Source: Octopus bimaculoides (taxonomy: Eukaryota). Taken from it: a stretch of 64,000 bases of DNA. The translations under genes and the position numbers were made by a program. A model generated the notes under the pieces. It had not been told where the DNA came from. It worked only from the letters and a program-made list of their open reading frames with translations, and ran no database searches. The stretch covers positions 12,916,239 through 12,980,238 of the forward strand of contig NC_068999.1 in assembly GCF_001194135.2 (NCBI RefSeq). Reading direction: 5' to 3'. This document shows, one piece after another, positions 1-64,000 of the stretch (positions are counted from its first letter, which is position 1; each line of letters starts with the position of its first letter).

Positions 1-437
1 AAAATGAATAGAGCAAATGATTGGCTCACATTAATATTCAAGCTGCATCATCTTTTAATTTTTTTTCTGAATATTAGTTTCAAGGAAATACTGTAACAAC
101 AAAGTTGAATTTGTTTTCTCAACAGGATCGATACAGGAGTAGTTTATTTAAAAAATGCAAGGAAGATCCGATTGACACACGATTTTACAAACATCGCTTC
201 ACTAAATAGCACACACTCGATATTGAAATAGAATACACAAAAGTATATTCGTGCACACAGGCATATACACCTTTAATAATGATAAATTAAGTGCTGAATA
301 GGTCCTGACTTTTGGCAAAAAGAAATACAGTAAATATACAGGAGGATCAGTTACTTGTGATTTTATTCAACATATTCCATAATTATAGTTACGCTAACCA
401 TATTAGATGTACATATGTGATGTGTTTATTACACGCC

Positions 438-489
<52 letters not shown>

Positions 490-850
490 GTACATGCACA
501 TATGTGACTTGCCGATGTAAACCAGTATTTGTTACCAGTTTGCTAAAATAAAATGGCTACCAACGGGAACCAAATTCGTCCCCAAGAAAGGATGACCAAC
601 TTGTTCTTTCAAATGTGTTTTCAATGCCAATAAACCTATTGAGATGATACTGTTTTGTGACGTTTTATAACTTCGAATGTGATACACAAATACAAGTATT
701 CAATACAGAATTTTATCATAAATTGATCAATAGCAGAATAGTGGATAAGTGATGCTTCACAGAGACACTCAAACACACGCAAACACAGACACTGACACAG
801 ACACACAGACAGACACTTAAACTCGCACACAATATATATATACATATATA

Positions 851-900
851 CGATGGGCTTCTTCTAGCTTTCATCTACCAAATCCACTCATAAGGCTTTG
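851..900 (-). mobile_element. Fragment of tRNA-derived SINE (same family as 7994-8368), cut by gap
   Basis: cgatgggcttcttctagctttcatctaccaaatccactcataaggctttg is the approximate reverse complement of 8086-8135 (caaagacatgtgagaggatttggttgacggaaactgaaagaaaccagtcg). Confidence 0.6.
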
Positions 901-1040
901 NNNNNNNNNNNNNNNNNNNNNNNNNNNNNNNNNNNNNNNNNNNNNNNNNNNNNNNNNNNNNNNNNNNNNNNNNNNNNNNNNNNNNNNNNNNNNNNNNNNN
1001 NNNNNNNNNNNNNNNNNNNNNNNNNNNNNNNNNNNNNNNN

Positions 1041-1071
<31 letters not shown>

Positions 1072-3065
1072 ATGTATATATAATTATAAACATGTATATT
1101 TGTGTGTGTAATTATATACACTCACAAAAACACAGACAATACACACACACGCGTATGTATATATTTGTGTCTATATGCAGATAACTTGTGATTTGATGTG
1201 TTTCCGTGAAAGTATTTTTTCTCTTCTTTCTAATTTTCCTTTCGAGGTGAAAAAGAGCTTTGAAGTGTATACAGGAGATTTACATCGTTTTTATGTGAAC
1301 TATCATTAAGCGACGGGATTTTTATCTATGTGATATTATCTATAAGATAATATCAATTGGGTTGATATTAAAATAACCGCTTTTACGTTCGATCGTTTCT
1401 CATTAATGTAAACTTCCTTTCCTTTATTACGTCAATTATAGACTTGCACTTAGTCAACATAGCTCATACGATCGATAACATTTTCTAAGCGGTTCATGTT
1501 TCCGAAACTTTGATTGTGTGCAATGTATTTCGCGAGTATTCATTACGATTTGAAGTTCCTTTGGTAGCATTCTGTATTATTTGAACAGAAGAGCTATTTA
1601 TCAACACAAACATTAATCATATTATCACAATTTCTGAAGCTTAATGTCAATCAAAGAACAGTATATACAAATAACAAACAAGTAATATTTGAGTAGGTGT
1701 AGGAGACAAATAGAATGTAAGAATTTGTCGTTCTTGGGGCTATGGTTATATAATTGGGTTTCTGTGTCTTATCTTGATTAAACTGATAAACCTGTAAGCT
1801 TTGGGAGGTTAGGCATAAACAATCGTTAGACCACCGGAATAACATCGAACGAGTAATTGATTACAGATTTTTCCGTTCTTACTTCAAACACAATCGGTGT
1901 CAACTCTGTAATTTACCCAACAAGGAGTCGATTAAATAATGCACAAATCAAATACTGAAGGCAATACAATCGACCAAACTATTCCCGCGTCAGTTCAGGC
2001 ATTGAAACCAGTATTCTATGAATACTAGCCAGAGGATGTGTTGTAGGAATTACAGAAGTTTAAGGATTTTCTCCATAACAATTGTCCCTAGAATCGAAGT
2101 GACAAAAGTAAATATGTTTGCAAAGGACATATAGAGAAATAAAAGATGAGTAATATTATTGTCTTTGTAATCTTATCTCACAATAAAGTGGAAACTGGAA
2201 AACTTCATAAAATTGAGTAAGATCAGAACGTAGGCAGGGACTTGAAGATATTGTGGAAGTCTAAGTTGACATTTGTGCGTTTGTTAGACTTGCCAGGAGA
2301 GCAAAATTGCTACATAATAAACTGAAGTATAATAGCATGTGTATCTGAAGGTAAATGCTGTATTGTTTTCTTCTAGAATCCAACAAAATATGCTTGAAAT
2401 CAGAAGATATGGTGGTGTCGACGATGACGATGACGATGATGACGACCATTGTGTTCAAGTGCGAACGATGGCAGGTGTGACAATGGTATATATTTATTGT
2501 TACAATATATAATGGCACAGAAAATGTCCCTGAAGGGACTTCATTTCCTGTAGATGAACTGGTATAAACGTTGTCAATACAATTAATGTATACGGATTTA
2601 TAAAAGGAGATTTAAATAACATTTAATATTGATATGCTTCCAAGATAGAACCAAGGAAGAGGACTATCATACAGGCCAGTGGTTGAATACTTTTGTAAGA
2701 AAGCGCCGCTGTCCATATTGAGTCAGGTAAATAGAATATGGGACAATATCACGCAAGTGGTTCCAATTTACGCCACAAACTCGATGTAAATAGGATATCG
2801 GTAAAGAAACAAGTTTGTGTGGGGAAAGTTTGTATCTTCATAAACTTTAAATTTGCACCACAACTCATAAGCTCATGTAGTTTTTGCGCTTCATGTATAG
2901 TATCTGTATTTTACCAGTCGAATGGACTATCCCGGTATAATTTCATCAGTATAGTGGAGTTGGTATCTTCAGGTTTCTTGTATTTCTACAGAAATGGTAA
3001 TCAGGAGAATTACATAACCGTATACTTTTACAGTTCTATATCTAAAGGCTGAGAAATTATGCACG

Positions 3066-3166
3066 TTATTTACATTTGACGGATATTTCTTCTCATCTTG
3101 TTTGTTGTTAACACAATGTTTCAGCTGAATCATCCGCTAGCCATCATCAGGTGCCTTGAGGAAATT

Positions 3167-3170
<4 letters not shown>
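3066..3170 (-). repeat. Dispersed repeat (probable PLE terminal repeat) carrying a hammerhead motif, copy 1 of 3
   Basis: The body ttatttacatttgacggatatttcttctcatcttgtttgttgttaacacaa recurs at 45755 and 55631. PLE origin is inferred from the minimal hammerhead motif. Confidence 0.75.
3110..3155 (-). ncRNA. Minimal type I hammerhead ribozyme motif (slightly decayed)
   Basis: Minus strand reads GGCAC CTGATGA T GGCT-agcggatgattc-AGCT GAAAC ATT GTGTT: stem I GGCAC/GTGTT, intact CUGAUGA and GAAA cores, 4-bp stem II. The sister copies have GAAACGTT where this one has GAAACATT. Confidence 0.65.
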
Positions 3171-3211
<41 letters not shown>

Positions 3212-4560
3212 TAAAATGGATAGACAGAGATACACATACACATACAAAAACACACGCACACACACACAGGCATATATATATGTATATNNNNNNNNNNNNN
3301 NNNNNNNNNNNNNNNNNNNNNNNNNNNNNNNNNNNNNNNNNNNNNNNNNNNNNNNNNNNNNTATATAAATTTGTGTGTGTGTGTATACGTATATTTATTA
3401 GTTAAAGAATTCCTTCAGAACCTTATGATATCATTATTTTCCCCTTTCACAAAGAGTGGACAACGTAGTTTTAACACAGACTTAAACCTAGCAACTCAAT
3501 GTCTATAAAAAATAATAAACAAATTGTAACATGTTATTTCCTATTAGTATAATTTCCTGGAAGGAATTATTTGTCTGAGTGCAATTTCCTCTGCAACACT
3601 TATTTCCCCTTATTTGCTTTCCTGATTATGTGTTTGTACATATGCCTTTCCGTCAGTGCATATTTGGGATACACTATGTGTATGTGCTTATGCATGTGTC
3701 TATTGATAGAGGGGATATGCCTATGTAAGTATTAGTCTTTTTCTGGTTATATTATTCTATATTTGATTTTCATTTCCATCTATATTTTATTCTCAAGTAT
3801 TATGTTATTTGGTATAATTCCTATTTGAATATTTCCGTCCGTAAGACATTTATGAATGTATTGTGTATTATTTATAATATTATCGTCTTTCTACATTGCT
3901 ATTTCTCTATATTTTTTGTTTTTATATTCCCCACATATATCTCTTTGCTGTCTTATATAAAATCATATACTCCACAATATTCTAAGAACTTAAATAGAAT
4001 TATATTATTTATTTCTCCCCTGTATATGCAGTATTATAAATGTCTGGTTTGGTACGTTCTTGTGTTTGCCTTATTAATTCTATATGAATGCAATTTATGC
4101 ATCAAAGCTTCCGGCACATCATTTCGTTATTTTTTGATTGAGCGTGAAGTTTCATAAAACTAACACATATGTAAGACATATACAAACATACATACATGAA
4201 GTTGCTCTCTCAGATGCGCGTACACACGCGATGACATATACGCACGGGCCAACACACATGCGCGCGCACTCAAAGCACATAGGCATTTTGTGTAACAATA
4301 GTTGTGCTGAACATTGTATTAAAACTATTTTAAATATTTATTTTTAAGCATCGTTACACTTACACACATTCTATGCTAAAATTACTGAGAGAAAACTCAT
4401 CAAACGTACGGAGATATCAGGTAAATCTGATGAATTTTATGATATAACTTTTTTTTTTCGGGAACATTCGACGGCGTTCGAGAGCACAAAATGAACAATC
4501 GCAGTTGAGATGTTCGTTGACATAGAGGATAGGAAAGCGTTTGAATATTGTGATGGATGT

Positions 4561-4933
4561 TATTGTTGTTGTTGGCACTCCATCGCGGGTTCCAGTTGAT
4601 CCGATCAACGGAGCAGCCTGCTCGAGAAATTAATGTGCAAGTGGCTGAGCACTCCACAGACACGTGTAATCTTAACGTAGTTCTCGGGGATATTTAGCGT
4701 GACACAGTGTGACAAGGCTGACCCTTTGAATTACAGGCACACGAGAAAAACGAAGTAAGAGAAAGTTGTGGTGAAAGATTACAGCAGGGTTCGCCACCAT
4801 CCCCTGCTGGAGCTTCGTGGAGCTTTAGGTGTCTTCGCTCAATAAACACTCACAATGTCCGGTCTGGGAATCGAAACCGCGGTCCTTTGACCACGAGTCC
4901 GCTGCCCTAACCACTGGGCCATTGCGCCTCCAC
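4561..4933 (-). mobile_element. tRNA-derived SINE, near full length, with (AAC)n-like tail
   Basis: Minus-strand head gtggaggcgcaatggcccagtggttagggcagcggactcgtggtcaaaggaccgcggtttcgattcccagaccgg has Pol III A-box (TGGCCCAGTGG) and B-box (GGTTTCGATTCCC) motifs. It ends in aacaacaacaata. Confidence 0.8.
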
Positions 4934-4999
4934 TGTGAAGGATTTGCTTTACGTGCCAGAATGCCAAACTCATGACCGCTGCTCAATGCACTCTGAAAA

Positions 5000-5660
5000 T
5001 TATAAGGTTTGTGAGACGTGACAGGGTGTGCTGCAACAAGTGTACGAAACCCCGGCTAGCAAGAACTGGCATCAGCCTTCTGGCTGTATCCCCAAGCCAG
5101 AATTCATAAAACAACTACGAAACATGTCCTTAATGCTAGAATTCAGACGGCAACGTGAAGCTGCTGGATACTGTGTTGAATTCCTAGCTGGAAAGTTTTA
5201 TTACTCGACGTGCCTGGTATTAGGAATTCAGTTCCTTGTCAAACATTTGGAATGAGTCAACAGCGGTTTGTGTACGACGTCACCAGACACAGTTTCAGGC
5301 CTCGTAATCCCCACAATTATAGCCCTATGCCCATGGACTGCTCTGCGTGGGGAGTTGTTGAGAAAGACTTGAACCAATCGCACTACTTCCAACACCAAGT
5401 CGTACTCTTGGTACATAACACGTTGGTGTCCGAAAATGTTCAGATGGACACAATCTGGAAGGAAAGCACTAGGTTACCAGGGCCGTCTCTTCTGTTTCAT
5501 TGAAAGCTGAATGAGGATACTTTTAAATAAAATGCTATCGCCTAACATTATCTATTAAAATGTTTTTCATTTTTGAAAAAATACTTTGAATATTGGATGG
5601 GATATTTTCTTTTTTTGATTTTATTTCGTGCTAACTGTGAAATTCAACCTGAACTCTGTA
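5000..5660 (+). mobile_element. Decayed Tc1/mariner transposase C-terminal remnant
   Basis: 5255-5380 translates SQQRFVYDVTRHSFRPRNPHNYSPMPMDCSAWGVVEKDLN, resembling the WPPNSPDLNPMDY.VWG.VE motif around the third catalytic residue. The segment ends at ...ctgta-TA. Recognised by eye. Confidence 0.5.
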
Positions 5661-7993
5661 TATATGTAAACACCCCTGCACACATTCCGTTTTTGATAAA
5701 TTATATTGGGTTGAAACAAAACTATTGCTAAACTCTCACAGTTACTTAAAAGATAATGGCTTGTAATTCGTCAAACGTCACAAGACATTTCTCACCTATG
5801 ACTCATTTGTGAAAGGAAGTCGTAACCTGCATGCACTACAACATACGCAACCTGCCTTTCAATCTATTCGTTAGAATTTACATATTTCTGTTATTTCGAT
5901 TATTGTTTATAAATTATCATATTACCTATAACAATATTCCCTCTCCAGATTTAAATAGCATAACACATTCACAGACACGCACAAACAAAATTATACACAC
6001 AGGAAATAATTATTCGTAATTTATTAAAATACGATGAAAGTTAATTGCTATAATTCAAGTTTATGAATATATATGCTTTCTGTCAATTTTGTAAGCTGAA
6101 GTACCTGTGAGAATATGTTTTCTATTGTAGAACTAATTAACTTTTATATGAAAGTTTATGTTATGTAGATTTCATTGTGTAATTGTCACTTATAAATCAA
6201 CAGGTTTCTAAATCTGTATAAGTTTATCGATTGGTATAACATTAGATATGATTATCTCGTCTGGTCGAGCTTAAGGAGACGGGAAATATTCTAATCATTA
6301 TATCTACGTCATTAAATCTATTTTCTGTTTAATTATTTGCATTAATAAGCATAAGTAGAATCAACAGTTGAAAGATATACCCTTTGCAACTATTGCGTAA
6401 GAGGTTCGATACAATTGCTTGGCGTGATAGGCCACTGTCTTTTTGTCCCATAATTTTAGGTCGATACAACAGTTGTGAATGAAAATAGAGGGTAACTATT
6501 TGGACATACGATAATACATACAATTCATCTGTACTTATGAACCAAATTATTAATAGTCTTTCTTATTTATAATACAGTAGTTAGTATTAAATGTTGGATA
6601 ACAAGTGCACGTATATAAGAAATACTTATCCAAATTTAAGAGACGTATGCAGCTACTGGAATTGGGAATTCGAACTCGATGTGGAAGTTCTAAACATTAA
6701 TTTTTCTAGTTAAATTAATAATCACTTTATAAATTTCAAACTCGTACACGTACGATATCCCAATATCCATACCGATATTTCATGGAAAATTCTCACATAT
6801 AGCATGAAGAACAGTGTGGTTCATATATTCCTCGTCTATAGACATTATATCTCAAACAACAGCGCTTTCTAACGCAGTGAAGTAATTATTCGTAATATGT
6901 TTACAGATAAATTATTTCTTTCGTTCACCTCATATATTAAGCTATTGCATTGTTCCTAATTAATGAACCAAACGCATACTATGACATGCGTTAAGCACTG
7001 TAAAACGAATTATCGACTCACATATATATAAAGGGACATATAACAGTTGTTTATAATTATCAGTTAAAACGAATTTTGCTACTGCTGAGGTTAAAATATC
7101 TTATTACGAGGTATTGGACAGGTAACGTTCTAGTAATATATTTCCCCATGTTCAATGCATTGAAGATCAATATGTCAATTAGGAAAACTAACTAGCAAAG
7201 CACCTTTGTCTAACACATAGTGTATGAAACATGTAGTTAAATGCGAAATAATTTCTCGGCCAATAGTACCTAATTTGATCAAACATTCACACGTCACTTA
7301 GGGCATTGAACAATTGAGCAAATCTGCTATGTTCCACATATTTGCGATATTCGAACTAAAATCATCTTTCGTGTTGTTTATATTATTGGATTCTGCCGAA
7401 ACCTATCTACAATACAGTTCGTATTAGTTATGCAATTAGAATAACGTCGACAAAATTGTGTCGTTTTCTTAATCATTTTTAAAAAGTATTTTATCAGTAG
7501 AGTGTTCACACGTAGAGAAATTAATAATTGTCGGATTTGCGAAAACAACGCCATCGTAGTCGTTTCTAAGTGGCTTTTCGAAGGTATATCAGATACGCTG
7601 AGACCAAGGACGGTGAAGGTTACCACTACTATCGTACTCATTTTTTACAGAAAAAGAAAAAAAAAAACCTAATGCACTTAACTATGTTACAACAGCTGCA
7701 GAAAATATCGTTTACCTTTTCCCATTTACTAGTAAAGGTAATGAATATGGTTGTACTATAGACATATACATTCGAGCTAACATTATTTTCGGACACACTC
7801 ATTCGCATAGGAATAACTACTGATATATAGTCAAGCATAGACAACAGAAGGTATGACTACAGAGGTCGTATATATACGAAGAGCATAAACAGCAACTACT
7901 AATGAAACATCTTCTTGTCTGCTCCACCAGATAGAGCAATAATATATCTCATGAAATGCACATTACCATTTATTACATAAAAACAAATAACAT

Positions 7994-8368
7994 GCAGAAG
8001 TGGCTGTGTGGTAAGTGCTTCTGGGTTCGGTCCCACTACGTTGCACCTTGGACAAGTGTCTTCTACTGTAGCGCCGGGGCGCCCAAAGACATGTGAGAGG
8101 ATTTGGTTGACGGAAACTGAAAGAAACCAGTCGTATATATGTATATATGTATATGTATGTGTGTGTGTATGTTTGTGTGTCAGTGTTTGTCCCCCAACAT
8201 CGCTTGACAATCGATGCTGGCGTGTTTACGTACCCTAAACTTAGTGGTTCGGCAAAGGAGACCGGTAGAATAAATACTTACAAAGAATAAGTCCTGGGGT
8301 CGATTTCTTCGACTAAAGGCGGTGCTCCAGCATGGCCGCAGTTAAATGACTGAAACAATTAAAAGAGT
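7994..8368 (+). mobile_element. tRNA-derived SINE (CORE-like) with internal TA/TG microsatellite
   Basis: Head tggctgtgtggtaag...gggttcggtccc, CORE-like gcaccttggacaagtgtcttctactgtagc, internal (TA/TG)n at 8135-8180, tail ...ccagcatggccgcagttaaatgactgaaacaattaaaagag. Partial copies at 851, 43165 and 62830. Confidence 0.8.
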
Positions 8369-10924
8369 ACAACAGAATTCCATAATACTAGAAAAAACAC
8401 AGAATTTCCAAACAGTGCTTGTCTGAAACTCCCAAGAATCCGAACTCGCGTACACGAAGGATTTTCAAATACCCTGACCTAAATATTACCTACCAAAGAG
8501 CAGTAATAATAAGTTTGTATAATTTATACGCCTTCACACGCATTCCATTAATTTCATTCAGGGACGATATGGAGATAAATATAGAAATAATCGACATAGC
8601 AAGAAAGAACATATATTAACGTTCCATAGTAGAGAAAATAGAAGAAAGAAATAGCATTTTAAAACACATCGGAAACGGATTATTGCCTCCGTTACTTCTC
8701 AGCTGCAGGATAAAATTTCTGAAAACGACGTCAAATGAAATGTGAATTTTGTGGCAGGAAAATTAAATAACGTTTCAATAATTTCGTTCAACTCTTTCAT
8801 CGATATGCCAAGGAGCGCAGCTGTTAGTTTTGAGATAAAGAAAGAAAAAAATACTGTTTACTTTGAATCAGAGCTAAGAGAAAAGCTAATTAAAGGCAGA
8901 TCAACGAATGATATTTAAAATTTAATTTTCAGTTAGTGAGGTTTAAATAGCTTGGGTTTTCTCTTTCTTTTTCTTTTGTTCTATTCTTTTATCTTGATTA
9001 TTATTTTTTTCTGTTCTTTTCAATGTTTTCTATTCGCTTTATTTACACTATACTGAAAATTAGTAAGCGTAATGTGTGTGGAAATTAGCTGCACTCTTCT
9101 CTATGTCATAATTATGTTGATATATTGATACGTGCTTAACCAAACGCATACATACATATATACATGTACATATACACACACACTTATATATAATACACAC
9201 GCTGTATACACATACATACACATGCACATAGGCATATACGCATCAGACAAACATAGATATAGGTATACGCATTTGCACGAACATAGTGATACATATGCGA
9301 TGGAGTAAAATAACACTAATCAATTTCTGCTCTTCTACTATCACCTCTCATCCAGGAATTTGAACTTGAAATCGATAACGGTCACATCGATTAAAATGTG
9401 TAGCTCATCTACATTGTGTTGTATTTGTCTCATAAACTAGATCTAAATCGTTTGGTTTCATTACCGTTACACAAGTTAGAAATCAATGAGAAACATGTGT
9501 ATTTTTCGCTCACAATGTCATCTTAGTCAATTATTAGACTTTATCAATGGAAGTACATTTCCAATGCTAAATCCATATTAGACGGAATCGAGTTAATTTG
9601 ATTATTCGAAATATTTACTTCCTCAATCCGAGTTGTTAAAGATTAAACTTCTGCAAGTTTAAACAATATCAAAACTAATCCAAATAAAATTAACCTCTTA
9701 AGCACCCCTTCACAACATACTAGATCGTTTGTACTTTTACGTCAAATTTGAAAAGATGTTTCAGCAAATGTTGAGCGATCGTACACTGTGAATGCTTGTA
9801 CATACATATCTACGATTAAATAAGTAATGACGTATGTACTCTCCTCCATTTGTATATGCATGTATGTATGTATGTATATGTGTATATATATATATATATN
9901 NNNNNNNNNNNNNNNNNNNNNNNNNNNNNNNNNNNNNNNNNNNNNNNNNNNNNNNNNNNNNNNNNNNNNNNNNNNNNNNNNNNNNNNNNNNNNNNNNNNN
10001 NNNNNNNNNNNNNNNNNNNNNNNNNNNNNNNNNNNNNNNNNNNNNNNNNNNNNNNNNNNNNNNNNNNNNNNNNNNNNNNNNNNNNNNNNNNNNNNNNNNN
10101 NNNNNNNNNNNNNNNNNNNNNNNNNNNNNNNNNNNNNNNNNNNNNNNNNNNNNNNNNNNNNNNNNNNNNNNNNNNNNNNNNNNNNNNNNNNNNNNNNNNN
10201 NNNNNNNNNNNNNNNNNNNNNNNNNNNNNNNNNNNNNNNNNNNNNNNNNNNNNNNNNNNNNNNNNNNNNNNNNNNNNNNNNNNNNNNNNNNNNNNNNNNN
10301 NNNNNNNNNNNNNNNNNNNNNNNNNNNNNCGTGGAGGGTAGTGGCGGCCGGAAAAACAAGACAGGAAAACGAAACGGTGAATAAACAAACATGCAAAAAG
10401 GATGTACAGCCAGACGTGAAGTGTGTATGTATTGAACCCTGTGAAGCACGAACAGGAGGGACAAAGAAGTACGTGCGAGCTTCGGGAGTCCAATAACGAA
10501 AAGAAATAGCAGCCGAGAAAGAGAGAAAGATAGCCTAAATGCCAGCTGTTTCTCTAAATGTACATGCCTTATCATAACATGGAATATATTTTATATAATC
10601 TCTGTCTCTGAAGAATTTCCAACAAGTAATTCCATAAACATCTAACATGTATAGCAATGCGATTCTAATATCTATCTAACTACATATCAATTAGCAAATG
10701 AAACACTTGTAACTGTGAATCGATAATGCCAAAAACTTGTAACTTCCTATATAGCACATAAAAAAGTAAAAATGCCAGTGGAAATTTCGAGATATGCTGT
10801 AGGATCGGTGTATTATTTGGCTAACCTTTACACTTTGAAATGAAAAATGACATGGGAAACTAGGCTTACATTTTGGAATAGAGATTTCTTCAGACGCTGG
10901 CCATTAATTAGAGAAAACAACAAG

Positions 10925-10930
10925 GACTGT

Positions 10931-10961
<31 letters not shown>

Positions 10962-11075
10962 GGTACTGCTGCTGCTGCTGCTGGTAGTGGTCGTGGTGGT
11001 GGTGCTACTACTGCTACTACTATTACCACCACTACCAGTATTACTACCTCTACTACAACAACCAACAGCACCACC
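10925..11075. repeat. Compound trinucleotide microsatellite (TAC/TGC/TGG)
   Basis: Direct inspection; it produces the poly-S/T tail of the 10908-11219 ORF. Confidence 0.9.
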
Positions 11076-11084
11076 GGAAACGAC

Positions 11085-11915
11085 ACCATCCTGTTTTACC
11101 ATCGTCTCTTTCTTTGCAACGAGGCGTTGTTTCAGTTCCTGCATTGCCACTTTCATACCCTCTCTGTCAATATCATACTTCCTGTTCAGTGCCATGTATT
11201 TTTGTTCGCTGTTAAGCACCCCATTCCCTTTTCATCCTAATACAGAAGTGTCCTTGAAGAGCATATCTAACCCCGCCTGTATTTTTCTCTTCTACCATGG
11301 AACTTTTATTTTATGACTCCTTTTTTTGTTTTACTTCAACAGCCACATATTCTGCTACATAAATAATTGTTGCCTCGATCAAATTCTTTGTTACTGTCAT
11401 GTTTTTTTGGTACTATGTATTTCAGAATTTCATTCACATTTTTTCATTTCTTGGTTTAAGTTCTACAGATCAACCTTTTTTAGTTTGCAAAAAAATGTCG
11501 TTATCGTTCTCCTGTAACCCTGACTTTATTCTGTCGTAGGTTGCGTTTTGCCCATCTGCCATGTCACCATTAATTTTATTGTCTTATTCCAAACCATCTA
11601 TATGTCTATCATCGAGCAAGTTATCACTGTTCCTTTCCTTTGGTTTATTAGAATTGTCACCTCTGATTTCTGCTATCAGAGTAATTTTATCAGTAGGAAC
11701 TGTATTTTCATCGACTCCTCTGTTGCTGATTCCCAATACCAGTCTTTTGATAGATTTGAGCTCTACTTCTTTGAGCCAACAATTTTTTCTAATTGCTCTA
11801 GCTATTGATCATATTATCTCTGTTGCGTGAGCTGAAACCATCCTCTTTCACTCCATTGATCCTACATACGGTGTCCGTATCCATTAGGATGATCACCATT
11901 TTCGTCTACAGGTTA
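11085..11915 (-). mobile_element. R4/Dong-like non-LTR retrotransposon, N-terminal ORF region, decayed
   Basis: Across frameshifts and stops the minus strand reads PVDENGDHPNGYGHRM*DQWSERGWFQLTQQR, ARAIRKNCWLKEVELKSIKR, PW*KRKIQAGLDML and LNRKYDIDREGMKVAMQELKQRLVAK. These motifs are typical of the pre-RT region of R4/Dong (RLE) elements. Confidence 0.75.
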
Positions 11916-14419
11916 TTGTTGTTGTTGTTGTTGTTATTAAATATATTTTCAAGGTCATTTTACGTAAAGGTGGTAAACCGATCACTAAGTGGCAAAAATC
12001 TGTTAAATACTAATCACCGACATAGTTGAATTCCCGAGAAGAGCTTTATGTTTTCGTCTTTATAGAATTAGTCGATTTGAAATAAAAATAAACATGGAAT
12101 ACAATAGTCTTCTATTAGTAACCTATCTCATTATACAATGATTCAAAGCCCACTTCTATGTCAGCATGGTATTTGATTACTCATGGAAGCAATCGATCAC
12201 ATTGAACTGTGTTGCCTCAGCGCATTAGAGTCGACTAATACTTATTCTTTGATTAATTACTATAGATTGGGTAATGTGCAAAATGCAAAAATCGGAAGCT
12301 AATTTTTAAATATTGTGTAGTTGTGTTTTGCGAAATTTGGATTGTGTAAACACGACAAAAAATTTAGCCGCATGAACATATAGAATTCACCATTAACTCT
12401 AAAAATATTTTTAAAAGAATAGAATTTTAAAAATAATGATAGTTCAGTCTGTATACTACATACAACTGCGCTCGAACTAAAGTGAAGAAGCATCAATCAA
12501 CTTATATACAAACATATCACTCCAGTTCTTGCATTCGTAATAGTAATGATGCCCTATTATAAAATTGCCTCCAGTATATGTTCACGTGAAAATGTAGAAC
12601 TCCTAACTCAAATCATTTGCAGAGTCTGTGGTAGTTAGAATTTTCACCATACCGTTTCAATATGATAACAAGACAAGCTTATTGCTCATCTCCTTCAAAC
12701 AAATCCATTCTAGTGTGAGCTAAAAAAAAATGTCATACACTGACGTACACTTTTCAAAGCATCTACCACATAGCTGCTATATTTTCATATACGACATGTG
12801 TAGCGGAGATTAATCTGATCTGATATAGCTAAATTATTCATCAACGAATGGTTAAATCGCTATGATAGCAAATTTTAAATAGAAAAATTAAAACGAGATA
12901 TATATGACCATAGCACAGGGAACACTGACTACTGTAAAAACATCGCATTAGGTTCGTATATTGAAAGAGAAAATGCAAAAATATCTAACATTTCAATATA
13001 AGGGAAGTAAAATCTCACTCGGTTAATAGAAATATAGGTTCCTCAGAAAAGCTGGAGATACTATGTTCCCCCATTTCACAGTTCAACTGAAGTTTCCAGT
13101 GTAATTAAGTCCTCAATCAAGTATTGAATACAGGAATATAGGTTGTATTTATGTAGCAAGTAAAAGTTTTATATGTCATTTATTAAGTGAAGATCTCGCT
13201 GTATCTTACGCCAATACATGTCTTTGTATATCTTTCACATTTTTTTTTTAATTGCACGAGTTTCTCTTCTAATTCTCACATCACATATTTTCTAATTTCA
13301 CCTTTGTATATTTTCCAGGTATATTTTCCCATGAGTAATAATATTTCCTCTACCTTTACTCCCATCTGCCACTAATCTACTATTCTCAATCTCACTGTCT
13401 GACACTGCTTATCACTTATCATTCCTCATGTCTTGTGTATTTTTCTATTCATTTTACAATGTTTTCCAACGTACAAAACATAGATTACTCTAGTCTAGCT
13501 CGCGTTACCTTCTGATATTCTATTTAACTCGAGAAAACATTGTGACCTAAAAACTTTCAAAGGTGAATTGCATTTAGTTCCTGTAATATTCTACTTTGGC
13601 TTTTATTGCTCTTGTCATATTGAAACAATTATCATTTTATATACGCGTATTCATTCTCTATTATTCGACAGAAGGCTTATGTTTTAAAATCAAATTACTA
13701 GGTGAGTAATATCGTTTAAAATGTTATAATTGTTAACACAAAAGCAAAAAGATAATTTGAATTTAAATAAGAGTTTATAATTTTATTTTTTTCATAATTC
13801 AAAGGTATTTCTCATTAACCCATTTTCCATTAAATATTAATTATATTACAATTCACGTTATGCAGGCCAATATTCGAATAGTATGAACATTCATGACAGC
13901 AAATATAATTATCTTTAACGTTAAACCACGCTTATTATCGTATGACAATTTCTTTTGTTTTACTTACATACACCTATATATTTAACTGCGTTATATTTAT
14001 AGATTTAATTTAGAATATATTCCGGTTCCTTACCTTCTGTTTTTCTCTTACTTTCTGGAATTTCTAAAAGCACAAGCAACACCATGAACTCGACAGGTTT
14101 CCTTATTCGATTCTTCAATATAGAATTTTCATTGATTCACGTATATTAATTATACACGCAATAAATAATATAACTACTGACTGACCAAATGAGAAACAAA
14201 TCCATACTTTACGACCACACATTCAACCTGTATTATTACGTCATAATATTACACTCTCGTTGTTACATGTGTTTTCCCCTCTTGTTTATATTTTTAGTCA
14301 TCCAATTAGTCCTGAATTCTTGATTTCTGCTGCTACTAACCGACTTTCAGTCTCCTTCTTCAGCATCCACATATGTGGCCATAACTATGTCTCACTAATA
14401 CTATTTGCTGAAATCATCA

Positions 14420-14880
14420 TTGGGAATCGGTGACGACACCTGTTCACCGTTTACGTAGAATATATCGCTGTGCCGCAGCTTCGGATCATGTCTGTGTGTA
14501 GAGAGTGTTGGCAGCAGAAGGACCGCATCACTAATGAAACCTGACACCTCCACAGGATTTTAAAGAAGCAGCGTTCAAAATTGGCGTGGCACGATCGGGG
14601 ACAAGTTATGACGGTCAAGCGATAGTAGAGGACGAACGCGATGTAGGCATTCGTCACCTCCACTTGACCTTTCAGTGATAGCTTACTCCCAGCATATTTC
14701 TGCGTGAAACTGGCTACCCTGCTCGTCACCTCATCCCAATTCATATCAACCTGGAGGTTTCATTCGTACCCGAAGTTACTTAACTGGTCACTCAGTCCAG
14801 GGCACCACGTACTGCCAAAATACTGCCTGAATTTACCTGGAATTATACTTAAGGGCATATAGCTTCACAGATGTACGAAC
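14420..14880 (-). mobile_element. L1/Tx1-like LINE reverse-transcriptase C-terminal fragment
   Basis: ORF 14451-14744: NWDEVTSRVASFTQKYAGSKLSLKGQVEVTNAYIAFVLYYRLTVITCP...FFKILWRCQVSLVMRSFCCQH, resembling the W..R.LSL.GR..V...I.....Y post-RT region of L1/Tx1 elements. Confidence 0.75.
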
Positions 14881-15134
14881 TAATGTCCATACGCTACGGA
14901 CGTAGTTCAGCTGTGAATGTCTTTATTTGTCTATGCTCTGTTTTACTTTTTATTCTTCTATCTACTATTTTATTCCTTATAAATGGTGAATTTCTGTCTA
15001 GAACGTTCATATACACTTTGCTATCCTTTTTCTTCTCATATATATATATATATATATATACATTTTCTATCTTCCATTCTCTATTTTCTATGTTTTCTAT
15101 TTTCTATTTTCTATTTTCTCTCCCTGTTTATTTG

Positions 15135-15258
15135 TGCGTTCCTTTCTGTTGAAGAGCGTAGGCTCGACACCTAAACTACTTTCTCGCTACCCGAGCGTTA
15201 AACTAATACACATGTTTGTTGTTTACAAACTCGTCTTCGTCATTCGTGTTTTTTTTTA
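15135..15258 (+). repeat. Dispersed repeat with GAGC-GTAG-GCTC hairpin (hammerhead-like), copy 1
   Basis: cctttctgttgaagagcgtaggctcgacacctaaactacttttctcgctacccgagcgttaaactaatac aligns with 36178-36250. Confidence 0.7.
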
Positions 15259-18200
15259 TNNNNNNNNNNNNNNNNNNNNNNNNNNNNNNNNNNNNNNNNN
15301 NNNNNNNNNNNNNNNNNNNNNNNNNNNNNNNNNNNNNNNNNNNNNNNNNNNNNNNNNNNNNNNNNNNNNNNNNNNNNNNNNNNNNNNNNNNNNNNNNNNN
15401 NNNNNNNNNNNNNNNNNNNNNNNNNNNNNNNNNNNNNNNNNNNNNNNNNNNNNNNNNNNNNNNNNNNNNNNNNNNNNNNNNNNNNNNNNNNNNNNNNNNN
15501 NNNNNNNNNNNNNNNNNNNNNNNNNNNNNNNNNNNNNNNNNNNNNNNNNNNNNNNNNNNNNNNNNNNNNNNNNNNNNNNNNNNNNNNNNNNNNNNNNNNN
15601 NNNNNNNNNNNNNNNNNNNNNNNNNNNNNNNNNNNNNNNNNNNNNNNNNNNNNNNNNNTATATATATCAATTGACGCATTTCAGTTAGGAGGTGTCGATA
15701 CGTAAGCCTATACATGTTAAGTATTTGAGATTAATTTGTTTTCAAATGAAATGCGATATAAATCTTTGTATATTGAAATAAATTCCACTATGAGACAATA
15801 GCCAGTTCGTTTCATATAAGTTTCGAGTTAATACCTATGTACTATAAACCACATTTCTTCAACGCTGCACTTGAATTTTTTTTAATGTTCGTGAATTTTA
15901 CATAACATAAATTAACCTGTCAAATGGATCAGATCTGAAGGAAACAGATGTCAGTAATGAAATACATCACTGCAATTGAGTAACATTTTTTATTCATTCA
16001 GTAAACAGTCAGAAGTTCTGAGACATCCAAATACACACAAATTAAATCAACTAAGCCCACATGTTATGCACATTTTCAAATACATGTATATAACACTGCA
16101 AACACACTTATACATTAACTAATGCACGCATCATTCCTCTCACGTTTGTATATGCACGCTCTCATCAATTTAAAATATTTTATTCATGTAATTATGGTTT
16201 TGGTTTCATTTATTCGTGTTACATAAAATCAAAGTAAAAATTAATGGAAGCAATGATTTGAACTGATTTTAAAATTAATAGCTAGATTTGATTTGACTGT
16301 CATTGCTATTTTTCCGTTGAGACGGATCAAACAGCAACCCAAATAAATTCAGAAATTTAATTTAAAAATACAAATGAAGGAAAATGGCATGGAAAATAGG
16401 GTAAAAATGCGCACAATTTTGCGAAATAAAAAAGAGCAATGGAAATGTGAACAGGTTAATTTTCAAAAGTAAAATAATAGTGATAAAATAATAATATGTG
16501 TTATGGAAACATGCTCAATGCCTCAAAATGTCCTCTATTTCTTTTTCGGAAACTGGTCTGAAAATAATATTCAATAATTTGACATAAAAAAAGTGTCATT
16601 AGGTCCAAACTTGCGTACATTATTCGATGTTATGATTTTTTAATGATAATATTAGGTTGTTAGCTGAGCAGTGCATATCATATTGTGGTTGTTTGTAGAT
16701 TTGAATATGGACCGAGAATTACATTCCGAAAATAGAGATTTATTCAAGTAATTACTAGAGTATAAAACAGATTAAAGAGGCATGGAAGTGAACCTATGCA
16801 TGCATTCATTCTATTAATATTTGTTATCCACTTATGGTCGTCGTAGTTCGTGTTATAGTCGCCCATACAGAAATGCACACGTGTAATTTTACATCCCACG
16901 CGCCTACATGCACGGTCTTAATATAGAAGATATATCCTCTATATCTATTGAGCACTTATTTCTCATTTTTAATTCATTCCACACAAACGCATCACACGCA
17001 CATATGCGCACATACATACACACACGTACACATAGACACGCATACACACGCACACACACACAGTTAAATTGATGGATTGCGAACAAATGTCCGACGCAAC
17101 ACTATTACTGGAAAATATATTTTTTAAGAATAACTTAATTCAAGAACTTTTAATTTAAAGGTGGTATCTGTGAGAATATACCTAAATGCTTTGACTTGCA
17201 GTTCTCTATTGCATCATATTGCCATTTGTGTTTCTAGAAGTAATATAGCTGCTTTCCACTTTTACTTGTACAAACAAATTTTGCAACATCCCTCGATATA
17301 ATTAAACACTACAAATGGCCACCATCTCATCAAAATTTTAATGATTGAAAAATCATCATTATGATGACTGATATGACAAAACTATTTGTACGCAGATGAA
17401 TGCTAAATTTATTTTTAGCTGTTGAAAAGGTGATCAATCCTATATAAAATACTTGCTCTCTTATACCAATATATTATTCTCCATCAAATTCTTCACATTT
17501 CAAAATGAAAAAAAACAAAAAAAACAATTCGCCCCAATTTCATAAGTGATGTTGCTATTATAGTTCACCCCTGATCCTTTTATTTCGTTTTCAGTGTTAT
17601 TCACAATATTTATGATCTCTTTCTTGCCGTGTGCCAAAATTTGAAATCAATATTTTTGATCTCTTTACTTTGACTATAATTATGGCTATTATTTCGTAAA
17701 TATTTTACAGTTCCCTATTTTATCAACATTCAGAAATTCATTGGCTTTACCAACTGTCAATTGCAACAATATTGGTTAAAATAATTTTGGTTCTCTTTTC
17801 ACTTTTGCGTTCAAAATCAATTATTTAGCTATTTCGTATTTAAAGAGAAATTTAATTGTTTCCATATTTTGAACGATTTATTTTTCTTTCGTTCCTGAAT
17901 AACCAGAATTCATCGAAATTTCATTTCAATTTTTACTCAATATTCTACTAGAGACATTTTCTACTGCATTTTCTTAAGCGTTTACGTTATTCAGAGAGTT
18001 TACACGCATTCCCTAAATGTTTGTAACATTACAAAACTGTTTTGGCACATGAAAGTTCTAATTCAAATATATCATCGTTAAAAAAGCATTCTTAGTTTTG
18101 TTTATTCTTTAAGCTATGATAATCAGTTACGTATTTAATTAGCCGTCAGCTTTGATTGAATTGTTGCCATAAGTGATAAATAATCGCATCCGATATCTAC

Positions 18201-19833
18201 CTCGCTATATAATCTATCATTGAGCAATTGAAGTTTTACGCTGCCGATTTATCGAAATATGATTATTTAATGACATTTCATATGTGGGAATATGCAAGAA
18301 GGAATATGGTTTACTTTAAAAGTGTAGCTAGGTACATTATTTGTATGAAGCAAATATTGAGCAAAGATTGCCCATTAACTGGGAAAATCCTATATAGTAA
18401 ATATTTACCAAAGCTCAAGGAATATAAGAGCGCATAAAATATAATGAATAACACAAAAAGCGACAAAAGCTAACGAGTGAAGTTAAGCATTTTTTGTTCA
18501 ACATTATGATGAAAAACTATCAAAGAGCGGCAATGACTTACTGAACAGTAGACACGAAATGTATATAGCAAGTTTGAATGGTTGTCGACTTCAGTCAGGG
18601 AATGTAACGAAGAAACGAAAGGTATAAACCGGCAAATGGAAGGCTTTTGAATGGGTTAAAAATCATATGATTATACGATATATACAGGCATTTGCATGTG
18701 TAGTGAGAAATGTTTTTTACATACATATGAGACATATAGATATGGCATGAAATCGATTTATAATTGGTCTGTGTATTGACAAGTGGGCTTTCAGTTCAAA
18801 TGCGAGGTTCTACTGTTACAATGTTTTATTAGAAAATAACTGGTCGGAACCATGATGAAAGTGCCATATGTAAATGAAATAAAAAAATGCATTGCCAATG
18901 TTTAAATAATGAACGATAGTTGAACCGATGACAGATTAATATGTTTTGGAAGGATACACGTCAAAGAACGAGATTACTTAATGTTTAAAGAGAATATGTG
19001 GCTTAGTGGGTTGTGTTTGTGCGAACGGTTACTGAAATAATAGTATCAGTAACAATAAGGGAAATTTATTTACATAAGACAAGGTATTTTATCAAATGTT
19101 TTGAAGCATATGATGACATTGAAACAATCGCCACATGACGCCATTGCATTTCATAGAAATACACTAATTAAAGGAAAATACTGTTATTGCAGTTATACCT
19201 AAAGAAATCTTATTTATTCCGAAGAATAATGTATTTACGACACTGTAAACCAATAAATATTTTTTTCCTAAGGAGGTATTTCGCAAATGAATAGCAATTG
19301 AGTATTTTCTTTGACATCGATTTGATATGTATAGCTGCACATTTGTGCGTTACGAAAGTTGAGCTAAATAAATTTGGACTACAACATGTTAATGAATCAA
19401 TTTATTAATATGAGCGAAATTGTTTATTTCACGTTGGTATCACGTCGACAAACGTTTGCTGCAATGTTATTGAAGCCAGAAAGAGAAAAAAAGGAGGAAA
19501 ATATTCTGTACACATTCCTTGTCAACAAATTTAGTTTGTGTTAGCGTACATATTTGTGTGATTCTATATTCGTTGTTAATGATTTCGGATATATTGAAAA
19601 CATGACAGCATGAAATATTATTGAAAACAAAACTTATATGAAATACAACCATCTCATATTTTGTAGTGCTCTATCTCTTTGATACGTTTTTGAAGTTTTA
19701 ACCAACCTGTTACGTACGAAGATTTATCTGTCGAATATATATATATATACACGCACAGACAGACGCACAATCACACACACACATACACACACACACTCAC
19801 ACACACACACATACACACACACACACATACACG

Positions 19834-19871
<38 letters not shown>

Positions 19872-20042
19872 NNNNNNNNNNNNNNNNNNNNNNNNNNNNN
19901 NNNNNNNNNNNNNNNNNNNNNNNNNNNNNNNNNNNNNNNNNNNNNNNNNNNNNNNNNNNNNNNNNNNNNNNNNNNNNNNNNNNNNNNNNNNNNNNNNNNN
20001 NNATATATATATGCATATATGCATGTATATATGTGTGTAATA

Positions 20043-20485
20043 ATTGAACCAAGATACTAGAAATGTGAATGAAATTCTGAAATAAATCAGATCAAAAAAC
20101 ATCATAGAAAAAAATAATTTGATCAAGGCACCAAGTATTATTGTAGCAGAAAATGTCGCTGTTGATTTCAAGAAAAAGAAATATAATGCGAGTGACACAA
20201 GAAGGATACATGTGGAAAAGAAAAATACAGGCGGCGTTAAATATGCTCTCGAAGGACAATCCCGTGTTAGACAGAAAAGAGAAAGTTTGTGCTTAATAGC
20301 GAATAAAAATACAGGGCATTGAACAGGAAGTATGATATTGAAAGAAAGGGTTTGAAAATGGCAATGGTGGAACTGAAACTGTGTCCCGTTGCAAAGAAAG
20401 CAAAGAGGGCAAGATTCGACCAAAGAATGAATGGAAAGCAGCAGGGTAGGTTATTCAGAGTAGATCAGAAATTATTCTACTAAGA
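20043..20485 (+). mobile_element. R4/Dong-like element fragment (same region as the 11085-11480 copy, opposite strand)
   Basis: aatgtgaatgaaattctgaaata and agaaaaatacaggcggcgttaaatatgctctc match the minus strand of 11250-11450. Translation includes GLKMAMVELKLCPVAKKAKRARFDQR..QGRLFRVDQKLFY. Confidence 0.75.
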
Positions 20486-20510
20486 AAATTAATAGAGAGT
20501 GTACATTAAT

Positions 20511-21575
20511 TAATGGAGATACGTAGATGACTTTTTTTATCATTTGGAAGGATACCATTGATAAAGTTGTGGTATTCAAATCAACACTAAATAATATAAT
20601 CAGTACCATTCAATTCTCAATGGAATATAGCAAAGAACAACTTCCATTTTTGCATATTATGATAAAAAAGTCAACAAATTATACTGATATTTACCATGAA
20701 CCAAGGGACTCGAAACAATATCAGCTTTTTAGCACTTTGCACCCGCAACACATCAACATCGATATCCCCTTTAATTTGACAAAAAGGATTTGCACAATAG
20801 TGTCTAATAGAACAACTAGAGACCTTCGTCTTGAAGACCTCAGAACAACACTAACTGAAAGACAATATTCACCCTTACTTTTAGACGATGGAATTAAGCG
20901 TGTCAAGAAATTACATAGAAAAAAAAACACTAAAGAAAACAAAACATAAGACGACACCTCACCTCAATAAACTACTGTATATATCAACTCACAACCCTAG
21001 AAACAATGAGACATGTAACAGTATTGTGTAAAATCTCCCTTTACTAAATAGAGACCCAGCAATGAACAACATCCTGAAAGCACATGAATTCATCAAATGC
21101 AAAATACAAAAGAAATCACTAAAGTAACTTCTAACTAATGCGACACTTTACAAAAGAACCACGAAATCAACGGTAAGAAAACGTGGACATCGAAACTGTG
21201 CAACATGCCCCAATCTTTCTGAAGGCTGGGATTTCCTTTTCAAACAAGGAGAGAGATTCACAATTAAAACAAAACCAACTTCACTTGTGCCTCTGAGAAC
21301 GTAATTACTGTAATAACTTGCTTGGGTTCTAGATATTGCTACCTTGGACAGACGAGTATGACGTTGAGATGGCGAACTACTCCTCTAAATAAAGAGCAGA
21401 TCCGATTCCAGCAATACAGACTGATTCCACTCACTGAACACATAGAGATATGTGCAGGTAACATCAAACAAAATTTCACAGAAGTCCCCTTCTACTAGTG
21501 CAAAGATAACATTTTTCTACAAGAACGCTAAAATAAAGAAATGTTATTCATCAAGAAATACAGAACACATTGAAA
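20511..21575 (+). mobile_element. Penelope-like element (RT C-terminus plus GIY-YIG endonuclease), decayed
   Basis: WRYVDD at 20514-20531, then IQFSMEYSKEQLPFLHI..TDIYHEPRDSKQY..IPFNLTKRICTIVS; endonuclease region NFTCASENV/VITCLGSRYCYLGQTSMTLRWR and IPLTEHIEICA..EMLFIKKY. Confidence 0.85.
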
Positions 21576-21712
21576 TGTACATGACATAGCCAACTGTGAT
21601 CTTTAATACATATTTAAATTCACAATTACTTACCCATCACTGTATATTTTTCTCCACAATACTCTAGTTTTTGAGTTTTTGTCTATACACACACGCACAC
21701 GAAACCACACCC

Positions 21713-21749
<37 letters not shown>

Positions 21750-24357
21750 NNNNNNNNNNNNNNNNNNNNNNNNNNNNNNNNNNNNNNNNNNNNNNNNNNN
21801 NNNNNNNNNNNNNNNNNNNNNNNNNNNNNNNNNNNNNNNNNNNNNNNNNNNNNNNNNNNNNNNNNNNNNNNNNNNNNNNNNNNNNNNNNNNNNNNNNNNN
21901 NNNNNNNNNNNNNNNNNNNNNNNNNNNNNNNNNNNNNNNNNNNNNNNNNNNNNNNNNNNNNNNNNNNNNNNNNNNNNNNNNNNNNNNNNNNNNNNNNNNN
22001 NNNNNNNNNNNNNNNNNNNNNNNNNNNNNNNNNNNNNNNNNNNNNNNNNNNNNNNNNNNNNNNNNNNNNNNNNNNNNNNNNNNNNNNNNNNNNNNNNNNN
22101 NNNNNNNNNNNNNNNNNNNNNNNNNNNNNNNNNNNNNNNNNNNNNNNNNNNNNNNNNNNNNNNNNNNNNNNNNNNNNNNNNNNNNNNNNNNNNNNNNNNN
22201 NNNNNNNNNNNNNNNNNNNNNNNNNNNNNNNNNNNNNNNNNNNNNNNNNNNNNNNNNNNNNNNNNNNNNNNNNNNNNNNNNNNNNNNNNNNNNNNNNNNN
22301 NNNNNNNNNNNNNNNNNNNNNNNNNNNNNNNNNNNNNNNNNNNNNNNNNNNNNNNNNNNNNNNNNNNNNNNNNNNNNNNNNNNNNNNNNNNNNNNNNNNN
22401 NNNNNNNNNNNNNNNNNNNNNNNNNNNNNNNNNNNNNNNNNNNNNNNNNNNNNNNNNNNNNNNNNNNNNNNNNNNNNNNNNNNNNNNNNNNNNNNNNNNN
22501 NNNNNNNNNNNNNNNNNNNNNNNNNNNNNNNNNNNNNNNNNNNNNNTATATATATATATATACAGTGGTCATAGGACAAACATCGAATTCGAGTCAATGA
22601 CGTGATATATAACAACATACAACAAACATTTAACCGTATATAAATATAACCATTATATAAAAAGATATACTTATGCATCAAACACAAAAGATAAAAAAGG
22701 TATATTTGAATGAAATACAAATACAACTGCCCATCAAAAAGTTATATAAACGACTAAAAATTCAAAAGTGTGCTATACTACAAAAAAAGGACATACACTA
22801 AGATAAAATATCAAGCGACTAACGATGTTTTATCAAACGTTGAAAAATATTATTAAAAGGAACTCTTTTGTCTCACTCCACACTATGTGCGTCCAAAGTT
22901 CAATTTGTAAATCGATAGTAGGTTAGAGTTCATAGGAAATCAGACTTCCACAAGGTCAATTCAAAAACATCGAGAGCCATTTTGTGAGCTCATCACCGCG
23001 GTTCAATTACACTAAAGTGCATCACGGCACTGACCCACTCGACACGATGGACAAGAAACAGGAAACGCGCATAAAGCAAACTGAAAGTTCATACATTGCC
23101 GCATGGCTTATCTAAAAGTTAAAACCAGTGGACCAGCTCAACATTTCTAACACCCCACCCCGAACCCCAATAATGTTTTTGCTAAACATGCAGATGGTTG
23201 TTGTTAACAGAAATTCAAGCACGCCGGCTTCAAATCCCCGTAAACGTAAACAATTTTATCAGAATCATTTTTATTTCTATGCACTTTCAAAAAGGTAGAC
23301 GAAAACCTATGTTTGCAGGAAGAGATCGCCTCAGTAAATTTAGTGAAGGTTTTTGGTCCAAAAGACTTAAGGATGGCAAGGGATTCCCTTACACATAACG
23401 TACACTTATTCATATTTACTCTGAAGTACGGGGCCCTTGAAATAACGGACCATTCCAGAGAATATTTTTTCTTAACGTGTATATATTAGAGGCAAGTGTA
23501 GTGGAATTAGACTAATTTTCGTTCGAAAACGAATTCATGTGGGTCCTATATTCAGTTTTAAAATTTATCCTACTACCTCTATAAAATGTATCCAAATTAC
23601 CCTCCTATTTAACAACGCANNNNNNNNNNTTGCATAATTTGCCAAAGCGATATCTAAACTTAATGCTACCAAAAACATTATTCGCCTGGCTTCCCACGTT
23701 ATATACTGATATTTATCTGTATAAGGATATTTCTGTTATCATCACAAAACCCATTTGGCTCAAGACAGTGAAAGTAGCTCGAGTTTGAAGATTTTTTTGT
23801 ATTTGCTAAAGATACTCAAATCATGATTATTGCTTTTACGTTTGTAATTGCCTTTACTATATTTTCTTCGTCATCTGAAAGCACCATACGTGGGTCTGCA
23901 TTTAATTCGCCAAATATATCTAAAGAAAGCGTGACACTTTCGGAAATATTGAAAAATGGACATCTGAGCCTGTGAAAAATTGATAATTTTACAAGTTTGA
24001 AATCAACACCTCAGATCTCCCTGGAAACTTATGTCGAACAGCAAACATAACATCAAAAAGTCCGTTTTGGGTGAATATATAAACAGAAAACAAAACGAAA
24101 TATGCGATATTGTTTATAAGTCATATATTTACAAAGTATTAAATTTCATGCATATAAAGTGATTCTTTGATATATGCAAACTACATAAACAGGAATTATT
24201 ATGCAATTGTCAGAAATCTAATCGGGTCAGATTTCATGTGTTACGTTAATGGATACAGAGGGCGATAGAGTTTGCATTCTGTAGTTAATTGGTTCCGTTA
24301 ATGATACGTAAGTTCAAGGGGGTAATAAAAAAAAAAGACACAAAAGAACTCGTAAAC

Positions 24358-24412
<55 letters not shown>

Positions 24413-25939
24413 TATATGTATATATAAATCATACAAGTTACAGGATGGCAAGTATTAATGCAATACGCTCGTTTCAAGCCACTCCATTTAATTGAGCAAT
24501 GCAAACATTACATCAACTTAAAAAGTGTGCCAGCTTGAGTTTGAAAAAGTATGCATTTTCAAGATATGTTAATATGCTTTTATCAAAGCTAGAGAATGAA
24601 AGAATATCATGTTGTCACTATTGCACCAAGAATAAGCTAAGGGAAAAACAATATAGTTTTGGAGTTGCAGAAATGGATCACAGTGGGTGTGATGGGATTG
24701 TAATTCATTTCTAAATTTGTTATTTTACCTTCTTATCACTATCAACAGTTCTAAGGCTAGTAGACAGCGTTTAATGATAATTAAGAGCATTATCAGTTAA
24801 CACTTCAGAACTGGCAGCTGATTATAAATAAATATTATTAGATGTTCTCCCTAATCTTAATTGTTCATGGTGATAAGTACCACTTACCACATAGAGAAAT
24901 AAAACTTTACAAGGAGTCAATTAGATAGTAGTAGATGTCCATGAAATGAGCTAGAGTAGGGGTGACATAAACACTTTTCATTATTTTCAGATTAACGTGA
25001 ACTAGGAAAATATTAGGGACACAGAGAGAAACATGTTTATAATCAGGGTATAGGAAAAACCGTGTTTTAATATATGTTGTATAAAAATAAAATTAAAATG
25101 TACAAACAATTTTAGACATCAACTATTTATCATCTTTTCCGTTTGGAAAGATGATGATAACGTAAAGGACTGAAACTACTAAATGTGTTCACACGTTCTC
25201 TGTACCTTAAATTGATGATCACTTCGACTTGTTGCATAATATGTTGAACCTCTGTCCTCTAACTCACCACTTGCCGAGCATCGGTGTCGCTTTTGAAATA
25301 ATGTTAACTACAGTTATGAATTTTTCTACAACATCCAGATGGTATATTTACTTCTCCTGCCGTATGATACCAGTTTGTTTATTTGCTTTTAATATCCAAT
25401 CTGCGACACACCATTCAAGGATTATCTTTCCAGCTGCATATAACTTTTCAATAGTCGTCCATGTGTGTACGCAACATAAACTTCATTTTTATCCAGACAC
25501 TTACGGACCTCATGTTTATTTCTGCCACCCATTCATTTTCTTTCAAGCTGTTGTTTGACCCCTGTACGACCTTGCTACCAAAACCTATTTGGTTTAGATA
25601 CGTATAATTGTCTCCCTATGGACACATCCGTGGTGTATCTCTCTGCTGGAGTGTTTACTTGAAACGGGGTTTAATCAACAGGGCAGGTAGACATATAGAG
25701 TTTCACCTGGTGTAGTTGTGCACATTCTGCTGCACTTCGGTCAGGACACTCTCCACCATTACTTTCAAAGACAGAAAATCATTTATATTATTTTCTTTCC
25801 TTTCCTCCCCCTCCCTCGGCTTTCTATCTCTTTCCAAGGAACATTTTTCATTTGACCTCTTCACACGTTTTCCTATACAATTGCCTCATGTTAAAGAGCT
25901 GCACATGACAAAATGTTACTTAACCACAAACGATGTGGC

Positions 25940-25973
<34 letters not shown>

Positions 25974-26474
25974 GCTCTTGTTATTGTTGTTTTTGTCGTT
26001 GTTGTTGATGATGATATTGTTATTGGTATTGTCATTAATGTTCACGACGTTTATATTGTTATTGTATTTTTTTTCAATTATATTAATGTTTTAAACACTA
26101 TAATGTTTTGTAATTTCAATTGTGCCACTGAAATTGTTTACGCTTGAAGCACTGTCTGTTTATTTAATTTTCACTTTCTATGTTTTCTTTAATTCTGTTT
26201 TCGGGTTTGAATATAATTGGGAGATGAATGTCATGTTTGTTCATGTTATTTAGCCATCACGATCACCACTGTGGTACTCCAGAAGCTGTTTCTATCCACC
26301 GCAAATCAATACATCTCCCTACTACGCTAAAGTATATGACATTTTAGAAAACAAATATCTGCACGAAACTGTGTTTCCCCGCTCTACATTAACAGGGACA
26401 CTTAAATGCCTTTAAAATTGTTGTTGATAAAAGGAAGGAAAATATAATTTATTCGTCAAACAATCCTGAAATAT

Positions 26475-27350
26475 ATGAACATCGCTACGCCGTACGAAGT
26501 TTCGCTACAAAGAATAGTAATACCCTCTACATTGCCCATGCACCCTATAAGACTAACCATCACCAGTACCCAGCTCCAGCCCCATACCCACAACCTCTAC
26601 GGTCACCGAGAACCTCAAAACCAGCACCACCACCACCACCACCATGAAAAAAGGAACAACAACAAAATAATAACAACAAGAATAACCGTTAGGGCATAGA
26701 TAAAACAATCTACGTCTTCATTCGTCACCAATCACTAACATATTATTTTAATGTTCATGGTCAACTAACTCGTCACTTTCACTTTGCCAAAATGCTACTG
26801 CATGCATCCGTCTGTGGGATAAATCCATTTCACGTTTAGACGTTTTCCACAAGGTATCTTCCGTAGTACCATTTTCAATTAAAAGATTCATGTCTTTAGA
26901 TCCGTATACTCCCAAATTTGTGAAAGATATAACCCGTAGCGTGTAAGGCTCTCGAAATCGTAGGAGCGTGACACTGCCTGTGAGTATAACAATCTGTGGC
27001 GGAATTCTTACCATTCGTGGTTTTCAGAGTTACTATTTAAGATTTTATTACCATTACACACAGGCGGAATATGATAAACTATGATATGAAGAAATCCCAT
27101 ACCTATATGTGTACGTACTGCTATATCAAATGGCCGTTTCTGTATTACAATTTTTAATCTGTGTGTTCTCAGCATAATGAAAATGTTTGAAAGAACGTAT
27201 TTTTTCCAGCTTTCCATTATAATACACAGCTACCAACAGAACAGCAAATTCTACGTAGATATCTTGGATAATCTTTCTGTAATGTTGTACTCTAAATTCA
27301 ATGTGTCAGCGGATATTTGATTGTATGTGAACCCTCAGTGGAGCCTGGCA
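26475..27350 (+). pseudogene. Probable decayed intronless rhodopsin-class (peptide-receptor-like) GPCR
   Basis: Frame 1, 26752-27174, has only 2 stops in 141 codons. Ordered TM-like motifs: YEVSLQRIVIP (TM1 start), VFHKVSSVVPFSIKRF (TM3, ERF-like), RRSVTLPVSITICGGILTIR (TM4), YLYVYVLLYQMAVSVLQFLICVF (TM5/6), DNLSVML..NVSADI*LY (TM7). A CAC/AAC repeat interrupts it at 26560-26690. Recognised by eye only. Confidence 0.45.
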
Positions 27351-28248
27351 TTTTCAGAATAAACCCTGCACTATATGCACATAAAACAAACTCATTTTAG
27401 CATTCAAACGCACACTCACATACACACAATTATACACACACACGACATGCATGAACACAGAAATACAGAATAGCAGAATACAAGGTCACAAACATACAAA
27501 CCCAGCCACTAATGTACCTTCTAACGCTCTTTTATATCATTTTCATTTATTTCAAAGACTAGAGATTTGTAACGTCAGACATGCATATATTTTGAATGAC
27601 TTTTACCGTTCCTAACAATCAGGCTGTTGCATGTATTCTTTATGCTTCAGCAAGTTAATTTTTTTCTGTCTACCTCCCGAGCATCCAACATACACATTCC
27701 ACGGTTCCATTGAAAAGGGCTTATACCTCATTTATCTGCAAGCCCACAACTAGTTGGTTTCTGTCTTCCTATATCACAATTCCATCAACATAATTTCTTT
27801 TGCCCCATTACTCCTAGGTAGGTAAGACGATCAACATTTGCTATTGGGTGGCGCATGTTCTAAGATGTTCGTAGTTTTCTTGACTTACTGTCCGGGCTTT
27901 GGAGCTCTATAAGCTTGTAGTTAATGATGTTAAAACTATGTTGGACTACTGGAAGAGCCAGAGCGTTAATGGCTGCGATGCGATCTTTGGAGTTGATTTC
28001 AGTTTTTAGTATGGCTTTTATAATCCTCTTATACTCCTTTCTTATATTTTCTTCAAATTTTCTCTACTCTGTATTTATACATACATACACACACACATAC
28101 GCGCACACACATGCACACACACACATACACACATATATACATACATACATACATGCATACACACATATTTGTGTGTGTGTGTTAAAAGCTGGCAAGTTAC
28201 ACGAAGAGTCGTAATTGTACACACACACATATATACATACATACTTAC

Positions 28249-28358
28249 ATAAAACGTTAAGAGGTGGTAACGTATACAAAAAATCTAAATTATATATATA
28301 TATATATATATATATAATTTAGAATGTTTGTATACGTTACCACCTCTTAACGTTTTAT
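28249..28358. repeat. 110-bp palindrome: 42-bp inverted arms around (TA)13
   Basis: 28249-28290 is the reverse complement of 28317-28358 with 2 mismatches. Confidence 0.95.
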
Positions 28359-29151
28359 TACATTTAATACATACTTTTGCTTCAGAGAACATTTACATAA
28401 CAACATATCTCTTTATATGAATGTATAGATACTTGGGGCAACTAAGAAAATGAGCCATTATTATTACTATTGTTATATAGTACAATTGAACTTGAACTAA
28501 CAGAAAACAAAAAGCAATAGAAAACGAAAAGAAAACATATGACATTGTGATTATGGTTAACAAACAGAAAAATATAGTTTGAGGTTAATACGTCAAATAA
28601 TGATTAAAAAAAAGAAAAATGAGTGAAAAGGATAGCAATTTAAAGAACACAAGGAATGGCTTAAAAGGAAAAAGGTAAGATTCTGTTTGAAAAAAGAGTT
28701 ACGATTAAAAGATGACTGAGCCAGGGACACAGTAAGGGACCTAGGACAAATGAGAGAGTGAACGAAAGAGAGGAATGAGTGAAGCGGCTATTGCGAGTGT
28801 ATATGCGTTCCTATGAGAACGCAACTTTGTGTCTTAGTGTATAAGAGATTGACATGATAGCAGTTTCGGTGATTATAATTTTATTATTTCAAATGTCAAA
28901 TTAAACCAAATTTATGAGTGATTATGTTTGTTCTTTTCTTAATCGATGAAAGATACTATGAATGAGAAATGTACAGGAAATGAAAGTGCTGTAGCCTTTA
29001 TGAAAATTATGTTAAATGAATGAGCAACAGCATTAATAAAGCCATTTGAGGCGCAGCCATATCGATACTTTATATTAGTTTCATTTTCTTGAGACGTACC
29101 CGAATTCATTTATGTAGATATATACATTGAACACGGGAGAATCGGGTGTAC

Positions 29152-29212
29152 GGGATTACCTTAGGTTTCCCAACCATAAAGGGTTTAGCTTTATCGGGTA
29201 TCATCAGAGCCC
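29152..29212 (-). ncRNA. Type I hammerhead ribozyme-like motif, second family
   Basis: Minus strand reads GGGCT CTGATGA TACCCG-ATAAAG-ctaaacc-CTTTAT-GGTTGG GAAA CCT-A-AGG TA ATCCC: both cores intact, GUA triplet, stem III ACCT/AGGT, stem I 4 of 5 pairs, stem II imperfect next to the core. Confidence 0.55.
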
Positions 29213-29878
29213 CAAAAGCATGTTTGCCTAAGCCCTCTTAANNNNNNNNNNNNNNNNNNNNNNNNNNNNNNNNNNNNNNNNNNNNNNNNNNNNNNNNNNN
29301 NNNNNNNNNNNNNNNNNNNNNNNNNNNNNNNNNNNNNNNNNNNNNNNNNNNNNNNNNNNNNNNNNNNNNNNNNNNNNNNNNNNNNNNNNNNNNNNNNNNN
29401 NNNNNNNNNNNNNNNNNNNNNNNNNNNNNNNNNNNNNNNNNNNNNNNNNNNNNNNNNNNNNNNNNNNNNNNNNNNNNNNNNNNNNNNNNNNNNNNNNNNN
29501 NNNNNNNNNNNNNNNNNNNNNNNNNNNNNNNNNNNNNNNNNNNNNNNNNNNNNNNNNNNNNNNNNNNNNNNNNNNNNNNNNNNNNNNNNNNNNNNNNNNN
29601 NNNNNNNNNNNNNNNNNNNNNNNNNNNNNNNNNNNNNNNNNNNNNNNNNNNNNNNNNNNNNNNNNNNNNNNNNNNNNNNNNNNNNNNNNNNNNNNNNNNN
29701 NNNNNNNNNNNNNNNNNNNNNNNNNNNNNNNNNNNNNNNNNNNNNNNNNNNNNNNNNNNNNNNNNNNNNNNNNNNNNNNNNNNNNNNNNNNCCCCAACAG
29801 TTCTTTCTTCTTTGTGAAAGTATTTATCATTTATTTCGAAACATATATGCAGGAATTAATTGACATGCGTTTTGCTCC

Positions 29879-29973
<95 letters not shown>

Positions 29974-32089
29974 CACAACTGGACAGACGACAATATAAAT
30001 CTATAGTGAGACATAACATTATCGTTGTAGCTAATGAGGCTCAGACTGCAAAATGCATGTTACACATGTTGAATGGAGTCTCACACATAAAGGTCAATAG
30101 CAGGATAACTTGAAATGTTTAACATGCCTGCTAATTCGTATCATTAGCCTAACTGACACTCCAGAGATCCGGATTTGAATCCAATGGATGTGTACTACAA
30201 CTGTGGATCACAACGGGTAGCCTAAACTGTGCTGGTGCTCTACTCAACATTTAAACAAACTAATAGAACATACCTACTAGTACAAAATATATATCATATA
30301 TATAGATGTTGGACAACATAATGGAAACAACTTAAAATTTCAAACAAATTTATCTTAATATGGGATACGACCAGCTTTGGCAGTAATTACAGATCAGATT
30401 CCACGTGGAATGGACTTGAACAAAGATTGAATTGTTTCCAAAGGAATGTTGGTCCATTCTTCGGCTAAAACAGGAATGACGCAATATTTTGAAATATGTG
30501 CCCAACGTAGAGAAACCGCGTATTACGAATAGTTTAGAAGAACTTTTGAAACAAAGACTTATGTGGAAATATCAATGAATGAATTTTAGCATAGACAATG
30601 GGGTATAATTAAAATATGTTTTGAAGCATATGTGAATAAATAATGGATATATGAGATACAGAAACATCCAGCTAGTTGGATGTTATTCTTGGGAAGGCAT
30701 GCTTAGATATCTGCACACACACACACACACACACAAACATATATTACTAATTAATGAGCGAAATGATATTGGTGTGAGACAGAGGGAAAGACAAATTTAG
30801 GAAACGTATATTGAAATGCACACAGTGTATACACTCGCAGTGATAGTAGAGATTGAGAAGACAGAGAAAGGGAGAGAGAGTGAGAAAATAGAAGAGAACG
30901 ACAGAGAGTGAAAGTGCGAACAATAAAACGATTTTCTTGTTATAGTGGTTTGAAAGATATTGCGGATGATTGGTAACTAAATAGGGATATATTGCAATCT
31001 ATAGGGCATAATGAGAGGTAGAAACAGTACTAGAAAAGAGGGTACATATAAAGAAAATGGGAAAAAAGAGAAAGAAGTAGATCAGCAGAGTTTATTGGTT
31101 GTCGCTCTGAATCAACATCGTAAATGAAATATAGCTTTAGGTTAGTATCTAATGCTGGCATAATTTGTTCAGTGTAACTGGTTTACGAATAATTAGTCGA
31201 TATCATCGTCCTACGTCATATATGACATAATGTACGCACAGCCAGATATAACACAGGCACTCGCATACATACACATAATCACGCACTCAGACATATACAG
31301 ACACGGAGGATTCAACAGAAATTTATTAACCACAAACATACAATAAATACTTCACTGATGTTTGCAGAGCTGAAATGGGGCAATTTATTATTTTCATAAA
31401 TTACATATACACACACTAACCTACGCCCATGCAAAAATGCATAGGCAACTACACACGTACGCTCACACATGCAAACGCTGAAGCATGCACAAGAGAAACA
31501 CACGCACATGTATATTGTTTTCCTTTCGTTTTTCTTTGAATTTGTAACAAATTTCATCTAATATTAAAAACCAAAGATAGGATTGCTTTGCGTAGTTATT
31601 TTCTCTGAAACATCAAATTATATATATATTTACAAATTTAATTTGAAATGAAGAGATATAATTTTTCTTAATTGTCTTTCATGTACATCGTAAGATGGAC
31701 ATTATTGAAAATGAGAATATGTGCATATGAGAGGTTAGATATTAACTAAATCAGCTTCTTTTTTTTTTAACCCAGAACGTTTACATATAAATTAATATTT
31801 GTATATGTAATAATCGTATTATTTTAGATTTCAAGGTAAAAGCTCTAAGGAATCTGTGATGTCTCTCTCTTTGAAATATATTTCATTAAATAGTATAACG
31901 ATACTGGTATATGATCAACCGTAAAACCATAAAGTTCTTAATGTGATCTTACACATAAAGGATAAATTCGAAAATATATAGCAAGTGATTTTATCGTTCT
32001 CGCATCATAAATCTTTAACATCAGTTTGACAATCAACATCGTCAATAAGACTGCAATTTTGATTACTGTACTTCTCTTAATGTTTGCAT

Positions 32090-32770
32090 TCATTAAAGGT
32101 ATCATCATCATCCTCATCATCATCGTCATCATCATCACATTCACCAGCGCCACCACGATCACCCTCGGCGTCATCTTGAAAATCGTCATCAACATCATCA
32201 GTATTATTTTTACCACCAGCTCCAAACTCATCCATCTCATTACCATTCTTCATCATCGTTACACTCACCATGGTCATGATAATCATGATCATCATTATCA
32301 CCACCACCACCTCCACCGCCGCCACCACCACCACCACCANNNNNNNNNNNNNNNNNNNNNNNNNNNNNNNNNNNNNNNNNNNNNNNNNNNNNNNNNNNNN
32401 NNNNNNNNNNNNNNNNNNNNNNNNNNNNNNNNNNNNNNNNNNNNNNNNNNNNNNNNNNNNNNNNNNNNNNNNNNNNNNNNNNNNNNNNNNNNNNNNNNNN
32501 NNNNNCCACCACCACCACCACCACCACCACCACATTCGTCGAAGTCGTCATCATCTTCATCATCATCATAGTCATCATCATCATCATTATCATTATCCTC
32601 GTCTTCGTTGTCGTCATCATCATGTTCGAAACTAATACCAAAATTAGTGCCCTCTCGTGTGTTCGTCACAATCACAACAACTGGAACACCTAGTTACCGC
32701 AGGCTAAGCAGACATCATCGTCATCAACATCATCGATCACTACATATTCATTATATGCACCATCATCATC
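32090..32770. repeat. Compound (CAT)n/(CAC)n microsatellite field spanning a gap
   Basis: Direct inspection. Confidence 0.9.
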
Positions 32771-33549
32771 ACAATCAAACTCACCATTATAATTATTTGA
32801 ATTTGAACGTGACTGGAACCATTAGTGTGTTCTTGTGTTCTTTAGTAATTATTGTACTAATTATGGATTTGTGTTGCACACAATCACTTACAATGATTTT
32901 CAGTTTTTTTTGTTTTTTTTTTGTGAGGTGTAAGAAACAGATCATAGCAGATGACACACAGCCTAATTAATAATGAAGTATTTCGTATTAATTGGCATTT
33001 TTTCTCATATGTGCCAATGTAATCCCATAAAGTTACAGATGGCCCATTTGACTAAGGAACATAGTATTTGTATAAAGCCGTCACTGTATGTTTTGTTTTG
33101 TTTCTTCGTGACGTAGAGTGTGGGATATTGTGAGGCTTCTTGATGCAGAATTAAAATAAAATAAACAAGATATTTGAAATTACGTAAGCCTCCAAAATTT
33201 ATGTATAATTTACATTTTAATGCTAATGCCTTATGCATTTTATAAATGCATGTGACACGATTTTTTTTGTTTTTTTAGGAGAGACTTCGGAAACATCCTG
33301 CCACATGCACAATGTAGCGATATATTTGTAGGCACAAAAATTACCATAGCAATAATATACATTCAGTGATATATCTAGCACTCTTTGCTGGTGTCACCCT
33401 AGGATTATCTAATTGGATTTTATTGTAGGTTAAAAACCGGACCCTCATGAAAGAAGAAAATTAAATATACAACAGATGCCACTAAACAGCTAGTCGAAAG
33501 ACATATGAATAAAAGCAATGTTGCTTTCAGAGAAACAGCCAACGGTGGC

Positions 33550-33552
<3 letters not shown>

Positions 33553-33630
<78 letters not shown>
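33553..33630. repeat. (GA)n microsatellite
   Basis: Direct inspection. Confidence 0.95.
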
Positions 33631-33635
<5 letters not shown>

Positions 33636-36169
33636 ACAAAATTCAAGGGAGCAGGATATGTTGAAAAGAAGCTGCGTACGAAAAATATCATCAAGCCAGA
33701 ATATTGGTATTTATTGGGCATAAAGAAGTGAGGAAAATACATGTTAAACAAATAAATTCATCAGGCAATTAAGCAAACTGTACACTGGACTTATGCGAAA
33801 CCGACATCAAAACGTGAACAAACGGCATACTGAGGCAGTATGCCAAGCAGAGCGCTAGGCCACAAATGGACAAATACGAGTGAGGCTTTTTGGGATAATA
33901 AACAATCAAGGCTTCAGCATAGAAGTTATAAATTATTGATTGAAAAACAATATCAGCATCAAAAACCTGAAGTTCCCACCACTAAAATCAATGGCCAACA
34001 ATTCACCTTCATATACCATGGTTGTAACATTATCCTCTCTCACTAATTTTTAAGCATCATCGTATCTAATTGCTAACATGACGTTTTGTTTTGAAACCTG
34101 TTGCATTCACACGCATATGATATTGTTATGAAACACATCACATTTATCATGAAGCTTACTCCTTGCTATTACTGACAGGTTGACGAAAAAATTGCATTTT
34201 CGTCAACAATTAATTTTTTCAGCATGTCTTAGCAAATTCTATTATGTGCATTCACTTTCACCTAAACTATTAATTTGATTTTTATTTCCCTTAAAACTAC
34301 CCCAATGCCACAGACATACACACAGACACAAACACACTCACATATACTCAAAAAATTATATTTCAATACATTTGTAACAAAAAAGTTTAAAAAATAGTAT
34401 TCGGTTTAAAACTCGTGTATTTCAACTCTCAGGCACATTTTCTTTATGCGTGTGTCTACGTTTGCGTGTATCCGTGCGCGTGTGCGCGTTTATGTACGTA
34501 TGTATGTATGTATGTGAGTACTATTGTGCGTTTTTAAGCTGCATTATTCCCCCCATCCAATTTAGCTCTCCGCATGAATGTCATCGGCAAGTAATCATTT
34601 CTCCACATGAAACAAAAGATGTGTGTCAATGTGCATAGACCTATATTTTTATGGAAGTCACCCGTACTATTAGATATAAATGATCGGTGCTAAATCCCGA
34701 AAAATATTATTCTGATCCCCCAAGTAAAATAGTCGCAAACTGAATAATGGAGAAACCCCCAAGAACAGTAGTGATCTCCCAATCTCATTTCCATAAAACC
34801 TTCGCCTCAAGAATATCCGTCACTAACTAAGGTTTACGGGAGGCTATGTTTAATATCATTATTTCATATTTTTAAGTCAATGTGACCTGAAAGTGAGCCA
34901 ATAATCTTATCAGAAATAATCAAGTCTGTTCTGAGAATATTACTGAATTCTTGTCAAATATGATATACCACATTAACTTTCACTAATGCCATTGAAAGTG
35001 AAATATGAATCACAAAACTCCTTTTGAACAAACATCATTGATATATATGTTTGTTTGTGATGTGAAATTAATAGTGTTGACTTTTAGTTCTGATGTTTAC
35101 AATAAACTCTTCCTTAATATGAGAAATGATAATGTAAAATTATTGTGTAGTTTCAGAATGATATATGTGAATTAACGTACAATTAATAGCTTGCTAAAAA
35201 GAATGGGTTGGGAAGTTGTCAATAGAAATTCTGGAATGTTTGAATTAGATAAGAGGTCGTTTCAATGTCGTTTTATTGATCATTTTATCTGTTACTTGTA
35301 ATTTCGATTGATATATGAGGAAGATTAATAGGCATCATTCTATTTCAGTGTAGTCGTGAATGCATATGTCCTCGAAAATTATTAGAATGTAAATTCCATA
35401 AATAAAGAAAATTTTAAAGGTTTAGTCTTATCTTCCGATATGTGGCAAGAAGTTCAGACTGTATAAATACACTATACCATATGCATTTAGTAATGTATTC
35501 GGGGTTATATACCTTATAATTTATTCATGACCTTGAGATTGTAAACTAGGTGCACTTCTCTGCAATGTTGGACAGAGAGTTTTCTTCTACTAATGCTCTG
35601 AGCAATGACAGTAATATGCACAGGCTAGATATGTAATTAAGTGTATCCTTCTACAACTAATAGAAATATATCAAATATGAAAATTCAGCATGATTTCGAA
35701 ATTATATTACAAATGATAGATATCGCTGTAAAATACCATGATATTATATGTGTAAAGGATGCATATCTAGAGGTATTCGATGTCCGTTGTATATTTAGAT
35801 GTGTAATTATATATATATATATATAATAAAGTAGTAAAAGACATTTATCTTAATTTTCTTAATTCCTGGCAAATTTTTACATGTACATCGTACATCTCTA
35901 ACATAAATTATCATTCACGTCAAAGTGACAACTGAAGTCAGAATCCTTGTCATGACGTCAATTGACTCCAGGTTATGCCATCAGTTTGAAGCAAAACGTG
36001 AAATTTAAAGGAATTACACTGTATACACACGTACACACACAACACACACACACACACACGTATATACATAGACATATGTACATATATACGTTTATACATA
36101 TGCTTATACACATATACATACACACATATGCATACTATTTATGGTAACCGAAAATTTTTTCAACAAATT

Positions 36170-36315
36170 TCGGTGTTCCTTTCTGTCTAAGAGCGTAGGC
36201 TCGAACTGTAAAATACTTTCTCATTTCCCGATTGTTAAACTAATACGTTTCTGTTGTTTACACAATCTTCGGCTTATGTTGTTTTTCTCACTTTTATTGC
36301 AAATTCTCACTATGT
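36170..36315 (+). repeat. Dispersed repeat with GAGC-GTAG-GCTC hairpin, copy 2
   Basis: cctttctgtctaagagcgtaggctcgaactgtaaaatactttctcatttcccgattgttaaactaatac aligns with 15141-15210. Confidence 0.7.
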
Positions 36316-36722
36316 ATATANNNNNNNNNNNNNNNNNNNNNNNNNNNNNNNNNNNNNNNNNNNNNNNNNNNNNNNNNNNNNNNNNNNNNNNNNNNNNNNN
36401 NNNNNNNNNNNNNNNNNNNNNNNNNNNNNNNNNNNNNNNNNNNNNNNNNNNNNNNNNNNNNNNNNNNNNNNNNNNNNNNNNNNNNNNNNNNNNNNNNNNN
36501 NNNNNNNNNNNNNNNNNNNNNNNNNNNNNNNNNNNNNNNNNNNNNNNNNNNNNNNNNNNNNNNNNNNNNNNNNNNNNNNNNNNNNNNNNNNNNNNNNNNN
36601 NNNNNNNNNNNNNNNNNNNNNNNNNNNNNNNNNNNNNNNNNNNNNNNNNNNNNNNNNNNNNNNNNNNNNNNNNNNNNNNNNNNNNNNNNNNNNNNNNNNN
36701 NNNNNNNNNNNNNNNNNNNNNN

Positions 36723-36753
<31 letters not shown>

Positions 36754-39199
36754 TTATCAGTTGAGTCGATCTTATATTGATTGCTACATCCGGTGGAGAC
36801 CTAATGTTAAACAGTGCGAAATAGGAGATGATTTAGTACCTAAACGTAGTTGGAATATGTTCTGCATTAATTCAAGATGATGAGGGATTTAGACTCATCG
36901 CTAAGGAGAACACTTAAGGTAGTATCTTAATATGCATAAACGTCTTAGCAAACCGAATGGGACTAATGTTTCCAATATTTTACTCCATGAATGGTTCTAG
37001 GACAGTGACCATGTACAAAAATCAAAATAGTTTACATTTTGAAAGAGATCATTTATCATCATGTTTAATACACTGGTATAGTGGGTTACAAGCAACAGGA
37101 ATCCTAAATAAAGTTACTGTGAAACGGGAAATATTGAATATAGATTTGATATAGTCGATTAATCCATAGTTGCATATTTGAATATATGGCATTTGATAGT
37201 TTTGGAATTCCGCGGGGCCCTTACATAGTTTTATATTTCATTGACTTAATTCCTCCGGGCGCAAGGTAAGTTTGGTTTAGATGTAGTTAATGCAAAATTG
37301 GTTTTAGAAACATTTAAAACGGAAAATGAAGGAACCATCAAATGTAGCCTAAATGAAATGCTTCAACCTATTAATGCAATATCGGAAGTCGGTCTTCAAA
37401 TAATCAGATATCGTGTCTGTGATATCAGTCGTAAACTTGCCTTAAAGTTGTCAAGTATCAAAAATATGTTAAGGTTTGTGTTACGTGAGCGTAAGTGAAA
37501 ACATTGTCTGAAAAGCTGTTTTTCGATGATCAAAAAATATACCTTATCAGCACAATTTATGCTTACTCGAAAATCAGATAGATAATGAAATGCCAGCAAA
37601 ATTTAGGCATTCGTTTCTATGAGGGCATTCATCAGCTGTAGCAAACCTCCAAAACAGGTTGAATACCTGGGGAGATACAATATGAATTATTAATATAATA
37701 CTAAAGACATCCATATAAAGGGTTTATAAAATGGCTGACATTACGCTACAACCTATCGAATACTTTAGTATCACTACGTAGTCGAAAACAAGATTCCTCA
37801 CCAAACAAAATACTTTCAGGGGTTTTTCATTAAAGAAAATGAAAAATAAAAAAACAGAAAAAAATTCGAAAATTACTGTTTCAATTGAACTGACGAATGT
37901 AAAAATGAGTGATGAAGAGTTCACTTCATTTGGTGTGAATAATGCGAATCCAAAAATCAACTTTTGAAAAAAATATCTCCAATTGTTGATCAAACGAATG
38001 AGATGAAATCGTGTATGGTATACGGATACACACAGAAGAGGAATACATAAAAACACACACCTTAACGTACAGACATATATATATCTACATACATACACCT
38101 ATTAACACACACACACACATATATATATATATATGTGCACACTTATATGTGTTTATGTGTGTGCGTTGTGTCTGAGTATATTTTTGTGTGTGTTTTTGTG
38201 TGTGTGTGTGTGTGTGTGTGTGCGTGATTGTATATGTGTCTACAGACATACAGACATACAGCCAGACAGTTAGAAAAGTAACAACGACAGGCTGCAGATA
38301 TATAGCAAATCCCTAGACATTGTTACAAAAAAAGTTTTACCATCAATTCAAACAATAGGTCGTAGTCAACTAAATCATATGAGTTAGGATAACAGATAAT
38401 TACGTATATGTATATATATATATATATATATCAGCATGTATGTGTGTATGTATGTATATACTGAGACACGGGAACAAAAAGTGAGACAGTATGAGAAAAG
38501 AGAGTGAGAGAGAGATAGTAGAGACAAAGAAAGAAGAATTGTAATGATATTGTATTACATTTCATCAGATTCTTATAAATCAAATATTTCACCAACAAAC
38601 GGTCAGCTTATTGAGACAAGGCTTTTTCTTGGAGTTGCAATTTCGGACATCCATTATTTGAGCTATGTGATAAACTGCGTTTTTCATCTAACGCTGATGC
38701 CTTTACTACTATAATTTTTTCAGAGGGCAAGCTATTTTCAGGGGAGTGGATGGTGATATCAACGACGTCACTACTTCATAGAATTTTATTTTCTCGACAC
38801 CGAGAGGTTCAAAAGCAAACTTACTTCTGGGGATGTTGGGCTCAGAAGGTAAAGAGATAATGGAAATATCCTTTGAAGTATAGAGTTACTTGTCACATGA
38901 ACAATATATGAGCAGGAAGCAAAGGAGTTACAAATGTGTGTGAGGTTGTGTGATAAGGATGAAAGGAAGAATATCAGAAGATGACAGATGAAATAAAATG
39001 ATCGAATAGAGAAAATATATTTGAACGTACGTTTATGCAGCACAACCCGTGATGAAAAGGACCTTCAAATGTCCACGTTCAATTATTGTAGACCAATCAG
39101 CACCAAATATTTAGTATGGACCCTGTGATTTTGTCACTGAAATGATAGTTTTATTGATTGTAATTTCATTTCTTTTGTTATGTTTTGAAGCACTATTTT

Positions 39200-39376
39200 T
39201 TTCTACTGTATGCACGAGGTCTGAAATTTTGGGGGAGAGCGCCAGTCGATTACATCAGCCAAGTACGTAACTGGTACTTAACTTGTCGACCCCGAAAGGA
39301 TGAAAGGTAAAGTCTACTCAGAAGATGAAGACAGACGATATACCATTAAGCATGTTTCCCGGCGTCCTAACGTTTC
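39200..39376 (-). mobile_element. tRNA-derived SINE with conserved core, truncated copy
   Basis: gtcgattacatcagccaagtacgtaactggtacttaacttgtcgaccccgaaaggatgaaaggtaaagtc is shared with 39445-39515. Confidence 0.75.
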
Positions 39377-39380
39377 CTAT

Positions 39381-39604
39381 TTATTTATTGCCCACAAGGG
39401 GTTAAACACAGAGGAGACAAACGAGGACAGACAAATGGATTAAGTTGATTACATCGACCCCATTGCGTAACTGGTACATAAATTACCAACCGAAAGGATG
39501 GAAGGCAAAGTCGACCTCGGAGGAATTTGAACGCAGAACGTAAACAGAGAAAATACCACTAAGCGTTTCGCCCGGCGTGCTATCGTTTCTGTCAGCTCGT
39601 CGCC
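39381..39604 (-). mobile_element. tRNA-derived SINE with conserved core, full head, different tail
   Basis: Minus-strand head ggcgacgagctgacagaaacgatagcacgccgggcgaaacgcttagtggtatt...gttctgcgttcaaattcctccgaggtcgactttgccttccatcctttcgg carries A/B-box-like motifs. Confidence 0.8.
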
Positions 39605-42600
39605 TTGTTTTGAAGCATTATTGCTAATAGCTATCACGGCATTTTATTAATAATATCATTATGTATAATGTTTATATAACATTCCCCTTCAACACTTCCG
39701 AATTTATTGTATACATAGCATGGGTAAGCATGACGTCAATGAGAAAGTCATGAAATACGGTACTTTAATATGGCTTTTGTAATAAGTAATTCATCTTTTT
39801 GCTTCTCGTGAGGCCGATAACACATGTGTTTGGTTGTTCACCCATAAATAACCATTCCGGTTTTTACATGTTTTCTCCCTCACCGCTGTAACACTGCCTC
39901 TATTCTCCACGAGTTTTATAATTGAACTGTTCTTATTGAACTGTTCTTTTTGAATTTCCTCGATTACATTACTTTCTTGTAATTTAATGCTTTTCTTCTT
40001 GTGTATGTCGAGATAGACTATATTTTAGCAGCAATGCACTGACACAATTTGCAAGATATAATCTTACTACTCTAGTGATTCAAAGTATGATCTGCTGTAA
40101 TCTAACACTATGCATAATACTAATCTACTGTAATACTAAAAAAATACCAATAGTTGTAAGGAGTAGACGAGAAAAAAGAATATAATGAAGACTGGAAAAA
40201 CCGCAGACGAAAAGCAATATTTATTAATAAAATTTATTGTATACAGTTCTGTATCTGCCGTCCACAATAACTACTGAATTATGTTTGAGTGAACTATACA
40301 TCCCTACTAATTCGCTCTCGTGTATGTTGGTCTGTTTGTTACATGTAATTATTTAAATTAATATTCAAAGTTCAAGCTTCATACATTACAACCAACAACA
40401 TTTGAAGATGTGGAAAATTTGAGTTAAATTTGTATTTTGTCCTGTTGCTTTTGTCACTCTTTTAGTGCTGCATATATCGTAAATACAGGATTTTCTGTAA
40501 TGTAAGAGACGATAGCAATGTAGTGTGCGAATACAATTGAGAAGGACTGTATTTGCCGACCGATTTCTTATCATAGAAACTACTTTGTATTCCATTATAA
40601 CTATATTATGAAGCTGCAGAATTACATAGAATAATAAGGTTTTTGTCCTCAAACAGAGGAAACTAAATATTTCAGCAAGCTATATACAGCAGTTCATTTG
40701 TCAGGAGGCCATACGAACATTACGCATGTGTTTGTATAAATTTTGACTGTGTTAGGTACATGATTGGAAATGTGGACACAATTATTACGTTACAATATTC
40801 TCCTCGGCAAGATGTACAATCCGAAAACTTTAGGTATTTTGCCCAACATTCTAATGACTCTGCCAATTCGCCGCTCTTCAGTTGATACTTAAGTAGTTCA
40901 ACGAATATGCTGAGGAATGGTGATTGCCCTATGCAATGTGTTTATGTTTCTACCGAAGAATACGAAGAGGCACTTGCAAATCCAGTTATGATACATAATG
41001 CAGGTATTACATAATTTTCAATGACTAGGACTTGAGGATATCCCATATGTTTGAATGATACATCAAGTGTATATGTCCATAACGTCACTAATGCGTGTCT
41101 TTCAAGGGATTGTTGCTGTGTATTGGTCAATAAATAGTCTGTCTAAATAGAAAGTTCTGTATAGAAATCGATTTCTTTAAATCATTTAAGTGCAGCACAC
41201 AATTATACGCATTATACTTCATTGTGTTATAATGATTTAGCTTAAGGTATAATAGATTTTCTCATAGTAAAATAGGAATATATGTATGTTAGGTGGTAAG
41301 ATAATATCTTCAGTTAAAATAATGTGGTCTTAAATGGCCCGGTTTCTAATATAACAGATGAGTACATACGACATACAAGGGTATGTCGTACTCCGTACAG
41401 GCAAAAGAAAAACGCTACGAAGGAGTTGCCGCTGCCTTTCTATCTGCAGTGAAGACGCGACGATACGTAGAAATCAATCTAGAAATGGAAAAGTTGCGTG
41501 TCGGTTCTCGCATTATCTTCGGTGCATCTTCTCGCTACTCCTCGGTTATGGTATATATTACATATTGTGCCACAGCACTTATATTGTAAATGTTCCAAGT
41601 TTAAATTTCATAATAAATTACAGCATTGAAAAGCATGCCTGTTTTACAGGTTATTTGAAGATGATATGCATGTCGTCTTCTTGTTTTGTTATGTATTTGA
41701 TGTTGCTTGTGAATATATTGTAGAAAATATGGGCACAAGCCAAAATACACTATGCAGGTTCACAAAACACCGACTCAAGACACCAGTATGCGACAGAATG
41801 TTGAATATCCCCCAAACCAACAATCATCTCCTCTTTCCTTCTTCTCCTTTCGTGATATAAGTTGAAATTAAACTCGGTTAGTATCTACCGTTTAAAATCG
41901 ATGTTTCTTTCGTCACCAACCACTTTATCTACATAAATATTGTTTTCCTTAGTGATTCCATCTTCCATTTGGAGCCATAGTCGCATAGATCTGAATACGT
42001 GTACATAGCACAGCTTTTGATGTGTACAAAGTTAGACTTTTTTCAAAGTAAGTAAATGCACAATATGCACCTTGAAACTTAGAAAACTTTTTTTTATTGC
42101 TAGCAGTATACATATAATGTCTATGGTTAGAACACGCTAGCAAACGTCAGCAACGTCTACCTCTAATCTAGGAATGAAACGGCTCACACTGTTATAGATT
42201 ATAGAAAACTAGTGATAAACAGGAAAATACTGCAGCAACACACGTATTCATGAATATGACTACGTATGAGTCACTCAGGCCACTCACCCTTTTGGTAATA
42301 CGTGATATTAGCAACGCTGTCATCTTTTGAAGTATTTTAACTGTAAAAAAGTGACCATAAATAAAACTGCATCTCTACTAGATACGTTTAATGAAACGCA
42401 CTTTGACGGCACAAGTGCAAGCGATGTTAATAAAAATCAACAACTGGATGATGACGACAACAACATCGTCTATAAAATTTCAGCTAAATTCGTGTAAGCA
42501 TTTTGTATGGAGTTGTTATAAACAACAATGCATATTTTGTTGGCGGAATTTGTATTTTTGCGTTCGTCGACATTTACTCGAAACGGAAATATCTAATCGT

Positions 42601-43164
42601 CATACATTTATTATAAAAACTGTATTTTCCGAACGATTCGTTCAAGAACAAACTGCTATGTATTGAATAATAACTACATTATGAAGTAACACTAGTAGAC
42701 TGAGAAACATTACGTTTTACTAACAAAGGAAACCCTGAATAGTTCAAAAAGCGACATGAAACAGTTTTCATATGTGAGGAGGCAATAGAAATATTTCGTA
42801 TATATTCCGTAGGAAATATTGATTCAGTTATAATTTAATTTCAGCTGTTTTGTATATAAACCACGAGTAACAAGTGAAGACTATTGCATTCAACCTATGT
42901 TTTACATTAACAAGTAAAAACATTGGCACAGAACAATATATAAAATAGTAAATTTAACTAGAAATAAATACTACTATTATAAAATGTACGGAATATTAGA
43001 AGAAATATGATAGTATTTATCTGACAAAAGAATGGTATTGTGTTTAAGCAAGTTAAAGATGAAATACGAACGTGCCTCAGGAGAAGACAAGTACAGATAC
43101 ACACAAACAGAAACAGAAACACGCACACACATACACGCACACAGACACAGACAGTCACATGACA

Positions 43165-43325
43165 ACTAATGTGTGATATGCTTACGTCCTTGTAAACTAG
43201 CAGTTCGGCAAAATAAACCGATAGTATAAGTACTCAGCTTACCAAGAGTAAGTTTTGAGGACGAGATCTTCACCTAAAATAACCCTGTAAGGAGGTGCAC
43301 CACCATGGTCAAAAATAGACGAAGG
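43165..43325 (+). mobile_element. 3' half of the 7994-family SINE, diverged
   Basis: ttacgtccttgtaaactagcagttcggcaaaataaaccgatagtataagtact aligns with 8226-8280. Confidence 0.6.
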
Positions 43326-44779
43326 AAATAATAGAACTATCTATCTATCTATCTATATATCTATCTATCTATCTATCTAACTATCTATCTATCTATTAAT
43401 TAAATCTGCCATGTGTTAACATGTACCGACGTTCATTTAATCAAGATATCCTTGGACCCCAGAATAGCATGTAGAATACACCTCGCTATAATTTTATAAT
43501 TTTAAACTCTGCATGCCATTGTATTCCGTTAAATAACTTCCTACAGTTTTGTTTTCTAGGATATTTGAAATATTTCAATATAACTTCAGATTCTGCTAAA
43601 CAGTTTCTCTTTAAATCTTTTTACTTTGCCTGTAATATTTTGGTTATAGGAAATATATTTGCCTCGGATCTTGTGGAGATTTATACATATAATAGCTGAT
43701 ATTAAATTATGTTGGATTCATTTGTTTTATTCATATTGTTTTTATTCATTGTTTTAGTTCTGAAATTACACACACTATTTACATTGCCTCCAGACAGAAA
43801 GAAAATATTTTATGTATGTTTCTGAACCAGTTACTGTTTCCTTTTTGCGTAATATTTAATTGTTCCCATTCAACAGTTTGTGTTTCATAATGCAGTTAAC
43901 GTGCTATGCAAAGCGTTTTCTATTTCAAGAAATCACTCGGAGAATACAGTTCCTCTGCGTAACATCGATGCATCACATTGTGACTGAAATTAGTCAATTA
44001 ACCAATAGAACATTACACTGTGTAATATATGATGAATATATAAAATGAATATTCAATGAAAGTAGCAAATCAAGCGAGAACCTATAAAACTCGTAACAAA
44101 AATCACAAACCATTATGTCTGACGTTCTGACAATACTGGTAAACCATTTTCAAATTAAAAGGAGAAAACAATGTAACCACGCCATGCAAGCCTTTAGAGA
44201 TGGTACCAAAAAGCCCATGAGTCAACACGTATTTATTTTAAATTATGCATATTTTAAAATGTATTACGACCCACTCACAAACATTCATAGGCACATATAC
44301 ACATATACACATATACACATGTACACAAATATATTGATGTCTTATGAAGCGTCTTCGTTCATATGTGACCTGACGATTTTCGAAATTCTTCGTTGTTCTT
44401 TATATGTTGTACAATTTAAACAGTGCTAACTGAACGAAAATCGATTAAAGAAAAAACGCATTTGTTTTTAAGCAATGCTTGAATGGACTGCTCAAAATAT
44501 TTTCGGCCCAAACAAAACAAATATTTCTCTATTATATATATGTAGAGGAGTCAGACATTACTTCAAAACACCAACACGATTGAAAACAAAATCAGAGGAA
44601 AAAGAGATTACATTTTATTACAACACATTTCTCTGAATTCTCTGAGATAGAAAGAGAGGATTCTGATTTTTTAAAATAATCTTACCATTGCTCTTATTGA
44701 CATTGAAATAATCTTACCATTTCTATCATCGAAATTGAGACACTGGGGAGTACCAGCGACTGAAATACTCCAGGGATAG

Positions 44780-45740
44780 AAAAGGTCCCCAATTTCTGGT
44801 TGGAACACCCCATGAGTACTCACAATCACTTAGTGGTAGCGTTCAATTTATTGATATGTGAACCAGATTCTACCCCAGACTGGATGCTGGAAGAGCAAAC
44901 CATCCTAATTCCAAACGAAGGAAGTCACTGTACACCCACCAAATTAAAGACGAATAATATGGCTATCAACATACTACAAAACACTTGCATCATTCATCTA
45001 TAACCGGCTTATAAATCACCTGGAAAATAACAATGTCATACACAAAGAAGAAAAAGGGTGCCTCAGAGGGATGTATGGTTGTAAGGAGCCACATCTGATA
45101 AACTGAGCAATTATAGAATGTAAGAGGAAAAAGACGAATCTGAAAACGACTTGGATTGATTACCAGAAGGCATTCGACAGTGTTTCACACTCATGGGTAC
45201 TCGAATCTGCCCACACAAATAAGGTAGCCTCACCAATACTAAAGTATATCAAACATGCAATAGCATGTATAACACTAAAAGTATAACACTAAAAATGACT
45301 CACAAGGTATTAAGATATAGCCTATACCCATAATAAGACGACTTTTCGAGGGAGAATCACCGGTCACTCCTCTTTTTCTGTCTTTCTCTGACCCCGCTCA
45401 CAAACTTGCTAAACGAAATCACCATAGACTATAGATGCTACGGGCAAAAATACATTACCTATACATGGATGACTTTAAACCTTAGCTAAGTGCACCATGG
45501 AAGAGAGAAACCTCATCAAAGTGGTTCGGATTTCCAGGAATAATGTCTGAATGAGCATGGGCCACACTAAGAAGAGACAAATTATTCAACACTGAAAACT
45601 CTGCAATCGTCATAAACAGAAAACTTAGAGAATTACATCACAACCGCCCATACAAATTTCTAGGAATAGACAAACCAGCTAAAATACAACACACAGAAAT
45701 GAAAAAGAAAATTAGGAGAGGATATTACAGAAGAGTTAGG
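44780..45740 (+). mobile_element. R4/Dong-like reverse-transcriptase domain, decayed
   Basis: PGIEKVPNFWLEH, PDWMLEEQTILIP, EKGCLRGMYGCKEPHLIN, TWIDYQKAFDSVSHSWV, FCLSLTPL, YMDD (45462-45473), YKFLGI, EMKKKIRRGYYRRVR; several stops and frameshifts. Confidence 0.85.
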
Positions 45741-45754
45741 CTACACTGTTTACG

Positions 45755-45815
45755 TTACTTACATTTGACGGCTATTTTTCCTCATCTTGCTTGTTCTTAA
45801 CATAACGTTTCGGTT
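45755..45815 (-). repeat. Hammerhead-family repeat (as 3066), truncated copy 2
   Basis: Same body as 3066-3116; only GAAAC GTT ATGTT of the ribozyme remains. Confidence 0.7.
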
Positions 45816-48120
45816 CAAAGAATTCGTGATGAAATGAAAAGCAACGTTATCAACAGGAAGACCAGCAACGGAATGAACTACGGTTAATTCCTGATAAAAT
45901 TGAATTGTTATACATCGGATAAATATTTTGTTATTGAAAATGTATTTAATTGTGGGAGGCTAAGTAAGTAACTAGAACTTCAGTTTTTCCTTGATGTGGA
46001 TTTGACGTATGAAATACAGCAATCACTAACGGAATGCGAAGAAGAAATGCAAAATCAATCACCAGATTTTACTAGACAAAATTCAAAGAATTTTGGGATG
46101 TAACACTTTCCACATTTAACTGCTAGTGCAACACATAGTATTTTTTCCTACGGTACGTATGCGCTGCATCTATGTGTGTTTCACTGTGTGCACTTTAATG
46201 TGTCTATATTTAGACCAGACTCTGTTGCTCCTACACCTACATACATAGCCGTCAATTTGAAAACTAACATATCACTTAGAACGTTACAATGCATTACAGT
46301 GATAAAGAGCTGCTACTTTAAGAGTTTTACCTAAAATATTAGAGAAAACTTCATAACGCTATATATAGTGATTCCTATAATATATTTCTAGTAAACATCT
46401 CGTAACAATAAAATGTCGCCATTTTAAAAATCATTACGATATTGAGAAATAATGAAATGTTTGCAAAGTATAGATTATACAGTGCACACTCTAATGGACC
46501 ATCACAGACAAGTGATTGAGTCATAAATTGGTATTTATTTGTGTATAAATTTCTGTTGACCTCATTTTACTTGAAGTAATTTTGCTTCGACAGTACTTAG
46601 TTTTCCGTCAGCTATTACATTGCTTCTTCACGGTCATGGCTTCAACGAAGGATTTTCTAGCTTATCTTACGTGGTTTTCATTTAATAAGTTCTTTTTTCT
46701 CCGTTTCCTTCAAATTGACTGACAAAGAGGAAGCAATGAACACGGGGTTAATCTGCAATTTGAACTGAAGGAGATTATTCAGAAAATTGTGAAGAATATT
46801 AATGCAGCTTTTGTTTTCTAGTAATATTTATTTTCTTTATATTCTTTTGTTTTATGATATTCCATACACACATTGTTTCTCTAAATATTGATTATATTTC
46901 AAGACTTGGCCGATATTTATTGTAAATGATATATTCTCGGTATTATTACTAATATACCGAACGTAGTATATTAACAGTACATATTATGTCGATTGTGTAT
47001 AACTGAAGTGGAAAATCAACCCAGGCGCAAATTCTACAAAGAGAGGTGTGACATTAAATTAGTGAATCTGAAACATTTAAAAATGATTTTCACCCTTTTG
47101 ATCCGTTATCTCCAGTTCAATGGTTGTGATAACATTGATCTTTAACTTCAGCAAACAGCTAAACATTTGTAAGAATATGAATATAATCGATAGAATCGCC
47201 TCCAATATATTGCTGATAATTATTTAATTACTGTAACAAACGCAACAAGGTTAATAATAAAAGAGAATGCTGGTGTAATTTTAAAGTATTAGTTTAATGT
47301 ATGTTACTGAATTCAGCAAACAATATAGTGATGCTTTCTATTTTTTTTTCCAAAATCACTAAAATTATACTCATGAAAATATTTGGAAGGTTTATGTTTA
47401 TTATGATCGTTCGTGGATAGACTACTGTAGGGAGGCGCATCATCCCCAATATGTTGATATTAGTGAAAGTTATCGATTTTGCAGGTATAAAAAGAATTTA
47501 AGATATAAAATATATTACAAGTGTTTAAAAAAAATGAAAACATTAGTATCACCCTCATTCATAATGGAAGATAGTCCTTATATCTCACACGGACAAAATA
47601 ACAATTACCCACCTATATATCATACGTGATATATACTTGAGTAATTTAACAAACGGTGAGGCTCAAAATAGTGGAAAGACACTGTACAAGCAAATATACA
47701 TGCCTCGTTTCATATTCAACTCCTAAGGAATTCACCGAACAGGCTTGTATAAACAGACAACAGTCTCTCATATTTCATATGAGGAAATTAACACTGCCTT
47801 GTTTCATACCCTTAAAAACATGAAATGCTTTGTATTTCTATTATTTTGCAGTGCCTTATCGGTGAAGAACAAATAGGTGTTCCTGCTTAATTCATAAATT
47901 AAAATGTACAGAATAAATTAATATTAGTTTCTATATTGCTTATATTTTATACACTAAGGGATATCTACATTTGTTGCGAAAAATGTAATTAAACTGTCCG
48001 ATTTAATCGAACAATTTGCATGTCAAGGATATTAAGACGCTATGTTAAGTTAACCGTTTTTAATCAACGTGAAGTGAATTTTGATAACTGATGTCACATT
48101 TTAACAATGGTATTGAAGAA

Positions 48121-48174
48121 TATTATTATTATTATTATTATCATCATCATCATTATTGTTATTATTATTACTAA

Positions 48175-48234
<60 letters not shown>

Positions 48235-48320
48235 CATTATTATTATTATTATTATTATTATCATTGTTGTTGTTGTTTTTGTTATTATTATTATTATTAC
48301 TATTATTATTATTATTCTCT
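48121..48320. repeat. (ATT)n microsatellite with CAT/GTT interruptions
   Basis: Direct inspection. Confidence 0.95.
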
Positions 48321-51300
48321 ATTAATAATCGTGTCCCCGATAATGATATTTATGGAAGACCTTTTTCAAACTGTCAATTAATTGGAATATTTGAAATATG
48401 CAAGCCATAAAAAATAATTGCTGGGAATGTATCATATCTCAAACCCTCTATTTCGTGACAAGAGTATACCTAATGATTAGTCGTAAAAGGTCAGCTGTTA
48501 ATCGGTCATTATGTCCAGCGGGAATTATTGACACAATATATTATAAACAACCGAGTAATTAATGCAAATTCCGATAGTTAATCCTAACAATGTTTCTTTG
48601 TAAACATTTCACAACTATCTATCTATAGCGAATATTAATTTTCAGTTCGATCGATTACCTGATTCTGCGTCGAAAGTATTAAAATTACAAACTTTAACGT
48701 TTGGGGGATCTTTAAAGCATAACTTACTGAAAACTATGAATAAGTTTAACAAATATACTACTGCTAATATCCCATACACATTTCTATATTCACTTATTTT
48801 ATTACTGTCAATCAGTCAGTCCAAAACCTTCTGAAATTATCTGCAAGAAACAACATGAGTTTTAGAAATAGCTAATAAAACACTTTGTGGAAGAGAACAT
48901 AAACAAAAGTTTCTTAGTTATTTTATTGTTTCAGTTGCCTATAACTGAGACAGTTGTGCTCTCAACTACCCAATAAATATAGATTCGAAGTTCAACCAGC
49001 AACATACTTTGGCTCGAGTTACAACTGGCTACAGAAATTGTTCACCTTCTCACACTTCACTAACTCAAATCAACACACTTTCAAATACTTCGGAAAATAT
49101 TCTTCATCATATTACGCACGAATTCTTCTTATAAATTCTGTCCTTTCCTGTGATCAATGTCTTTGTGCGAGTACTTTACATTGCAAACAGCTTGCAAATG
49201 TATTATTTCTAGTGCTGGAAGGCATTTATTGGTGAACTGTTATTTGCATTCAGCATAACAGTATCCACTTTGTTTTCATTGACTGCACAAGTAATGCAGT
49301 CGTCCACATAATTTTAAATTGCTAACATGCACACAATTGTAAAGATTACCAATAAAGATATCGAAAAAAAAATCTTTGCTAAATTATCTTATCCTTCAAT
49401 AGAATATTCATCGATGATATCCGTGTTAATTACATTTGGTGTGTTTTCTATGTCTGACAGGATGAATGAGAAATTTCAACATTTGCTTAATTATATTACG
49501 TAACAAATTAATATAATGATTTCGTTTCTTTCGTACAGGTGACACCTGGGGCATTTCGCTGAAGGCTACGTGAAATAAAACCGTTTATTTCTTAATGATA
49601 TTCATCAATTCTTTGGTCTTGAATGATGTTGGTGATAGAATTGGAAGTAGGGCTGGGAATTGACAACTTCTCTTAGGAAAAATCCAGACGGATAGTTGAA
49701 GCTATCCTTGCACGTTACAGTCTTTAATTTTCTATACATAGAATTTGTGATTAATAACAGCTTTTACTATTTCTCAATGAAGAGAAAACTACCGTTTTCA
49801 GCGATAAAGTATTATATGCCGTTTACATAATTGTGTTCTGTAATGATCTCAAAAGTAACCGAAATATGGAGTTAGGAAATAGGGCTCCAACTTGAATGGA
49901 ATTGATATTGGAAAAATGTTATGCAAGCAATCACCCAACACGTTGAATTAAAGGTGTTGCTTTTAATAACAAAATTAAATAACGTTGAAAAATAGCTGTT
50001 ACCAATTATCGGCAGACTCATTATCAGCTGGATTAACGTCTTCATAATGATAATTACCATAATCATCACGTGTAGCATCGGCATCATTGAGGGCGTCATG
50101 ATATTCAATGTTATATTCATTTAATGTTCCGTTTAAATTTATATTCATGCATGAAAAAGTTCTTTTTCTTAGATAATTTCTGCAGTGTAAGTGAGTAAAC
50201 CTAGGTCACGTCCTCAGTTTTGTTATCATTTCTCATTATATTATGAAATTATAATCATGGTTTGAGATGGCAAATTGACAGCAAAATGCAGGGAATACGA
50301 AATATAACTTTCGTTATTCACATATTTTGCCAAGTCGTGTTCTTTGAATAGTATTACATAAAAAAGGAAAACGTTGCTTGATCTGCCGAGTTACCTCCCA
50401 TAACGTAATTCTGCGATATATAAAAACGTGTTAAAGGCAAAATAAATTTTAAAGTATAATTGAGAAAAACCAGTAATCTAAAAGATGAATATTCAAAGAG
50501 GTTGTCATTTCGAATCTCTATTTACCGTAAATCAAGCTTCATCCGTTAATTCGTTGCAGAAGACCACACACGGGAGCGATGTTACATAGAAACTAGAAAC
50601 TGACCCCTCCTTGTAGATGAATTTAAATTGTTTAACGCATATAATATCGAACGGCAAAAACATATATTCAAGCGAATCATAGTAATCAATAAGCGATTAC
50701 ATAATTGTGCCAAGGAAATGGATAATGAAGTATAACTGAGAATGATAAATTATGCGTAGACACCAAGAAACGTATTAGACTGCGACTTCAGATATAAATA
50801 CATTATTGTAAAACTGATCAAATGTAACATAAATACGCGGTTGAATAATAACACGTACTACACTAAAGTAAGGCTAATATTAAATATTGAACTTCATGTT
50901 AAATGTATGGTAATATATATAACTACAATTATTTCATTCGTGCATCAGAATCTCTGTAAAACATGCATCTAAAAAGGGAGGAGGTGTTGTGATATGTCTG
51001 AATGTAGAGCGCCGAAAACGATATAATTCGATCAAGATTGACATGAAAATAAATACGTTTCCCGAAACAAAATATAAATATATTTAAATTATATTTCATA
51101 TAATTCACAAAATGAAGGGCATCTAAGAAAATATACTTAATGCGGGAAAGTATGTTCTCGTATATTAGTGGGACTATAGCCAAAACGGTGTCCCTTGATA
51201 TAGGTATTGTGTTATAAATAGCAGCTAATTACTTATACTCCATATTACGGTAGAAAATACAGTGAGGGATACCAAAGTTTCCTTATGCACAAGCATTTGA

Positions 51301-52691
51301 AATTGGAAAGAGAAACAGATTCCCTAAAACACTGAATATATATAAACGTTTTCAAGTGCAGAGAACTAAAGAATTAGAGGCTGAATAAAAGAGAAACATA
51401 TGTTTTGAGGAAAACGTTAATTCAATACGATGAGATTAAATAGAGCAAATGTATGTAGAAGGAATAGTAGTGATTGAAAATAATAGAAGGCGGTGAGAAT
51501 ATATTTGAATGCAAAAGGTCAGAACGCGTCAACACATTATAACGTAACAAATGAGAGCGTTGTGTGCACACATCTCAAGCGTTTCCAATAACCTCGCCAC
51601 AAAGCCAACAACGTGAAACACCAACAGTATTTTCTCCAACAAGGAAACATAATCTCTGAAACGCTAAAAGTTTTAATTCCCAAAATCAAAAACAGGGTCG
51701 TTATTATCCCTAAACTTAACTGTTGAGATTTTTCTCTCATTTTCCATTATAGATTGCCTTAAGTACAACATTCATGTAAAGATAAAAATGAACCAATTCG
51801 TAAAATTTTATAGGACGAAGATTTCTTCAACTATCACGAAAATGAATTAATACAGGTGTTTAAAAGAAAGGAAATAGACGGTATTTCCGCTGCTGCTCAA
51901 GCTGAGAAAATGATTACATTGCGTGTACTTCGGTAGGATACGCACGCAGAAGAATACATTACGTTAGGGTGGGTTTGAGGTAAATTGAAAGTCGCAGCTT
52001 GCGCCCTATTAGATTTCATTCCGATACATTTCTCCAAAAAGACAGTCCTTTGCAAAATTGCTCGCGCTATACACTCAGTGTTTGTGGATTCCGGCCTTTC
52101 GGGTATGAATGCAGATATACGTTCACAGAAATTATCCTGCATCTCACATTCCGTTTACAGAAGGTATTTCATGCGCGGAATAATTTACGAAGCACAGTGT
52201 TTGATGCTGTGGAAGTCGTGTTCTGTCAGTTATTCAAAATATTGAGGACAGGAATACTCTAGTCTGGGAATTTATGAAAAAAAGAAACTGTGATGCAGAA
52301 TAAGAATTGAAAGAAAGAAGTGACAATACAAGAAAATAAATATTAAGACGATGATGCTATTTTTATAGTTACAAAGATGATTAACAAAAAATAAACATCA
52401 CCTGGAGACACATGATAAATCTTCTGTCATAACTATAATAGAAGACATTATTAGTGGTGTTGTTTGTGTTGATGATAATGATAACGATGCTGATGATGAC
52501 GATGACGACGGTAATGATGATGGTGTCGATATCAAGTGGATGATATTTATGATTGGGATGAATTTGATGATGACCATCTTGTTACAGCTTATGAAAATAA
52601 CGATACTAACACAGACTTCACATCAACATCGGTGATGACAAAATTGAGGAAAGAAAAGAAAGAAAACAACGTCATTTGAGTTAAGAGAAAT

Positions 52692-52956
52692 ACTATTATT
52701 ATTATTATTATTATATTATGTTTGACTTTTGTTTTGCATTTGTACAGGTCGGATCCAAGTCTCACCCAGAGACCTCAAGAGACAACAAGTTAGAAGTTCA
52801 TGTAGGTGTTATGCCTAGGGTACCATATATTTGGATTTGTACAGTTTTGTTCAAGTGAATGTTTAAGAAACCATTAAGAAAATTATGTGTTTGCTTTAAA
52901 ATTTGAGATCACATAGACAGTATTTTACGTAGGATATGGGCAGTTCCCATGAGCAC
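52692..52956 (-). mobile_element. 3' end of an R4/Dong-like element: ORF end, 3' UTR and (TAA)n tail
   Basis: From the gap edge the minus strand reads VLMGTAHILRKILSM* (stop at 52909-52911), followed by ~190 nt and a taataataa tail. Confidence 0.7.
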
Positions 52957-53944
52957 NNNNNNNNNNNNNNNNNNNNNNNNNNNNNNNNNNNNNNNNNNNN
53001 NNNNNNNNNNNNNNNNNNNNNNNNNNNNNNNNNNNNNNNNNNNNNNNNNNNNNNNNNNNNNNNNNNNNNNNNNNNNNNNNNNNNNNNNNNNNNNNNNNNN
53101 NNNNNNNNNNNNNNNNNNNNNNNNNNNNNNNNNNNNNNNNNNNNNNNNNNNNNNNNNNNNNNNNNNNNNNNNNNNNNNNNNNNNNNNNNNNNNNNNNNNN
53201 NNNNNNNNNNNNNNNNNNNNNNNNNNNNNNNNNNNNNNNNNNNNNNNNNNNNNNNNNNNNNNNNNNNNNNNNNNNNNNNNNNNNNNNNNNNNNNNNNNNN
53301 NNNNNNNNNNNNNNNNNNNNNNNNNNNNNNNNNNNNNNNNNNNNNNNNNNNNNNNNNNNNNNNNNNNNNNNNNNNNNNNNNNNNNNNNNNNNNNNNNNNN
53401 NNNNNNNNNNNNNNNNNNNNNNNNNNNNNNNNNNNNNNNNNNNNNNNNNNNNNNNNNNNNNNNNNNNNNNNNNNNNNNNNNNNNNNNNNNNNNNNNNNNN
53501 NNNNNNNNNNNNNNNNNNNNNNNNNNNNNNNNNNNNNNNNNNNNNNNNNNNNNNNNNNNNNNNNNNNNNNNNNNNNNNNNNNNNNNNNNNNNNNNNNNNN
53601 NNNNNNNNNNNNNNNNNNNNNNNNNNNNNNNNNNNNNNNNNNNNNNNNNNNNNNNNNNNNNNNNNNNNNNNNNNNNNNNNNNNNNNNNNNNNNNNNNNNN
53701 NNNNNNNNNNNNNNNNNNNNNNNNNNNNNNNNNNNNNNNNNNNNNNNNNNNNNNNNNNNNNNNNNNNNNNNNNNNNNNNNNNNNNNNNNNNNNNNNNNNN
53801 NNNNNNNNNNNNNNNNNNNNNNNNNNNNNNNNNNNNNNNNNNNNNNNNNNNNNNNNNNNNNNNNNNNNNNNNNNNNNNNNNNNNNNNNNNNNNNNNNNNN
53901 NNNNNNNNNNNNCAGTATTACTATTATTTGTTTTCTTCTTCTAC

Positions 53945-53989
<45 letters not shown>

Positions 53990-54696
53990 GTAGTAGTAGT
54001 AGTAGTATTCATTGCTAATACATTTTATGCACCTTCATTATTTGAGCGTAGCTAGTAAGATGATGAAGATTACGACCACAAATTATTGTGGATGAATTTG
54101 AGGAGTGGAAGGTTGATCAGAATGACAGCACCGATCACGATATTGTCAGTGGAATGGCGTTAATAACCATGATCTGGAACTGCATATTTCCGTGATAATT
54201 CACTCCTCAAATACAGATTTTGAGAGTATATACACAAGAAGGACACTTTACGCAGGTCATACGATATTAACGAAATTTCATGAAGCCTATGTTTCAAAAA
54301 GGAGACGGAAAAGTAATAGATCGTATCAAATCATATTATAACTATAGAACTATATCCTGTTGCATATTCACATAAAAGAACAACAAAACCATATGAAGAT
54401 ATTTTCTTAGCGATGACGTAAAAGTTACACAGCTACATTACAGACAGCTCCATAACTTTTTAGGCATGCATATATATGCACGTGTGCGTTTCTATGTTCC
54501 TGTATATCTGTGTATATGAATATGAATATTATTTTTTTATTATTCTATGCTTCCATTGCATAATGTAATGGCGAATGTACAATACTTTAAAGAATAACAT
54601 TGGACAGGTAGAGTATGTATATGGTTAATAGATTTCTATAAAATAAATGGTAGCGGCGTCTCCTCAAAGAGAGAAATGGAGACCAAACCTGACATG

Positions 54697-54733
<37 letters not shown>

Positions 54734-55630
54734 ATAAGTCACTCTGCCCTAATTATTCTACGGGATAGTGGAGGATAAGAAAAAGAAACGTATTATCAAT
54801 TTGAAAGTCCAACTTCAAGAATATCATAAACTACAGTGATTCAAATACAGATAGACTAAGGAGACGCTTATAGAGGAAACTCCTATGTGTTAACCAATAT
54901 TATAGAATCAATGCAGCGACTAACAGCTATAAGATATTCAACATAAATAATGTTAAAGTCAGCTGGAGTGGTGAAAACGATATAAGGACGATAATGATAA
55001 AACATAATAATAATAAACACACAAGAAATGCCCCCCCCAAAAAAAAATACATAACAGTAGTTCTGTATACTGCTTCCATCTAAGTTGTAGCTTTTATTCA
55101 AATCATAGGTCCCAACAGAGTAACAAAGGCGTTTATCAGGATGACAGACAATATATGTATGTACGTGTGGTTATATCTGTATGAGGGACGTGTTTTGCTA
55201 TATATTCATGTTAGTTTAATTCCGTATTTATTAATAATTGTACTTGCGCATAGATGTATTATACAAAACTATGCTTGTTGTTTATGTATTCATGCTTAAC
55301 ATGTCATGCCAAAAATGCATTCATTGCAAATGGAAGAAATTTATATACATATATGTGAAATAGAAGGAATGGGGCTTATGCTACGTGTATCAAAATAATG
55401 AGGTGTCTAAGGAAATGCATTTCTCACGCTTCATTGTTTCGTGTTACTCCAGTAGAAACAGGACTGATTTCGGCTGTCTAGTATGTGAAATGTTGCATAA
55501 ATATTTTTCGGTGGTTCATTGAGCATGTTCTATGTATATATTTCCATGATTTTTTCGTAAAATTATGTAAACGTATAAGCGTACACAAAAAAAAAAATAC
55601 AAGCACACATTATATAATACATTATTCACA

Positions 55631-55712
55631 TTATTTACATTTGACAGATGTTTGTCCTCATCTTGTTTGTTGTTAATACAACGTTTTGGCTGATATAGCC
55701 TTCGTCAAAGGT
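55631..55712 (-). repeat. Hammerhead-family repeat (as 3066), copy 3, core mutated
   Basis: Minus strand reads ACCT TTGACGA A GGCT-atatc-AGCC AAAAC GTT GTATT. Confidence 0.7.
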
Positions 55713-56558
55713 AAATAATGTATAAAGAACGTACATGATTACTCATCTCTTAAATATAGAACTCTATACATATAATGTTTCACATAATATCGAAAGATAA
55801 TTGTATATAAGGATAGTATTGTTTATAAAAATATCAGTGGCTTAGAATTCGTAAAAAAAACATAAAGCTAAAATTATCAATTCATAGTTAAGGGCACTAT
55901 AGGCCGTGCGAGCATGCTCCAATAGCAGTAAATTGACCGAACTGCAAGTTTTCACTTAAACACAAAGGTGAAGACGGGCCAAAAAGAACTAAACAATTAA
56001 TATCCCGTACCAATAATGAGAATAGACGAAAATAGAGAAAGTCAGACATACGCGTATCACCGTACTTTCGAACTTTATTTAGTCCCCACCAGGTCTTATA
56101 TATATACATAATGTAATATATATATATACGTATATATATATATATATATATATATNNNNNNNNNNNNNNNNNNNNNNNNNNNNNNNNNNNNNNNNNNNNN
56201 NNNNNNNNNNNNNNNNNNNNNNNNNNNNNNNNNNNNNNNNNNNNNNNNNNNNNNNNNNNNNNNNNNNNNNNNNNNNNNNNNNNNNNNNNNNNNNNNNNNN
56301 NNNNNNNNNNNNNNNNNNNNNNNNNNNNNNNNNNNNNNNNNNNNNNNNNNNNNNNNNNNNNNNNNNNNNNNNNNNNNNNNNNNNNNNNNNNNNNNNNNNN
56401 NNNNNNNNNNNNNNNNNNNNNNNNNNNNNNNNNNNNNNNNNNNNNNNNNNNNNNNNNNNNNNNNNNNNNNNNNNNNNNNNNNNNNNNNNNNNNNNNNNNN
56501 NNNNNNNNNNNNNNNNNNNNNNNNNNNNNNNNNNNNNNNNNNNNNTATACATATGTAT

Positions 56559-56655
56559 ATAGGAAAATGAAAAAAAGCCAGAATGCTGAACTGGAAGCAT
56601 ATTTTATTAAAATATGCTTCCAGTTCAGCATTCTGGCTTTTTTTTATTTTCCTAT
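56559..56655. repeat. 97-bp near-perfect hairpin (possible MITE)
   Basis: 47-bp arms at 56559-56605 and 56609-56655 with 1 mismatch and a 3-nt spacer. Confidence 0.95.
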
Positions 56656-56696
56656 TATTTCTCCACGTGCGGTTAACACAACCCCACTATTTACTG

Positions 56697-56762
<66 letters not shown>

Positions 56763-56929
56763 ATATATATATATATATATACAAGGAAAATAAGACGGAA
56801 GAATATACTAAAATATGTTTAACATGAAGTACGTTTAGTTCAGGTTTCCGCGAATGTAGACTTTCAACTAAGAGTAAAATACGAAAACCATTTAAATTGG
56901 AGACAAATATTGAGTGAAATGTTTTGTAG

Positions 56930-57200
56930 ATATTCTAATATGGATAGTACCAGGGCTATATAATATAAAGTGTCCATGAAGACTACTGCACTACCTTTGT
57001 CGGCCACTTTGATAGAAATTGTGTTATCATGTTTTAATCTGTTCATCTCAGCCGATTCTTTTTTGCTGAAGTTTGCTTTGAATTTCTATTTATGTATAAG
57101 CTGACATGGGTAATTCGTGATGTGTTCACAGAAACGGTCAAGAATGGTGTCCTTACCTTTTGACAGAATGCTGTTACTTTTATTCTAGACTAACGAGACA
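56930..57200 (-). mobile_element. Penelope-like element, N-terminal RT fragment
   Basis: SKGKDTILDRFC..KANFSKKESAEMNRLKHDNTISIKVADKGSAVVFMD contains the PLE I.I..ADKG.AVV.MD motif. Confidence 0.8.
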
Positions 57201-57234
57201 TAATATTATATAAACTAAAGTATCCACTTATCTG

Positions 57235-57945
57235 CAGGATCTACCCAGAATCACTAATTGATATAGGCTTTCAACTCAATATCCACGAACTCAGAAACCA
57301 CAAACTAAAGAAGGATTTACAGCCAAAAGCCTTACCATACATATCTACACACAAACCCCTTCGACACCATCCTCTACAGCATATCTTTCCTAAAATGGCC
57401 CTATAGAATTTATCACATCTTGAAAATACACACCATCGTACAGAGCAAAAGACAACCAAACTCAATGACAAATCTTCTAACACAGGCCAACAACATCGTA
57501 ACCGACATGAACAAAATACAGAAGACCTAACTATGGTATATGTAACAACCTAATAAAGGGATCGGAATTCTCTTTCAAGCTGGGCCAACGTTTCACAGTC
57601 AAAAACAACTTCACATGTGCTTCGGAAAACCCAATATATGTATTAACTTGCTGAGGGTGACAAGAACAATATATTTTTTTCGGAACCCTTCTCCACTTCG
57701 GTCTTCGAAGGTCTCGTTCGAATGTTTGCTACTACCACCGAGATCTACACCCGCGGTCGGCTTCACCCGGGCTCGCGCCCGCGGCCTCCGTGCACGCCGC
57801 GGCGCCCTCCTACTCGACCGGGCATCGGAAAGTCACCTCGCCGGCGATCGCGCAACCTGTCGCTCGGCCGGTCCGGCATCGGTCGCTCGCTTCAGCGCCA
57901 TTGGTCAAACTAAAAGCAGTTTACGTCAGAGGATGACGGTACATA
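57235..57945 (+). mobile_element. Penelope-like element, linker plus GIY-YIG endonuclease, split by a 28S insertion
   Basis: YPESLIDIG, LPYISTHKP, IVQSKRQPNSMTNLLTQA, GICNNLIKGSEFSFKLGQRFTVKNNFTCASENPIYVLTC*G*QEQYI [insert] IGQTKSSLRQRMTVH; homologous to 21000-21380. Confidence 0.85.
57681..57901 (-). rRNA. 28S: 28S (LSU) rRNA fragment, retroposed and non-functional
   Basis: Reverse complement of the conserved LSU segment ATGGCGCT...GAGTAGGAGGG...AGATCTCGGTGGTAGTAGCAAACATTCGAACGAGACCTTCGAAGACCGAAGTGGAGAAGGGTTCC. It is GC-rich in an AT-rich context and has A7 at its 3' end. Confidence 0.92.
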
Positions 57946-60439
57946 CATCATCATCATTATCATCCTCATCATCATCATCATCATCATCCTCACCATCATC
58001 CTCATCATCATCATCATCATCAACATCATCATCTTCTTCATCTTCTCTTTCTTCTTCTTCTTCTTCTTCTTCTTCTTCTTCTTCTTCTTCTTCTTCTTCT
58101 TCTTCTTCTTCTTCTTCTTCTTCTTCTTCTTCNNNNNNNNNNNNNNNNNNNNNNNNNNNNNNNNNNNNNNNNNNNNNNNNNNNNNNNNNNNNNNNNNNNN
58201 NNNNNNNNNNNNNNNNNNNNNNNNNNNNNNNNNNNNNNNNNNNNNNNNNNNNNNNNNNNNNNNNNNNNNNNNNNNNNNNNNNNNNNNNNNNNNNNNNNNN
58301 NNNNNNNNNNNNNNNNNNNNNNNNNNNNNNNNNNNNNNNNNNNNNNNNNNNNNNNNNNNNNNNNNNNNNNNNNNNNNNNNNNNNNNNNNNNNNNNNNNNN
58401 NNNNNNNNNNNNNNNNNNNNNNNNNNNNNNNNNNNNNNNNNNNNNNNNNNNNNNNNNNNNNNNNNNNNNNNNNNNNNNNNNNNNNNNNNNNNNNNNNNNN
58501 NNNNNNNNNNNNNNNNNNNNNNNNNNNNNNNNNNNNNNNNNNNNNNNNNNNNNNNNNNNNNNNNNNNNNNNNNNNNNNNNNNNNNNNNNNNNNNNNNNNN
58601 NNNNNNNNNNNNNNNNNNNNNNNNNNNNNNNNNNNNNNNNNNNNNNNNNNNNNNNNNNNNNNNNNNNNNNNNNNNNNNNNNNNNNNNNNNNNNNNNNNNN
58701 NNNNNNNNNNNNNNNNNNNNNNNNNNNNNNNNNNNNNNNNNNNNNNNNNNNNNNNNNNNNNNNNNNNNNNNNNNNNNNNNNNNNNNNNNNNNNNNNNNNN
58801 NNNNNNNNNNNNNNNNNNNNNNNNNNNNNNNNNNNNNNNNNNNNNNNNNNNNNNNNNNNNNNNNNNNNNNNNNNNNNNNNNNNNNNNNNNNNNNNNNNNN
58901 NNNNNNNNNNNNNNNNNNNNNNNNNNNNNNNNNNNNNNNNNNNNNNNNNNNNNNNNNNNNNNNNNNNNNNNNNNNNNNNNNNNNNNNNNNNNNNNNNNNN
59001 NNNNNNNNNNNNNNNNNNNNNNNNNNNNNNNNNNNNNNNNNNNNNATGTGTGTGTGTGGGTGGGTGTGTGTGTGTGTGTATGTATGTGTGTGTGTGTGTA
59101 CACATAACGTCCTCTTCATGGTGAAAATTTGGTATAAACAAAACAGTTAACTTTTGCTTGAATAATTGAAAACGATGCATATTAATAAAATTCCCATGTT
59201 AAAAATATTCTGTTATTTATCCATATATGCCAAAACAGTCACATTTATCAAAGCATTACTATGATTTAATAGGTAACTATTAGAAAATATACCCTCTTAC
59301 CAACATAATGTTCTTGTATATTTTATGTGTGCTATAAATATAACGGATTACGTTGAATAAACAAGTAACACTATTATCGCTAATTATTTTATCGACCAGG
59401 GAATATATAACGTTAACTACCCAAGGATTTAATGGCAGATGTTCAGTGATACGTTCCTAAATCAGACACCGCTCTATTTCGTCTGGCTAATACTATTTCA
59501 GACACGTTGCGTCTACAGAGACTTGATAATAGAGAAATAATAGTAGCCAGTGCTTGTTGAGGTGTAATTTGTTTCATTATGTTGATTTGTTTTTCGATAA
59601 AAAGCAAACGCTGTACTTTGCCTTATTCTTCCTAAGTAATGAACAACAGTAATATATAACATACTTAGGGAATAGCCATAATGCAGTCAATGTACCTATC
59701 AACCTAAATGTACATTGTTAGAAATACATCAAAATATATCCGACCAATTTACTGATTAATAACTTAAAACATCACATAGTGAAAGGCGTTCTAAATCTAG
59801 GGACGGCAGAGTGTCTTAGAATGTTCATATCTGAAAGGGAGTTTAGTAGTATTGTATTAGCCATGCTAACTAAAGCTAAGTAAATATTTAAAAAGTGTGG
59901 CACCACAGATTGCGCATTTGATTTTGGTTTATAGAAATTGTGACACATAAAATTATTCACTTACTTAAATCTGTTTTCTTCTTAATAAATTAAGGGGTTG
60001 AATTTTATGCTAATCGTCCCCTAAGATATTGTAAATGTGTGATGCAACGGAGTATACGACTTATATATGTATACTAGAAAGATTATCAAGTGCATTTGAT
60101 AAAAACATCCGTAATTTATATATATTATATGATATTAGTGAGACATTTGATATGTTTTAATAGGTAATGAGAAATAACACTACCCAACATTTACTACATG
60201 TAATATATTAATAAACATGATTAACGTTGTGTAATGAAGATTGAATGCAAATAAATTCTCTTGTTTATATATAACAGTGTTACATTAATGAATACGAATT
60301 ACATAATATAGGAATTGTATAATATAAATATCTACAGTAAAATTTTCAGAGACTGAAGATTACTTGTGTATACCGTCTGTAGTCCTGAGACTACTTCTTC
60401 ACACCGAAAACATGAATTTCTATCTGGATATTGATTTCA

Positions 60440-61045
60440 GAGTTTAGCACAAGGCCAGCACTGGGGAAAAGGAAAGTCAATTACACGGACGCTAGTGCCA
60501 TGCTGCTACTTGTTAGATACACACCTAAAAGGAGGAAAAGAAAATTATACAGCGGTCAAATTTTAACTGGGATCGTAAATACGGGCAAAAACCGTTAAGG
60601 AATTTGCTCTCTGTGCTTACGGATTTGCTAAATTTCCGTCTTTTTTGTTTCTCGATATCGGCTTCAACTTTAGCACAGAAGCAGTAATTTCCGTCATGCG
60701 ATTAAATCGATTGCATACACCCCAGTGTTCAACTAGTGCTTACTTTATCGACCCGGAATGTATGAAGGGAAAAGGCAACCAAGACACAATTTGAACAAGA
60801 AATTAAAGACGGACTCGCCATGCTAATGACCCTCTCAGCTCACCGCTTTTTGAACGACAACAACAAAAACAACAACAGCAGCAATAGGGAAGATGGTGAT
60901 GTTTTAAATTTGTTCCGACAGAGCAGCATCTTCGGTGCAATGGATAAGTCGACAGTCGATTACATCGAACTATGTGCTCAAATGATATTTATTTTGTCGA
61001 CACCAAAATGTCGAAAGGCATTGTCGCCATCGGCAGTATTAAAAA
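60440..61045 (-). mobile_element. Cluster of three diverged core-SINE copies (39381 family)
   Basis: Core-like segments at ~60475-60560, ~60705-60790 (aatcgattgcatacaccccagtgttcaactagtgcttactttatcgacccggaatgtatgaagggaaaag) and ~60955-61030. Confidence 0.55.
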
Positions 61046-61239
61046 TTACCATATATGTATTAACAGTCCAAAGAATAAGGAAAACCTGTATCTTATACAT
61101 TTCCGATTTAGCCAATCCAAATCGGCTCACCAAATGTGAAAAGTAAGCTTCCACGTTCTGCCGGAGCATGTTGGTAGAGCATTGACAAGCTTTTCTCTTA
61201 TTGGAGCTGTCGCGAATGTTCATCTTTACGGTCTCCTAT

Positions 61240-61960
61240 GCTGCCTGCAGTCTACGCAATGTAGCTAACTGTCATGTTTCTGCACCGTCCTCAGTACATC
61301 GAAAGCTATACACTACATTTCTAAGCTTATAGTTAACCTAGGAGCTCATTCTATATACAAGGCAATTGTACAGATCGGGATGTTAATGGGGTACCAAGGA
61401 TTCTCTACTACTTTAATTCGTAGATTAGACTTACTTAACGGTTTTCTAAATGGTAAGCTAGTTCGCAGCAAGTGGTAGTGTCGAGGAACATGACATTCTG
61501 GTATTTGTTTGTTTGTTATCATACCAAGTTCTATTTATGTCATTACTCCTCCGTTCTGTGCAGTTCTAAGTTATACTCGTATAGAGCGTGCAGATCCCTT
61601 AGCATCACTCCTGTGTACATTCTACTATAGCCCGTCTGGTTGTAGCCGGGTCGCACATGCGAGATTCAATCGTCATCACTCTTATCAAGTCAGCTATAAG
61701 AATGTTTAACTTCGCGATGTTCAGAATAGGTGCATTTTTGTGAACAACGTATTTAGAGGCCATTGGTTTGGCATAATGAGATTGAAGGATCTAGACATTA
61801 CTCCTCTTCGGTTTTACCCAGAGTTCAATGTCTCAAACTGGTAATCTATACGTAGGGTGTTAACTAGGGTAGTATCTCTTTATTTCTCTGATCCATCTGT
61901 TCCATCTCCCTTTAGGGGTCTTCTTGGCCATAGAAGTTACAGTGGGGAGGTCTACCTCTT
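61240..61960 (-). mobile_element. Possible highly decayed LINE AP-endonuclease region (RTE-like)
   Basis: Weak by-eye similarity (e.g. VNTLR, DVLRTVQKH) in a more GC-rich block; no intact frame. Confidence 0.3.
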
Positions 61961-62071
61961 TTCACTCCAGTGAGGAAGAAATGGCGAAGGTCAGGTTTAT
62001 CTAGGTACTCATTGCCACATGTCAGCCTGGAGAGGAGGCCTACTATCTCCACAGTAAAGCCAAATCGAAAA

Positions 62072-62105
<34 letters not shown>

Positions 62106-62633
62106 NNNNNNNNNNNNNNNNNNNNNNNNNNNNNNNNNNNNNNNNNNNNNNNNNNNNNNNNNNNNNNNNNNNNNNNNNNNNNNNNNNNNNNNNNNNNNNN
62201 NNNNNNNNNNNNNNNNNNNNNNNNNNNNNNNNNNNNNNNNNNNNNNNNNNNNNNNNNNNNNNNNNNNNNNNNNNNNNNNNNNNNNNNNNNNNNNNNNNNN
62301 NNNNNNNNNNNNNNNNNNNNNNNNNNNNNNNNNNNNNNNNNNNNNNNNNNNNNNNNNNNNNNNNNNNNNNNNNNNNNNNNNNNNNNNNNNNNNNNNNNNN
62401 NNNNNNNNNNNNNNNNNNNNNNNNNNNNNNNNNNNNNNNNNNNNNNNNNNNNNNNNNNNNNNNNNNNNNNNNNNNNNNNNNNNNNNNNNNNNNNNNNNNN
62501 NNNNNNNNNNNNNNNNNNNNNNNNNNNNNNNNNNNNNNNNNNNNNNNNNNNNNNNNNNNNNNNNNNNNNNNNNNNNNNNNNNNNNNNNNNNNNNNNNNNN
62601 NNNNNNNNNNNNNNNNNNNNNNNNNNNNNNNNN

Positions 62634-62668
<35 letters not shown>

Positions 62669-62832
62669 CATATATATATTTATAGCCATATATCCATGCG
62701 GTGCTTCAGCATGCCCATGCTCCAATGACTGAAACAATTTACAGATACAACGTATAAACACGTAATAACACACTCACGCACCCGTTCGAACACCCCATGT
62801 CTCCACACCAACATATATATACATATATATAT

Positions 62833-62990
62833 ACGATTGACTTGTTTCCGTCTACCAGATTTCCCTATCCACTCACATGGTTTTAGGTAACTCAGTACTA
62901 TAATGTTTATACTGGAAGTCATTAGACCAGAGAGCCTTGCTGCGGGATTGAGACTAAGCCCGCATATTTGGTAGACAAGCTATTTAGTAC
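62833..62990 (-). mobile_element. 5' half of the 7994-family SINE, diverged
   Basis: gtttccgtctacc...atccactcacatggtttt...gcgggattgag...tttggtagacaagctattt is the approximate reverse complement of 7994-8135. Confidence 0.6.
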
Positions 62991-63505
62991 TCAAAACTGA
63001 TAAGTTTGTTTACTAGAAATAGCTTAACTGTAACATCAAACGTACTGTTATAATAATTAAACTTCCTGTTCCTTGTATGTTTATATCTTTCCATATTTCC
63101 TCACACTAGAGCAAAAACAATGTTCTTCCTTTAAGAGTAGTTTTTCTATGCCTGCTTTATGATTCTCACTAAGACTGGTCGTGCTCTTATTCAATCGACG
63201 TTATCAGAATTTTACTATTCTGCCAGCCTTGACGATATAAACAGTTGCCAGAGTATATTCCCGTCGTATATGCTAAAATTCTATCGATTAAATCTCAAGT
63301 CCCAAAGTCTTATTTTTCACTTTATGCGGTGTTGGGAGGGAATTATGTGAAACGTCCCTGAAAATTATATTCAAGTGCGAAGAAGTAAATAAATGACCAC
63401 CATCCTATCTATCTATCACTCCTCTCACTCTCTCTCTTTATATGTTCAGATAGATAGATAGATTAGATAGATGAAAATATATTATACACACACACACATA
63501 CACAT

Positions 63506-63594
<89 letters not shown>

Positions 63595-64000
63595 TGCCGC
63601 ATGTTAACCAGCCNNNNNNNNNNNNNNNNNNNNNNNNNNNNNNNNNNNNNNNNNNNNNNNNNNNNNNNNNNNNNNNNNNNNNNNNNNNNNNNNNNNNNNN
63701 NNNNNNNNNNNNNNNNNNNNNNNNNNNNNNNNNNNNNNNNNNNNNNNNNNNNNNNNNNNNNNNNNNNNNNNNNNNNNNNNNNNNNNNNNNNNNNNNNNNN
63801 NNNNNNNNNNNNNNNNNNNNNNNNNNNNNNNNNNNNNNNNNNNNNNNNNNNNNNNNNNNNNNNNNNNNNNNNNNNNNNNNNNNNNNNNNNNNNNNNNNNN
63901 NNNNNNNNNNNNNNNNNNNNNNNNNNNNNNNNNNNNNNNNNNNNNNNNNNNNNNNNNNNNNNNNNNNNNNNNNNNNNNNNNNNNNNNNNNNNTATATATA

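What the first reader, a model, noticed from the sequence alone, without database searches (positions are those of the whole stretch)
57664..57945. A-tailed 28S rRNA fragment inserted exactly into the YIG motif of a Penelope GIY-YIG endonuclease
Seen in sequence: removing 57676-57902 restores gaa caa tat att ggt caa act (EQYIGQT) and continues KSSLRQRMTVH. ATT is present on both sides (57673-75 and 57900-02). The insert is antisense 28S ending ...GAAGGGTTCCG-A7 at one end, and its other end (ATGGCGC) overlaps the flank by 2 nt. Established: A-tail, short duplication and 5' microhomology are hallmarks of target-primed reverse transcription, and polyadenylated rRNA decay intermediates exist. Inference: a polyadenylated LSU fragment ending just upstream of the D7 (hidden-break) region was captured in trans by a retroelement RT and disrupted this endonuclease. 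Alternatively, this rRNA-PLE chimera is itself a repeated family, like a 28S-derived SINE.
Basis: partly seen in the sequence, partly recalled or inferred. Interest (0 to 1): 0.75.

Follow-up and report, generated by a model that had tools for sequence, protein, structure and literature searches.

The report
A-tailed 28S fragment in dead retrotransposon
A 220-base piece of large-subunit ribosomal RNA carrying a short added A-tail was copied back into DNA and landed inside an already dead fragment of a Penelope-like retrotransposon; this is a real but ordinary processed rRNA pseudogene.

Summary
Window 57681-57899 (219 nt, up to 57901) is antisense eukaryotic LSU rRNA (Rfam RF02543, 94 bits, model positions about 1322-1512). 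At its rRNA 3' end sit 5-7 A's. These are not templated in two real 28S genes that share its unusual GC-shifted core. Removing 57676-57902 restores EQYIGQTKSSLRQRMTVH. That sequence aligns without a gap to the GIY-YIG domain of intact RT+GIY-YIG Penelope-like proteins (56% identity, E 1e-12) and to a paralogous copy at 20.5-21.6 kb.

RNA-mediated, A-tail-primed insertion is the best explanation.
- The "ATT duplication" is not significant. Two of its three bases are 28S sequence, so the duplication is 0-3 bp.
- The link to the hidden break is not supported. The fragment ends more than 40 nt upstream of D7a.
- The "disrupted endonuclease" was a 5'-truncated copy that carries stop codons.
- The SINE-like family idea could not be tested. 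There is one copy in 64 kb.

28S retropseudogenes, 28S/LINE-1 chimeras and SINE28 are already known in mammals, so this is a new member of a known kind. Interest is low.

The parts
57681..57899 (-). Unambiguous 28S (LSU) rRNA-derived segment, 219 nt. In rRNA sense on the minus strand it reads GGCGCTGAAGCG...GGAGAAGGGTTCCG. It covers LSU model positions about 1324-1512 (D6/ES15 region plus the conserved core upstream of D7a).
   Evidence: Rfam RF02543 at 94.2 bits, E 5e-23. It is 85% identical overall, and 93% over the 3' 147 nt, to the real rDNA contigs L001 and L002. A G-C for A-U compensatory pair in helix UUCGAA/UUCGAA is shared with L001 and L002.
57900..57901 (-). AT dinucleotide that can be assigned either to the 28S fragment (ATGGCGC) or to the target codon ATT. 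This is a 2-nt microhomology at the rRNA 5' junction.
   Evidence: The 28S relatives read GGATGGCGCT and the window reads CCAATGGCGCT.
57676..57680 (-). Untemplated A5 (T5 on the + strand) directly after the rRNA 3' end. Together with the T's at 57674-57675 it forms the run of 7.
   Evidence: It is absent from the Penelope-like homologues and the paralog. It is also absent from the 28S relatives, which continue TGCCAACGG after GGGTTCCG.
57673..57675 (+). Left ATT (Ile codon of YIG). It is a possible copy of a 0-3 bp target-site duplication, the other copy being 57900-57902.
   Evidence: Read directly from the sequence. It is not statistically meaningful.
57336..57675 (+). Upstream flank. This is a degraded Penelope-like element, covering the linker plus the GIY half of the GIY-YIG endonuclease (about residues 541-658 of a 745-aa element). 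It has frameshifts and two in-frame TGA codons (57652-54 and 57658-60).
   Evidence: tblastn of intact RT+GIY-YIG proteins against the window, translations and Pfam architecture of the homologues.
57903..57945 (+). Downstream flank, GQTKSSLRQRMTVH. This is the YIG half of the endonuclease core.
   Evidence: Translation. BLASTP of the joined flanks against P0017 gives E 1e-12.
57946..58132 (.). (CAT)n/(CTT)n microsatellite that replaces the rest of the endonuclease. A 913-N assembly gap follows (58133-59045).
56936..57196 (-). Inverted fragment of the N-terminal (DKG-motif) region of a Penelope-like element, about residues 64-151. It lies next to the 5'-truncated copy.
   Evidence: tblastn and the translation IKVADKGSAVVFMD.
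20536..21594 (+). Paralogous 5'-truncated Penelope-like copy (about residues 395-753) with an uninterrupted C..YLGQT. It serves as an 'empty-site' comparator within the window.
   Evidence: Its 140-aa ORF has 2097 homologues in the representative-protein search.

Best explanation
This is a processed (retro-)pseudogene of a 28S rRNA fragment.

Proposed sequence of events:
1. An internal piece of large-subunit rRNA about 220 nt long acquired a short non-templated oligo(A) tail. Such tails mark rRNA decay intermediates.
2. A non-LTR retrotransposon reverse transcriptase acting in trans copied it into DNA.
3. Priming came from a nick in the + strand after ...TATATT, whose terminal T's paired with the tail.
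4. The cDNA end was joined to the other side of the break through a 2-nt (AT) microhomology, with a duplication of at most 3 bp.

The target was an AT-rich spot in a copy of a Penelope-like element that was already non-functional (5'-truncated). That the spot falls within the YIG codons is a coincidence.

Shown:
- The identity and exact ends of the rRNA piece.
- The untemplated A-run.
- Precise restoration of the element's reading frame when the insert is removed.
- The dead state of the host copy.

Inferred:
- The RNA intermediate.
- The source of the tail.
- The identity of the reverse transcriptase.
- That the rRNA is the host's own.
For: - The Rfam LSU match has sharp ends.
- The alignment to real rDNA (L001, L002) shows that the homology ends at GGGTTCCG and that the following A's are not encoded.
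- The fragment is internal to the 28S and has no adjoining rDNA on either side.
- The joined flanks match intact Penelope-like GIY-YIG domains with no gap. The paralog is uninterrupted.
- Two junctions flanking one point of the element cannot come from a single chimeric join.
- The insert keeps a compensatory G-C pair and 93% identity to functional relatives in the conserved block. Its CpG o/e is 1.45. It was therefore copied from a functional-type rRNA and has not decayed much.
- The same window holds degraded LINE reverse-transcriptase remnants and an A10-tailed tRNA-like SINE. A-tailed retroposition therefore occurs in this genome.
- Polyadenylated 28S fragments exist in cells (PMC1474067).
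- 28S pseudogenes made by LINE-1 target-primed reverse transcription are known in primates (10.1101/2025.02.02.635956).
Against: - The tail is short (5-7 A).
- There is no convincing target-site duplication (0-3 bp).
- The nick site TATT/GG is only loosely like known LINE endonuclease sites.
- The host's own 28S could not be obtained. Non-templating of the A-run and host origin therefore rest on two distant relatives and the Rfam consensus.
- No partner LINE with a poly(A) tail was identified.
Confidence: 0.65

Rival explanations
1. Endonuclease-independent capture at a double-strand break. An rRNA fragment or its cDNA was used as filler during end-joining repair of a random break in the dead Penelope-like copy, without a retrotransposon nick.
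For: The duplication is 0-3 bp, the junction has a 2-nt microhomology, the tail is very short, and the target does not fit a LINE endonuclease consensus. All of these are typical of repair-associated insertions.
Against: The A-run still needs an RNA with an added tail and a reverse transcriptase. This is therefore a variant of the main model rather than an opposite. The available data cannot separate the two.
Confidence: 0.18
2. The 28S piece plus tail, or the whole 28S-Penelope chimera, is one member of a repeated, mobilised family such as an rRNA-derived SINE.
For: rRNA-derived SINEs exist (SINE28, PMC4994717). An A-tailed SINE lies in the same window.
Against: There is only one copy in 64 kb. 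The fragment is internal to the 28S (model 1322-1512 of 3401), not the 3' end used by SINE28. No LINE-derived 3' module lies between the rRNA and the A's. Junction and tail patterns were absent from viral contigs, and the exact-ORF look-ups of the junctions found nothing.
Confidence: 0.07
3. DNA-level insertion of an rDNA fragment, such as extrachromosomal rDNA debris, with the A-run being random filler.
For: The tail is short and no clear duplication is present.
Against: Five identical filler bases placed exactly at the end corresponding to the RNA 3' side are unlikely. An RNA with an oligo(A) tail explains the polarity.
Confidence: 0.05
4. Assembly artefact. The 28S piece was spliced into the contig by the assembler or by a chimeric library molecule.
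For: This is a draft assembly with 15 N-gaps in 64 kb. The 1.6-kb contig carrying the insert begins with a near-perfect 48-nt-arm palindrome.
Against: Both junctions fall at the same codon boundary of the element and restore its frame exactly. The junction overlaps (2-7 nt) are far below any assembler k-mer. The A-run is a biological signature.
Confidence: 0.04

Closest known systems
28S/LSU rRNA processed pseudogenes of mammals (LSU-rRNA fragments inserted by LINE-1 target-primed reverse transcription)
   Same: An internal 28S fragment a few hundred nt long sits outside the rDNA array, has an A-tail at the rRNA 3' end, and is 5'-truncated with junction microhomology (10.1101/2025.02.02.635956).
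   Different: The host is an AT-rich invertebrate-type genome whose Penelope-like relatives are closest to oyster proteins. The tail is only 5-7 A. There is no 7-15 bp duplication. The acting reverse transcriptase is unknown.
[quoted passage not shown]
   Same: An rRNA fragment of similar size (median 269 nt) is mobilised by a LINE machinery.
   Different: Those chimeras carry a LINE-1 3' segment between the rRNA and the poly(A). Here the A-run follows the rRNA directly.
SINE28 (LSU-derived SINE of mammals)
   Same: It is a 28S-derived sequence dispersed by retroposition (PMC4994717).
   Different: [quoted passage not shown] This fragment is internal (model 1322-1512 of 3401) and is single-copy in the data available.
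Polyadenylated rRNA decay intermediates
   Same: These are truncated 28S molecules with short non-templated A-rich tails (PMC1474067), which is the presumed template here.
   Different: Those are RNAs observed in human cells. Here only a DNA footprint is seen, in an unidentified host.
Canonical EN+ Penelope-like elements (Neptune/Nematis-type, C-terminal GIY-YIG)
   Same: The flanks match the linker and GIY-YIG core of RT+GIY-YIG proteins. The paralog matches the RT C-terminal region.
   Different: The copy that was hit is a truncated, inverted-adjacent, stop-containing remnant. No hammerhead ribozyme or pLTR was detected.

Membership tests
Eukaryotic LSU rRNA (Rfam RF02543) | Sequence plus secondary-structure match to the covariance model above the gathering score | tested here: met
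   94.2 bits against a gathering score of 50, E 5e-23, model positions about 1322-1512 aligned at high posterior. The default-filter whole-window run did not report it.
Eukaryotic LSU rRNA (Rfam RF02543) | Helices maintained by compensatory changes, meaning the fragment was copied from a functional rRNA | tested here: met
   The helix reads UUCGAA...UUCGAA where the consensus reads uUCaAa...uUuGAa, an A-U to G-C double change. The genuine rDNA contigs L001 and L002 share it.
Processed pseudogene made by target-primed reverse transcription | Non-templated A-tail at the 3' end of the copied RNA | tested here: met
   The A5-7 follows GGGTTCCG. The 28S relatives and the Rfam consensus continue UGCC/gugu instead. 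The host's own 28S was not available.
Processed pseudogene made by target-primed reverse transcription | Target-site duplication flanking the insert | tested here: inconclusive
   ATT is present on both sides, but AT of the right copy is 28S sequence. The duplication is 0-3 bp, which is chance level.
Processed pseudogene made by target-primed reverse transcription | Insertion at the partner LINE's endonuclease nick motif | not testable with these tools
   The inferred nick is TATATT/GG. No intact LINE or set of sibling insertions was available to define a motif.
Processed pseudogene made by target-primed reverse transcription | Precise empty site, with flanks contiguous in unoccupied relatives | tested here: met
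   The joined flanks align to P0017 without a gap across QYIGQT (E 1e-12). The paralog at 21.3 kb reads YLGQT uninterrupted. A true orthologous or allelic empty site was not available.
EN+ Penelope-like element | C-terminal GIY-YIG endonuclease with two Cys between GIY and YIG (CCHH motif) | tested here: inconclusive
   The sequence PIYVLTC*G*QEQYIGQT aligns to LIYVLNCNGCNSAQYIGQT. The Pfam GIY-YIG hit is 18 bits, below the 22.6 cut-off. The second Cys is now TGA, and the domain is cut off after 14 more residues.
EN+ Penelope-like element | Penelope-type reverse transcriptase upstream of the endonuclease in one ORF | tested here: not met
   The focal copy starts at about residue 541 and has no RT. 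The feature is met for the family: the paralog's RT C-terminal ORF has 2097 homologues, and full-length ones carry RVT_1 plus GIY-YIG. The focal sequence is therefore a fragment of such an element, not an element.
EN+ Penelope-like element | pLTR with hammerhead ribozyme | tested here: not met
   No hammerhead match was found at gathering or E<=1 thresholds around either copy. The flanks are cut by assembly gaps.
SINE28-type rRNA-derived SINE | [quoted passage not shown] | tested here: not met
   The fragment is internal (model 1322-1512 of 3401). There is a single copy in the window. Copy number in the genome and transcription are not testable here.
28S-alpha 3' end generated by the hidden break | Fragment end coincides with the D7a break region | tested here: not met
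   The end lies at GGGUUCCG. At least 41 nt of conserved core follow in L001 before D7a. The break lies in the D7a loop (PMC6925239).
28S/LINE chimeric retrocopy | LINE 3' segment between the rRNA part and the poly(A) | tested here: not met
   The A-run abuts the rRNA directly.

The most novel reading that the evidence does not exclude
The insert is one footprint of a recurrent process. In this reading, oligoadenylated decay intermediates of the 28S-alpha half are trimmed back from the hidden break to a preferred stop at GGGUUCCG and are repeatedly captured by a retrotransposon reverse transcriptase in this lineage. That would give a dispersed set of 28S fragments with a common 3' end, a nascent rRNA-derived SINE-like family. 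A second variant is that the unusually GC-shifted rRNA is not the host's own.
Probability: 0.06. Interest if true: 0.55.

Novelty: new member of a known kind. Interest (0 to 1): 0.2.

Why it matters
It is a clean single-locus example outside mammals showing that an internal, oligoadenylated fragment of ribosomal RNA can be reverse-transcribed into the germline genome. Its exact ends are defined, and a within-window paralog serves as an 'empty-site' comparator. By itself it changes nothing in the field, because rRNA retropseudogenes are known and the gene it interrupts was already dead. Its practical value is as an annotation caveat (rRNA-like sequence outside rDNA, inside a transposon) and as a seed for a genome-wide count of A-tailed rRNA fragments.

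Tried and rejected
- Exact-ORF look-ups of both junction-spanning ORFs and of the paralog ORF found no other contig.
- Three word-indexed protein searches found nothing. The queries were the joined Penelope flank and two antisense frames of the rRNA insert. The host's rDNA and organism could therefore not be recovered that way.
- The exact 48-nt 28S core was absent from metagenome contigs. A degenerate version found only L001 and L002.
- A D6-specific 26-mer and the core pattern were absent from bacterial and archaeal genome contigs.
- The tail junction was absent from viral contigs.
- Folding the insert alone was uninformative (z = +0.64).
- Pfam on ten candidate ORFs elsewhere in the window gave nothing useful.
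- Template switching during the element's own reverse transcription was considered and rejected. The rRNA is antisense to the element, and the element sequence resumes at the exact same codon.
- A link to 28S-specific LINEs (R1/R2-type) was considered and rejected, because the A-run lies on the rRNA 3' side.
- The host identity (possibly a mollusc, judging from oyster-like Penelope relatives and a tRNA-like SINE) remains a guess and was not used as evidence.

Full report
**What is there.**
The + strand reads ...GAA CAA TAT ATT | TTTTT CGGAACCCTTCTCC ... CTTCAGCGCC ATT | GGT CAA ACT AAA AGC.... cmscan against Rfam places the minus strand of this stretch in the eukaryotic LSU rRNA model (RF02543) at 94.2 bits, E 5e-23. 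Confident alignment runs from AUGGCGCU (model about 1322) to GGGUUCC (model about 1512). This covers the D6/ES15 region and the conserved core that precedes D7a. The default-filter whole-window scan did not report it. No other 28S-like sequence exists in the 64 kb. The insert is 67% GC with CpG o/e 1.45, set in a 34% GC flank.

**Exact ends.**
The conserved core of the insert differs from the Rfam consensus only by AT-to-GC changes. One of these is a double, compensatory change in the helix UUCGAA/UUCGAA.

A degenerate pattern of this core found just two contigs among the metagenome records, L001 and L002 (the exact core found none). L001 is a bona fide rDNA unit (LSU at 730 bits). In both contigs ATGGCGCT is preceded by GAAAATGG, and GGGTTCCG is followed by TGCCAACGGCGG.

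In the three-way alignment, homology with the window begins at ATGGCGCT and ends at GGGTTCCG. Identity is 85% overall and 93% over the last 147 nt. Three conclusions follow:
- The G after TTCC is templated.
- The following A-run is not templated. There are 5 A's that neither rRNA nor target explains, and 7 if the target's two T's are counted.
- The AT at 57900-57901 can be either rRNA or target, giving a 2-nt microhomology.

**The target.**
The flanks translate to FTCASENPIYVLTC*G*QEQYI and GQTKSSLRQRMTVH. Joined, they match residues 637-678 of P0017 at 24/43 identities, E 1e-12, with QYIGQT contiguous. They also give a sub-threshold Pfam GIY-YIG hit (18 bits).

P0017 and its relatives were found by searching the window's own 140-aa ORF at 20527-20946 against 1.84 billion representative proteins. 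That search gave 2097 hits. Full-length relatives of 612-753 aa carry RVT_1 plus a C-terminal GIY-YIG domain, and their sequences show an N-terminal DKG motif. This is the canonical EN+ Penelope-like architecture (PMC8557442). The closest named relatives are oyster proteins.

tblastn maps three Penelope-derived pieces in the window:
- A 5'-truncated copy at 20536-21594.
- The focal piece at 57336-57675 plus 57903-57945, covering about residues 541-678.
- An inverted N-terminal piece at 56936-57196.

The copy at 20.5 kb reads TAC CTT GGA CAG ACG (YLGQT) without interruption. It acts as an empty-site comparator. No hammerhead ribozyme was detected near either copy.

The focal piece was never a working endonuclease gene:
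- It lacks the reverse transcriptase.
- It has frameshifts and two TGA stops just upstream of the insert.
- It runs into a (CAT)n/(CTT)n microsatellite and an assembly gap 14 codons downstream.

**Mechanism.**
An internal rRNA fragment with a non-encoded A-run at its 3' end, inserted cleanly into unrelated DNA, is the footprint of reverse transcription of an oligoadenylated RNA.

The polarity fits target-primed reverse transcription:
1. A nick in the + strand after ...TATATT gives a T-ended primer that pairs with the tail.
2. cDNA synthesis then produces TTTTT-CGGAACCC... on the + strand.
3. The cDNA end ...GCGCCAT joins the downstream side through the AT microhomology.

Several observations make this plausible:
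- Truncated, polyadenylated 28S molecules exist in cells (PMC1474067).
- 28S pseudogenes made by LINE-1, as well as 28S/LINE-1 chimeras, are described in primates (10.1101/2025.02.02.635956).
- The window contains degraded LINE reverse-transcriptase sequence at about 44.7-45.8 kb, among other places.
- The window also holds a tRNA-like SINE ending in A10 at 4449-4945. A-tailed retroposition therefore occurs in this genome.

What is not shown is which enzyme acted, and whether a retrotransposon endonuclease made the nick or a pre-existing break was used. The tiny or absent duplication and the microhomology fit the latter as well.

Template switching during the Penelope element's own replication is unlikely, for two reasons. 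The rRNA is antisense to the element, and the element resumes at the same codon.

**Artefact?**
The assembly is a gapped draft, with 15 N-runs in 64 kb. The 1.6-kb contig begins with a 48-nt-arm palindrome. Even so, two junctions at the same codon boundary, restoring the frame exactly and with overlaps of only 2-7 nt, cannot arise from a chimeric join.

Exact-ORF look-ups of the junctions returned nothing.

- Hidden break: the break lies in the D7a loop (PMC6925239). The fragment ends at least 41 nt of conserved sequence upstream of it, so the end is not the 28S-alpha terminus.
- SINE-like family: SINE28 comes from the LSU 3' end and is multi-copy (PMC4994717). This piece is internal and single in the window, but the genome itself could not be searched.
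- Host origin of the rRNA: unproven. All attempts to recover the host's rDNA or identity failed.

**Verdict.**
It is overstated on the duplication, the hidden break and the functional consequence. The thing itself is a processed 28S rRNA pseudogene in a dead transposon fragment. That makes it a new member of a known kind and of low general interest.

Noticed in passing
window 4449-4945 (minus strand): SINE-like element with a tRNA-like head (GGCCCAGTGGTTAGGG...GGTTTCGATTCCC) ending in A10 (T10 at 4449-4458 on the + strand). There is one copy in the window. ARAGORN and Rfam are silent on it. It shows that A-tailed retroposons exist in this genome.
   Followed up: partly
window 5180-5500 (+): The ORF fragment ...PRNPHNYSPMPMDCSAWGVVEKD... 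resembles the C-terminus of a Tc1/mariner-type transposase. There is no Pfam hit at E<=0.1.
   Followed up: partly
window ~44700-45800 (+); also 10911-11231 (-), 14454-14759 (-), 20086-20500 (+): Degraded non-LTR (LINE) reverse-transcriptase remnants with the motifs WIDYQKAFDSV, YMDDFK and YKFLGI. The clade and tail type were not determined. Pfam was silent on the three pieces from the 44-45.8 kb region that were tried, on 10911-11231 (only a sub-threshold unrelated hit) and on 14454-14759. The piece at 20086-20500 was not scanned.
   Followed up: partly
window 56559-56606 / 56608-56655: Near-perfect palindrome (48-nt arms, 98% complementary, 1-nt spacer) at the very start of the contig that follows the N-gap at 56156-56545. 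It is either a foldback element or an assembly artefact. It gives many sub-threshold miRNA-family hits on both strands.
   Followed up: partly
window 57652-57654 and 57658-57660: [quoted passage not shown] The second sits where intact Penelope-like proteins have the second Cys of the CCHH motif. UGA-for-Cys selenoprotein coding is reported for Naiad elements (PMC8557442), but here decay of a dead copy is far more likely.
   Followed up: no
window 56936-57196 (-) next to 57336-57945 (+): An inverted N-terminal (DKG) fragment of a Penelope-like element lies directly upstream of the 5'-truncated C-terminal fragment, with about 390 residues missing between them. This is reminiscent of an inversion/deletion formed at integration.
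   Followed up: partly
L001 1835-1878, L002 40-83; window 57681-57740: The GC-shifted 28S core (UUCGAACGAGACCUUCGAA, then GGGUUCCG) is rare. Only two of 241 million metagenome records matched a degenerate pattern. The lineage carrying it could not be named.
   Followed up: partly
whole window: There are 15 runs of N (6265 bases), most of them bordered by (TA)n, (CA)n or trinucleotide microsatellites. Overall GC is about 30%. No tRNA gene was found, and Rfam gave no match at gathering score.
   Followed up: yes
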